DNA of 63,345 nucleotides, filler included, from Craspedostauros australis (GCA_030167865.1; 20 parts of 20 records of this genome joined end to end with filler, not necessarily neighbours in it), one strand, 5' to 3'. Numbered from the whole stretch's first letter, positions 1 through 63,345 are shown. Made by a program: numbers and translations. Notes: generated by a model not told the origin, from the sequence alone.

Positions 1-501
1 ATTCTCCAAACTTGCCGCCGAAATTGGGGATCCGAGTGGTCAAATATCGTTCCGACCTCCATGGGAGCACTAAACGCAAGCATATCTCCATACCATCGCA
101 CTCAAACTCAATATATACCATATGGTTGTGACCGCCTCGGAGAGAGCATTCTTAAATGATATATATTGTACAGATTGAGCCAAAGACCGCTAAGTCCGGA
201 GACTTCAAAGATGGAGAGTCGAATTTCTCGAAAAAAGAGGCAAGATCCTACCGGACTCCTGTAGAATTCTACTTGTAGCCAAACATCGCCAAACAAAATC
301 CGGTCCGTCCGTCGTCCGAAGGCAAAACCACACCAAGGGGGTCAACAAACAGACAAAGATCGACGAGATGGTAGTAACAACAAGATAATGCTATTGCTTG
401 CCTGGATAGCCCTGAGTCTTAAGTTTATGTAGATGCAAAGAGATATTCGATTGAGTGTCTATAACTTTAAGTCTGAGTTTGGGAAAAACGGGTCCAAAAT
501 C

Positions 502-583
502 TGTAGCCAATCATCGCCAAACATCGCCAAACATCGCCAAACATTTGGGTCCGGCTCTTTGAGGCACTAGAATAGACCGTGCC
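502..583. repeat. (CATCGCCAAA)x3 short tandem repeat plus GGCAC..GTGCC dyad; possible DNA-transposon end
   Basis: CATCGCCAAA x3 at 512-541. A related TGTAGCCAAACATCGCCAAACA copy lies at ~274-295. The AT-richer 1-583 block ends at ..CGTGCC. The transposon-end interpretation is inference. Confidence 0.35.
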
Positions 584-672
584 AACACATGGTACACGTA
601 CGCCCTATTGCCGTAGCAATATCAACAATAGCAACAACAACAAGCATACAATACAGTACACGGTGTCTGCAT

Positions 673-1742
673 TTACATGCCTATTAACCTCCATGCATGA
701 TCGAAATCGAACTCCGCGTAATTCGTCAGTAGCTGCTCGCCTGCTTTGATATCGCGTTTGGCATACGTCGCGTGCTTCCCCAACTCTTCCATCCGGGTCT
801 TCGTCAGCTTCCCATTCGTCGTCGCCGTCACATCCGATACCGTCGCATTCGATTGCGGCAGCTCCACAAGATTGACGTCGTCCACGCTCGAGCCGGTGTT
901 GAGGAAGGAACCCATATCGAGATCGCAGTAGACCACGCCGCCATGCGGACTGCTGCCTTCGGCTTTCATGCCGTAGCACCATTGCAACAAATCGCAGGCG
1001 AGATCCTGCGGCACGCTCAACAGGAACGTGCGCATCTGCCACGCTTCGGTGAATTCGGCAGAATATTGCTCATCCCAAATCTTCGTGCCCTTTGCAATAT
1101 CCTGCGCCGCGAAGACGCCTCTTCCCATGCGGGGATGGTAGCCAAGGTAGACCGGCACGGCGAATCCGTCCTCGAGCAGGTGCATGCTGGCCCATGGTCC
1201 CACGATGCTGGTGTAGAGTCCGCGCAGGTAGACCCACATGGCGTCGTCCCATAGCGGGCGTGCCGGGGCCGACGGGTATCGCGACAAGTAACATTCGAAG
1301 TTGATCCAGAAGTCATCGACCGTGCCGAGGTCCACGCTCATGAACTCCTTGCGCAGTACTTTCATCCATCCTTCTTTGGCGGTCTTTTCGTTGGAGGTCG
1401 TCTCGTTTGTTTGCGTGGCATTGTCGTCTTTCGGTGGTTGTGGTGAATCTGCTTCATCGGCCGTGACTGTTTTGGGCGGATCGTCGGATGTGACTGTTTT
1501 GGCAGCGTTGATTGGGCATGAAGGTATCAGCCGAACTCCATGCGTGTGAGCAATGATTGTATTGTATTGCATTGATTCATCATCCTGCACACAATACTTC
1601 TGTCATCAATGACTGACAGCAACAGCCAGAGCCATTGCCACACACAGAACGACGTACCTTGTCCATCGGCTGCCGCTGCCGACGTATCAATCAGCAGGCA
1701 CAACGCTGCGACGACCAGCATCATCCATGACAATTCTCTCAT
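673..1742 (-). CDS. SET-domain protein (lysine methyltransferase-like) with N-terminal signal peptide; 2 exons (1742-1658, ~1493-673)
   Basis: SET motifs GRGVFAAQDIAKGTKIW, SFLNTG and YAKRDIKAGEQLLTNY. Upstream exon MRELSWMMLVVAALCLLIDTSAAA ends at donor G|GTACGT (1657). A phase-compatible acceptor ACAG|TC lies at 1494. Confidence 0.8.
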
Positions 1743-2320
1743 GATTGCAGACTGGCGGTTGACTCGTAGCGTAAGTCCGAGGATGGTGCACTTCGCTCCT
1801 CGTTGCGATACTCCTTGTGACGAATGCTCTGCTCGTTGTGATGCTCCTCTCTGTGATGGGCGTTGCTGTTCCGAGTGGAGTCGAGAATCAACAGAACCGT
1901 TGGGCCATCGTGATGTCCAACTCCTTCGATTTTGTGATGTTGACGAGTCCCAAGATTCGTGAATGAAACCACGCATCTGGTTCCGATGAATCGAACATGT
2001 CTATGACGAGAAGGATAGAGCGAAGGAATTTGCAAAGAACTTCGCGAGGGAACCCAGAGCTTGTGAGTCTTCGCTGTTTGCAATGGATCAACCATGCCAA
2101 CCTCCATCCGTCCACTTTAGTCTCTAGTTTACAGGTTCCCCTGTTACTGTGTGGTGGCTAAATGTTAATAAACTATATGCTGTGCTGCAAATTATGACGT
2201 TCGTACGTACCAACGTACGTGTGTGTAATGGTAAAATATCTCGCTCAGTGCGAGCAAAAACTGTGTCTCCTCAAAATGATCCAATGTCCTGTCCTGTCCT
2301 TTGCTCTTCTCCGCTCTCAT

Positions 2321-3193
2321 CTACGAACACACCGACCGCCGATGCGCCGCGAAGCAATCTTCGGACGACACGGTCGTGGGTGTTGCCGTGCTCTTCGTGC
2401 AAACGTCGTTGCGCGAGGGCATGCTCGGCGGCGTATCGCGCGTGCGGCACGAGTGATCGAGGTTGCGTTCGTGCATCGTGTGCGGGCGCGTCGTCGTGCG
2501 CTGCGGCAGGAAGGGCGAGCTGTCTTTGGAGAGGCATTCGAAGCGCGTGCGCGAATGGGACGAGATGGAGACGCCGCGGCACAGCATGTGGAGGTTGTTG
2601 GCCGATGATGATGGTCGCAGTAAGATCGACGATCGTTGCAGGAAGGGCGATCGTTTGGAGATGCTGCGGGATTGGGCCGAGTCCTCGTCCTCGTTGTTGT
2701 CGTCCTCGTTATCGTTGCTGTTGTCGTCGTCATGGGTGCTGTCAATGTCCTCATCGAGGCTCTGCTGCTGGTCTATGAGCATGATCTGGTGCCTTCGTTG
2801 GCGACGCCTGGAGTAGGAGTTGCCGATGCTGTTGCGCTTGATGGTGCGCAGCGGCATGTCGATTGTGGTTGGGAAGAAGTCGCTGGGATCTTCGCACAGC
2901 AGAGACGACAGCTCTGAAGACGAGCTTGCAACGGAGGCGTCGTCGCTGAAGGATATCTCCGCGATGGACGACTGCAGCGTATCGCAGGATTCGAGGGTGA
3001 TGTAGATCTCGTTCGGTGGATGGAACGCAGCCGAGATCGATGAATCTCGCTGCAATGCCGACTGCCTCGTTCGTTCCCTGCGGTACATGGCGCGGTGCAG
3101 TGCGTGATCCGTGTCGTCCAATGCTCTGCTGCGTCCCTTCGATCGCCACTGTCGGGGGTTGCGTCCCGACTGTTGCTGCTGCTGTGCCATCAT
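2321..3193 (-). CDS. Hypothetical low-complexity Ser/Asp/Gln-rich protein
   Basis: 290-aa ORF with poly-Q start, acidic tracts and DSSPFLPQR motif. No recognisable domain. Confidence 0.5.
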   Translation of the reverse strand: MMAQQQQQSGRNPRQWRSKGRSRALDDTDHALHRAMYRRERTRQSALQRDSSISAAFHPPNEIYITLESCDTLQSSIAEISFSDDASVASSSSELSSLLCEDPSDFFPTTIDMPLRTIKRNSIGNSYSRRRQRRHQIMLIDQQQSLDEDIDSTHDDDNSNDNEDDNNEDEDSAQSRSISKRSPFLQRSSILLRPSSSANNLHMLCRGVSISSHSRTRFECLSKDSSPFLPQRTTTRPHTMHERNLDHSCRTRDTPPSMPSRNDVCTKSTATPTTVSSEDCFAAHRRSVCS

Positions 3194-5729
3194 CTTTGAT
3201 GCGATGGCTGGTTGCTTCGAACGTTTACTGGTTGGGATTATGCGCCAAGTGTCGACGAAGATAATGATGTTGGTGGTGATGAAGCTGACACCGATGATGG
3301 TATGAATGGTCAGATGCGTCGTTGGTACTCGATGCGGACCTTAGTCCATCAAGGGATCTCTGCGTGTCTGCCTCGATCTTTTGCGCACTTCATCCAACCG
3401 CTATGTGATGAAATGATGTGAACAAGGTGACGAACTGCGATGCGTGTCGCGCACACGTTGCGTACAGATGTGCCGTCATTTGAACTGCCCATGAATCTTG
3501 CGAACTCCGCGTGTTGCGGTGCTGGCTTTCGTTTGGGATGTTGGTCTTATCCGCACGTTCTTGTGACACAGTAGCTTTATCACGTGTTGTTCATTCTATC
3601 CTCGCATTTTGTACTTTTGGGTGTTTAATTGTGGGGATCAGGCGCACCTTGCCCTTATGTGATTCGAATCTGCGTTTAATGGACACGAAACAAGTCCGAC
3701 CCAACGCTGTTGACTTGATTGTGCGCACATCGGTTAAGCCATCGTCACACAATCCGAACTTTCCATATGTGTGCGTTCGTTCTGGTCCATGCACCAACAC
3801 ATAGCAAAGAAGCGATATATATGCTGGTCACCCTTCTTGCGTTCCTAATCGTGTTAATATATATACGGATTCTCCGCACGCTGTGACGATCAAAACGGAT
3901 AGGGCCTTCCGATTGGGCCTTCTACTCGTGCATGTATTTCTACTTTCTTAGCGACACATATCGCTTCCAAAACGACCAAGGAACTTTGTTTGGCGCCGAT
4001 TCTGACAACGCGGAACATTGATCGCAACAACCCTCCGATCCATCCTAACTCAAACGTCGAAACTCCCAACAAACGAACTCTCTTTTGCAGCGGAGTGTTG
4101 CCATCGTCAACGTTAGCGTTGTCGTGCTCTTCATCAAATGGCGGATTGGAGCAGAAGCACGGTAGCAATAATCTCGAAATCTCTCCAATCGTCACTCCAA
4201 AGTCAGTCTCAATCTCTTGCGCGGTGCTGCAAAGATCGCATCCATTGTCGACTGTACGTACCATACGTTCTGGTGCCAACCCTGGCGGTCTCTGCAGATT
4301 GGGTTGCGATAGACAAAATAACAAGATACAGTGTACGATCATACACATACGCCTGGAAGACAGGGCCTTTCCGTGTCTTCTCTGCAGAGCTCATTCAGTG
4401 TAGGTACATGTACGATTTCAAGATCAACGCTGCGTTTGGATTTACGCCATCACGATCGCAAACTGCGCACGATCGCACGGCACTTCTGTTCAGAAAGGTG
4501 GGCGTACGAGATGTGAAACAGCTCTGTTGACTTCGACTTTGATACGTTCGCAGCGGAGCGAAGCGTGGTACCAGGATGGGTGGCTCATGGAGTCGAATGC
4601 ACGAATACTCGCGAGGAGCGATATTCCTGCACCTCGCAGACATGCGGTGTCGGTTGACTTGCTGCATCGGTACCACTGAAGAAACTGTGATGATTTCAAC
4701 AAGCATCTTTGCTGGTTGTTGCCGTTCCACCTCGACGTTACTGTGTTAAATACAGAACGCAGGACACAGCGGAGCACTTCGAACTGAGGGGGTGATGGGA
4801 CGTTCTTCTCTTTCACGAGTTTATCCGATTGTGCCCGCCATGGCCGCTTTCTTTTGGATTGACACGTGAGGGCTGTTGGCATCCAGTCGCAAATTGTGAG
4901 AACGCAGCTGTTGGAAATCAGTGAACAGACAAACGTTCCGTTTTCCCACGTTGTGATCGTGGAGTTGGGAGCGGGGTTAGGAGAAGGGCGAAATATGCGT
5001 TGACATTAAGTACAAATGAACGATAAAGCATCACACGGTGTTTCTGTTATGCCGATGCGGGCCACAGCAGCCCACGGCAAAGCGATCACAATTTCGCCAC
5101 GTTCCTCCCGATTTTTCGAAATAACGAAACGCTGTTGGAAGCGATTGTGACATCGGTTTCGCGAGGCAGTGGAAACGCTTGTGCATTCATCACACTTCAC
5201 GCGGGGTGGTCTTGGTTTTACGCCTGTCCACGTTGATAAGTTCGGGTACAGTGTGGATCAATAATACCCCACCGTTGACAGCACCGCACTGTTCGTATGG
5301 ACGCGCATGGATGGCCACACCAACAATAAAACAAGAATGTGTCACAAAGAGCACCGATGCGTCACGCGGAGTGGCGCAAAACCCAAACATCTCCGACTAA
5401 CTCTGCCGACCAATACCAGTTTTTGTGGCCGGTGAACAACACGTCAATCATCGCGATACGACTTCACTTGGTCACAAAGTCGATCGTTGCCTTCAGAGAC
5501 ACGCAAACATACAAACACACACAAACAGATTATGCTGCCTGCCGTTACGAATAGTAGTTGACGAACGCCCACAATCCAAAACACCAGTCTCAACCGACAC
5601 AGCGCAACTCACAATCGAAGATCACCTGCCAGCCTTCTTTCAATCATCATCATCACTGCTCCCACATTTTCGATCGGACTCACATCATCATTCGCCTCAC
5701 AAAGAAGCACTACCCCATCCACGACGACA

Positions 5730-6776
5730 ATGACATCTGTGTGCTTGCAAAGCTACTTCGCCCTCCTGAAGCAGGAGTTCGGGGCCAACGCTGCCGCTGC
5801 TGCTTCCAACAACAACAGCAACAACAACAGCAACAGCAGCAGCAGCAGCAACAACACTGATAAAGGCATTGACTGCACCAGCGTCCACACGGCCTCCACA
5901 ACGACAACATCAACGTCCACCTGGACCATCGTGATGGACAACCCCCGACTGCCATCGGAAGACGCCTACTCCTTCCGCGACCGCTTCGGCCCCAGACGAT
6001 CCCAAACGGCCGTCCTCGATCGCTGGTCGTCGCATTCCTCCAGCACGTTCAACATGGACACGAGCACGCACTCGGCACCCACCATCCCCTCCACCTTCCT
6101 GCACGGCTCCACGCACTCGCGCGGCGACGAATCCGTGCGTTCCGATCCCAACCACTACTACATCCCGCAACCGCGCACGGCATGCCGCCGATGGGCACCC
6201 AACGACAGCAACCACAGCACACGATCGTCCCTGTTCTCGCGCACGCGATCGATCCGGTTGGAGGATGATCGATGCACGAGCGTGCAGGAGGAAGAAACGC
6301 GCACGACGCCGCTGTCGCCCAAGAGCGTCTCGTCAGATAGCTGCAGCGCGGATACGTTCCCACCCACCCCACCCATGATGGATAAGACGAAGCTGCGGTC
6401 GCTGCGCGAGAAGCTGAAGCCGCTGTCGGATGAGGGCGTGCCATTGACGCCATCAACGCAGCAGCGATTTGATAAGTTCCACAACATCACATCGCCGCGA
6501 TTGAAGCGCGCGGCCAAGGTGGACGTCGTGTCGCCGGCCAACCTGTCATCGTGCTACAACAATACCAACAATGCGTCGACCAACTGTTTGCAACCGCTGC
6601 GAACGTTGTCGGCATCTTCATCATCCACAGCTTCGTCGGCATCAGTGCGCAAAAGCAAGTATGCTGCATCGGATGATAACAACAGCAACAGCAGCCACAG
6701 GTCGAGAGGCAAGATCATTGCATTGGCGTCGCTCAGTACAACTGCCATTCAGTTATCGTCCTTGAACCGGATATAG
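5730..6776 (+). CDS. Hypothetical Ser/Thr/Asn-rich disordered protein
   Basis: 348-aa ORF with a C/G-ending codon bias, (AAC/AGC)n tract and a TIVMDNPR motif resembling the IVxDN motif common in diatom disordered proteins. Confidence 0.6.
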   Translation: MTSVCLQSYFALLKQEFGANAAAAASNNNSNNNSNSSSSSNNTDKGIDCTSVHTASTTTTSTSTWTIVMDNPRLPSEDAYSFRDRFGPRRSQTAVLDRWSSHSSSTFNMDTSTHSAPTIPSTFLHGSTHSRGDESVRSDPNHYYIPQPRTACRRWAPNDSNHSTRSSLFSRTRSIRLEDDRCTSVQEEETRTTPLSPKSVSSDSCSADTFPPTPPMMDKTKLRSLREKLKPLSDEGVPLTPSTQQRFDKFHNITSPRLKRAAKVDVVSPANLSSCYNNTNNASTNCLQPLRTLSASSSSTASSASVRKSKYAASDDNNSNSSHRSRGKIIALASLSTTAIQLSSLNRI

Positions 6777-7061
6777 ATTTGGCACGATGCGGCAAGGGAA
6801 GTTTTCACAACCTCATCCTCACACCGACTATGCTATTCAAACGATGTGCAATATCATGGGAGGTGCATAGACGCCAATACACAATTATACATAACAATTC
6901 ATAACGATTCAAGCACATTCACACGCACACGCAACCAAATATGGCTCCAATCCCATAGAGTAGACGCAATCTAGATGGAGAGACTTGGAACAATGCCGGC
7001 TTGTTGACTTGGTTCCTCATTCATCAATCGCCCAACCGCAGAGACAGCAACGACATCGTTG

Positions 7062-7929
7062 ATGCATCAAAAGAGGATGATTGGTGTCATCTACATTGCG
7101 TGCATGTTGGTGGCAACGGACTCACTGTCATCACCATCCCCGTCATCCTCACTCCAACGCAGAAGCGAAGCAGTAGCAGAAGAAGCAATGGGAGTGGGAG
7201 TGGGAACCACCAACCAATATGGAAGATTGCCGTGATCGACGGTGGCATCGCCGGTCTCTTCTTGGCGCATGCTTTCGAGAACAACAGCAATACCGACACC
7301 AACGACCACAACGTCGCTTGGAAGGCATCATCCGAGGCCGAGCGTATCCAGCAACAGATACGACAGCAGATCGATGGTGCCAAGATCCCCATGCACACCA
7401 TCAGGCCCATCAGCGATCGACTCATCGACAATGCCAATCGTTTCTTCGAGTTGGGGATCTACTTCCACAATCCCTTTGCGTGACGGACCAAGGTGGTGGT
7501 GGTCACCAACGGCTACCGCAACCGCAACCGCAATGGAAGCACCGGCGCAGACAAGGTCGCCGTCCTGACTGCCTGTGGTGATGCGGGGCATGCCATTCCA
7601 CAGTTCCTGGGACAGAGCACCAATCAGGCCATCCAAGACATCTGCTGTCTGGCCAACGCCATTCAGCGGTACACCATGCAGTATGATGAACAAGCCAATG
7701 ACCGGAACAGCTTCAAAGGCATCCTGCAGATAGAATACAAAGACAAGCGATGGTCCACCATCACGTCCACCATGACCATCACGGCCATCACGGCCAAGGC
7801 TGGTCTTCTGGCATACCTGGAGGCCTCGTCAGGACAGTTGGCCAAGTTCCGGGATGTGTCTTCGTCATCATGGACAAGATGGGCGTCGCGAAGAAGATCT
7901 TTCTGGATGCTGCCGTTCCGAGGGTATGA
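7062..7929 (+). pseudogene. FAD-dependent monooxygenase (zeaxanthin epoxidase/salicylate hydroxylase-like), internally deleted, copy A
   Basis: KIAVIDGGIAGL (degenerate GxGxxG) and GDAGHAIPQFLGQSTNQAIQD motifs. The central region is missing. TGA stop at 7481 and a frameshift near the 3' end. Confidence 0.8.
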
Positions 7930-8205
7930 GAATGTATGGAACGGTGTGAAATCGTGATGTGATGCAGATAGGTTCTGTGGACGGCTTTCGCTTGGTGTTG
8001 ATGGACCAGCCATACTCGTACGATCTAGACATTCCATACTTCTCACCAACCACAACTCTCAATCGCAATCACAATCATAATCACAAGCGAACACCTCCCA
8101 ATCAATCAATCAATCAATCAGCCAACCATCTTCCTTTTTCCATCTCACTCGTACCACAACACACTCACATGCACGAGAGTATCAATACTGTTTTCATGTG
8201 TTATC

Positions 8206-9645
8206 CTAATTACTCGACGAGCAGAGTCCTCCAAGGCCATCCAGGATCTCATCAATCATCGATGTACCTTTCTTTTCCTCACAGCAAGCGGAATCATCAT
8301 CAACTCCGACGAGCCGATCCGCTCTCTTGTCATCCCACGCCTGTTTCAACATCTCATTGCCTTCCAGCAGAACGTGAAAAGTCTCGAACATGGGATCCAT
8401 TGTACCCATTGTACCCCGACGTTTGCTTGTTCTCATCAGCATCTCCCCAAACAGGGCCAGTGGCCTCGACCATGTCGGAAGGGAACCCAGCACTGCTCTC
8501 ACCTTGTTGCAATGATTTCGCCGCAAGATGCGCCCAACAAGCGCATTGTACCAATGGGCATGTTCATCAGGCGGGCGTGGATAAATGTGGAGATAGGTGA
8601 GTTGGGTGGTCTGCTCCAAGGCTTGCTGAAGTGCTTTCATTTGTGCCGAGAGGGGCTCGGATAGAACTTCAAACATGCTGGAAGCACCAATGACATGGTG
8701 TGCGAGAGATGATAAGCCCTTGTTCCCCAGGAGCGATATCAATGCGTCGAACCTTGTCATCTGCTCCAGCTCCGATAACCTGTACCAAATACCCGAAACC
8801 CTGAGCTTTTCCAAGTGTGATGCATCTGAAAGGAAATTGATGATCTGGTCGATTTCTTGTCGTGAGTAGGTTCGATTTGGGTCGTAGTCCCCGCGGAAAC
8901 TGATGTTGAGCTTGTCGATGCGCTTGTTTGACTGGAATAGCTTTGCCAAGCTATCGCAAGTGACACGGGTGTCGAAAAAGGATACTTCGGTGACGCTGCA
9001 ATTGTTTGGAGACAGCCATCTGCACAAATCAGCGCCCCCATTGGCAAGCTCACAGTTTTTAAACTCAACGTATTTCGAGTTCTGGGAGATGTTGAACATG
9101 AGCTTGTCGCAACCAACAAGATCACATGAATCCAAATGCACACAATGTGTCACAAGAGGGATATCGTGGAGCTGCTTCATCTCCACGAAGTCTTGAGCCA
9201 AGCGGATGAATTGGTCGGATGAAGATTCAAATGGGTGTTTGGCAGCCAATCGAAGGACGAAGCGAATCGCTTGCTTGTCTTCTTCTCCGAATTGGTCAAT
9301 GGTACCGAATTCCAGATTCAGGGATCGAATGCGAATCCGCCCGCAGCCCTGGAGAAACGTATCGCCCCGTAGAACACGAGGTGATAAAGCAACGTACTTG
9401 TGCCACCGCTCCATCGATTCCAAGTCATCAAAGGTGAATCCTGCTTCGATGGCCATGTCCCAGTATTCCATCCGCTTGGGTTTGACACTGTAGCAGTCGA
9501 TCTGCTGTCTTGGATGACTCTGCACATTGAACACGGTCTTCGGTGACAGCTCTTTTCCATGGAGTTGTTTCCAAAACGTGTTGAAGTCCGGATCATGATG
9601 GCTGTCGGTATTGGTGTTGGCAACAGCATCCATGTTGTGGTTCAT
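8206..9645 (-). CDS. RNI-like leucine-rich-repeat protein, copy 1 (intact, 479 aa)
   Basis: Periodic LxxLxL-like units (VTEVSF, IDKLNISF, LEKLRVS, LSSLAH, LTYLHI) and a C-terminal ILRRN cap typical of algal RNI-like LRR families. Confidence 0.7.
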   Translation of the reverse strand: MNHNMDAVANTNTDSHHDPDFNTFWKQLHGKELSPKTVFNVQSHPRQQIDCYSVKPKRMEYWDMAIEAGFTFDDLESMERWHKYVALSPRVLRGDTFLQGCGRIRIRSLNLEFGTIDQFGEEDKQAIRFVLRLAAKHPFESSSDQFIRLAQDFVEMKQLHDIPLVTHCVHLDSCDLVGCDKLMFNISQNSKYVEFKNCELANGGADLCRWLSPNNCSVTEVSFFDTRVTCDSLAKLFQSNKRIDKLNISFRGDYDPNRTYSRQEIDQIINFLSDASHLEKLRVSGIWYRLSELEQMTRFDALISLLGNKGLSSLAHHVIGASSMFEVLSEPLSAQMKALQQALEQTTQLTYLHIYPRPPDEHAHWYNALVGRILRRNHCNKVRAVLGSLPTWSRPLALFGEMLMRTSKRRGTMGTMDPMFETFHVLLEGNEMLKQAWDDKRADRLVGVDDDSACCEEKKGTSMIDEILDGLGGLCSSSN

Positions 9646-10550
9646 CCTTTCTTGTTGTCGCTGTTGTTGCTGTTGGTGGTCGTCCCTGTTGGTGGTACAA
9701 TCGCACGAGTAGAGCTGGTAGAGTATGTCGTCCCAAATCAGTTGAGCTTGGATGGCGATTATGATCTCATCTGCTCAAGCTTGCTGTCCTCCATTTCATG
9801 ATTCTGTGCGTTGATCACGAAGCAACGTGTCGTCAACCAACACGCCTGCATGGACTTGCGCAGTTCCACCATGGCATGGTACGACCGTGGACAACCACAT
9901 CATGATCCAAAGCTGGCTAGCTCGCTCGCTCGCGCACACGATACGACCTTCGACGGTGCCCAACTTGGCCACGCTGTGCAGTTGCGCTTCTTCATATGAT
10001 ACCATAGTTTGTGTAGTCTGAGTACATCCCTCTGTGATGGTCTTGGGGGAGTCAACTGCGATACCATATGAATACATACTATGTAACATACTTCGGCAGT
10101 TGAATGTCATCGAACGAATGCAATGGGCAGATCCACGATGCGAGAAATCCTCCACGATGGCTTCTTCCGTGGAAATCAGAGGTGATTCTCATGTTTTGTG
10201 TCGAGAGGATGACGATCACGATGATGACGCCACTCGTGTTTCAATCTGCAACAAACGTATCCAGGACTCATCTCGCCTCACTCAATCATTGCGAACTCTG
10301 TGGCGATGATGATGGTCATGGTGCTGCTGCTACAGACATCGCTGCAGAATACTGCTACAGATCATCACAACCGCAACGCTCACATGATGATCACCGTTGC
10401 CATCAAGTATCTATCCACAGAGTACGTATATCAATACTCTCTCTCTGTTTCCAGAGAGAGAGACTTCGAACAATGCCGGCTGGTTGACTTGGTTCCTCAC
10501 TCATTGATCGCCCAACCACAGAGACAGCCGCAACAAGATGGATCACAGCA

Positions 10551-11450
10551 ATGGCTGCAATGGCATCATTGATGCATCAAAAGAGAATGATTGGTGCCAT
10601 CTACATTGCGTGCATGGTGCATGGTGGCGGCAACGCACTCACTGTCATCACCATCCCCGTCATCCTCACTCCAACGCAGAAGCGAAGCAGCAGGAGAAGC
10701 AACGGGAATGGGAATGAGAATCACCAACCAATACGGAAGATCGCAGTCATCGGTGGTGGCATCGCCGGTCTCTCCTTGGCGCATGCCTTCGAAAACATCA
10801 GCAATACCGACAACAATGTCGCTTGGAAGGCATGATCCGAGGCCCAGCGCATCCAGCAACAGATGCGACAGCAGATCGATGATGCCAAGATCCCCACGCA
10901 CACCACAAGGCCCATCATCGATCGACTCATCAACAATGCCGATCGTTTCTTCGAGTTGGGAATCTACCTCCACAATCCCTTTGCGCGATGGACGAAGGTG
11001 ATGGTGGCTACCAACTGGAATCGCAACCGCAACCGCAACCGCAATGGAAGCACCTGCGCAGACAAGGTCGCCGTCCTGACTGTCTGCGGTGATGCGGTGC
11101 ACGCTGTGCCACCGTTCCTGAAACAGGGCACCAGCCAGGCCAGCCAAGACGCCTGCTTCCTGGTCAATGCCATTCAGCGGTACACCATGCAGTACGATGA
11201 ACAAGCCAATGGCAGGATCAGCCTCGACGACATCCTGTAGACAGAATACAAAGACAAGCGATGGTCCAACACCACAGGCATCATGGACATCATGGACATC
11301 ACGTCCACCACGGCCAAGGCTGGTCTGCTGGGATACCTGGAGGCCTCGTCAGGACCGTCGGCCAAGTTCCGGGATGTGTTCTTCTTCATGATGGACAAGA
11401 TGGGCGTTGCTAAGAAGATCTTTCTGGATGCTGCCGTTCCGAGGATATGA
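10551..11450 (+). pseudogene. FAD-dependent monooxygenase, internally deleted, copy B
   Basis: KIAVIGGGIAGL and GDAVHAVPPFLKQGTSQASQD motifs. Same deletion junction (NNVAWKA) as copy A. Stops at 10833 and 11238. Confidence 0.8.
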
Positions 11451-11652
11451 TAATGTATGGAGCAATGTGAGATCGTGACGTGGTGCAGATAGGTTCCGTG
11501 GACGCTTTCGCTTGTTGTTAATATACATTCCATACTTCTCACCAACCACAGCACGCAATCACAATCACCCAACCATCTCCCTTGTTCCATCTCACTCGTA
11601 CCACAACACACTCGCATGCACCAGAGTATCAATACTGTCTTCATGTGTTATC

Positions 11653-13092
11653 CTAATTACTCTACGACCAGAGTACTCCAAGGCCATCCAGGATCGCATC
11701 AACCATCGATGTGCCTTTCTATTCCATACAGCAAGCAGAAGCATCATCAGCTCGGACGAGCCGATCCGCTCTCTTGTCATCTCATGCCTGTTCCAATGTG
11801 TCACTGCCCTGCAGCAGAACGTGAAAAGTCTCGCTCATGGGATCCATTGTACCCATTGCACCCCCACATTTGTTTGTTCTCATCAGCATCTCTCCAAACA
11901 AGGCCAGTGGCCGCGACTAAGTCTGAAGGGAACCCAGCACTGCTCTCACCTTGTTGCGATGATTTCGCTGCAAGATGCGTTCAACAAGTGCCTTGTACAC
12001 ACGGCCATGTTCTTTGGGCGGGCGTGGATACATGTGGAGAAAGGTGAGTTGGGTAGTCTGCTCCAAGGCTTGCTGAAGTTCTTCCATTTGTGCCGAGAGG
12101 GTCTCGGGTGGAACCTCAAACATGTTGGGTTGCAAGAAGTCATAGTATGTGAGAGATGACAAGCCCTTGTTTCCCAGGAGCGATATCAATGCGTCGAACC
12201 TTGCCATCTGCTCTTGTCGCGATGACCTGTTCCAAGCATCGGAAACACTGAGCTTCTTCAGGTGTGATGCATCTGAAAGGAGTTGGATGATCTGGTCGAT
12301 TTCTTGTTGTGAGTAGATGTGGTATCGCTGGTAGATCCGATAGAAACTGATGTGGAGCTTGTTGATGCGCTTGTTTGACTGGAATAGCTTTGCCAAGCTA
12401 TCGCAAGTGATGCGGGTCCAGTAAAAGGATACTTCGGTGACGCTGCAATTGCTTGGAGACAGCCATCTGCACAAATCAGCGCCCCCATTGGCGAGCTCAC
12501 AGCAACTAAACGCAACGTGTTTCGAGTTTTGGGAGATGTTGAACATGAGCTTGTCGCAACCAACAAGATCACATGAATCCAAATGCACACAATGTGTCAC
12601 AAGAGGGATATCGTGGAGCTGCTTCATCTCCACGAAGTCTTGAGCCAAGCGGATGAATTGGTCGGATGAAGATTCAAATGGGTGTTTGGCAGCCAATCGA
12701 AGGACGAAGCGAATCGCTTGCTTGTCTTCTTCTCCGAATTGGTCAATGGTACCGAATTCCAGATTCAGGGATCGAATGCAAATCCGTCCGCAGCCCCTGC
12801 GAAGCTGATCGCCCAGTAGAACACGAGGTGATAAAGCAACGTACTTGTGCTGCCGCTTCAGCGATTCCAAGTCAGCAAAGGTGAATCCTGCTTCGATGGC
12901 CATGTCCCAGTATTCCATCCGCTTGGGTGTGACACTGTAGCAGTCGACCCGCTTCGCTAGTAGGCGCTGCACATTGAACACGATCTTCGGTGACAGCTCT
13001 TTTCCATGGAGTTGTTTCCAGAAAGTCTTGAAGTCTGAACCATGATGGCTGTCGGTATTGGTGGTGGCGGCAGCATCCATGTTGCGGTTCAT
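11653..13092 (-). pseudogene. RNI-like LRR protein, copy 2, C-terminally truncated by nonsense codons
   Basis: Collinear with copy 1 without indels. Trp TGG->TAG at 11917-11919 and a second TGG->TGA downstream. It could still encode a 391-aa truncated product. Confidence 0.7.
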
Positions 13093-14111
13093 CCTTTTCT
13101 TGTCGTTGCTGTCGTCACTGTTGTTGTTGTTGTCGTTGTTGCTGTTGTCGCTGCTTCTGCTGATTGTTGTTGTTGCTGATTGTTGCTGCTGGTGGTACGA
13201 TCGTACGAGTAGATCAGGTAGAGGAGGTAGAGCAGGTAGAGTATGTGATCCCAAATCAGTTGCGCTTGAATAGCGATTATGATCTCATCTGCTCAAGTTT
13301 GCTGTCCTCCATTTCATGATCCTGTGCATTGATCACGAAGCAACGTGTCGTCAACCAACACGCCTGCATGGACTTGCGCAGTTCCACCACGGTGCACGGT
13401 ATGGTATGATGCGACCGTGGATAGCCACATCACGATCCGAAGCTGGCTCGCTCATTCGCTCGCTCACACGATACGACCTTCGATCGTGCCCAACTTGGCC
13501 ACGCTGTGCAGTTGCGCTTCTTCATATGATACCATAGTTTGTGTAGTCTGAGTACATCCCTCTGTGATGGTCTTGGGGGAGTCAACTGCGATACCATATG
13601 AATACATACTATGTAACATACTTCGGCAGTTGAATGTCATCGAACGGATGCAATGGGCGGATCCGCAATGTGAGAAATCCACGATGTGAAGAATCCACCA
13701 CGATGACTTCTTCCGTGGAAATCAGAGGCGTTTTTGTGTTTTGTGGTGGGGGTGATGATGACGATCACGATGATGACACCATTCGTGTTTCAATCTGCAA
13801 CAAACGTATCCAGGACTCATCTCGCCTCACCCAATCATTGCGAACCCTGTGGCGATGATGATGGCCATGATGGTGCTGCTGCTACAGACATCGCTGCAGA
13901 ATACTGATGCAGATCGTCACAACCGCAACGCTCACATGATGATCACCGTCGCCATCAAGCATCTATCCACAGAGTACGTATATCAATACTCTCTCTCTCG
14001 TTTCTCTCTGCTTCTAGCGAGAGACTTCGAACAATGCCGGCTGGTTGACTTGATCCCTCACTCATTGATCGCCCAACCACAGAGGCAGCCGCAACAAAAT
14101 GAATCACAGCA

Positions 14112-14972
14112 ATGGCAGCAATGACAGCAATGGCATCAATGGCATCATTGATGCATCAAAAGAGGATGATTGGTGCCATCTACATTGCGTGCATGGTGCA
14201 TGGTGGCGGCAACGAACGCACTGTCATCACCATCCCCGTCATCCTCACTCCAACGCAGAAGCGAAGCAGCAACAGTAGCAGCAGCAACGGGAATGAAAAT
14301 GAGAATCACCAACCAATACGGAAGATCGCAGTCATCGGTGGTGGCATCGCCGGTCTCTCCTTGGCGCATGCCTTCGAAAACATCAGCAACAGCAACGATG
14401 CACACAACATTGATGTGACATGCTTCGATGCGACATGCCTCGATGCGAGGCCAGAATTGGACGTCGTCGCAGGTGCGGGTGTGCAGCTTAACGGCGGCAT
14501 GGCGGTGCTGAAGCAGATCTCTCCGTCCCTGCAGCGTGCGGTGGCCGATGTCGCGCTGCCGTTGACGACCGTGCGATCCAAGACCACCAATTGGTTCTCA
14601 TCCAACAAGGAGTTCCAGCTGCTGCACTTCAATCTCAGACAAATGATCATGGATGTGGGCGGCGACACGACGAAGGCGCTGATCCAAGAGGACGGTGAAG
14701 CCATGGCTCACCATGCTCCATCATGCGAGGAGTGTTGCAGGAGGTGTTGCTGGAGGAGCTGAAGACGACGCCCGTGCATCTCCGCAAGCAGGTGGCGAAT
14801 GCGGAACATGAAAAGACGGAGGCGTGACATGCCATTCATCTTGCGTTTGGAGATGGAACGAAGGAAGGCCGGGCTGGTACGATATGGTGGTGGGCTGTGA
14901 TGGTGTCAACAGCGTCGTCAAGCAGTACATCAACAACAATGCGCGGTCCCCATCAGACAGCCAACGCAATTC
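14112..14972 (+). pseudogene. FAD-dependent monooxygenase, copy C (retains central region; frameshifted; runs into gap)
   Basis: KIAVIGGGIAGL, GAGVQLNGG, IMRGVLQEVLL (shifted frame near 14715) and YDMVVGCDGVNSVVK (DG motif). Confidence 0.75.
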
Positions 14973-15072
14973 NNNNNNNNNNNNNNNNNNNNNNNNNNNN
15001 NNNNNNNNNNNNNNNNTTAATTAATTAANNNNNNNNNNNNNNNNNNNNNNNNNNNNNNNNNNNNNNNNNNNN
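14973..15072. other. Artificial contig spacer N44-TTAATTAATTAA-N44 (first of 19)
   Basis: Six-frame-stop linker at 15017, 20901, 22701, 23892, 27211, 28328, 30090, 31422, 35225, 37984, 40314, 42852, 46199, 48423, 51792, 54105, 56235, 58830 and 60782. Confidence 0.98.
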
Positions 15073-16949
15073 CTAGTAGTACATGAACAACAACAAGAAG
15101 GAAGACAACAGAGGGTTCTGACAACAACAGGGTTCTGTTGTGTGGCATTGTCGAAACGAGAATCTTCGACTGATACGACTATGAGTCAGATCACCAAAGA
15201 AGATCAATGACTGTGTTGACATCTGTCGAAGCACAACGAATGCGAAAGATCGTTGATGGTGACACCCAAGTGGTTCGAAATGGTCGTTGGGTGTTTCCAT
15301 TGGTCTGAACGGTCTTTCGGCCTTGAGTCTGCCTCCAACAACTCGACTTCAGTCACAATCAACACCACATCAATTCGAAGCAAACAATGTGAAAGTCTTC
15401 GGAGGCAGAGATACAGAGAGACAGAGACAGAGGAAGCTGTTCTCACCACCACCACCATGTGCACCATGACCCACACTTTCTTGCGTCATCGTGGCATCTG
15501 CAAGACTGTTGACTCTCGTCCGCCTGCCATCGCAAGCACCAACTCGAGGTGTGAAGCAATGCCCCGAACAACGATGAAGCCACCGATGTGACTGCCTTTG
15601 TTGATTTCGACCCATCTCAGTTGGATTTGGCCGGTTGCCATCCCACCGCATCGCAAGCATCACCATCTGCACAGTCAACAAGAGTCCTCAACATCAAACC
15701 AGCACCCGACCAACACCACATGCATATTGGGATGGGTTGACACGTTCAGCAATCAACAGGCGGAGCGATACCGTGCCTCCTCCAATGTTCCTGCCGCACG
15801 GACCACCAACATATGATACCATGCGCGTTCTATCCATAGGCAGAAGCGCCATCGTCTTGGCTCGTGATTTCCAAAGCATTCATGCTCAACCGAGGCGATC
15901 GACAGGAACATCCGCCTCACAAATGAAGTTGGGAGCACCACGAAGGAGGACATGCGGGTGTACGGTGCGCACATGGGCCATGGATTGCTGACCGCGTGCT
16001 TCTTGTACCATACGGAACTCTGTGTCAGCCATGATCCGCAATATGGTACTTGCACTCTGCATGGGGTTGCTTGTTGGTTGGTTGGTTTCTTCTTTTGCTC
16101 GTCAAGCTCTCTGGATGCTTGGACTGCGCTGGCTCGTCGGTTCTTGTTTTTCCACCACGCTGGCACTGCTCGCTTCGAAGATTGGAATGGATGGTGCCCT
16201 GGCATGTGTTGCTATAACAGTGAGTGATCGCTCCTTCTAGGACTTGGCAAGGCTCTCCACTTCAGTTTTGGCACAATGGTGGGAGTGCAACTCATGGAGA
16301 GACGAGGACAATAGCGTGATACGAGACGGTCGATGCAACCGTGTACCAACCATTCTCCTCGTGGCTTCTCATTATTTTCCTCTGCCTTGTTCGCCATGTG
16401 GTCTTCGTAGATCGCCTCTTCCAGAAACTTGGATTGGCTGGCATCGGCACTGTCGCTTTGCATCTGCTTGGTAGTGTGACTTGGAGTAGAGAGTGCTCTG
16501 TGTGTGAATCCGGTGGCACAGTGACGATGGCATGGCTTGTGAAAATGCTGCTGTCATGCGTCCTTTGTCTGCGCAACGAACCAACAACGATGCTGATGGC
16601 AGAGTGCGGATGGAACCACAGATGTCCAATCTGCTCATGAATGACATCAGCAACATCCGTCTGTGCGTATGTATCGTAGAGAGCAGACCAGACTCGTGGT
16701 AGACGAGGCAGAGGCAGCCTAGGAGCAGTATCCAGCCCTTCAATCTCTTGGAACATCTGGTGACTTCATCACAGCGTTTTATTGCACGGGCAGATCTAGT
16801 ACATGCGGTACTGTTCCAAACATACATAGAGAAGTACAGTCTATTCGTATGTATCTTACATTACCGGGACGTGGATCTACCATACCTCTATGAGTATGAT
16901 ACAAATACGGAGCGGCCCCTCCATCTCATTCCATCCCATCGTGTCGTGA

Positions 16950-19079
16950 TGCATCACGGGGTGGGAGTTTTGGTACCATTCATCAAGGGATGGCGGTGCT
17001 GAGACGTGCTCTTGCTCCTGATCGCTTTCTGTTGTGCGAGTTGCAGTGGTTTTGTGCCAGACGGCTTCTCATGGTAGACAGCATCGCGAGTCGACGATCT
17101 GCTTCGTCCACGACGATTTGATTGAAGGGTCCTGCGTGATGACGAATGTTTGTTGCCATGCTGTTGTTTGCCATGTCGTCCATCTTCATCTCGCTCATTG
17201 TTGTGCCGTTCAACGCTGTAATTTCGACATCCTCTTGATCTGCTTCGTTGTCGCGCCGATGGTGATCATTCATCGGAGGACTTCCTTCGCCCATCTTCGC
17301 CATGTGGTGTCGATTGGCTACGGCCACGTTGATTTGGTCTTCATGAACTTCGTCGGGCATGCTTTCAGGAAGGTGAGCCCTTGCGCCATTGCAAACCAGT
17401 ACCAGTGGAGTGTACATTTGAGTTGGTTTTGCGTGAACTCGAGGCTGCGCTCACATCATCCAAACTGCCAGATGTTCCTTGTCTCCGCGATGATGGCGAC
17501 GAGTCCATCGATACTTGCGCAGTTCTTCTATGGCCGTGATCGGACGGGCTTCGACGACTCCGCGCCGATGGCGAGCGGCGGCTTCTTCCAGAGGAGGACG
17601 TGTGAATTTCTCCGTCACGACGATGACGAAATGATGGCAAACGCTCCACACTGTTTGATCTTGACGATGTCGCGTGCGGCTTGCCACTGGTGTGCTGTGC
17701 GCTTTTCCGCCGATGCCGTGGCGACGGTGATATCAATGATGATGACACGTCTCTTGTTTTGCTGGTGTGGTGGCGTTGGGGGCCATTGCCAAGCACCTTG
17801 GAGAACGTTTCCTTTCCTTGATCACATCGCGCAGAGCACCCGTGCTTCGTCCGCGTGAACGTCGTTGCTTTGAGTCTTCGCTTGGGCACAACGAACTGCG
17901 TGCGGATCTGTTGCGAGAAGGAGCCACCTGGTCCTTCTTGCTCGATTGCAATTTGATTCCCAAACTCAAAGATCCAGGACTGGATGAGGCTTGGGGTGCT
18001 GTCGAGACACCTCCTTGTTCGCGTTCGATCTGTTGAAGATTGAGTTTGGATTTGGGCTGTGATGATGACGACGATGATGACGATGACGCCTTTGCAGATG
18101 CTTTGGTCAAGGCAAGATCGGCCCATTGCGATGGTCGAGATTCGAGAGATGGTCATAGCTTCGATTTGGCAGGATTGGTCGACGACACTTCACGTCATGA
18201 TGATCGTTTGGCCTTGAGGATGCTTTCCAACGTTGACCTGTGCTTGTTCAACAATGAAGACTGCTGTCGCTGTTCATGTGTGCGGCTGAAGGGGGCTGGT
18301 GTAGATACCGCGCTCTGACCTCCAGGTGTGACAGGGGCCTCGAGGCTTCTCCCACCGTTCGTTGCAGCAGCGCTTGTCGCAACGTCGACGCCGTCATCGT
18401 CGTGGAGACTTGGCAGATTGGAGAGTGACTCCAGGTTCTTGCTGCATGACTTTTTCAATGTCGCAACCCGGGATAGAGCCGGGGTGCTGGCTGCACTCAT
18501 CGCGCCTGGTGTGCCGGATGTGCCTGGCTTGTTGTGCCCATCCTTCGAGAATTCCAAGAATCTCAAGAACTCCAAACTCTTGCTCCTCGATTTGGCGCTG
18601 CTGGTCGTTCCGTTGGAATTCGTTTGTGTCCTTGGCCTGCGTCTCCGACTCTGGGAAAGCATCATCTTGTCTTGACTGCTCCGTTCGCGGGCTGCGCCAA
18701 GTGCTGGGGCTGTGGCGAAGCTGAGTCCACCTGGGGTGTTTGGTGCCGGTATGGATTCGTTGGTGTTGAACTTGCTGGAATCAAGGGAGCCGAATGACAT
18801 CTCGTGAGCTTGCATGTTGAGCATGTCCAGACTCTTCGCACGTGATCGTTTCACAGCCGAAGCTTTCGCATCTTGTGCTGTACTTCTATTGGCGCTGCTT
18901 GGTGTATCTGCGCTGACACTCGCACAACCACCTGATTTTGCAGCTGGTTTGGCCTCTTTGGCGACGCCAGTGGGCTTGCTCGCCTTCGATTTTGTGTCGG
19001 CCTGTTGCGGTTGCTTAATCTCCGTTTGCTTCTCTGCTATCAGTCTGACACCGTCCTCTTCCAGAAACTGTAATCGTCA
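16950..19079 (-). pseudogene. Large Ser/Arg/Lys-rich low-complexity protein interrupted by multiple TGA stops and a frameshift
   Basis: ORFs 18195-18854 and 17733-18110 share a frame, and after a shift near 17790 the 17365 frame continues. Internal repeats RAKSLD/RSKSLE/SKNLES and TPGG..ATP. In-frame TGA at 19077, 18195, 18153, 17365, 17341 and 17266. Confidence 0.55.
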
Positions 19080-19707
19080 TGACCGCACGGGCTGGACGAA
19101 GGTTCGAACAGAGTACCAGGCTGGACGCTTTGCTGTGGCAACTCCCAGAATAGTAGATAGTACTCATGGAAGGTTCCAGACTCATATCACGGGTCAAGGT
19201 GCGGAGCAACTCGCGAGTCTTCCCACAATGCCTCTTGGATGTCAATGACTCATCATCTTGTCTGATTGTTTGCGTTTGCGTTTGCGTTTGTGGTATTATA
19301 CCGATGTGGAGGGATGCGGCATCGTTGGAGTGGTCGCCATCGCCATCGTCGAACAGAGTTGCACCACATGGAGAGAACAGAGAGGTGACGTTCGTTGCGA
19401 TTGTGTGTGTCATCGTGAACAACCACCAAGTCGTCCCAACTCGACAAATTGAAGTTGTCGGCAAACGTACGACTATGCATTTACGCACCAGCTTGGTGCA
19501 GCCCCTGGCCTCGCCTGGAGCTGCCCTCGCCCGTAGCTGCCCTCGCCCGTAGCTGCCCTCGCCAATCCTCTAAAGAGAGCCATTTCTAACGCAGGACATA
19601 GCAATAGTACCATACACTCTTTGCATCTTTCTACTCCAGGGTAATACCAGAATCACGGAATGGCATCCTCTGCGGTTGTGCAATGGTGTGCAATGTGCAA
19701 TACTCTA

Positions 19708-19766
19708 TACTGTACTGTACTGTACTGTACTGTACTGTACTGTACTGTACTGTACTGTACTGTACT
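19708..19766. repeat. (CTGTA)n pentanucleotide microsatellite
   Basis: About 11 perfect TACTG units. A 16-bp AGCTGCCCTCGCCCGT x3 repeat is nearby at ~19519-19563. Confidence 0.95.
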
Positions 19767-19907
19767 CGTATTCATCGATGTAATGGCATGCAATGGCATG
19801 TAATGTATGTCAGGGTGTGGTGTGTGGTGACGGCGCAATGTGCTCATTGTTGGCAGCAGCATACTGGTATGAGCGCTTCGGTTTCTCGGGCTGTCTCGAG
19901 GCCGCTC

Positions 19908-20856
19908 TTAAGAACCGTATGTTAGCACCGAAACATCGTCATCGTGCTCGTCCTCGTCATCATGGTCGTACTCTGCTTCTCCATCCTCGGAAAATGCGCC
20001 TGTCTTGTACGTCTTCGATCCTGTGGCGTGAGTGTAGCCATCGATGCCGTTGCTTGTACTTTTTCTGGAACGCACGTCAGCTCGACCGAGTTTAGGTATG
20101 ATCTCAAATCCAGAGAGATTCGCAGGTGATGCAATTCCAAGCAGCTCATCGATCTTGTGGTTGCGGCGGGTCCATTCTGTCAGCTTCGGGTTGAGGTTGC
20201 CATGTCGGTACCGTGTGGTGACGAATTGGCCACGTCGTTCCTTGATGTCATCGACCTTGGTCTTGCATCCCCATGCTGTGTAGTGATCAACAGCGTTGTC
20301 GAAGTAGTCGCTGATCAGGTCTGGGGCGTCGTTCTGAGCATAGTGCTCGCCTGCCAGCTCACAGGCGAGAGCTGCATCATAGATACACATAGATTGCGAG
20401 GCAGTGACGATCGCCAGGTTGTACGCGTTCTGGATCCTGGAATGGCGCTTGTTCTTGATAGTGATCGAGCGCTTTTCAGCCTCGAGCAAGAATGCCTTGT
20501 GGATCCAGTTCCTTCCTCTGGTCTTCCCGATGTTGCGGAGGGTCTTGATGGACTTGCGCAGGGTTGCCAGATGGCGGAGGTGTCCTGTCTCTCTGTACCT
20601 TCCCGCCGCAATCAAGCCTGCGAAGAAGGGTGAGGCCAACACCATCAGACAGGTATGGTCTCGGGAAGCAAAAAAGTCGAAGGAGTCGTAGAGGCGTTCC
20701 GCAGTTTCATACCGTCGATGGTATACCAGGGTCCACTCCCGAGCATATAAGTTTATCAAATCTGCTGGAACCTCAGATGGATCCAATGACTCTTTGTCGA
20801 GACCTTGTGCGGCTTGAGCCTCGAAGTCTTGCCATGGGATCGGCTCATCACCAGTC
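19908..20856 (-). CDS. C-terminal TPR-like superhelical region of a STAND/AAA_16 ATPase (multi-sensor kinase-like family), partial
   Basis: NWIHKAFLLEAE...AYNLAI..A......DAALACELAG..Y...YTAWGCKTKV matches the HKxxLLxAE / ALAxE / YxxWGAxAKV signature. The 5' end is at a gap. Confidence 0.8.
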
Positions 20857-20956
20857 NNNNNNNNNNNNNNNNNNNNNNNNNNNNNNNNNNNNNNNNNNNN
20901 TTAATTAATTAANNNNNNNNNNNNNNNNNNNNNNNNNNNNNNNNNNNNNNNNNNNN

Positions 20957-22656
20957 AAGAATCCTACTACGACGCAAGCCTCACCAACGAAGGGGCCACC
21001 GACACCGAGGACGTGGATGACGACATGGGCGATGCCAACCAAGGAGAAGCGGCACGTCGCCCTATCTTCAACTTCGCCCCAGAGCTCTCTCGTGTGGACC
21101 GCATGATCGGGAACTCGACAGGACTCGTCACCAACACGGCCTGGTGCCCTCTGTGCCTCAAGCGAGGACCACTCTACGCATGGTGCGTGGAATGCCCCCA
21201 AGTTCCTTTCTTCATCCAGCTCCACAATGAGCCGCGTGGCAATGTGCCACCCAACGACGAAGAGCGCGCGGAGCGACGCACCAGACTTGAGAGAGCTGGC
21301 TCCCTCCGCAATGTGGTTCGAGCATCGCTCAGCAACGTGCTCAAAGCGGATGATGTGCGAAGTGAGCTCGCCTTACTGTGCTACGACGCTGTGGCCACCC
21401 ACAATGGGGACCGCACTCCACTGATCGAGCCACGCACGGTGTACTTCAAACTGCACGAGATCGGGATGCACACCACACTGGGAGTGTGCCGCAACCCATG
21501 CAACATCAACAACAGCTTGGAATCCCGTCGCTTCGACCCCTTCCCCAGCGATCTGATTTCGCGCATGACACACCATGCCGCGAACTCCATCGTTTGGACC
21601 TACCATCCAGGTGATGGCGGAGTCCGAAACCCAAGTCCGGAGCACTGGGTGCTGCCAATCTACTCTGAACGCGAAGAGCAACACGAAGTGGCAATGGTGG
21701 TCGGCAACACCGACAACGTCAGCGCAAGGCGCTCCTCCGTCGCACCGGACAACTACGAGGCCAACACCTGGTTGGGCGATTCTGGCGCATCGTGCCATCT
21801 CACCAACAACGATGAAGGGATGACCAACGTTCGCGTCTCTGATCAAAATGTGAAGATCGGGAGCGGGCGCTTCCTCAAGGTGACCAAGGTGGGCGACAAG
21901 CGCATGACCGTCATGCAAAGAAACGGAAGGAAGTACAACGTGGTGCTCAAGTCGGTGAAGTACGTGCCCAAGTTGTGGGTTAATCTACTGAGCATCAACA
22001 AGGCTCTCGAAAGCGGATTCAACATCAGCAACCTCGGCGTCATCATGACCCTGAAGAAAGGCAAGGCCCGCATCACCTTTGACCGCATCATGGCAACTCA
22101 TAGCGGGTTCGTTTGTGGAGTGACCATGGTGAGCAATACCAAGACGGACGACCAAGCTCATGTTGGCGTGTCAACCGTCGCACCAGTCGACATCAACACA
22201 ATCCATAAAAAGTTAGGCCACGTTGACGCGTACACCATCTCTCGAACAGCAGGGAGGTACGGNNNNNNNNNNNNNNNNNNNNNNNNNNNNNNNNNNNNNN
22301 NNNNNNNNNNNNNNNNNNNNNNNNNNNNNNNNNNNNNNNNNNNNNNNNNNNNNNNNNNNNNNNNNNNNNNNNNNNNNNNNNNNNNNNNNNNNNNNGTTCA
22401 GACACACAGCCTGGGAAGGGGCAAATACTGGCTTCTTGTGATCGACGATTACAGTGACTACTGCTGGAGTTACTTCATCACAGAGAAAAGCAACGTGGGG
22501 TCGAAGATGCTTTTGTTGTTCCAATGGCTCGAAGCGAATCAGCGAGTAACGGTTCAAAATGTCAGATGTGATAACGCAGGAGAGAATCGTTCTGCAGAGA
22601 AACTCTTACTTAACAAGGGATTCGCCCCAACCTTCGAGTACACTGCGGCATCGACT
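20957..22656 (+). mobile_element. Ty1/copia LTR retrotransposon pol fragment (extra domain, protease, GAG-pre-integrase, integrase)
   Basis: WLGDSGASCH protease, HKKLGH, integrase YWLLVIDDYSDYCWSYF and VRCDNAGEN, FEYTA. The frame is open throughout. Confidence 0.92.
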
Positions 22657-22756
22657 NNNNNNNNNNNNNNNNNNNNNNNNNNNNNNNNNNNNNNNNNNNN
22701 TTAATTAATTAANNNNNNNNNNNNNNNNNNNNNNNNNNNNNNNNNNNNNNNNNNNN

Positions 22757-23847
22757 AGCTGCATCGTGTTGTGCGCAAATAGGTCGGTGTTGGAGAGTCG
22801 GTCGTAGTTCTCGGTCGTGACGGGCGTGTCCAACACCCCCATGTTGGCGAAGAAGGCCAAGTCGCCGCTCTTGTACAAGGATTCTACGACCGGGAGCTCT
22901 GGATGGATGGCGAATTCGGAGCATGGCTGCCCGCTGGCTTGGATGATGCGAGTGCGCTCTCCTTCTGTCAATGCGATCGTTGTTCGCTCCGAGTTGTACT
23001 GATCCAGCACCGTCAACCCGTTCCTGTTGCGCTGGGTGCACGTGTGCGGAGCGAGCATGTTGTACGAGTCCATGCCACCATCCAGCAGCACGTGCACGAC
23101 TGCCTTGTAGCCCCTTGGCGATGGGGAAACCGGTGGCTGTGGCGGTCGGTCCGTGCCGGTGGTGCGCACCAAGTTGGTGGCATGGAACTCCGGTGCTGTC
23201 ACGATGAGCTGCAAACCCTTCTCCATGGCCTTGGTTGGATTGGACTCGGCTGCCATGATCTGCTTCACGTAGTTTCTCTTGCTCATCGTAAGTCGGCCAG
23301 ATGTCAGCAGCGTGGCAAGCTCGTCGATGGTCGCGTCGAGGTTGGACGTGCTGCCCGACTCGTAGGTGAGGAAGCCGAAGCTGCTGTCAGAAACGTCACC
23401 CCAATTCACATTCTCCGGACACCAGNNNNNNNNGGGACCGTACCCGCCGTAGCATTGGGTCAGGCCGTATCGGATGAGGGAGTACATTCCGTTCATGCCG
23501 GTCACCTGGCGAGGGGGCGTCACGAGCTGGGCTTCAGGAGCGACGAGGTTGCCCTGCGTGATCCGCCCAGATGGTTGGAACTCTGGCAGGAAGAACGAGA
23601 AGACGCTGCGGATCTCGTGCGCCATCTGACCAAGACGGCTGCCGAAGAATTCATTCAGCTTCAGCAGGCCCTTGTCCACCCTTTGCTCGTAGTCCAGCGA
23701 GCGCAGGATTCCAGTCACCTTCAGCAGTGGCTCCTTCAATGCTCCATATGCTGGGTCAGCATCCAGAATCACATCGCGGCTTTCTGGTGACAACAGGACC
23801 GCAGCAACAGCAGCGCCAAGATCACCGTAGCTTCCACTTCCGAAGGT
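22757..23847 (-). CDS. DUF1800-DUF1501 fusion protein, internal fragment
   Basis: GALKEPLLKV, SVFSFFLPEF and APEAQL (DUF1800 C-part), followed by YKAVVHVLLDGGMDSYNML, HPELP..LY..GD..FFANMG and LFAH (DUF1501). Confidence 0.88.
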
Positions 23848-24443
23848 NNNNNNNNNNNNNNNNNNNNNNNNNNNNNNNNNNNNNNNNNNNNTTAATTAAT
23901 TAANNNNNNNNNNNNNNNNNNNNNNNNNNNNNNNNNNNNNNNNNNNNATGACGATATCATCTGACAGACTACTGCATCACCAATGGAACGTGACATCTGG
24001 AGAGCAGAAGGACGCCTACTGACGTCAACAGTATGTCAACATGTCACCACGTCGACAGCTGTCTCCAAGTCAGAGCAGGAGGCAAAGATCCGATGACCGA
24101 AGGGGATCAGCATCATGGGTGCTGAAGGTGAACTTCAAATGGTAAGTACTCATGGAGTAGAAGCCAATACTGAATGAACGGAGTGTCGAATGCGGAGCAC
24201 GCATCGAACACGGAGTGTCGTGTAGCATGAGCACACGATGTTGAGAGAGAGAGAGAATACAGAGAGGAGCGAGAGAGGATCTCGCGTACCGACTCATAGT
24301 CGGAGACTGAATCTACGAAACAGATTGAAGCGCCAAGAGCATCGGGCAAGAGAACGAACGGACACCGAGAGTATCGGAGTAGCCAACGTAATGAAATAGC
24401 AAACAGACGACTATCAACCAACATCATCTTCCACGTTCGTAGG

Positions 24444-25190
24444 TTACCGTGAGCGGAACTTGCCAACATATAACCGTCGTTTGCACAGACCCGTTTCTTG
24501 TCGCTGCCCTCTCACCGCATGTATGAGTCCTTGGCTTACTCCTCTTCTCTCCTGCATCATCGCACGTTGTTGCTGCCCGACCGCCTGGGCAGTTATCCAC
24601 ACTGCTTGCACATGCTTCACCCACCAGCTCTGAGCATCCACTGACCACCTCACCACCTCCACTCTCACTACATTTGTCATGAAAGCTTGGTCTGTGGCCA
24701 GGATACCTCCACCTCCGATCGCCCATTGCTTGTTCACCCTGGCTCATACTTCTTTTTCCTGGGCCGCCGCGCGCTTGCGTTCATTCTGGTCGTGCAGCAC
24801 ACAGTTGCGTGCTTCCCACACCTTTCATTGAACCTCCTACAGCCCTCAAACGGATATGCCCCTCCAGTTTGTCAGTTTCGTTGAGAGCTCTTCCTCCATC
24901 ACCACGGACTCCTGTATTGCCCTCCACTGCCTCGTCCAGCACCCATGTACCATCATACCCCATCCGATCACCTGTTAGGCATTGACTGCTTCTTGGATTT
25001 GTGTTGGTGCTCTTGGCTCCATGTCATCTATGTTGCTCCAACTTCTCAGCTGGCAGAACATCTCTTTGGCCATCTCTGGATCTCCTCCTGCCTGCAGCAT
25101 GTCATCTCCCCACTCTGCATTCGCTTTCTCCCTCTCTGCGACCGCTGCTGGATGGCGACACTGCATGACTTGCTCAGTTGTTATCTTATT
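24444..25190 (-). mobile_element. Decayed 3' end of a diatom-type non-LTR retrotransposon ORF
   Basis: One frame reads TTEQVMQC...EAVNA*QVIGWGMMVHGCWTRQW..IQ...NW....GL*EVQ*KVWEARNCVLH, i.e. the QxxIGW..G.W...W..RN..LH C-terminal motif I associate with diatom LINE-like (Ambal-like) elements. The stops are transition-derived. Confidence 0.7.
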
Positions 25191-25987
25191 CACATGAGTA
25201 CTAACACATTCATGTTTCTCAATGAAGCAAGCAACCTTTGCTTGAAAGATAAGCACATGGATGGCGATCTTGATTCGATAGGAACATCTCATGAGGTCGG
25301 GACCCAATGGAAGGAGGAAGCAACACAGATGCAGACACAAACCAAGACATACATCTCACCTCGAAAGGAATGAATGAGACACTGATGTCATGTGAAGCTG
25401 CCTGGAGCTGTATCATACGGCGTGGAGTATGAACAGAAAGGACTGTAGGTCCTATCGACATGCGAAGAAATACAAGTAATCGAGTAGACATAAGACACCG
25501 GACAGCCAAAGAAAACACCATGTTTATGCTGTCATAGTAGTGCTACTACTAGTTGGTACCAACAAACTATAGTTGGCATCCTCATNNNNNNNNNNNNNNN
25601 NAGCATCCTCTGGAGTATGTGCTTGATGTAGAGAACACACTGAACACCTCGCGAAAATAACACGAGACGGAAGCCAAGAAAATAACACGAAGGAAGTCCG
25701 CACAAGAAGGAGGGAGTTTTGTGGCTGTGAGTCCAACAAGTCGGGACCATTTTCTCGTCGTGTTAAATCTCCACACAAAATCAGAATTTGCGTCAGGATG
25801 CAACAATTCCAGCAAGACACGGGAATTTCGCTGAAACTCGATGCCGTTTGCGATCGACCACATCGACTAATCGCCGCAACGCTCCAAACGAACTGTGGTT
25901 GGACTCAATGGACCACTATTGAATGTTTATTTTAACGTATATAACGTCTTCTAGTTTGAATTCCGAACACCTTCCAATGACAACAAG

Positions 25988-26200
25988 TTCGATGAAAGTA
26001 CCACCAGTTCGATGAAAGTACCACCAGTTCGATGAAAGTACCACCGGTTCGATGAAAGTACCACCAGTTCGATGAAAGTACCACCAGTTCGATGAAAGTA
26101 CCACCAGTTCGATGAAAGTACCAATAGTTCGATGAAAGTACGACCAGTTCGATGAAAGTACCACCAGTTCGATGAAAGAATCACCAGTCCGACGACAGTA
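25988..26200 (+). repeat. 20-bp minisatellite array 1, TTCGATGAAAGTA-CCACCAG, 10 units + 1 degenerate
   Basis: Exact 20-nt period starting at 25988, 26008 ... 26168; degenerate unit at 26188. Confidence 0.97.
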
Positions 26201-26420
26201 TTGCGACTCCAATGACAGCGAGCACCATCCAACGTTGGTCACCACGATTCAATGAACGACTCGTGTCTCAACAAAGATGCAGTTGCAACAAGGCCAATGA
26301 CAAAAAACAAGACTCAGAAACAATCCGGCTCGCTCGACACAACAAAGCAGGTCTTTTTGATCAACGGCAACATGAGATCGATCACATCACAGAGGAAGAA
26401 CTCAGCAACCAGCCAACCGA

Positions 26421-26560
26421 TTGTTGTTGTTGTTGTTGTGTGTGTGTGTGCGTGTGCGTGTGCGTGTGCGTGTGCATGTGCGTGTGCATGTGCGTGTGCA
26501 TGTGCGTGTGCATGTGTGTGTGCATGTGCGTGCGTGTGTGTGCGAGATGTGCGAGATGTG
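26421..26560. repeat. Compound (TTG)n/(TG)n/(TGCGTG)n microsatellite
   Basis: Directly visible between the two 20-bp arrays. Confidence 0.95.
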
Positions 26561-26654
26561 AGATTTTTGTGGGTGCTCTGGTCGTCTCTGCAGACGCTGT
26601 GGAGACGGGAAATTGCTGTGTCTTCGTCTGTCATCCGACCGTCACCAACAGTAT

Positions 26655-26847
26655 TTCAATGAAAGTACGCACGTGCCAATGATGGTCGCAACCATTCGAT
26701 GAAAGTAATACCACTTCGATGAAAGTAATAGCACTTCGATGAAAGTAATAGCACTTCGATGAAAGTAATAGCACTTCGATGAAAGTAATAGCACTTCGAT
26801 GAAAGTAATACCACTTCGATGAAAGTAACAGGACTTCGATGAAAGTA
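26655..26847 (+). repeat. 20-bp minisatellite array 2, TTCGATGAAAGTA-ATAGCAC, 8 units + 2 degenerate
   Basis: Same 13-nt core as array 1 with a different 7-nt tail. Units start at 26695 ... 26835. Confidence 0.97.
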
Positions 26848-27319
26848 GCAATATCTCAAATAACGTTTGTAACGTCTATTTAACGTCCCAATACACTCAC
26901 CTGGTGTCCTCGTCCGACTCTTTGGAGTTTCGACATCGTTGCGAACGGGACCGGACTGGTGGAAGTCTTGGGTACGTGGTTTCAACGCACTTTCGGCGAA
27001 ATTCCCGTGTCTTGCAGAAAAGGGCCAAAACTTGCGTCCTGACGCAAATTGTTCCCATTATCGCGACGAAAATTCTCCATGGATATTGTCGATGCGACAA
27101 TGGAAGGGTGTCAGGAATCGGGGGTACGCTTTTACCAAGATACCCATGATTGCCGCACCTCCCAATNNNNNNNNNNNNNNNNNNNNNNNNNNNNNNNNNN
27201 NNNNNNNNNNTTAATTAATTAANNNNNNNNNNNNNNNNNNNNNNNNNNNNNNNNNNNNNNNNNNNNAAAGGATGGCTGCGAAAGGATGGAGGGCATAGCA
27301 ACACTAACCCTACCAACAG

Positions 27320-28283
27320 AAAGAAACAACTTGATAAGCAAGACAAGCAGAACTATATCATTCTCTACTTCAATTTGGGCGACATCAAAGCCAAGACGAA
27401 ATTGATCGCCCACGCTTGGGACATTCACCCTGCCACTATCAACCGCAACATCAAGAACTTCCAACAGAACAAGGCGGAACGGAAGAAGCGCAGTGATGCT
27501 GGTGGCACCATCTTCACGAGCGCCCAGAAACAAAAGGAATGCTTCACACCGCGTGCTGCCTTTGCCAAGCAGTTGAGGCTTAAGCATCCAGGACAACAGT
27601 TGACAAACACAGAAATCTCTTGTGCATTTGCCTCTGCTTCGCCTGAAGAGCTGGCATCCGCAAAAGCCCTGTCTGATTCGTGGTTGGAGCGCGGTCCTTT
27701 CCTGCGGTATGAGCTCCAGGATGCATTGCGACAATGCAATGGCGCAATCTCGTGGGAGGATGTTGCACGCAAACTAGCAGGAAATGGCAATGTCCAATGC
27801 GTTTGCAAAGACACCATCCGAAAGTATGTGATGGGATTGGAAGGCAGCAAGTACCGTTCAACAACAATGCTCCCTCTGATCAATGGCACCACGAAGGTGA
27901 AGCGCGACAGGTGGGCCAAGGACTTCTGTGTGTTCTGGGAATCAGCTAAGCTGTTCAAGAATACGCAAGTTGTCCTTGTCCACATGGACGAAAAGTGGTT
28001 CTACTCCATTGTCGCTCGGCGCAACCTCAAACATGTGCCCCAGATGGGAGTTACGTCTGTGGATCACCCTGTGCACCACAAGTGCCACATTGACAAGACC
28101 ATGGCAATTGCATCAACAGCATTTGCCCCAACAGATAACTGCTTTGGGCAAGGAGGAAAGGCGTATCGGGTCAACTTCGAACGTGTTGGGTGCATGATTC
28201 CAGCGCAGAAGAATACGTACAAGCGAACTTGGATCTCGCCAACCGAGTACAAGCTCCTTCCAGATCCCAACAAAATCTCTCGT
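27320..28283 (+). mobile_element. Tc1/mariner-superfamily (DD39D plant/oomycete-mariner-like) transposase, partial
   Basis: HTH-like IAHAWDIHPATINR..RKKRSDAG, catalytic VHMDEKWFY, K.HI.K.M and PAQKN motifs. CTAAC..CAG acceptor at ~27319. Confidence 0.8.
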
Positions 28284-28709
28284 NNNNNNNNNNNNNNNNN
28301 NNNNNNNNNNNNNNNNNNNNNNNNNNNTTAATTAATTAANNNNNNNNNNNNNNNNNNNNNNNNNNNNNNNNNNNNNNNNNNNNTGCAAACCGATTTCTCA
28401 AACGGATGATTCGCAAGATGGTGAACTCGCTGCTACTGGATGCCTCAGCCACCATCGAAGAGCCACAGGGCAACGACGAACAGCCCAACCGATGGATACG
28501 AAGGATTGAGAGGATGGATCGCTCATACAATTGTGCAGCGCCGCCCGGTGGTCTGTGTTTGTGGAGGATCTACTTTGAAGAATGAACAGGAATGGTCTTC
28601 GTGACAATCATCGACAATTGTAGGCAGGTGGTACGATGTATCTCAGGATGTATCAGCTGTGGTATCTCGCTGTTGTATTCAACAATGGAGGTGTGATTTG
28701 TTTCACAGC

Positions 28710-30045
28710 CTAGTTTAGCAACGTGACTGTTGTCATGATTGATAACGCCATCACCAGCATGACGGATACCGTGGAAGGGATCATTGGTGAGAAAGCTGAG
28801 CTGGTAGGTGCAGCGGTGGGGGCAGAAGTAGGCTGCATCGAAGGTGCCCCGCTGGGTGTGTTGCTTGGAGGATTTGACGGCGATGCAGATGGTGGAAAAG
28901 ACGGAGTGGATGAGGAAGTGGACGATGCAAGAGCTGATGGTGCAGGTGATGGCACAGCCGACGGCATCATTGAGCTTCCGTTGCATAACTCCAACGATCC
29001 CATGAAGTAATCGAAGATACCGTTGAATAGAGGAGGAGGATTGTCACCAACGATTCCACTCGAAATCCCTGTGAACATGGTGAATGGGCAGTTCTGGCAG
29101 TCGAACCAATCTGACGGGATTGGCTCAATGCTGGTCGCAATATCCCCCAATTGGTTTGTGCGAGTGTCGATGCGGATGGCGACCACGCCATCGCTTGCTG
29201 AAAAAGACAGTGGTGGATCAAACGTGATCACATCTGTGAACTCGTCGATGCCTCTCGCCTCGATGGTTCCGGATGCAATCTTCGTCCAGACACCAGGCGC
29301 ATCCCATGGACTGAGACGGTAGAAGATGGAATATGGTTGATTACCCACGGTGGATAGAGCAAGTCCCATGCCAGTGATCTCGACCGTGTCCAGCACCTCA
29401 ATATCGAATCGCTGCGATTCCACTTGGTCGATAAAGAACGGCCGAGGCAGGCCCACTGCCTCCCCGCTTCGACAAGTAGCTGTCGGCGCCACGGTCGGAG
29501 CGACAGATGCCAAGGCTGTCGGCGATGCTGTGATGGAGAGGGATTCGGTTGGCGTCGCACTGGCGAGGCCGCGACAGAATTCGAGCACCCCCGGAAAGGC
29601 GAATAGAACATCTGGAACGATGCTGGATAGATTGCCATCAACTTCCGCGCTGGCAAGTCCCACAGATACTCCGAACGGGCAATTCGGGCAGTCTGCAATG
29701 GGCGGCCCGAGGAAAGTCGGGAAGTCCGCGCGGAAGTTCACCAGCCGGTTTGCCATGTCGATGCGAAAGGAAATCAAGCCAGTATCCGCTGAAAAGGACA
29801 GAGGCGAATCAAATGGAAGAGAGGCCGTGAATCCATCAGAGTCGACTTCTCCATTGTTGCCTGAGGCGATCTGAGTCCAATTCCCGGTCTCCACCTGCCA
29901 GATGTCGGGATGAAAGAAGATCTTGTATGGCATGTTGGAAAATCCAGGAGCCAGAAACACTTTGATGGAGTTGATTTGAACGTCTTCAAAAATCGCTACA
30001 TCGAATCTGAGAGATTGAGAGGTTTGATTCAAGAGATCTCCGTCA
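28710..30045 (-). CDS. Cell-surface protein with tandem ~150-aa beta-rich domains, S/T/P stalks and GPI-anchor-like C-terminus (5' partial)
   Basis: Two repeats of RFD..I......PY.IF...W....WT.IASG...FD.PLSFSA..G...RID...DC.NCPF...F.G.LE.C. PS-APS stalk and hydrophobic tail SSAFS...VMLVMALSIMTTVTLLN*. Confidence 0.8.
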
Positions 30046-30145
30046 NNNNNNNNNNNNNNNNNNNNNNNNNNNNNNNNNNNNNNNNNNNNTTAATTAATTA
30101 ANNNNNNNNNNNNNNNNNNNNNNNNNNNNNNNNNNNNNNNNNNNN

Positions 30146-31377
30146 TCCCATCTACATGTTCCTGGATGATCTGCAGTGGTCATCCGGCGTTGGCTTGCGC
30201 CTCCTGGCCAGTCTGATGGAAGACACGGATCTCAAGAACTTCCTCCTTGTGGGTGCTGTCCGACAGGAGACGAATCCGCACACCGAAGAAGTGTTGGACC
30301 TCCCACCGAATCATGCGCTGTCGACGGCCTTCTTGAAAAACCTCGAGGCGACAGAAGACAGCGATGGTGGACCCAGCCACGGCGCTTCCCACCGGCAGCA
30401 TCGAACGCTCAGCCACGTCACCATTGCAAACCTATCGTTGGCAGACACCACCGCATGGCTAGAGAGTATGCTGTGTTGCGAAGACATCGATGTCCTCTCG
30501 AAGAAGCTGCATATCAAGACCAACGGCAACATCTTCTTCACGTTGCAGGCATTGGAAGAGCTGGAGAGGAAGAACATCCTCACATACAACCAAGCCTCAT
30601 CGCAGTGGGAGTGGAAGATCCCAAACCAAGGAGGTGGCAAAGGCAGCAGAAGCTTCCGCGCCGTGGATCTGCCCATCAGTCACAACATCGTCCACGCCAT
30701 CGAGTCCAAGATCAAGGATCTCCCAACGCTGCTCCAAAGAGCCCTATCCATCGCAGCCTACATCGGATCGGCCTTCCACCTCTCTATTCTGCGTCTCGTG
30801 CTGTAGAATGAGCAAGGCCATGTGGATGGTGTGACCAGTGCTACGATCGATGCGGACGGCATCGTCTCCAACGAACAGGCACTCTCTGAACTCATGGAAC
30901 AGGCCGTCCTCGAGCGTCTGGTCAACAACCCCATCGGCGGCACCATGTACAACTTCGCCCATGACCGCATCCAGCAGGCTGCGCATGGAATGATCCCTCG
31001 TGGCGAGGTCCGTGACAAGCTGCGGTTGCGCATCGGCCACTGCCTGCTGAAGAACTACCGGCTTGGACGGAATGACGACGATCCTTTGAAGGAGAATGAC
31101 GGTGGCGACGTGCATGCCAAGTCCAAGGCACCATGCCATAAGCGGTTGCATCAGCGCAGCATGGCAGCGCAATCGGCACAATCAGCGCAGTCAACGCACT
31201 CTACCTCGCAAACGAAACCATCCAAGTCATCATCCTCACGATTGAACGAGATCGAAGGCCTTCTCTTCGTGGCAGTTGATCATCTCAACAGTGTCCAGAC
31301 CAAGGACCACATGTTCACCGTCATGATGAACCTCGAGGTTGGCGAGAAGGCGTTGCAGATGGGAGCCTTGGAATCGG
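30146..31377 (+). CDS. STAND/AAA_16 ATPase central region (Walker B to winged helix), with in-frame TAG at 30804
   Basis: MFLDDLQW, KTNGNIFF, YNFAHDRIQQAA, AVDHLN. The first 604 bp are the exact reverse complement of 31478-32081. Confidence 0.85.
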
Positions 31378-31477
31378 NNNNNNNNNNNNNNNNNNNNNNN
31401 NNNNNNNNNNNNNNNNNNNNNTTAATTAATTAANNNNNNNNNNNNNNNNNNNNNNNNNNNNNNNNNNNNNNNNNNNN

Positions 31478-33070
31478 GGATAGGGCTCTTTGGAGCAGCG
31501 TTGGGAGATCCTTGATCTTGGACTCGATGGCGTGGACGATGTTGTGACTGATGGGCAGATCCACGGCGCGGAAGCTTCTGCTGCCTTTGCCACCTCCTTG
31601 GTTTGGGATCTTCCACTCCCACTGCGATGAGGCTTGGTTGTATGTGAGGATGTTCTTCCTCTCCAGCTCTTCCAATGCCTGCAACGTGAAGAAGATGTTG
31701 CCGTTGGTCTTGATATGCAGCTTCTTCGAGAGGACATCGATGTCTTCGCAACACAGCATACTCTCTAGCCATGCGGTGGTGTCTGCCAACGATAGGTTTG
31801 CAATGGTGACGTGGCTGAGCGTTCGATGCTGCCGGTGGGAAGCGCCGTGGCTGGGTCCACCATCGCTGTCTTCTGTCGCCTCGAGGTTTTTCAAGAAGGC
31901 CGTCGACAGCGCATGATTCGGTGGGAGGTCCAACACTTCTTCGGTGTGCGGATTCGTCTCCTGTCGGACAGCACCCACAAGGAGGAAGTTCTTGAGATCC
32001 GTGTCTTCCATCAGACTGGCCAGGAGGCGCAAGCCAACGCCGGATGACCACTGCAGATCATCCAGGAACATGTAGATGGGACGTTCCGTCGTAGATATGG
32101 CCTTGATGAACTGCATGAAGATGTACTGCAGCTGGTTCCATGAGCCGTCACCCAGCAGCTGAGCCGCTGCTGGCATGGCACTCGAAGATGGACTCTCGGT
32201 TAGGTTCTGGCTGACACTCGTACTTGTTGCAGTGCTTATAGCTCCAGCGATGAACTTCCCGTAACGGTGCTGGTTTGTGGAGCGATGAGCGATCGATCCA
32301 TCGTCCTGGATTGTTGTGTGGGGTGAGAGGATGGCAAGGGCCGGCACCACCTTGATGAGCGGAATGAATCCATCCGTGGGAAAGGCTTCCTTGACGCATT
32401 GGCGGATTCGATCGAGCTCTTCTGCCGGTCCGCGCTTGAGTTGAGACGTGAAGTCACGCATGGCCTGGATGAGGGCGGAGAAGGGATCGCTGCCGCCGGT
32501 GTACTCATCGTACTTGCCGCGCAGCACGTAGCAGCAGGTGCAGGTGTTGGCCGCTGCCTTCTTATCTTCGTTCTGTTTGTCGGTCTTCTGCTTTGGCTCT
32601 GTGTTGCAGGTGCAGCACTCTTGCAGAAAGTGATCGATCAGGGCTGATTTACCAGTTCCGCTGATACCCCATACCAGTACGGCGGGGTACACGTTGTCGT
32701 TGGCATCAGTCTCTTGCGAACTCTCTTCCTGTATGGTCGGCTTGGAGGGAGAGTTGGCAACATCGTCGGCATTGCGAGATCGCGATGATCCCATGACCTT
32801 CTTGTTGACATGATGGAGCCGCTTCAGTTCCTTTTCTCGTCCAAGAAACCACGAACCTGATCGCCATGGTGCGGTTTCCTTCGATTGATGCAGTTTCCTG
32901 GTTGGATCGGTGGAATTTCTGGGATTGTCCATGGTGGAAGGAGACAGCGGGCTGTCGTTGTTGCTATTGTTGTTGTTGTTGCTGTTCATGCCAGCCACCA
33001 TGGTTGCATCGTGCGCGAGCCCAGTGTCGTGGAGCACTTGGCTTGTTACGGGTTCGGTGATCGATGACAT
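31478..33070 (-). CDS. STAND/AAA_16 ATPase N-terminal half (same gene as 30146-31377)
   Basis: FLGREKEL, Walker A GISGTGKS, GKYD..PFSAL, Walker B FLDDLQW. Low-complexity N-terminus; start codon uncertain (33256, 33070 or later). Confidence 0.88.
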
Positions 33071-35283
33071 GGTGGTGCAGGTGGTACGGAACATACGAGG
33101 AGCTCGTGCGAGTGGAGTGTGGCTATTTTGTGTCCTCCTTTTGATGCTTCGAGTCCAGGACCAAAGAAGTGGCTGGGGCGAGAAAGCGTCATCCACTTGT
33201 TGTTGCTGGTGCCAATACCGTGTGTTCGCGCGAAGGTCGCGTCCGCACCTCTCCATGCGTGAACAGAGCCGCCTCGGTGAAGCACAAGCTCTGTTTGTGG
33301 AGATGTTGTGTTCTTTCCAACATCACAAGGAAGCGAAGGTTATCCGCGAAGTTTAAAGTCCTGCGACTAACTGAAAATATCAAGGAGTACGATCAAATAG
33401 GTTTGTACCTTAGAGAAAAAAGCCAGTCACAGTGACTATTGATGTTTCCTTGCAAATCACGACTATGTGGCCCGGTTGAGTGACGGGACCTGGAGTCCGT
33501 CCTGGAGTGGTAGCGGCACAGTCGTTAGACGAACGCCGAATGCAAAACGGTGTCGCGACAACACAAGTTGAAGAGTTTTGGTCCCTTGTTGCCACTTGTT
33601 TGCTTCCTTTTGGGAGGCACGTCGATTGCGCATTTACCACTATTCCATAGTTTGTTCCTCTGATCCGTCTTCTACGTCACCATAAACAAATCCCACTTCG
33701 TACCAAGGAAAGACGTATGTAAAACGGTTACATTGGCGTTATGGCTCCGGCCAGTTTGTCGACCAACCTTTTGTAAGACCCCGTTCAGGGTTCTCATGTA
33801 GTCCTTCGCGGATTTTTAAGATAGGCACTTAGATCATCCTATTTTGTTGTAGATAGTATATGAGCGAAGTTACAAGCTCCTGGGCCTTATAGTAAAAAAG
33901 CTTATATTTTTCGCACTAATCTACAACTAAAAACGTTGCGCATGCGGACGTGAAGGGGCAAATGGGGTTCGGAATCGCCAGTCGTGCTTCAACTTGCTGT
34001 CCAGTCGTGCCCTTGATCGACAGACTCACATTTCGCGTGGGCGAGGCAGTTGGTTGCGAACAAATGTCGAGGATTGCGCAGTGGTGGTAGGCTGTTGGAA
34101 ATCCGGGGTGGTGTGATAGTAGAAAGCTTATCGTTTGTTAGAATCTACTTCTCTGAACTGTGAGCTCTTCATTGCTCTCAATTGCAAAGTCCAATCTCCT
34201 CCTGAGATTGCCATGGGTCCCTCTGTTGGNNNAGCAGGCATCCATCTTGCATTCATCGCAAATTCATCATGGACATGCATGCACCACCGAGTACCCCATA
34301 TTCGTGCACATTAGCACGTTGCCCTCTGCTGATAGTTTCGATGCCTTAGACATCACCGAGTCGTAGGCATGACATAGATCGGCTCATTCGATCAGATCAC
34401 GATCTCACATGCGTTGCGGGAACGCCTTGGTTGGGAGCTCGTTCAGCTCCTTGATCATCAGACATCTCCGATCATCTCCGATCGACTCTGGTCGACTCCG
34501 ATCGTTTCTGATTGTTTCTTCGCCGATCACTTCACCGGCTTCCTGGATGTTCCTCATACCAGGTTCGTTCACAGGNCGTCTCACACTTCGTGATGTNGGC
34601 CTTCCTCCAGTACTCTTNTCTCATTGGTTGCGACNTGGGGGCCGTAGTCGCTCGTATCGTGATGTTGGTCACGATTCCAACATCCCCGCCCCCTGCGACA
34701 TACACGTGTGATTCGCATTCCTGTATGACCCGGTTGTGTGACGGGACCTGCAGTCGGTCCTGGAGGGGTGGCAACTTACAGGGCTTTCAGCCAAGCCACC
34801 CACATATTCATAAACTAGAACAAAATATAAGAATCATAGTGGACGCCGATTTTGCTTTAATGCCTTATTTTAATTTTTATCCACCTTTGTAGATTTACGG
34901 TCCTCTTGGTCGAATATGAACACTGCTCCGTGATGATCGCAAGGCATTGATTAGCTTTTCCGATGCAAACAACGTAATGTGCGCAGACACGTTCGGGAAA
35001 GAACTTTTGTTGACGGGTTGCGTACGGAATTTGACATTTCAGCGACGCCATTGTTCAACTTGTCCGAGCACGTTTTTGAAATAACAAACCGTTATCTGAC
35101 GTTACCATTCAAATTCAAATTTGACTCTCGTCACATGTCACCAATCTCCTCACATTTTGCCGCCAAATCGAGTTTTGCTTNNNNNNNNNNNNNNNNNNNN
35201 NNNNNNNNNNNNNNNNNNNNNNNNTTAATTAATTAANNNNNNNNNNNNNNNNNNNNNNNNNNNNNNNNNNNNNNNNNNNNTTT

Positions 35284-36415
35284 GTGATGGGTGTTTGTTT
35301 GTGTGGTGACATGATGTGGTGCGCAGAGCTTGACGGACCGAGACAAAGCGCAGCGACCCGAAACACGACCTCACACAAACCCTTTGTTGTCTGCCGCACA
35401 ACGCCACACTCTGCTGCTTTTGACTGTGACACGGCGCACTTGCGGAACAATCAATCAAAGCGCTACGACTTGAAAGACATAACCAGAATTGGATTGGACA
35501 TTGTGGGGCATAATGCGTNGTATGACCCAGTGAAACCAGCAACACAAACAAAATTTATCTCTCTGTACGGGCTTTCTCCGCGCATGTGCCTAGTTATGTG
35601 GAGCTATACTTGTGGTGTCCCGAAATGTCATCCCAAGCATTTATATTGGACCTTGTACTTCTTGCGACACTACGATTGTGTTCTTGCGCTGTCGTCAAAA
35701 ATGTCTGCAGACCCCAAAACGCTTAAGAAGTGGATTTGGCTTCTGATGGATGAAATTCAGAAGGGATACAAAGGCGTGGTAAGTGNNNNNNNNNNNNNNN
35801 NNNNNNNNNNNNNNNNNNNNNNNNNNNNNNNNNNNNNNNNNNNNNNNNNNNNNNNNNNNNNNNNNNNNNNNNNNNNNNNNNNNNNNNNNNNNNNNNNNNN
35901 NNNNNNNNNNNNNNNNNNNNNNNNNNNNNNNNNNNNNNNNNNNNNNNNNNNNNNNNNNNNNNNNNNNNGAACCTCAGCCCTTTTCGAAGAAGTGGTACAG
36001 TCACAAATACAAGGGCGCTGGTCTGCGGTACGAGGTGGCGATTTGCATTCAAACTAGTGACATCGTTTGGTGCCATGGTCCATTCCCGTGTGGTGAATGG
36101 CCTAAGCAAAAGATCTTCAACCGTTCGCTTGCGGGGAAACTTGCTCCTGGTGAAATGGTGGAAGTGGACGGAGGGTACGGCGGCCCTCTCGTACGCAAAC
36201 CAAAGGACTACGTTACTCACGCAGACAGGGATGGCAAGAAGCAAGCAAGAGCAAGACACTAAACCATCAATCGTCTCTTCAAGAAATGGAAGATCTTGTA
36301 TGAACCATTTCGCCACAACATGAAGCTTCACAAGACAGTGTTCAAGGTGGTTGCCATGATCACACAGCTGTCCATTGATGAGGGCTTCTTCCAGCCTTCC
36401 CAAGTCAGTTACTAG
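35284..36415 (+). mobile_element. PIF/Harbinger-like (DDE_Tnp_4) transposase, premature stop
   Basis: F.SLYG.SP, HLYWTLYFL..Y, KTLKKWIW, intron GTAAGT at 35779, WYSHKYKGAGLRYEVAICI, GPFPCG, EVDGGY, RARH*TINRLFK (TAA at 36260). Confidence 0.85.
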
Positions 36416-37012
36416 AGAGACGGCGACTAAACAAGTAGAGCAGACCAGAGAAATTGGTTGTACACACAGGAACAATGCATCGCGCAGGAGACCCATTTTG
36501 CCTGTCGTGATTTTTGTTTGTGTGGTTGCCAATTCGAATGAATCCCGTTGGGTCTTCGATTTTTGACCTGAGGGAAATTATCTATATTACCATGGCTCCC
36601 AGTGCCGCACACACAGAGTTGTGCATTTCGTCCCCAGAAGACCATCGTCACAGACGTGGCGGAAATAGAACAATGCTGTGTGCATAGTACTTATCCTGGA
36701 AAGAGGAGGACAGCATGCGTGTTGCAATTGCGGCGTTGTTCTTCTCAATGTCATGGCTGCGCTGCTTCCCCACGACAGAATAATCGGAGGAAATTCACGA
36801 ACCAGCACCGTCCGGTACTTTTGTTAGTCGTGGATAAAATAGACAATTTTCCATTCGACTCAATAGACTACTATAGCACCAGTTTCGTGGGTTCATGTTT
36901 CAATTCTGTGGATACACATTTCCATATTGATTATAACGGTCAACTCAAACCTATAACGTTCAGAGAGCAGGACAGGCCAACCAACACGGAACGCTTGAGT
37001 GTCTTCCTGTCA

Positions 37013-37098
37013 CCGTTCTGAATCAAACCCCCCGTTCTGAATCAGACAGCTCATTCTGGATTCAGAATCAGAACTTCTGAAGTTCTGAATCCGTTCTG
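37013..37098. repeat. Cluster of direct/inverted TTCTGA(ATC) motifs, probable transposon subterminal repeats
   Basis: CCGTTCTGAATC x2, GATTCAGAATCAGAAC, TTCTGAAGTTCTGAATC, CCGTTCTGAC, located ~280 bp upstream of the second Harbinger-like ORF. Confidence 0.55.
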
Positions 37099-37377
37099 AC
37101 TCGATTATGTTGTCTGAATGCTCTTGCGGACGAGGGCCGGGTGGTTTACAAGATTGTCACCATTTTAAACATGACACATAACGTATATTAACGCCTTTCA
37201 AACACAACAAGTTGGTAACACAACAACCACTTCATTGCTATTTGTTGCCGAGCGCTCGCACGCACATCATCGATAGCTGCTCCATCGTCGCTGTCGCTGT
37301 CGCTGGTACTGTTGCTGTTGCTGCGCACTTGCAAGTCTTCACATATCATACCACGAGTACACCCTCTTCGATTCACA

Positions 37378-37939
37378 ATGGCTGATGTGATCACAGCTGA
37401 TCAAACGCTCCACATGGGGCTCATGGTGGTGAGCTCCTGCTATGGTGAATTCGACGGTAAGAGTATGATGGCCAAGACCAGCTGCTTCCGGTCGCATTTT
37501 GGTGTCGGGCCTGCAGCTGTCGCGGCTCTCTACTTTGACGTCCAATCACTCAACAAGGAACACGCGTTCGCGAGAATCTCTTTGCGCAGGCTGCTCATCA
37601 CTCTGTTCTGGATGAAGACGTACAGCACGGAGACCTTGATNNNNNNNNNNNNNNNNNNNNNNNNNNNNNNNNNNNNNNNNNNNTGCCTCGCATACGTGCA
37701 ATCGATTGCTGCGCTGCGACAGCACAAGGTAAGATAGTCCAGAAGCATCTACATATGCGAGAATGTCGTCAATCTCATCAAGTCACTGTGAACTCACCAT
37801 CTTCCAGATTCGTTGGACTCAAACCGTTGCTGAAAATGATCAAACTTTTATTGTCACTGTGGATGGTACACACTGCGAGATCAACGAGCCTCGAGATGAT
37901 CCAAGCTCCAAATGGTTTTCGCACAAATCACATGGTCCT
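37378..37939 (+). mobile_element. Second PIF/Harbinger-like transposase, 5' part, with intron 37729-37807
   Basis: FRSHFGVGP, LLITLFWMKTY, K|GTAAG...CAG|IRW, VTVDGTHC.INEP, WFSHKSHGP. Confidence 0.85.
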
Positions 37940-38039
37940 NNNNNNNNNNNNNNNNNNNNNNNNNNNNNNNNNNNNNNNNNNNNTTAATTAATTAANNNNN
38001 NNNNNNNNNNNNNNNNNNNNNNNNNNNNNNNNNNNNNNN

Positions 38040-38725
38040 TCGTCGGGCACGATGTCGGCCGAACCGCGACGTGCCCGGAGGACCGCCTGCGCCGACGCCG
38101 CCTGATGGTAAGACCGCTCGCGAGTGGACAGGTGCGTGCGATCCGACAGCACCATGGATTTGTAATCGGTGGGACCACGCTGCTGCTCAAAGTAGACGAG
38201 CTTGGCCAAGGTGCCGCCGACGTCCATGCCGAAGATGCTGCCGATGCAGAAGTTGGATTTGTCTTTGGCATGCACGTCGTCCCGCTGCGGTTGTGCGGCA
38301 TCGTCGCGTTCCTGCGTCGAGGACAGGGAGGACAGCGACGCTGTGGATTGGCTGCCGTGCATCGCATCGCCATCCCCGTTGACGCCCTGGAAGACGCTGT
38401 TGACCTTCTTGCGTATGGTCTCCCACGGCCAATGCGATCTGCGCGGCAGCTCTCCGATCCTGGACTTGATATCATCCACGCTCTTCATCCACCAGGTGGT
38501 GTTGTCGCCATCGCTGAGGACTTCCGCAGTGACTTCATCCTCCTCCGTCTGTCCGTGGCTGAGCTGCTCTTCGATCCCCTGACGGATTTTGCGCTGCAGC
38601 TGCGCACCGAACCAGGCCAGCGAGACCGTGGCTGCGCCTGCCGCAAAGGAGATGAGGCAGGGGATCAGGATGTTGCTCGCGCTGCCATTGCCGCCGCTGT
38701 AGCTGTCGCTGCTATCCTCAAAAGA
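38040..38725 (-). CDS. PANK: Type II pantothenate kinase (fumble family), N-terminal part with predicted TM segment
   Basis: FGMDVGGTLAKLVYFE motif. The frame is open up to 38725 and includes ILIPCLISFAAGAATVSLAWF. No in-frame ATG precedes this segment. Confidence 0.8.
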
Positions 38726-38764
38726 CTGTCAATATGCATAGTAGTTATCTATGCATATTGACAG
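38726..38764. repeat. Perfect 16-bp inverted repeat (39-nt hairpin) abutting the PanK frame
   Basis: CTGTCAATATGCATAG-TAGTTAT-CTATGCATATTGACAG. An identical copy is at 41056-41094. Confidence 0.95.
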
Positions 38765-39931
38765 CTGCCATCCTTCCTTACACTCCCAAACCCATCAAGA
38801 GCGATCAGATGCGTTGGCTGATCTGCAATGGCGTACTCGAATACTCCCCGATCTCGAACAGCTCTTCCACGGCACACACTCTTGATGATATCCATTTGTG
38901 ATCCAATGGCCGCCCCCGAGTGTCGCGATGGCGGTGATGACGGCGATGATGACGGCGATGATGGCGACGATGGTGATGGCCACGTCTCTCGTGGTTGTGT
39001 TGAGTGATGTCAATGGATCGTGGATTTGGACAACGTGGATTGATCTTGCTTACGGGACTGAACAAAAAGATATCATTCGTGATTGACGAAACGTTTGTGT
39101 TTGTGGTCAGTCTGCGGACGACCTGCAGACCGCGTTCAATCCAATTGCGATAGGTAAGACCCAGGTGAGCGAGTCGACCAATCGTTTGAAATGGACATTC
39201 CAACTGTTGATCTGAGACACTGTATCCAAAGCAAGCACATATTTGTGATCCTTAGAACCTCTCTATAGCTCATTATCCGTTACAGTTGTAAGATAGGTCC
39301 AATATTAAGTATTATGGATCCATCTATGCAAACATAGCAGTCACATGCTGTACATCACACATCCGCCCACAAATTCCCAGCAGCGAAGTGCCACAGAACT
39401 CCCACCACGAACAAAAGTGCAACTAAACCTGAGAGGGAGAGAGAGTGCTCTCGTTTTGTTGATGTGATCTCACACACGCTGCACGGAAGTGCTTCGTCGT
39501 CCACAACCCCAAGGAAGGAGCCAACGAGGGAAGTGGCTGTAAACAACACAAGACATTCTGCGCGTNGGTGATCTCTCATCATATCGCCAGCAGGAGCAGA
39601 CGGGTGAAACTGCTCTTCCTTTTCCGGCTCATAGTATAGATCGTCCAAGTACTTCGCAGCCACCTTCACTCCCCCGCGAAGCGCGCATGCATCCACCGCT
39701 GCCTACCGTTCACGCACCAGGGCTATCTTCCACATCCGACCCAAGTAAGTGATGCTTGCCGCTTGCTCCCGCAGTTGATTCACTTGTTGGCTGGCTGCGC
39801 CTTGGGATGGTTCCGACAGACAGACATACAGAGCAAGGAATGATCCATCATCGTCAAGGCTAACACCGATGTCTCGCTTCACGCATTCGCTCACTCCATG
39901 CAAACACAACGCCATTAGGTACTGCGCAAGA

Positions 39932-40269
39932 ATGTCAGATCCCCCCCAAGCTCCGCACGATGCAGGTCAGAAAGGAGATCTTGAGACGACCCACCCCATC
40001 TTCAAAGCAGACCAACCGAAGCATCCTGTCGATGTCGCTATACGGGATATGTGTGGAAGAACATCGCTAGCGAGAGCCTGCTACAGCGGAGACATTGATG
40101 CGGTCAAACGTCACATCGAAGTGAGCCCATTGCCAGTCAACGGTAACCTGACAGACAACGACGGGAACACGCTGCTGCATGCTGCTTGCTGTCGCGGCGA
40201 TGTCAGCATCGTGGCATACTTGGCCGAATCGCCTCAAGTTCATGTCGATGCCAACACAAGAAACAACGG
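39932..40269 (+). CDS. Ankyrin-repeat protein, 5' part
   Basis: GRTSLARACYSGDIDAVK and DNDGNTLLHAACCRGDVSIVAYL ankyrin consensus. Confidence 0.88.
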
Positions 40270-40369
40270 NNNNNNNNNNNNNNNNNNNNNNNNNNNNNNN
40301 NNNNNNNNNNNNNTTAATTAATTAANNNNNNNNNNNNNNNNNNNNNNNNNNNNNNNNNNNNNNNNNNNN

Positions 40370-41055
40370 TCGTCGGGCACGATGTCGGCCGAACCGCGAC
40401 GTGCCCGGAGGACCGCCTGCGCCGACGCCGCCTGATGGTAAGACCGCTCGCGAGTGGACAGGTGCGTGCGATCCGACAGCACCATGGATTTGTAATCGGT
40501 GGGACCACGCTGCTGCTCAAAGTAGACGAGCTTGGCCAAGGTGCCGCCGACGTCCATGCCGAAGATGCTGCCGATGCAGAAGTTGGATTTGTCTTTGGCA
40601 TGCACGTCGTCCCGCTGCGGTTGTGCGGCATCGTCGCGTTCCTGCGTCGAGGACAGGGAGGACAGCGACGCTGTGGATTGGCTGCCGTGCATCGCATCGC
40701 CATCCCCGTTGACGCCCTGGAAGACGCTGTTGACCTTCTTGCGTATGGTCTCCCACGGCCAATGCGATCTGCGCGGCAGCTCTCCGATCCTGGACTTGAT
40801 ATCATCCACGCTCTTCATCCACCAGGTGGTGTTGTCGCCATCGCTGAGGACTTCCGCAGTGACTTCATCCTCCTCCGTCTGTCCGTGGCTGAGCTGCTCT
40901 TCGATCCCCTGACGGATTTTGCGCTGCAGCTGCGCACCGAACCAGGCCAGCGAGACCGTGGCTGCGCCTGCCGCAAAGGAGATGAGGCAGGGGATCAGGA
41001 TGTTGCTCGCGCTGCCATTGCTGCCGCTGTAGCTGTCGCTGCTATCCTCAAAAGA
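40370..41055 (-). CDS. PANK: Pantothenate kinase N-terminal part, second (allelic/duplicate) copy
   Basis: Near-identical to 38040-38725. Confidence 0.8.
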
Positions 41056-42469
41056 CTGTCAATATGCATAGTAGTTATCTATGCATATTGACAGCTGCCA
41101 TCCTTCCTTGCACTCCCAAACCCATCAAGAGCGATCAGATGCGTTGGCTGATCTGCAATGGCGTGCTCGAATACCCCCCGATCTCGAACAGCTCTTCCAC
41201 GGCACACACTCTTGATGATATCCATTTGTGATCCAATGGCCACCCCCGAGTGTCGCGATGGCGGCGATGACGGTGATGATGGCGACGATGGTGATGGCCA
41301 CGTCTCTCGTGGATGTGTTGAGTGATGTCAACAGACCATGGATTTGTGACAACGTGGGTTGATCTTGCTTACGGGACTGAACAAGAAGATATCATTCGTG
41401 ATTGACGAAACGTTTGTGTTTGTGGTCAGTCCGCGGACGACCTGCAGACCGCATTCAATCCAATTGCGATAGGTAAGACCCAGGTGAGCGAGTCGACCAA
41501 TCGTTTGAAATGGACATTCCAACTGTTGATCTGAGATACTGTATCCAAAGCAAGCACATATTTGTGATCCTTAGAACCTCCCTATAGCTCATTATCCGTT
41601 ATAGTTGTAAGATAGGTCCAATATTAAGTATTATGGATCGATCTATGCCAACATAGCAGTCACGTGGATCCAACATCACAAAACCCGCTGTTTCATGCCG
41701 AAGGTTCGATGATGTTCTTATGGATTTATCGTCAGGTGATCAGTCACGGAAGCGCTTCTGGAGGTGTCGTTCGTTTGGGACTCGTTAATTACACGGTAGC
41801 TTGTGTCACATGTTTCGACATTCTGCGCGCTCCAACAACACACAAATCGTTGCCAAATGTCATACACCACACCCACCCATCCAACATCGCCGCCACGCAT
41901 CCACAAATTCCCAGTAGCGAAATGCCACAGAACTCCCACCACGAACAAAAGTGCAACTAAACCTGAGAGAGAGAGAGAGAGAGTGCTCTCGTTTTGTTGA
42001 TGTGATCGTACACACGCTGCACGGAAGTGCTTCGTCGTCCACAACCCCAAGGAAGGAGCCAACGAGGGAAGTGGCTGTAAACAACACAAGACATTCTGCG
42101 CGTTGGTGATCTCTCATCATATCGCCAGCAGGAGCAGACGGGTGAAACTGCTCTTCCTTTTCCGGCTCATAGTATAGATCGTCCAAGTACTTCGCAGCCA
42201 CCTTCACTCCCCCGCGAAGCGCGCATGCATCCACCGCTGCCTACCGTTCACGCACCAGGGCTATCTTCCACATCCGACCCAAGTAAGTGATGCTTGCCGC
42301 TTGCTCCCGCAGTTGATTCACTTGTTGGCTGGCTGCGCCTTGGGATGGTTCCGACAGACAGACATACAGAGCAAGGAATGATCCATCATCGTCAAGGCTA
42401 ACACCGATGTCTCGCTTCACGCATTCGCTCACTCCATGCAAACACAACGCCATTAGGTACTGCGCAAGA

Positions 42470-42807
42470 ATGTCAGATCCCCCCCAAGCTCCGCACGATG
42501 CAGGTCAGAAAGGAGATCTTGAGACGACCCACCCCATCTTCAAAGCAGACCAACCGAAGCATCCTGTCGATGTCGCTATACGGGATATGTGTGGAAGAAC
42601 ATCGCTAGCGAGAGCCTGCTACAGCGGAGACATTGATGCGGTCAAACGTCACATCGAAGTGAGCCCATTGCCAGTCAACGGTAACCTGACAGACAACGAC
42701 GGGAACACGCTGCTGCATGCTGCTTGCTGTCGCGGCGATGTCAGCATCGTGGCATACTTGGCCGAATCGCCTCAAGTTCATGTCGATGCCAACACAAGAA
42801 ACAACGG
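42470..42807 (+). CDS. Ankyrin-repeat protein 5' part, second copy
   Basis: Identical translation to 39932-40269. Confidence 0.88.
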
Positions 42808-42907
42808 NNNNNNNNNNNNNNNNNNNNNNNNNNNNNNNNNNNNNNNNNNNNTTAATTAATTAANNNNNNNNNNNNNNNNNNNNNNNNNNNNNNNNNNNNN
42901 NNNNNNN

Positions 42908-45266
42908 TGGAGGCACCGGTGTCCCACACTACATCGAAGGAGCCACCGCTTGGGATGACCTCTTCTACCTTGTGAGGCGCGGCGAAGGCATGTTTACAAC
43001 CGAGGATGGCCGTGAGGGTGTAATAGGCGTTGGCAAGTACGTTGGCGCTTGCGTGTTCACTTGGTCGTGCTTCGTTGCGTTTGTTGGGTGGACAAGCGGG
43101 ACTGGGCGTATGCTTCGCGCGACAGGAGTTTTGGCTTGTACCTCTGCATCGGCGAACCCGTCGGGTTTTGTTTCGGTGGTTCGCACGTGGAGCGTCGAAT
43201 TTTGCGATGGTGGTGCGTTTGTCGTGGAGGAAGTGTTTGAAGTCGTCGTTGCCAAACATAGAGTCGTACAGACTGTTTGCTGGCATGGCTGGATGGTGGT
43301 AGAAGTGTTGGTGTGTTTTAAAACGCTTTCGTTGTTTCTTCTTCCAGACGTTGGTTGCATGGCTTGTTCGGGTCGAGGTGGGTTGGTAATGGCGTGGAAC
43401 ACTGGTGTGGAGGGCGAATAGCACAATGGCTGTTGTCATCCACATCATGGTGCTCATCACGTACCAGCCACACTCGATACCGAGCACGGCGATTTGTACT
43501 GAACAGAGGGCGAGGAAGGATCCGGTCACGATGTTGACGGTGTCGAAGGAGGTGAAGGCATCCCATACGGCTGTCCACCAGGCATGTTCGCTGACGCGTG
43601 CTTCCACGGACAGGCAGGTCCAGGCAGCATGGTCGATCTCGAGCTGTGTACCCTTGGGCTTTCGCTGGAAGTCGTCGATGTGGCTGGCTGTGCCGTGGGA
43701 GATGCGCCAGTGGCGGCACTTTGCACACCAGTGGAAGGTCTTGTCGTTCATGAGCTTCTGTTGTGGCTCACCTTTCCTTGGGGGCGTAGTGATCCAGGGG
43801 TCCTTCTTTGGTTGTGCTCTCTTTGTGGTTGATTTGTTCTTGGCACCCTGTCGCTTTCCTCCTTTGTGCTGCTCCAGAAGACGGGCTTCCTTCGTAGTCG
43901 AGGTGTGGTTTGCGTGCATGCGAGGAGTGTTTCGATCACGAGAGTGCCTGTTGGCGTGCCAGGAGTTTCCTTGCAGCTCGTCGAGATAGGCATCCTCAGC
44001 TACGCTGCAGATGTCCATCCAGGTGAGGTCCTCACGGAGCAGGTGGGGCTCCGCTCGCTCGTAGGTCTTGAGGGACTTGTCTTCGATCAGTCGTCGGAGT
44101 CGATCGCTGATGTCGAGGATTCGGTGACGGTATCGTTCTCCTGACGTGGTTCTTCCTCCTGCCATGAAAAAGTTGTCTGCCATGGTACGGAGAAGCGAGA
44201 TCTCGAACTGGTCGGCATCTTGAAGTTCCTTGCACATGATGCAAAGAGCGTCAGCCATGGCTTGGATGTTCTCTCCCTGGAACTTTTGGGGCGTGGTCTT
44301 TCTGACCTTCTCTTGTAGCCGTGCGTACTTGTCCAGCGAGCTCGAGGTGATACTCTTGATGAGTTTGGTGAAGATCACGTTGAAGTCTTGTTGATACTTC
44401 GGCTTGATGCGGTTCATCAGGCGGTCTTCGAGGTCGGGGTCAAGGCTGTCGCGGAGGAATCGAGCGGCAGATGCGTTGTTCTGCTTGTCGTATCGATCCC
44501 ACAAGTGGCGATAGACGTCATGGTGGTCAGTGGCTTGGCTGATGGTGGTGCTGCCGGGGGCATCGAGGACGCACACCATCTCATCGGGGTGTTCGTTGCT
44601 CCTCATGTAGGTCATCGAGATGAGGCCTGCGGTGGACATGTGGTCCTTGAGGAGGTGCAGCATGCGCTGGCGGTTGTCTCCAATCCGGAAACGAGGGCGA
44701 ATGCCTTTCTCTCGCTCCGGTTGGTTCTTGGAGTCCGAGCCGTTGTGGAGGACGCGCTGCTGCTGGGAGCTGTCGTAGGACGTGGCTGCGTCTTCTGCAA
44801 GGCCTGTCCATTCGACGTTCGGTTTCCCTCCCGTCCAGGGCACCCAGTGACGGCCAGCCTTGGTGAGACCACCCATGATGGGTTTCTCTGGCTTGTCTTC
44901 GCTCTCGTACGCCACGTACGTGGTTTCGGGTCCGATGGGGTCTTCGTCGGTGTCAAAAGGGGAGCCACCTCCAGTGGATCCAGCTTGGTTTCCGGCGTTT
45001 CCTTCGCGTCTTGCGGTTCCCTCGGTTTCACCGAGATTCGGTGGGTCGCTGGCATCCCCGGTGTTGCCTTGGGCGATGCCGCCCTCTTCTTGCCCGGTGG
45101 CCGTTTGGCCCCCTTGCTGGGCTGGGATGGGGTTAGCGCCTCGCGAGACTCGGGATTCGTTGAGTTCACGAAGGGCTTGCGCGGCTTGTTGGTTGAGCCG
45201 TTCCACGAAGGCCTCCAGCCTGCGTTCTTCGCTGCTGATGCTCGTGTCTTCTCCATGATCGCTCAT
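42908..45266 (-). mobile_element. Diatom-type Ty1/copia (CoDi-like) gag-pol, gag to protease, intact frame
   Basis: WTGGKP, YD..N..SA..FL..SLD, F.GENI, W...PP..GEP..K..N.K.FHWC.KC..W..SH zinc motif, and protease FDVVWDTGAS at the contig edge. Confidence 0.85.
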
Positions 45267-45684
45267 GGTGAGGCGGTGGAGGTGTCGAAGTCGTTGGGCT
45301 TCGCTTGATGTTGACGGTTGTCTCGGGCTTCGCTGCTCTTCCTCCCTTCGTTGGCGAAGGTGTGCATGGAGGTATTGGCAGGGGGTGCTGTGGAGACGGA
45401 CACCTGGTCTGCAGGTGTTGTTGGGGTGCGCTTGCTTAGCAAGGGCTTGGTTTGATGAGTTGCCTTCGGGCTAACTTCATGGATTGCTTATCAGGTTCGT
45501 TGGTCCTGAGAGGCTTGGGCTCGGTGTCGTTGGACACAGCGATCTGCGCGCTGAGGAAGTCTCTTGGAGGGTGAGGAAGGTGGATGTAGTTGATTGCAGA
45601 TCGCAGCTACCAGTTGGTATTCCGTGTCTTTCGCACGTTATCAGGAGGATGGTCTGTCCTTCAACCGGTTTTGACGCCGTTTGA

Positions 45685-46154
45685 TGTTGAGGACAAAGCT
45701 GTATCAGATGATGATGTAACTGTAGTAGACTCGGGAGTAAGCTGTGAAGATTATTTCTGATTGCTTGTTTTATGTGTTAAGCTTACTGTTGATAAGACGA
45801 TCGAGTAAAAAGGTGGGGTTCATGCTGTCATGCTTCAGCCGTTCTTTGTTGCGCAGCAGCATGCTGTGGTGGTTCTGCACACATACAGTCGTCCAGTATC
45901 ATCACCCATAGAGCAGCAGCTGATCCATTCACATGGATATGCTTCAAGATAGGTGCATGTTCGGCAGGATGACGAGCTGGACAGGTGGCAGGGGTGCATG
46001 AGCTGGAGGGCGAGCAAAGCGTGGATTGTGGTTCAACTACACTTCGCGTGTGCGGTAGCCTTTCATCACAGTATCGGTTTTGGATACCGAATACCGTGTG
46101 CGCGGAATGGACAGTCAAGTCCCGGGTCAGTCCCGGAGGTAGTCTGTCCCAACT
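45685..46154 (-). mobile_element. Probable 5' LTR (partial) of the CoDi-like element
   Basis: Upstream of gag. The minus strand has a candidate LTR end ..TCAACA at 45685 (alternative at ~45787). No second LTR is available to confirm. Confidence 0.35.
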
Positions 46155-46254
46155 NNNNNNNNNNNNNNNNNNNNNNNNNNNNNNNNNNNNNNNNNNNNTT
46201 AATTAATTAANNNNNNNNNNNNNNNNNNNNNNNNNNNNNNNNNNNNNNNNNNNN

Positions 46255-47558
46255 AACCTGAGCCGCTGGGCGTGGAATTCAAGACCGTCGCCGATGGAGA
46301 GACAGGGATCATGCTGTTCTTGGAGATCCAACGGGGCATGGAGGGCATGGAGGGTGCGGCCTTCCTTGACAGGGTGAAGGGCAAGAACGCCACGTGCACT
46401 CTTCGCATGGCAGCAGCAACCAACGTCTGCACCGATCCTTCCAAATCTCCGAATGATCCGCAGTTCAACCAGGGCAAGAGCATCTTCCTGGGAGACTCGT
46501 GGTTCGCGTCTGTGGAGGCCACCAAGGCGCTTGAAACAGAGCTGGGTGCGAAGTTCATCGGCATCGTGAAGACNNNNNNNNNNNNNNNNNNNNNNNNNNN
46601 NNNNNNNNNNNNNNNNNNNNNGTGGCCATCCGGAAGCCAGCTGCTGATGGAAAGCGAGTGCGGCGGCCACAAGTACTACGCACTGGGGTACAAGTACTGC
46701 AAGGCCAAGGCACTCTGTTTCGTCTTTTCCGCGGGAGCTGGGCATGCAGGCCGCGGGGCGCCGTATTTGTCGAAGTGGATCTCGGACGATGGGCGCCCCA
46801 TGACGAAGAAAGTGGATCGGCCGAGTGTCGCTTCGAAGTACTTCGAAAGCTGCAACAAGGTCGACGTCCACAACCAGGCTCGACAGGACATCCTCGGTCT
46901 GGAGAGAACTTGGCCCACACGCGACGGATACTTCAGGCCTGTCACGACTCTCTTTGGGATAACCGTTGTGGATGCATGGAGGGCATACCGATGCCACTTG
47001 GCAGGCAAGCATCGACACAAGAATGTGCCTCTCATAGATTTCGTGAACATGATGGTCAAGGACATGCTCCACAACAACGAAGCCCCTGATCCACCAAGCT
47101 CATTTGCCAGGATGAGAAGCGACCAGCCATCGGAAGTGCAATGTGGTGGCAATGGTGGCTCCTTGTCTTCGTTGACAACCGACAGTCCGGCCCATGCGAC
47201 AACACAGGTGGCCCGTGCGACGACACAGGTGGCCGAGTGGCCCCGAGCAGACTTGATCGATGGCCACCACTTGGTAAGGCACCCAGATAGAGTCCGGAAT
47301 GGGAAGATTGACCATACGAAGCAGGGGATCGCCAGGTTCATGATGAGAGGGAAACGGGGCAGATGCTGTGTGTGCACAAACTCGTCAAGGTACCATTGCC
47401 TGAACTGTCGAACGGGGTCTCCAGGCCAAACTGTTTGGTGCTGCGAAATGAAGGAGTACGACGGAATATTTCGACGATGTTTCGAAATCCATGCAGAGAA
47501 ACACGCAGGATCAAGGTCGCGTAGTTCCACACACCCAGACACCATGACAGATAGTTAA
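46255..47558 (+). mobile_element. piggyBac-like transposase (DDE_Tnp_1_7) with C-terminal Cys-rich domain, 5' partial
   Basis: PEPLGVEFK..AD, GDSWFASV, FIGIVKT, RP.V...YF....VDVHNQ.RQ, and C-terminal CCVC..YHC..C..WCC..CF..H. Confidence 0.9.
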
Positions 47559-50534
47559 AGAAAGATGAGTGAAGAAGTCTGTGTCACAACTCTTTCTGTG
47601 TTCAATGGATCGTATGCAAAAGCCAATGCAATGCAGGACAGGAAGTGAAACGCCGCAGGGGGAGGGATGATTGGCAGGAAGAAGTGATGCCACCGGTTTC
47701 CAGTGACCCGACCCGACGATATTGGATGTGGCAGAACTCAACGAAGAGAAGAGATGTGAACACCAAACTTCGGGGAGGGATGCAACAGATGCAGGACAGA
47801 TAGCTGGTAAAGTTTGGTGTTGGTAGGATTGAGTGAATGTTAATCCGGAGCAAAAGAGTGCGGATGTTGGTGGCTTTTTGCAAGTTGTTGCTGTTTCCCT
47901 CGTGGCGGCTCCGTAGAGTTGTACCAGGATTCGACTACTTCGACCCTGTAGCCCCTTGTGGCCCCAAATGGGGGCGACACAAAAAGCGGATAGGCACTAC
48001 CGTCCGTTGTGTTTGCCACCGTCGAAAATTTTTTAGTGACTTTTCCGTTTTGCATGTGTGAACAGCACTCTCTTTTGTCGACTTCCACGCTCCCCTGTTT
48101 TTTCCATCTGCGTTCTCAGCGACTTGCCATCCGCTGACAAGATCTCTTCAGTTGGAAAATTGCAAAGTGCTTGTCATAAAGTCATCAGCTCTCTCCCTCT
48201 CTCTACTCTTTTCCATCTCCAGCATGAGCAACCGGACTTGGAACAGCCTTCCTGAGCGCCTTGCCTGCAAGCATGCCAGGCTTGCGTTCATCAACGCGGC
48301 AACCGACCTCATCGACATGCATGAGGAAGAGATCGATACCGACATGCTATCCAACCTGTGCCATCAATTCGACCTCGTNNNNNNNNNNNNNNNNNNNNNN
48401 NNNNNNNNNNNNNNNNNNNNNNTTAATTAATTAANNNNNNNNNNNNNNNNNNNNNNNNNNNNNNNNNNNNNNNNNNNNCAAAGATGGATGAGTCGATCGT
48501 GGGCAATCTTCGCTTGACACAACAAGCGGTTTGCTGTCCTGTGTTCTGCTCGGCTTGCTCCGTAAGCTGTGCGAGCTATTCGCAGTGCACCCACACCGTC
48601 ACATCCCACACGGATGACGCACGAAGGGTTGCGACGCGTATCGGGAGAAGGCTGCATATAGTCGCAGTGTGCAATCCTTCCCGAAGGCGGGCGCACAATC
48701 CTCTTGCTCTGGATGTCGGCGACATTCAATTCCAACCCTCGGCACGACCAGGTACGAATAGAACCTCCATTCACTGCGCCCACCACATGCGGAGCATGCA
48801 CAAACAGTGTCCATCCCATCCGCTCCCAATCTGCGTCATGGAGGAGATCATTGTTGACAGCCTCCTTCTGTGACGACACTCTGACAAAGTACTGGGGTGA
48901 AGATCAGAGTCCACCACTCCGCCGCGGGCGTCCTCCACATGCTCTCCCACGATTCCTATGCTCCGACCACTCTGCCACGGGTCTGTGAACTAACATGTCG
49001 CAGGTCACACTCCGTGACCACGAAGCAATGATTCCTGTCTTGTCGGTTGCCGGTAACATCTTGTTTTCGTGGGCTGGAAACGACACCAACAAGAATTTGT
49101 CTCACCCACCATCGTTTCCATCCAACGCATCTCCACCTTCGCAATTGTGCCGACAACATGTCCCACCAATGGACGCGGTTCCGTGTTGATCACCTGCGGG
49201 GCACAAGTCACGCGTCCAGACGGGAGGGAATTGGTTCCGGCAACAAATACGACCAACGACGAATGGTTTGCGGAACGCGAACGCCACCAAGCGATTTCAT
49301 GTTCCCCACCAGAGGTAGAGTTTCAAACTTGTTTTTCTCGTCCATTCCGACAACTGGCACCCAGTGACATTAATCTGTTCTCAAGAAATCTCGCTTTGAC
49401 ACCACACTTTCCGCCACGTGGTCCGCAACCGCCACATTTTCGAACAAGTAGGCGCAGCACGGATACGGTTTGGGTGTGGAGCACAGCAAAGAACAGCTAG
49501 ATGAACATAGCGAGATGAAACACTTAGTCGAAGCGGTACTTGCAAGGGCAGTGCACAACTGCTTTGACACTATTAACACGAAGAGTTCCACTTGTCAAAC
49601 GGACATTGATTGCATGCTTTTTATCTCTCTCTTGCTGTCAAGTTCGCTTCGAAGAACATCACCGCGATCAACTCTTCTGTCACAGTGCACGCACAGGTGA
49701 CCCATACGGGTGTACCAGGTCACAAACGGGTTGGGGAGTCATCAACCCCGCTCACATAATCATAGTCACATATCATTGTACGGAGATTGTGTGCCCATCT
49801 TTGTCACAACGCATGGAATCAACGCCATAGTTGGTTCGCAATTTTCGTCATGTTGTTTTTCAACGACACTCGATGTGCCCGACTGTTGGGTGTGATTGGG
49901 CTTCGCGATGCGAGGCAATTTCTGTACGCTAGAATGTACGGGAGGCGGATGCTGTTGTGCTGTTCGCGGTGTGTCTCAATGATCCACAGTCGGGAAATGC
50001 GCTGTCATGGGCGTTCCTCTCCTTGGCGGGCGAATGTGCATCTGGTGGCGAGAGTGGACGTTAACGACTCCAACTTGGGGCGTGCCGGATTAGCATCCTT
50101 CTCGCGGGGAGCTGTCGCGGTGGTTTTGCGAAGTGCTGAACTGCCATTCATTGACAGGGCATCTTTTGTCATCGTCCACACTCTCCCCGATGTTCAACCA
50201 CACCAATGTGATCGGGCCCTTGTGAACAGAAAACGGCACGACCATCACGGTGGCTGGGCAACTTCAAACAGAAGAGGGCACAATGCCACGCATGCGTGTA
50301 TCAGCAACCTGGAGACAATCGACACAATCCAGGCAACATCAGCAACATCGACGACGCATTGTTCCGCTCTTGACATTGCTCCTACGCACCATACTCGTAT
50401 AATACCATACTCCTACGTTGTTGATCACTTTCTCGCAACCAACGCACGCATCTCCTGTGTCTCCGCAACGACCCATTGAATCTCATTGCATCCCATTGCA
50501 TCCCATTCAGTCTGCAACACCGACATCTGTAGCC

Positions 50535-51747
50535 ATGGTCCAGCTTTCCGGAAATAATCCCAATGGAGTCCAAGCAGCATCGCACGCACCGCAGGAGTCA
50601 GCTATTGCGTCAACAGTCGATGAAGCCGCGTGCGGCAACTCGGGCCCCACGGAAACAACCCATTCCCCAGCCACATCGATCCAATCCTTCCATGGCCATA
50701 CCTACAATAGTGCCGTACGGCTGCCAAACCCACACAACGATGATGAATCCGCGTCGTCTGTGATGGAAGATGACGATGCCTCGGTACCGTCCAGCAGCAT
50801 CGACAACAAGGCGCGGCCAATGAGCACCTCCACACTCGCGGCGGAGGAGGAACGTCTCGTGACGTGCTCCAAGATGCTGCTGGTGATGGTCCTGCTGCTC
50901 ACCATGGCTGCATTCGCGACCATCACATACTTCTTCACATCACAGCAACAGGAAGATGATCTCGTCACCAGAGTACGTGCTTTTTGTTGGAGCGTATGGA
51001 AGATTGTATGCATGAAACTATCGTATCCGGTTTTACGGAATGCCGGTCCCACATTGACACAGAAGCACGAGTACAAGTACGAGTACAAGTACAAGTACGA
51101 GTACGGTTCTGGAGTGGTTGATCTGCAATTGCCCACATGAGATTCCACCAAGAGGAGGCAATGCATGTGGCTGGCTTTCCACCATGGTGGTGATCATCAT
51201 CGTTGGCATCTCATCTCTAACCATCCTTCCCGATCTCATCCTTCCTCTTCCCACGTGCTCTGCCGTACATACCATACGGCTCCACCTACGCCCATGCGGC
51301 GGTTCCATTCTCCCCTTGTTTGTGCACCAACTCGAACTCTGCTACGCACGCCAAACCAACCTGCAACTATGAATGCAAACGCGGATGCAACATGTCTCTC
51401 TAGTTCACCGACTTTGCAAATCAAATCATCACCGTGTACGAATTGAATGGGGAGCACATCGTGGGTACATTGGAGGAATTCAGTACATCGCTCACCGCAC
51501 ATGCCATCCAAACGAATTCGACCTGGCCGTTGGTCACTGTCCCTCTGTTTGAGGCATTGGCGGAGCGTGCCATCCAAGCGACGGGCTCCCGATCGATAGG
51601 CGTCGCCCCGCTCGTCCCGGAAGCCCAGCAGGGCGAGTGGCTGGGGTACGTCATGCAGCAGAATGAAGTTTGGAGAGCAGAAAGTTACAAGCACATGGGG
51701 CTTCCCTTCATACCTAGCACGTCAGCTGGTGGTCCACCACCTGGTGT
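50535..51747 (+). CDS. Receptor-type adenylate/guanylate cyclase, N-terminal TM + extracellular sensor region; exons 50535-50972 and 51404-gap
   Basis: LAAEEERLV..SK.LL TM helix, in-phase GTACGT..TAG intron, then NSTWPLVTVPLFE and APLV......W..Y motifs of the diatom cyclase/PDE family. The catalytic domain is not in the contig. Confidence 0.8.
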
Positions 51748-51847
51748 NNNNNNNNNNNNNNNNNNNNNNNNNNNNNNNNNNNNNNNNNNNNTTAATTAAT
51801 TAANNNNNNNNNNNNNNNNNNNNNNNNNNNNNNNNNNNNNNNNNNNN

Positions 51848-54060
51848 GCTGCTCCATTGTCCTCATCATCTTCATCATCACTGTCTGATAGGATGTGATA
51901 CTTGTTCGTGTCAGCGAAAGATACTCTCTTCGCTTCCGATGTTTGACGCATTGCCGTACTTGGCATTGTTCCCTTCCATCCAGTGGTTGTGAAGCCATCT
52001 GCATCCGTTGTTCCTGCTTTGTTGGATATGTTTGGTTCTGGCACCCAGCCACAGAACTGTCCGTATGATTGGTTGAGCCACTTGATGTCGCGAGAACAGA
52101 CCAATGACTTGGTTGATGGTCTGTACATGTTGTACACTCCTGATGCATGTTGGTGTGCATATCCAATGAACACCATCTCTTCTCCTCTATTCTTGAGTTT
52201 GCAGTGATCCCGCCATAGGTAGTCTTCACAACACCCACCTCTCAAAATGTGCGGAGTGCATCTGCACATGGTGGATCATTGTTGAAGAACTGGCGATGTG
52301 GTGACTCCTTCTGATTCTTCGCTACGGTGATGTTGGCAATGGCAGTGGCAGTGCTCACGGCTGCTGCCCACAGGCCATGCCTGTACTCGTCGTTGAGTTG
52401 TGCTCCATTGAGCATGGAGCGAATCTTGGTGTAGAGATACGCAAACTTGCGTTCTACTCTACCATTCTGCTGTGGCGTGTTGGATACCGTGAACTCGAAT
52501 TTCGCATTCAGTCCAGCATCGATGAGAATATCCTGCGTGGATTTGCTCTCTCCGCTGTTGTCTCCTTGGAAGATGATTTGTTGGTCACCTGTCAGTAATT
52601 TGATTGTTTGCACGAATTGCCTGATGTATCCTCGTTGATCACTTTTGTTCTTCAGAAAGAAGCTCCAGCAGTAGTCTGTGCAGTTGTCCACATTCAGAGT
52701 CCAGTAACGTTTATCTCCAAAGCTTATGTGTTTAGTGTAACTAATGTCAATGAAGAGACGTTTGCCACGGCGAGTTGCTCTTGGGATCGTCGCTTTTGAG
52801 ATGTTCTTCATTCTAGCGTTCGCGACCGCGCAGTCGCAACGTACCGGCATCTCGCCAATGATCTTCCATCCGTATTGAGCGGCTGTCCACTTCATGGTCT
52901 CGAGTGGCGCGTGGCCGAGCATTCAATGCAATTCCACTGCACTCACCTCTTTGGATGGGCTCTTGATGATGGCTGTGGAAGTCTTGTCGTCCTCAGTTGG
53001 CATGATGGGATGCATCTGCACTCCCATGATGAATCCGTTGGAGGTGGGAAAGATCCAATCAAAGATGATCCTCTTCCCAGCTCTGTTGATGATGTCCATC
53101 AGAATGCCGTTGTTACCGATCTGGTAACCGTTGTACAGAGCCTTGTTTGTAGAGAAAAGGTTCACCGTCATCTTGTGTGTGCTTCACATCATCAAGCCAG
53201 ATGGTGTGGCCTGTGTTGTCTTGTTGCTTGATCTGCAGTTTGATGGAGCCGATCTTGGGAGAGTCCAGTGTTGTGCTGTCTCCCACTTGGACGAATGACT
53301 TGATGTGCTGCACGAAGAAGAGGGCGGCATCTGAATTCACGATGTGACACGAAACTCCGCTGTTGGCAAGCCAGATGTCCTTGTTGACCTTGTCCTTGTA
53401 TTTGGTGCTCAGTTCGTGGAGCTGTTCCATGGCAGCCGCTGCCATGTCGTCTTTGTAGTCATTGTTGTTGGGATTGTCGTTCCCATCGTCCATTCTGTGG
53501 TAGGTCACGCCGTCGTAGTACGGTTCTGCGGGCACAACTGGGGTTGTGCTGTCTTGATGAAGTCCAGTCACTGGATCGTATGGCATGACGCGTGGTCGCT
53601 CGCGCAGGAGCACGTGCATGCATCCTCCCAGGATGTAGTGCAACGCCATGTCGGGAATTGGATCGTTGTTGTATTCCCCCAACAATCGGTTGATGACCGG
53701 TCCATTGGCGAGAATCTCTTTGATGGACCAGAAGTTGTCGCACAGCGTGGTTGCTGCCGTGCACACCCACAGGTGTCGCTCTCCTGCGTCGTCATCATCT
53801 GAGTACAAGCGCATGCCTGCCGTCATTACAGCGTTGTGGATGAGTTGTCGTTGCATGATCTCCACAGTTGCCGTTAGTCGTGGAATCGCATCGTTTCTGA
53901 AGTTGATGCCATGTCTGGTGAATTCCATGATCGGCGCGAATGCGATGTCATATGGATAGACGACCTCTTCATTTGGATTGAATTGATCGTCTTCTACCAA
54001 TCCGTTGCTGCGATCTTCGTTGAAGATACCCGTTCTGTTGTTCCCCGCTGCTGGAGGGGG
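51848..54060 (-). mobile_element. Decayed Ty1/copia pol (extra domain, protease, GAG-pre-integrase, integrase)
   Basis: WLANSGVSCH, LH*MLGH, RLFIDIS, GDNSGE, TPQQNGRVERKF, MVFIGY. Contains frameshifts and a stop. Confidence 0.92.
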
Positions 54061-54253
54061 NNNNNNNNNNNNNNNNNNNNNNNNNNNNNNNNNNNNNNNN
54101 NNNNTTAATTAATTAANNNNNNNNNNNNNNNNNNNNNNNNNNNNNNNNNNNNNNNNNNNNACATCTCCGTTTGCACCGACATGCGTCTGCATCGTCCATT
54201 GTCCATCGCAACTCTCAATGTGTATCCTCCTCCCGCTTCCTCCACCACAATAG

Positions 54254-55380
54254 AAATCGAAGTGATGATGCAGAAGACCCGCAACCTCAAGGGTGCCAAC
54301 GGCGGCTCCCAATCCAAGGGCTCCAAGAAAGGAGAATTCCCGCCCAATCAACCAGGGGTTGACACGGAGGCATGGAGGCGCAGCAGCTCTGCTTGGTACT
54401 ACGAGCAACTCGGTCAAATTCAAAGCATGGAACTCATCGAGCAACTGGCTAGAGTCACCGTCATTCCTGTCGGTGGTCCGGACACCACGCTTGCCACCTC
54501 ACTGGACACGGTTGTTGGTGTCGATGCCTGCGTGGACGGCAATCCAGGGATCGGACGAAGCGGGGAATTCACTGAGACGGCTTGCGTTACTCTCAAGAAG
54601 CTCATCGAGTTTTGGTCGCTGGATCCTGCCATCGACAACACGCAAGTGGCAAGGATCCAAATGCAAGGTGTGAAGGGACAACTTCTGGCAAATACAGCCT
54701 TGCTGAAGGCAGCCTTCGGCAGTTCTCCAACCATCACCGACGAACTCATCCAGCGGGTGCAGGCAGGGATCCAGATGGGGCTGCCAGATGGTTTCGACAA
54801 CCCTCTGCTCACGCCCCACAGGGCTATTACTGGGTTTCTGACCGACGCAGGGACGATTATCGAGCCAATTATCGATCCATCCGGCGCCAGGAGCGTCCAG
54901 CAATACCCCATCGCTTCCATCAGTTTTGGAGACGGGTACATGGATAGGTTGGCAGAAACGGATATCGCATCAACCTTCATCCTGGAGAGGATCATCGTCA
55001 ATCTCTTCCCCTTATTCTTCAGGACCGTTGTTGAACCAATTTCCAGCACAAATTTTCCCGGGTTGGCTCCGGAAACGCCGATCGACAACGATTTCCGTAT
55101 TGCCGAACGTGATGTCATCCGCAATGCGTTGGAGGGATACTTTTTTGCTCACATGAAGGGTACCCTCTATTTTGATACCTTCTGTGACTTGTTGGAGCCG
55201 CCGCGTGGATCCGGAGCGAGTCGCACCTGCAGTCTCATCGTCGGCGCAAAGCTTGCTGAGATGGACAGGGAGGTGGTGAATGCGAAGAGGGTCGTCGAAT
55301 ATGCCAGAGCCAACAGGGATGGCATTTTGAGCGCCGACCCATCCATCTGCCCAACCCCACCCGGCTGCTTCGATGGTTGA
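54254..55380 (+). CDS. Probable secreted diatom protein of unknown function (last exon) with RXL and Lys/Gly/Ser motif
   Basis: Polypyrimidine tract + TAG acceptor at 54253, then KTRNLKGANGGSQSKGSKKG and a ~340-aa globular region ending CPTPPGCFDG*. Confidence 0.7.
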
Positions 55381-56290
55381 GCTGTCAACCTTTGCGCACC
55401 TTGTCGATGCGAAAGCCATACTTGCGAATGGTCATATCGGCATCAAACTTAAAATACCATCATGTAGTCGGTACTTAATTCATGGAAGTGAACGATCATC
55501 AATCTACCCAGAGATCTCATTCATACCTGTACTTGCATTTGTACTTGTGAGGGTTGTTGATCGAGGTCATGGTGCGAGCGGAGAGAGTCCGTGCCGCTTG
55601 GTGGAAACACTCGTAGATCGTACCATATGCCACGTAGTACGAGCTACACACACAGAGCCGAGCACACACCAACGGTGGGCGACTGCACACGGCCATACGA
55701 GCGAGCGCAACAAGTGCGAGCGGAGTAGAGGACAGCGGAGTAGTTTGGGTTGATCGAAGCAACCTTGTTTTCGCCCATGGCGCAGTGACCTTCAAAGTTC
55801 AAACCAGATGTCGCCTTCAGTAGGTAGGTAGGTAGGTAGGCAGGCAGGCTGGAGTGGAATGGAGTGCTCTCTAGACTATGTACAGTTAGGATTCGTGCGT
55901 AGGCGTCGCGAATCGGTGGAGAATGCCTCGTGAATCTGCCGGCTTCGGGATAGCCGTGTGATGCAGTTCAAGAGAGGTGTGCTGTTTGAATAGTTATAAC
56001 TTGTAACGATGAGAAGTAGAGTGCTTTGTAGCTAATCCTTGTCCGTTATTATGAGTTAGCTTATTGGTGTTAGTAGGGTGAAGAAACGATGCCACACAAC
56101 TTGGCGAGACCCTGCACTGATGCACTTGATTCAGTGCAACAGAGTAGACAGTCAATACAGTACCTTGCTCTCCGCACATGTAGTTACACTNNNNNNNNNN
56201 NNNNNNNNNNNNNNNNNNNNNNNNNNNNNNNNNNTTAATTAATTAANNNNNNNNNNNNNNNNNNNNNNNNNNNNNNNNNNNNNNNNNNNN

Positions 56291-58785
56291 ACAAGTCCCA
56301 TGAAATGGCTGACTTGTGGGGGAGGAGGGGGAAGTCAACACCATCAACTGTGATACTCACACATCCACGTGCTCTCACACACACACACACTGCCACACCG
56401 TACAACCAGCCACAACACACAACAACATGTGAGACCGTGATGCAACAGTCAACACCAAATGAACTATCTGTCAACACCATTCCAACTACTGGAGGATGGC
56501 ACAAGTCCCATGAAATGGCTGACTTGTGGGGGAGGAGGGGGAANNCAACACCATCAACTGTGATACTCACACATCCACGTGCTCACACACACACACACAC
56601 TGCCACACAGTACAACCAGCCACAACACACACGATAACATAGTATGCCACATGTGACTATGACACTGCACACCATGACACATAATATCTCACAAGAATAT
56701 GGGATACAACAGGCTCAACAGTGTTGACATGACAGTGCATGGATACAGGTCAGTAGCTGTGATCACTAGTCTTCGATTGAGTTGAAATGTGACTTTCTGA
56801 AATAACACGGGGGTGCAATTAAGGTTACAGGTTACTGTAAACCCTAACAACCAATCAAACCCTAATGTACGAGGATTTAACACGGTGACGTACGACGGCC
56901 AGACCGAAGTTGGGGTCGATTGTCGGATGACGTACAGACGTTTGTATGGGCACGCAATACACACGGTCGAAGGACAGACGTTTTTGTATGGAAAATGTCG
57001 ATGATCCGCAACTCCCCAAAAGTGCGGACGAATGTTCATCATCCGCAACTCCCAAACAACACGAAATACTACAAGCCACGCGATACACCGTGTTAAACAT
57101 GTACAGCACTCTACACCATGACAAAGGCATGTTCACGTACATCTATGTGTACACACACACGCAGCGTGTCCATACCTACACGTCAACACTTCTACCATCT
57201 CCAACGGACCACTACAACGTGAGATATTGATGATCAAAGTACTCAACATCGACCAGTACTCGCAATACACAGTGTCATGTACATGTAAGTACACAACCGT
57301 GTTCACCATGACCATACGCACATGTGACATCAAGAACCACACTCTGAATCGACTTGGTGATGGAGATAGTGATGCATGAGTACAACACAAACAACATGTG
57401 ATACCACGTGCAACCGTGTTAATGTGAGATGAACATGGTCAATGGCAGATGAACATCGTCAATGGCAGATGAACATGGTCAATGGCGGATGAACATTGTC
57501 AATGGCAAATGAACTATCTGTCAACATCAAATGAACTATTGTTAACACATTCCAACTACAGGAGGATGGCACAAGTCCCATGAAATGGCTGACTTGTGGG
57601 GGAGGAGGGGGAANNNNNNNNNNNNNNNNNNNNNGGAGGATGGCACAAGTCCCATGAAATGGCTGACTTGTGGGGGAGGAGGGGGAAGTCAACACCATCA
57701 ACTGTGATACTCACACATCCACATGCTCACACACACACGCACACCACTACACACACACCACTACACACATGATAACACAGTATGCCACATGTGACTATGA
57801 CACTGCACACAATGACACATAGTATCACACAAGAATATGGGATACACCATGCTCAACAGTGTTGACATGACAGTGCATGGATACAGGTCAGTTGCTGTGA
57901 TCACCTGTCTTCGATTGAGTTGAAATGACACTTTCTGAAATAACACGGGGGTGCAATTAAGGTTACAGTTACTGTAAACCCTAACCCTATGTACGAGGAT
58001 TTAACACGGTGACGTACGACGGCCAGACCGAAGTTTGGGTCGATTGTCGGATGACGTACAGACGTTTGTATGGGCACGCAATACACACGGTCGACGTACG
58101 GACGTTTTTGTATGGAAAATGTTGATGATCCGCAACTCCCTGAAAGTGCGGACGAATATTCAACATCCGCAACTCCCAAACAACACGACATACTACGAGC
58201 CACGCGATACACCGTGTTAACCATGTACAGCACTCTACACCATGATGAAGGCATGTTGACGTGCATCTATGTGTACACACACACGCACCTCGTCCATACG
58301 TACACATCAACACTTCTATCATCTTCATTGGACCTCTACAACGTGAGATATTGATGATCAAAGTACTCAAGATCAACCAGTACTTGCAATACACAGTGTC
58401 ATGTACATGAAAGCACACACACATGTTCACCATGCCCGTACACATGTGTGACAACAAGAACCACACTCTGAATCAACTTGGTGATGGAGATAGTGATGCA
58501 TGAGTACAACACAAACAACATGTGATAACACGTGCAACCACGTTAATGTGAGATGAACATCGTCAATGTGAGATGAACATCGTTAATGGCAGATGAACAT
58601 TGTCAATGGCAAATGAACTATTGTCAACATCAAATGAACTATTGTTAATATCATTCCAACTACAGGAGGATGGCACAAGTCCCATGAAATGGCTGACTTG
58701 TGGGGGAGGAGGGGGAACAACACCATTCCAACTACAGGAGGATGGCACAAGTCCCATGAAATGGCTGACTTGTGGGGGAGGAGGG
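56291..58785. repeat. Complex tandem repeat: ~1.1-kb monomer with nested ~70-bp and 20-bp subrepeats
   Basis: ACAAGTCCCATGAAATGGCTGACTTGTGGGGGAGGAGGG at 56291, 56501, 57571, ~57645, ~58675 and ~58747. 56630-57570 realigns with 57770-58675. Confidence 0.92.
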
Positions 58786-58885
58786 NNNNNNNNNNNNNNN
58801 NNNNNNNNNNNNNNNNNNNNNNNNNNNNNTTAATTAATTAANNNNNNNNNNNNNNNNNNNNNNNNNNNNNNNNNNNNNNNNNNNN

Positions 58886-60737
58886 AAAATGTCGACCAGA
58901 ATCCAAACCAACCTGGCGCCCACTTCCAACACACCCCAAAGGATCTGGTCACGGAGTATGAGGTCTTAGATCCGTCTGGAAGGTAGTCAAATCTGAGAAT
59001 CTAGATATCGAGTGGTGCTGTGGGTGACAGTACTGTGACCTACGTGCCATAGTGTACAGTAGATTGCCCATATGTGCCTATAAATGTCAACCACAATCGA
59101 ATCCAACCCAGCGGGAACTTACAACACACCCCAAAGTACCTGGTCACGAAGTATGAGGCCTCCAATCCATCTGGAAGGTAGTCAAATCTGAGAATCTAGA
59201 TTTCGAGTGGTGTTGTGGGTGGTCGTGCGATGGCCTACGCACAATGCTGTGCAGTAGATTGCCCATATGTGCATAGCAAATGTCAATCACCATGAAATCC
59301 AACCCGGCGCCCACTTACAACACACCCCAAAGTGTCTGGTCACGAAGTATGAGGCCTCCAATCCGTCTGGAAGGCATCCATATCTGAGAATCTAGATTTC
59401 GAGTGGTGTTGTGGGTGGTAGTACTGTGACCTATGCACAATACTGTACAGTAGATTGCCCATATGTGCCTATGAATGTCAATCACCATGAAATCCAACCG
59501 GGCGGGAACTTACAACACACCCCAAAGTGTCTGGTCATGAAGTATGAGGCCTCCAATCCGTCTGGAAGGCATCCATATCTGAGAATCTAGATTTCGAGTG
59601 GTGCTGTGTGTGGTAGTACTGTGACCTACGCACAATACTGTACAGTAGAGTGCCCATACGTGCCTATGAATGTCAATCACTATGAAATCCAACCGGGCGG
59701 GAACTTACAACACACCTCAAAGTACCTGGTCACGAAGTATGAGGCCTCCAATCCGTCTGGAAGGCATCCATATCTGAGAATCTAGATTTCGAGTGGTGCT
59801 GTGTGTGGTAGTACTGTGACCTACGCACAATACTGTGCAGTAGATTGCCTATATGTGCATGTAAAACGTCAATCACCATGAAATGCAACCGGGCGGGAAC
59901 TTACAACACACCCCAAAGTGTCTGGTCACGAAGTATGAGGCCTCCAATCTATCTGGAAGGCATCCATATCTGAGAATCTACATTTCGAGCGGTCCCTTGT
60001 GAGGCCGCACGGTGACCTTGGCATCAGCCTAGACTGACCCTTCCACACCGATACATTCCTGACCGATTGGAGACCTCATACTTCGTGACCAGGTACTTTG
60101 AGGTGTGTTGTAAGTTCCCGCCCGGTTGGATTTCATAGTGATTGACATTCATAGGCACGTATGGGCACTCTACTGTACAGTATTGTGCGTAGGTCACAGT
60201 ACTACCACCCACAACACCACTCGAAATCTAGATTCTCAGATATGGATGCCTTCCAGACGGATTGGAGGCCTCATACTTCGTGACCAGACACTTTGGGGTG
60301 TGTTGTAAGTGGGCGCCGGGTTGGATTTCATGGTGATTGACATTTGCTATGCACATATGGGCAATCTACTGCACAGCATTGTGCGTAGGCCATCGCACGA
60401 CCACCCACAACACCACTCGAAATCTAGATTCTCAGATTTGACTACCTTCCAGATGGATTGGAGGCCTCATACTTCGTGACCAGGTACTTTGGGGTGTGTT
60501 GTAAGTTCCCGCTGGGTTGGATTCGATTGTGGTTGACATTTATAGGCACATATGGGCAATCTACTGTACACTATGGCACGTAGGTCACAGTACTGTCACC
60601 CACAGCACCACTCGATATCTAGATTCTCAGATTTGACTACCTTCCAGACGGATCTAAGACCTCATACTCCGTGACCAGATCCTTTGGGGTGTGTTGGAAG
60701 TGGGCGCCAGGTTGGTTTGGATTCTGGTCGACATTTT
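58886..60737. mobile_element. Foldback structure: inverted arms built from ~195-bp tandem units around a ~70-bp spacer
   Basis: The contig begins AAAATGTCGACCAGAATCC and ends GGATTCTGGTCGACATTTT. About 5.5 units forward (58886-59990) and about 3.5 units reverse (60061-60737). Confidence 0.75.
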
Positions 60738-61010
60738 NNNNNNNNNNNNNNNNNNNNNNNNNNNNNNNNNNNNNNNNNNNNTTAATTAATTAANNNNNNN
60801 NNNNNNNNNNNNNNNNNNNNNNNNNNNNNNNNNNNNNATGAATGTGAATGTGAATACACGTGGATAGTATTGCGACAGCGTCAATTGAAGCAGGCGAAAC
60901 AAATGAAAGAGACAGTTAGTGTTTGAGGTGGACTGATCGACACGACTTTGCATGATTTGTGGCTGCGTTTCAACAGAGGGGACGATGCAACACAAGAGAT
61001 CTGAACTTAC

Positions 61011-62182
61011 AGAGCATACATGATGCATTGCCATGAAACCTCCCGTATTCTCCGCCGATGGCGTTCATCCATGTCTGGGCGTGCCTTGGTTGCTGTCGCA
61101 TTGGAAGATTGGCGCTGACGATCTTTCCTCCGGTCTGCTGCTGGAGATCTGGACGATGATGGCACGCCATTGATCTTCGTGTCGTGCTCTTGGCCGTCGG
61201 TCTCCTCCGCCAAGGATTCTTGCAGATGCTGCTCATAATTCTGCCCATAACGCTTGACATGGCAACTGTCTTTATGATTGTTGCTGTGAATGTTGCCGTG
61301 AATGTTCTCATCGACTTCGCAGCCTTCTTCGCTGTTGCTTCCATCGTTGGCACCTGTGTGATTGTCCATAATTCGACCCGATAAATTGGTCCGGGAAGAC
61401 GTTGTCATGTTGGTGCTGGTGGCGCCTCTTGCACGATTCGAAGATGAGGAGAAGCTGTGCTTGGCGCTCTGTTGCAAGGTGTTGCGGACCTTCCTGTACA
61501 CCAGGAAGGTTGCTAGGAAGCCGGCACATGAGTGGCAGAACAGCAGGGCGATTGCGGCGCGTCCTATGCTCCTAGCTGCCTCGCCTCCTCTTTGGCACAG
61601 GACGACGTCGCCAACGTATTCGTCGTCGCCGTGCAGCAGCTCTGAGGTTGAGTTTGTGGAGACGTTGGTCGAGCAGCCGTTGGGGTACTCCACGAGGAAG
61701 CAAATGCCACCGAATTCCCAGTAGTTGATGGATTGCGTGGCCAAAGCCATAGTTTGCAGGACTGTGGCCGTGAGTATGGCTCCAATGTGCGCCAACCACT
61801 CCACCTTCCGCGCGATCTTCTCCTCTGACCATTCGAAGTGTATCTGAAAGCAGAAGTTGATGGAAATGAAAGCGCTGTAGGCGGACACCCAGCCCACGAG
61901 ACATGTAACGAAGAATCCCATCGTTGAGCAGCTGGTCTGGTTGCCCACCACTGACGGGAAGGGCGCGGCGTCTGTGGGCACCATGAACGGATGGATGATG
62001 TTGAGTGTGGAGAGGCAGATGTCGCCGATGGAGAGAAGGAACAGCGTGCGATGATGGACCTTGGCCTTGAGGTCTCCGATGACATGGTAGAGGATGAGAG
62101 ATGATCCTGTGAGGGAAAGGGTGGCGCTGATCGCGCAGATGGTCGTCAGGATGATGAACTGGACGTTTGTCAGATCACCCAT
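61011..62182 (-). CDS. G-protein-coupled receptor (Git3/cAMP-receptor-like 7TM), exon 1 (TM1 to start of TM6)
   Basis: SATLSLTGSSLI, HRTLFLLSIGD, GNQTSC..MGFF, WSEEKIARKVEW..H, CF..EYP.GC..CQRG, VYRKVR, REVSWQCIMY. Donor GTAAGT at 61010. Confidence 0.88.
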
Positions 62183-62617
62183 GATTGTGTGGCGAGAAGT
62201 ACGAAGTAGAATACGACAATGGTATGACAATGGTACGACAATGGTACGACAATGGTACTGCTATGGTACTTGCTATGGTGGGCGTGTGTGAGTGCGAGTG
62301 CGAGTGCGAGTGCCTCACTCGTCTGATGTTGCGCAGAGCGAGATAATGTGCTCAATGACTGCGTTCCCTGTGGCCGACGATGTATTGGCAATGTGTAGTC
62401 GTACGACTAGTAGTATGGTACGACTAGTAGTATAACAGCTCGTGCTGACGCAATCCCTCTCTGGAGTAGTAGTAGAATAGGTAAGATCTACACGTATTGG
62501 CTGTGAGCCGCGACGTCCAGCGGCGACCATGCGTTGTTGAGAGATGTCGGCAAATGAGCAGGAGCACTGGGATGCATCGTCGTTCTTCCCTTTTGCTGTT
62601 TCTTGTTTCTCTGTTGT

Positions 62618-62750
62618 GGTCTGATCTGTTCTGATCTGATCTGATCTGACATGATGCGCTGTGGTCTTCAGTGCTGTTGTCTTCTGACATGCTGTTGTCT
62701 TCTGACATGCTGTTGTCTTCTGACATGCTGTGGTGTGATGTGATGTGACG
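62618..62750. repeat. (TCTGA)n and 18-bp GCTGTTGTCTTCTGACAT repeats upstream of the GPCR
   Basis: Directly visible short tandem repeats. Confidence 0.85.
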
Positions 62751-63345
62751 TGGGGGTGCTACGACTACGACCACAACCATGACGATGATCTTGTGCTGTG
62801 ATACAAAGCAGGCAGCGTGAAGTCTTCCCGCCCTTCTCCTTCTCCGCCTACGTCTCTCTTTGTTGCCCTCTCTGTGCGATCTTCCATGCGCGAAGGGCCT
62901 AACATGCGAACCCCAAGGGCTCCAAACATCCGCTTTGCCAAGTTGCGGACTTGCACGTTGTACCGACACCGATGGAGTTGCCAAGATAGAATCTCCCTCG
63001 CCCTTGTTCTGTTTTCTGTCACAGCCAGGCAAACATCATGGGTTGGTCGGAACGAAAAGTCAAACGGCCGATGACACTCCCCATCGCCGGATCTCTCCGA
63101 ACAAGCAGGTCTGTGGTTCGTGTTCCGTTCTTTCCCCCAACCAGGAACACCCAACAATTTGTCCAGAATAAAGTGAAAAAAGCCAGTTTGAGTCTTACAG
63201 GACACGAATTAGAGATAAGTATTTTTTGCCACAGAAAGTTACAGATTCTGTAGGACGTGAACATTGAAGTAAGAACTTGCATCTAACGGACTATGTAGGA
63301 CATATACGGACAGACTCGACCCATTCGGACACGTACGGACAAATC

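Follow-up and report, generated by a model that had tools for sequence, protein, structure and literature searches.

Two LRR gene copies standing in tandem in a 63,345-nt stretch of Craspedostauros australis DNA (GCA_030167865.1; 20 parts of 20 records joined with filler; hereafter the window) share a gap-free scaffold and differ most densely in eight short patches of equal length. We give about an even chance to the explanation that these are tandem paralogues of a lineage-restricted, irregular RI-type LRR family, whose divergence would be a gene-conversion mosaic in which the binding face is allowed, or even selected, to vary.

Two gene copies within a tandem segmental duplication

The main features of the locus are as follows.

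8206-9645, minus strand: copy 1, 1440 nt, intact 479-codon ORF, apparently intronless
11653-13092, minus strand: copy 2, 1440 nt, same frame, offset exactly 3447 nt
6975-10454, no strand assigned: tandem unit 1 (~3.5 kb), comprising copy 1, the conserved spacer upstream of it and FAD-oxidoreductase-like pieces on the plus strand
10455-14015, no strand assigned: tandem unit 2, containing copy 2, from the unit alignment and repeat families
from about 14016: third, partial tandem unit, running into a longer oxidoreductase-like ORF (14112-14762)
9083-9332, minus strand: identical tract in copy 1, codons 105-188, repeats 1-3
12530-12779, minus strand: the matching 250 nt in copy 2

By tblastn the copies align over 479/479 residues at 78.7% identity and without a gap; no third copy was found in the window (next match, E = 0.47). 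Both sit within a tandem segmental duplication of ~3.5 kb, with repeat families spaced 3447-3585 nt apart and a unit start present three times in the window. The oxidoreductase-like gene that was co-duplicated with the LRR copies survives in pieces only, and an AAA_16 ORF at 31430-33256, 18 kb away, is a separate gene.

The reading frame of copy 2 begins with an ATG at 13092 and is open to codon 391 (ORF 11917-13092); stops follow at codons 392, 437, 458 and 477. The first-pass annotation had reported Trp-to-stop changes in this copy; these are W392->TAG and W437->TGA, joined by K458->TAG and S477->TAG. Copy 2 may be a gene shortened at its end with every LRR retained, or else a young pseudogene, and its stops fit the birth-and-death evolution that the annotation had proposed.

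The window's assembly is gap-rich: its 2135 N form many short runs of regular build, the first of them at 14973. Such an assembly lends some colour to the idea that short-read chimeras of a multi-copy family, or of two haplotypes, produced the mosaic and possibly the 250-nt tract as well. We regard this artefact as very unlikely: the stretch from 6900 to 14972, which spans both copies, contains zero N, the flanks of the two units differ by 17 indels, and the third partial unit continues beyond them.

Divergence is concentrated in same-length patches

The copies differ at 160/1440 nt (0.111) without a single indel. These differences are strongly clustered: counts in 21-nt windows have a variance/mean ratio of 2.54, whereas 2000 permutations averaged 0.88 and never exceeded 1.54, and the duplicated left flank gives only 1.23 by the same measure. 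The eight patch pairs listed in the first-pass annotation were all recovered, each of the same length in both copies. Together they hold 78 differences in 201 nt (39%), compared with 82 in the remaining 1236 nt (6.6%). They are given below with the residues of the two copies.

aa 43-49, 9499-9519, minus strand: SHPRQQI / RLLAKRV; low-confidence N-terminus, outside the LRR
aa 93-99, 9349-9369, minus strand: RGDTFLQ / LGDQLRR; precedes the first predicted strand, outside the LRR
aa 192-197, 9055-9072, minus strand: YVEFKN / HVAFSC; strand 4
aa 224-228, 8962-8976, minus strand: FDTRV / YWTRI; directly after strand 5
aa 247-259, 8869-8907, minus strand: NISFRGDYDPNRT / HISFYRIYQRYHI; strand 6 and following loop
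aa 282-293, 8767-8802, minus strand: RVSGIWYRLSEL / SVSDAWNRSSRQ; strand 7 and following loop
aa 315-323, 8677-8703, minus strand: AHHVIGASS / TYYDFLQPN; strand 8 and following loop
aa 360-367, 8545-8568, minus strand: DEHAHWYN / KEHGRVYK; after strand 9, start of a long helix

At aa 192-197 the x positions change, while V193 and F195 are kept. The patch at aa 315-323 lies in a 45-nt stretch (the 27-nt patch plus 9 nt on each side) with 15 mismatches, 8 of them consecutive. A search of the window for patch donors returned only chance-level 9-11-mers, and hidden frameshifts were not seen, as shifting either copy by 1-3 nt restored identity in 0/8 patches.

At the other extreme, the longest identical run between the copies is exactly 250 nt, at the very positions claimed before (9083-9332 and 12530-12779), although the unit DNA around it is 9-11% diverged and the flanks differ at 154/1693 nt. 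An identical tract inside DNA so diverged indicates that exchange between the copies occurs, and we read it as a recent conversion between the two.

Several features of the divergence resemble neutral decay of redundant duplicates, with one or both copies being pseudogenes and the patches being unconstrained loops or mutation clusters left by error-prone repair or template switching. Differences are spread almost evenly over codon positions (56/57/47 in all), dN/dS between the copies is 0.92 overall (bootstrap 0.68-1.42), and the divergence of the CDS equals that of the flanks. Likewise, the tail of copy 2 has accumulated four stops where 0.96 are expected (P = 0.012), and the co-duplicated oxidoreductase is fragmentary. 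Since codon positions differ equally outside the patches (27/27/28) and the helix-side omega of 0.67 is not significantly different from 1 (p = 0.29), there is no detectable amino-acid constraint there, as in a decaying duplicate. We nevertheless consider neutral decay unlikely. The CDS has zero indel events in 1440 nt, compared with 17 in 1931 aligned flank nt, a rate from which 12.7 would be expected (Poisson P = 3e-6), and codons 1-391 of both copies are free of stops where 4.5-4.8 are expected (P = 0.0075). No direct or inverted template was found in the window near any patch, and the patches are more diverged than the neutral proxy, an excess that a mere relaxation of constraint cannot yield.

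The product is predicted to form an irregular LRR horseshoe

AlphaFold2 predicts an irregular alpha/beta LRR horseshoe, with core pLDDT of 70-93 and a whole-model mean of only 54-59. Two models agree on the positions of nine strand-helix units. In copy 1, about 105 low-confidence N-terminal residues are followed by an irregular RI-type LRR domain (approximately aa 108-390) and a helical, low-confidence C-terminal tail. The top Foldseek matches are all LRR domains (7 at E <= 0.001) of RI or CC type, including NLRP, ribonuclease-inhibitor and F-box proteins; VIA-align gives Z of 12-14 to NLRP9, NLRP3, ribonuclease inhibitor, SKP2 and RanGAP. The LRR solenoid anticipated by the first-pass annotation is therefore present in the models, and the domain as modelled falls within the RI-like (RNI-like) LRR superfamily class.

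Repeats 4-9 show strands resembling LxxLxL, KLNISF, KLRVS and SLAHH among them. The RI-type consensus is a regular 28/29-residue LxxLxLxxN/CxL repeat; here strand starts are spaced by 38, 22, 24, 28, 25, 35, 33 and 38 residues, making the repeat irregular. No Pfam LRR model (LRR_1, LRR_6 etc.) matches the 479 aa at E <= 10, the sole return being a sub-threshold FAP206 (14 bits vs a cut-off of 33). Nor did Pfam reveal a kinase domain, or NB-ARC/NACHT or any other domain fused to the LRR in the 479 aa, and by eye the translation has a hydrophilic N-terminus and no hydrophobic segment. Extracellular LRR receptors are marked by a signal peptide, a transmembrane or GPI anchor, a kinase domain and cysteine-rich caps. 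The product stands alone as an LRR protein and is probably intracellular, and the earlier label of a 'receptor' in the RLK, VLR or NLR sense finds no counterpart in these features.

Variation maps to strands and loops, with silent and replacement changes rising together

The annotation had placed the patches of the C-terminal half on the x positions of each strand and just after it. Within the LRR this holds: residues of strands and following loops differ at 34/74 positions vs 20/127 elsewhere (p = 6e-6), a tracking of LRR periodicity that argues against neutral decay. It does not extend to the patches at aa 43-49 and 93-99, which are outside the LRR.

This location agrees with classical diversifying selection on new point mutations at ligand contacts, with no segment exchange. 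Strand and loop pN reaches 0.26, about threefold the flank level of 0.091 (2.9 times, p = 1.5e-9), hydrophobic core positions are kept between the copies, and the frame stays open, all of which would suit such selection. Yet silent divergence in the same residues is also above the flank (pS 0.20, p = 0.012), and strand and loop omega is 1.36, not significantly different from 1 in this comparison of two DNA sequences (N vs S, p = 0.57). The denser the differences at positions 1 and 2 of the codons nearby, the more third positions differ, the fraction climbing from 0.039 to 0.22 (p < 0.0002 by permutation); pure fourfold sites differ at 4/21 vs 3/45 and are too few to add to this. Stretches in which as many as 8 consecutive bases mismatch, and codons altered at all three bases, are likewise hard to reconcile with single point mutations, as is the base-change spectrum, with transversions commoner in the patches (Ts:Tv 36:42) than outside them (54:28) or in the flanks (85:44; p = 0.017). 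The 250-nt tract moreover attests to exchange, and we consider selection on point mutations alone distinctly unlikely. Positive selection between the copies, one of the two mechanisms proposed by the annotation, is not demonstrated; the other, patchwork gene conversion, agrees better with the identical tract, the joint rise of silent and replacement sites, the Ts:Tv shift and a mosaic signal against one of three outgroups (see below).

Few relatives in protein sets, and further patch variants

A profile search of 1.84 billion protein representatives returned 4 relatives only, all in one orphan family. Two of the four are named MMETSP1442 'Craspedosta...' and come from a transcriptome, a setting that speaks against decayed copies. 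In an Atlas feature search the nearest clusters were those of Bacillariophyta and of LRR_TMOD-LMOD/LRR_6, at 0.92-0.94, which serve as a lead only. The names and clusters bear out the suggested origin from a diatom or close relative. Two metagenome scans contained no locus of this kind.

Copy 1 aligns end to end with relative P0001, likewise of 479 aa. Relatives P0002 and P0004 carry further patch variants of the same length on the same scaffold, an independent repetition of the pattern that an assembly artefact would not predict. Across the family these columns vary only modestly more than others, with significance in 1/4 pairs (P0002/P0001, p = 0.006). When the two copies were compared block by block with P0002 as single outgroup, 11 runs were observed vs 20 expected (P = 0.002), a mosaic that was non-significant with P0004 (P = 0.69) and P0001 (P = 0.27) as single outgroups; the combined test was borderline (P = 0.049), with block boundaries set after seeing the data. 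The family-majority state among the four relatives is held by copy 2 at 20/28 sites in aa 189-337 and by copy 1 at 9/9 sites in aa 338-392.

Run X1 yielded 477 short contigs 90-100% alike to the stretch, up to 30 over one position. Its source may be another strain or species than the window's, and may be RNA or DNA. Changes in these contigs cluster within the patches of the two copies. In one contig, 25 nt at aa 251-258 are replaced by letters unlike either copy, and this novel 25-nt patch stands between one flank resembling copy 1 and another resembling copy 2. Single contigs show 9 further changes at 9046-9071 (patch aa 192-197), a 1-nt deletion paired with a 1-nt insertion at 8972/8976 (patch aa 224-228), and 5 changes at 12228-12239, the copy 2 equivalent of patch aa 282-293. 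Tens of near-identical variants would confuse a short-read assembler, and X1, the only run found, contains just 0.08 of the words of the stretch, both of which favour an artefact; against it, 85/477 contigs are at least 99% alike to the stretch.

A bolder possibility is that a directed, short-tract templated process inserts the patches as cassettes into an LRR frame that stays fixed. Tens of paralogues would take part, by copy-choice or gene conversion, and the process might conceivably act in somatic or clonal lineages too. Fixed patch lengths, joint silent and replacement change, the distinct base-change spectrum, the P0002 mosaic and the X1 contig with a novel patch fit it. We judge it highly improbable; if true, a unicellular alga would gain intracellular LRR binding surfaces in a combinatorial repertoire, much as diversification works in VLR or chicken Ig.

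Under the favoured explanation of tandem paralogues diverging as a conversion mosaic, a ~3.5 kb segmental duplication would have copied the pair in a raphid-diatom-like genome, after which the scaffold would drift about as fast as the non-coding flanks and the 250-nt tract would recently have been homogenised between the copies. The same-length patches, which in repeats 4-9 occupy the x positions of the strands and the beta-to-alpha loops, are diverged 3-4 times more than neutral DNA at silent and replacement sites alike. They would be pre-existing variant segments moved by short-tract gene conversion among the members of a larger family; alternatively, selection or mismatch barriers may shield the patches from homogenisation. 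Selection would keep the frame open and tolerate or favour diversity on the binding face, a diversity that may serve recognition, and birth-and-death would account for the loss of the C-terminal tail in copy 2.

Comparison with known systems

The LRR pair looks like a case of patchwork diversification, as recognition genes of plants and animals display it. Clustered plant resistance LRRs such as Cf-4/Cf-9 have hypervariable, solvent-exposed xxLxLxx residues, exchange sequence between genes and evolve by birth-and-death. Like such clusters, the diatom pair consists of tandem paralogues with a hydrophobic scaffold that is conserved and with strand x positions and loops that vary; signs of exchange and one broken copy are further parallels. 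It differs in its irregular RI-type alpha/beta LRR, which is not of the plant-specific type, in lacking NB-ARC, TIR, kinase and signal or TM parts, and in that omega > 1 is not demonstrated and only two genomic copies are seen. Lamprey VLR assembly, like gene conversion in chicken Ig, proceeds by templated insertion of segments that vary (LRR or V). A conserved frame, fixed-register variable segments on the concave LRR face and mosaic variants are common to these systems and the diatom pair; the latter has no sign of somatic change, an incomplete germline gene, flanking cassettes (in the window) or a deaminase. Ribonuclease inhibitor, NLRP and RanGAP LRRs share the alpha/beta horseshoe with parallel strands on one face (Z 12-14 over 230-300 residues), at only 10-18% sequence identity; repeats are spaced irregularly in the diatom protein, with 22-38 residues between strand starts, as against 28/29 in RI.

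Further examples of clustered plant resistance-gene LRRs are the RPP8-type NLR clusters (PMC6771003) and, in coffee, the SH3 cluster (PMC3113787); lamprey VLRs are the subject of PMC3900441. Within stramenopiles, the lineage shared with our pair, passages on Ectocarpus describe LRR-ROCO and NB-ARC-TPR candidate receptors with fast birth-and-death, whose repeat domain is diversified by reshuffling units that already exist, each repeat being its own exon and whole exons being shuffled (Zambounis et al. 2012, PMC3341825). Compared with what those passages describe, the diatom ORF is apparently intronless and fixed in length, varies only in patches of 15-39 nt within repeats, and has no ROC-COR GTPase. 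Among diatoms, passages on the benthic raphid Seminavis robusta name LRR proteins as the leading class of tandem duplicates, which are less constrained (PMC7335047), and those on Pseudo-nitzschia multistriata report two fast-evolving LRR genes, LRR kinases with Ka:Ks > 1 (PMC5485032); they give family counts and whole-gene Ka:Ks and describe no scaffold-plus-patch anatomy. Unlike the LRR genes in these diatom reports, the present family has no Pfam LRR match and 4 relatives among 1.84 billion representatives. This LRR family is rare and, as we read it, lineage-restricted.

Tandem duplication around the LRR gene pair

The LRR pair lies within a tandem segmental duplication of ~3.5 kb, whose repeat families are spaced 3447-3585 nt apart. 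The unit begins at three places (around 6975, 10455 and 14016), and a full unit contains FAD-oxidoreductase-like gene pieces on the plus strand and one 1440-nt gene copy on the minus strand:

8206-9645, minus strand: copy 1, an intact 479-codon ORF, apparently intronless
11653-13092, minus strand: copy 2, the frame of copy 1 displaced by exactly 3447 nt
7001-7957, 10551-11240 and 14112-14762, plus strand: FAD-dependent oxidoreductase pieces (Pfam, all below cut-off, E 0.002-0.1)

The two copies align without gaps across all 479 residues at 78.7% identity (tblastn). No third copy was found by tblastn in the 63-kb window, where the next match had E=0.47, and inspection by eye of the ORFs at 3000-6900 revealed nothing LRR-like. 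The sequence from 6900 to 14972 is free of N, and assembly chimerism as the source of the pair is, in our estimate, unlikely. Past 14972 short N runs are abundant (2135 N in total in the window). They come as pairs of 44 N with 12 bases between them, every ~1.5-3.5 kb (e.g. 14973-15016 and 15029-15072, which coincide with filler between record parts), a pattern that looks like regular masking or scaffolding rather than random gaps.

Of the oxidoreductase, each unit has just two pieces ~400 nt apart, an N-terminal one with a Rossmann (GxGxxG) motif and a C-terminal one that is FAD_binding_3-like; the third copy (14112) runs on as a longer ORF ahead of the first N run. Since only end pieces are present in units 1 and 2, whereas the copy at 14112 runs longer, these two units seem to hold internally deleted relics of the gene. 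The spacer upstream of the LRR genes (9871-10150 vs 13401-13680) is 94-98% identical and has diverged less than the coding sequence (right-flank divergence 0.067); it could be a 5′ UTR, a promoter or a separate element. It carries a 119-codon ORF (9796-10155, minus strand), shortened in unit 2; contigs of X1, the one sequencing run found to contain part of the stretch, cover it up to ~10123 and leave 10124-10830 without cover. Just 5′ of the ATG (9651-9708 vs 13099-13209), copy 2 has ~70 nt more, as three insertions that form an in-frame Asn/Asp/Ser-rich low-complexity coding stretch; therefore, its ORF is open for 54 codons 5′ of the shared ATG (TTG at 13254).

Other ORFs were observed elsewhere in the window, whose adjoining parts need not be neighbours in the genome:

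673-1572, minus strand: 299-aa ORF with a SET domain (E=2e-7)
21025-22704, plus strand: retrotransposon-derived ORF with a Pol polyprotein beta-barrel domain (PF22936, E=1e-15), its neighbourhood thus being repeat-rich
31430-33256, minus strand: 608-aa ORF with an AAA_16 ATPase domain (E=4e-17) and a faint nSTAND6 match (E=0.016), a STAND-like NTPase ~18 kb along the window from the LRR pair

Differences between the copies cluster in short patches

Between the copies, 160 of 1440 nt and 102 of 479 residues differ. These differences are clustered well beyond chance: their variance/mean ratio in 21-nt windows is 2.54, whereas 2000 permutations averaged 0.88 and peaked at 1.54; the same measure in the duplicated left flank is 1.23. 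Eight short patches of equal length in both copies (201 nt) hold 78 differences, versus 82 in the other 1236 nt. They include codons changed at all three bases and mismatch runs of up to 8 consecutive positions. The first-pass annotation had described this layout accurately: all eight patch pairs quoted there were found, the longest stretch of identity measures exactly 250 nt (9083-9332 vs 12530-12779), and the coding sequence contains 0 indel events, compared with 17 per 1931 aligned flank nt (12.7 expected, P=3e-6).

Compensated frameshifts were rejected as the origin of the patches: shifts of 1-3 nt restored identity in 0 of 8, and gapped alignment gained little. An A-specific (DGR-like) or other one-base mutation bias was rejected as well, the spectrum being broad and running in both directions. 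A search of both strands of the 63-kb window for a patch donor or template gave nothing beyond chance-level 9-11-mers, except for the patch at aa 43-49, which has one match of at least 11 nt in a CAG-rich region of the oxidoreductase pieces.

The reading frame is kept open through the LRRs

Codons 1-391 contain no stop in either copy, while 4.5-4.8 were expected when the 128 differences of this segment were placed randomly with the observed spectrum (0 stops in 0.75% of trials). Together with the lack of indels, this shows that the frame through all LRRs is protected in both copies or, alternatively, that intact genes supplied the differences. In copy 2, the tail (11653-11919, codons 392-479) has 4 stops in 88 codons versus 0.96 expected (P=0.012). 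Two of them are the Trp-to-stop changes noted previously (codon 392, TGG>TAG; codon 437, TGG>TGA); further TAG codons stand at 458 and 477. Given this excess, copy 2 is a truncated gene or a young pseudogene. Three of the four stops are TAG and the tail is still indel-free.

Predicted fold and position of the variable residues

No Pfam domain was detected in the 479-aa protein, the sole match being a sub-threshold one to FAP206 (14 bits). Two AlphaFold2 models, built from 2 and 6 sequences, are of moderate confidence (mean pLDDT 54 and 59, core 70-93), with low-confidence ends of ~105 N-terminal and ~80 C-terminal residues. Both have nine strand-helix units, with strands at aa 108-111, 146-149, 168-172, 192-196, 220-224, 245-249/251, 280-284/286, 313-317/319 and 351-355. 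The top Foldseek matches are LRR domains throughout (e.g. NLRP, NLRC4, TLR2, FBXL and TIR1), and VIA-align gave Z of 12-14 for NLRP9, NLRP3, ribonuclease inhibitor, SKP2 and RanGAP. On the basis of the models and these matches, the LRR solenoid proposed earlier is predicted to be an irregular horseshoe of the ribonuclease inhibitor (RI) type. A receptor in the NLR, RLK or VLR sense is not supported: the 479 residues showed no sign of an NTPase, kinase or F-box domain, nor of a signal or membrane segment, and the product is an LRR protein that stands alone and is probably intracellular.

From the first model we defined a strand+loop class, in which each strand is taken together with the loop that leads to the following helix; the identical tract was left out. 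In this class 34 of 74 residues differ, versus 20 of 127 residues from the helix side (Fisher p=6e-6). Hydrophobic positions on the strands of repeats 4-8 (V193/F195, V221/F223, L246/I248, L281/V283 and L314) are kept, and residues between and after them vary. In the models, variation thus falls on and just after the strand x positions, as had been suggested. Patches at aa 43-49 and 93-99 lie outside the LRRs, within the low-confidence N-terminus. Overall, the variation of the pair appears limited to some eight short patches of fixed length that lie mostly on the predicted binding face.

Selection, neutral rate and sequence exchange

Codon-based tests were made on one DNA pair, copy 1 and copy 2. 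Whole-gene dN/dS is 0.92 (bootstrap 0.68-1.42) with dS of 0.126, near flank divergence, and the differences spread evenly over codon positions (56/57/47).

Divergence between the copies by class
Strand+loop: pN 0.26, pS 0.20, omega 1.36, N vs S p=0.57
Rest of gene: pN 0.081, pS 0.118, omega 0.67, N vs S p=0.29
Non-coding flanks (neutral proxy): divergence 0.091 (154/1693)

Non-synonymous divergence of the strand+loop class is 2.9-fold that of the flanks (p=1.5e-9). Synonymous divergence of this class likewise exceeds that of the flanks (p=0.012), from which the remainder of the gene cannot be told apart. For an unbiased test, hot zones were defined solely by position-1/2 differences of neighbouring codons; across them third-position differences climb from 0.039 to 0.22 (permutation p<0.0002). 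The spectrum shifts too: transition:transversion counts are 36:42 within patches, 54:28 for the rest of the coding sequence and 85:44 for the flanks (p=0.017).

Neutral decay with mutation clusters is unlikely: relaxed constraint cannot lift divergence over the neutral rate, yet the strand+loop class exceeds the flanks, and this reading also has to face a coding sequence free of indels, with no stops in codons 1-391. Positive selection acting purely on point mutations has a slightly slimmer chance, as it would leave silent sites and spectrum unchanged, yet both differ in the patches. Of the two mechanisms put forward by the first-pass annotation, patchwork conversion therefore finds signs of exchange in the raised silent sites and shifted spectrum, while positive selection is left with an omega that does not depart significantly from neutrality. 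Since neither relaxed constraint nor point-mutation selection accounts for these features, the data point to patches being short segments replaced by already diverged sequence, or segments spared from homogenisation. Homogenisation would have erased differences over the 250 nt beside the patches.

Signs of a larger, possibly mosaic family

A profile search of 1.84 billion representatives gave four relatives only: P0001 (479 aa, 46% identity), P0002 (246 aa), P0003 and P0004. Word-indexed protein searches returned the same four (one near full length, three shorter), each a singleton at 90% clustering. P0003 and P0004 are labelled MMETSP1442 / 'Craspedosta...', and the nearest Atlas clusters, which serve as a lead only, are diatom hypothetical proteins and LRR_TMOD-LMOD/LRR_6 proteins (0.92-0.94). 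Judging from these labels and clusters, a diatom origin of the pair is well supported.

P0002 and P0004 align gap-free to the LRR part, and additional variants occur in both of them at these patches. At sites that differ between the copies, P0002 matches copy 2 over aa 228-337 and copy 1 over aa 338-392, a mosaic of 11 runs versus 20 expected (runs test, P=0.002). By the same test no significant blocks were found for P0004 (P=0.69) or P0001 (P=0.27), and a majority vote of the four relatives was borderline (P=0.049). Columns variable between the copies vary more between P0002 and P0001 (p=0.006); three other pairs were not significant. No DNA loci of the relatives were confirmed in metagenome scans.

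X1, available as contigs, contains 0.08 of the stretch's words, and its 'RNA?' label is a guess. It yielded 477 short contigs (85 at least 99% alike, 139 at 95-99% and 253 at 90-95%), with up to 30 over one position. Changes concentrate in the same patches, e.g. 9 within 9046-9071 and 5 within 12228-12239. In one contig, 25 unrelated letters that fall exactly on aa 251-258 link a copy-2-like flank with a copy-1-like one. This diversity, together with its clustering in patches, suggests tens of variants in the same or a related organism. No RNA sample was listed for copies 1 and 2, and X1 gives nothing firm on expression.

A candidate recognition family

We give roughly even chances to a lineage-restricted family of RI-type LRR genes. 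Tandem duplication would create gene copies, which would be partly homogenised against each other; variant patches on the predicted binding face would be exchanged as short tracts or retained, while the frame is held open and one member, copy 2, decays. The finding is real and moderately interesting. Little is known of how diatoms recognise bacteria, viruses, parasites and mates, and the pair is a compact, testable example with signs of sequence exchange. If the family is large and its patches are exchanged or selected, it would be a candidate diatom recognition repertoire and a handy scaffold for studies of binding; otherwise, the pair is an ordinary half-decayed tandem duplicate.

Comparable systems exist in plants and animals. 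Among searchable papers, none was found that joins diatom, LRR, hypervariability and gene conversion; the accessible portions of the literature on diatom LRR genes count tandem expansions, and a description of the fine-scale variation pattern was not found in them. Earlier work on diatoms noted tandem expansion and fast evolution of LRR genes (PMC7335047, PMC5485032), and a comparable system is reported from the brown alga Ectocarpus (PMC3341825).
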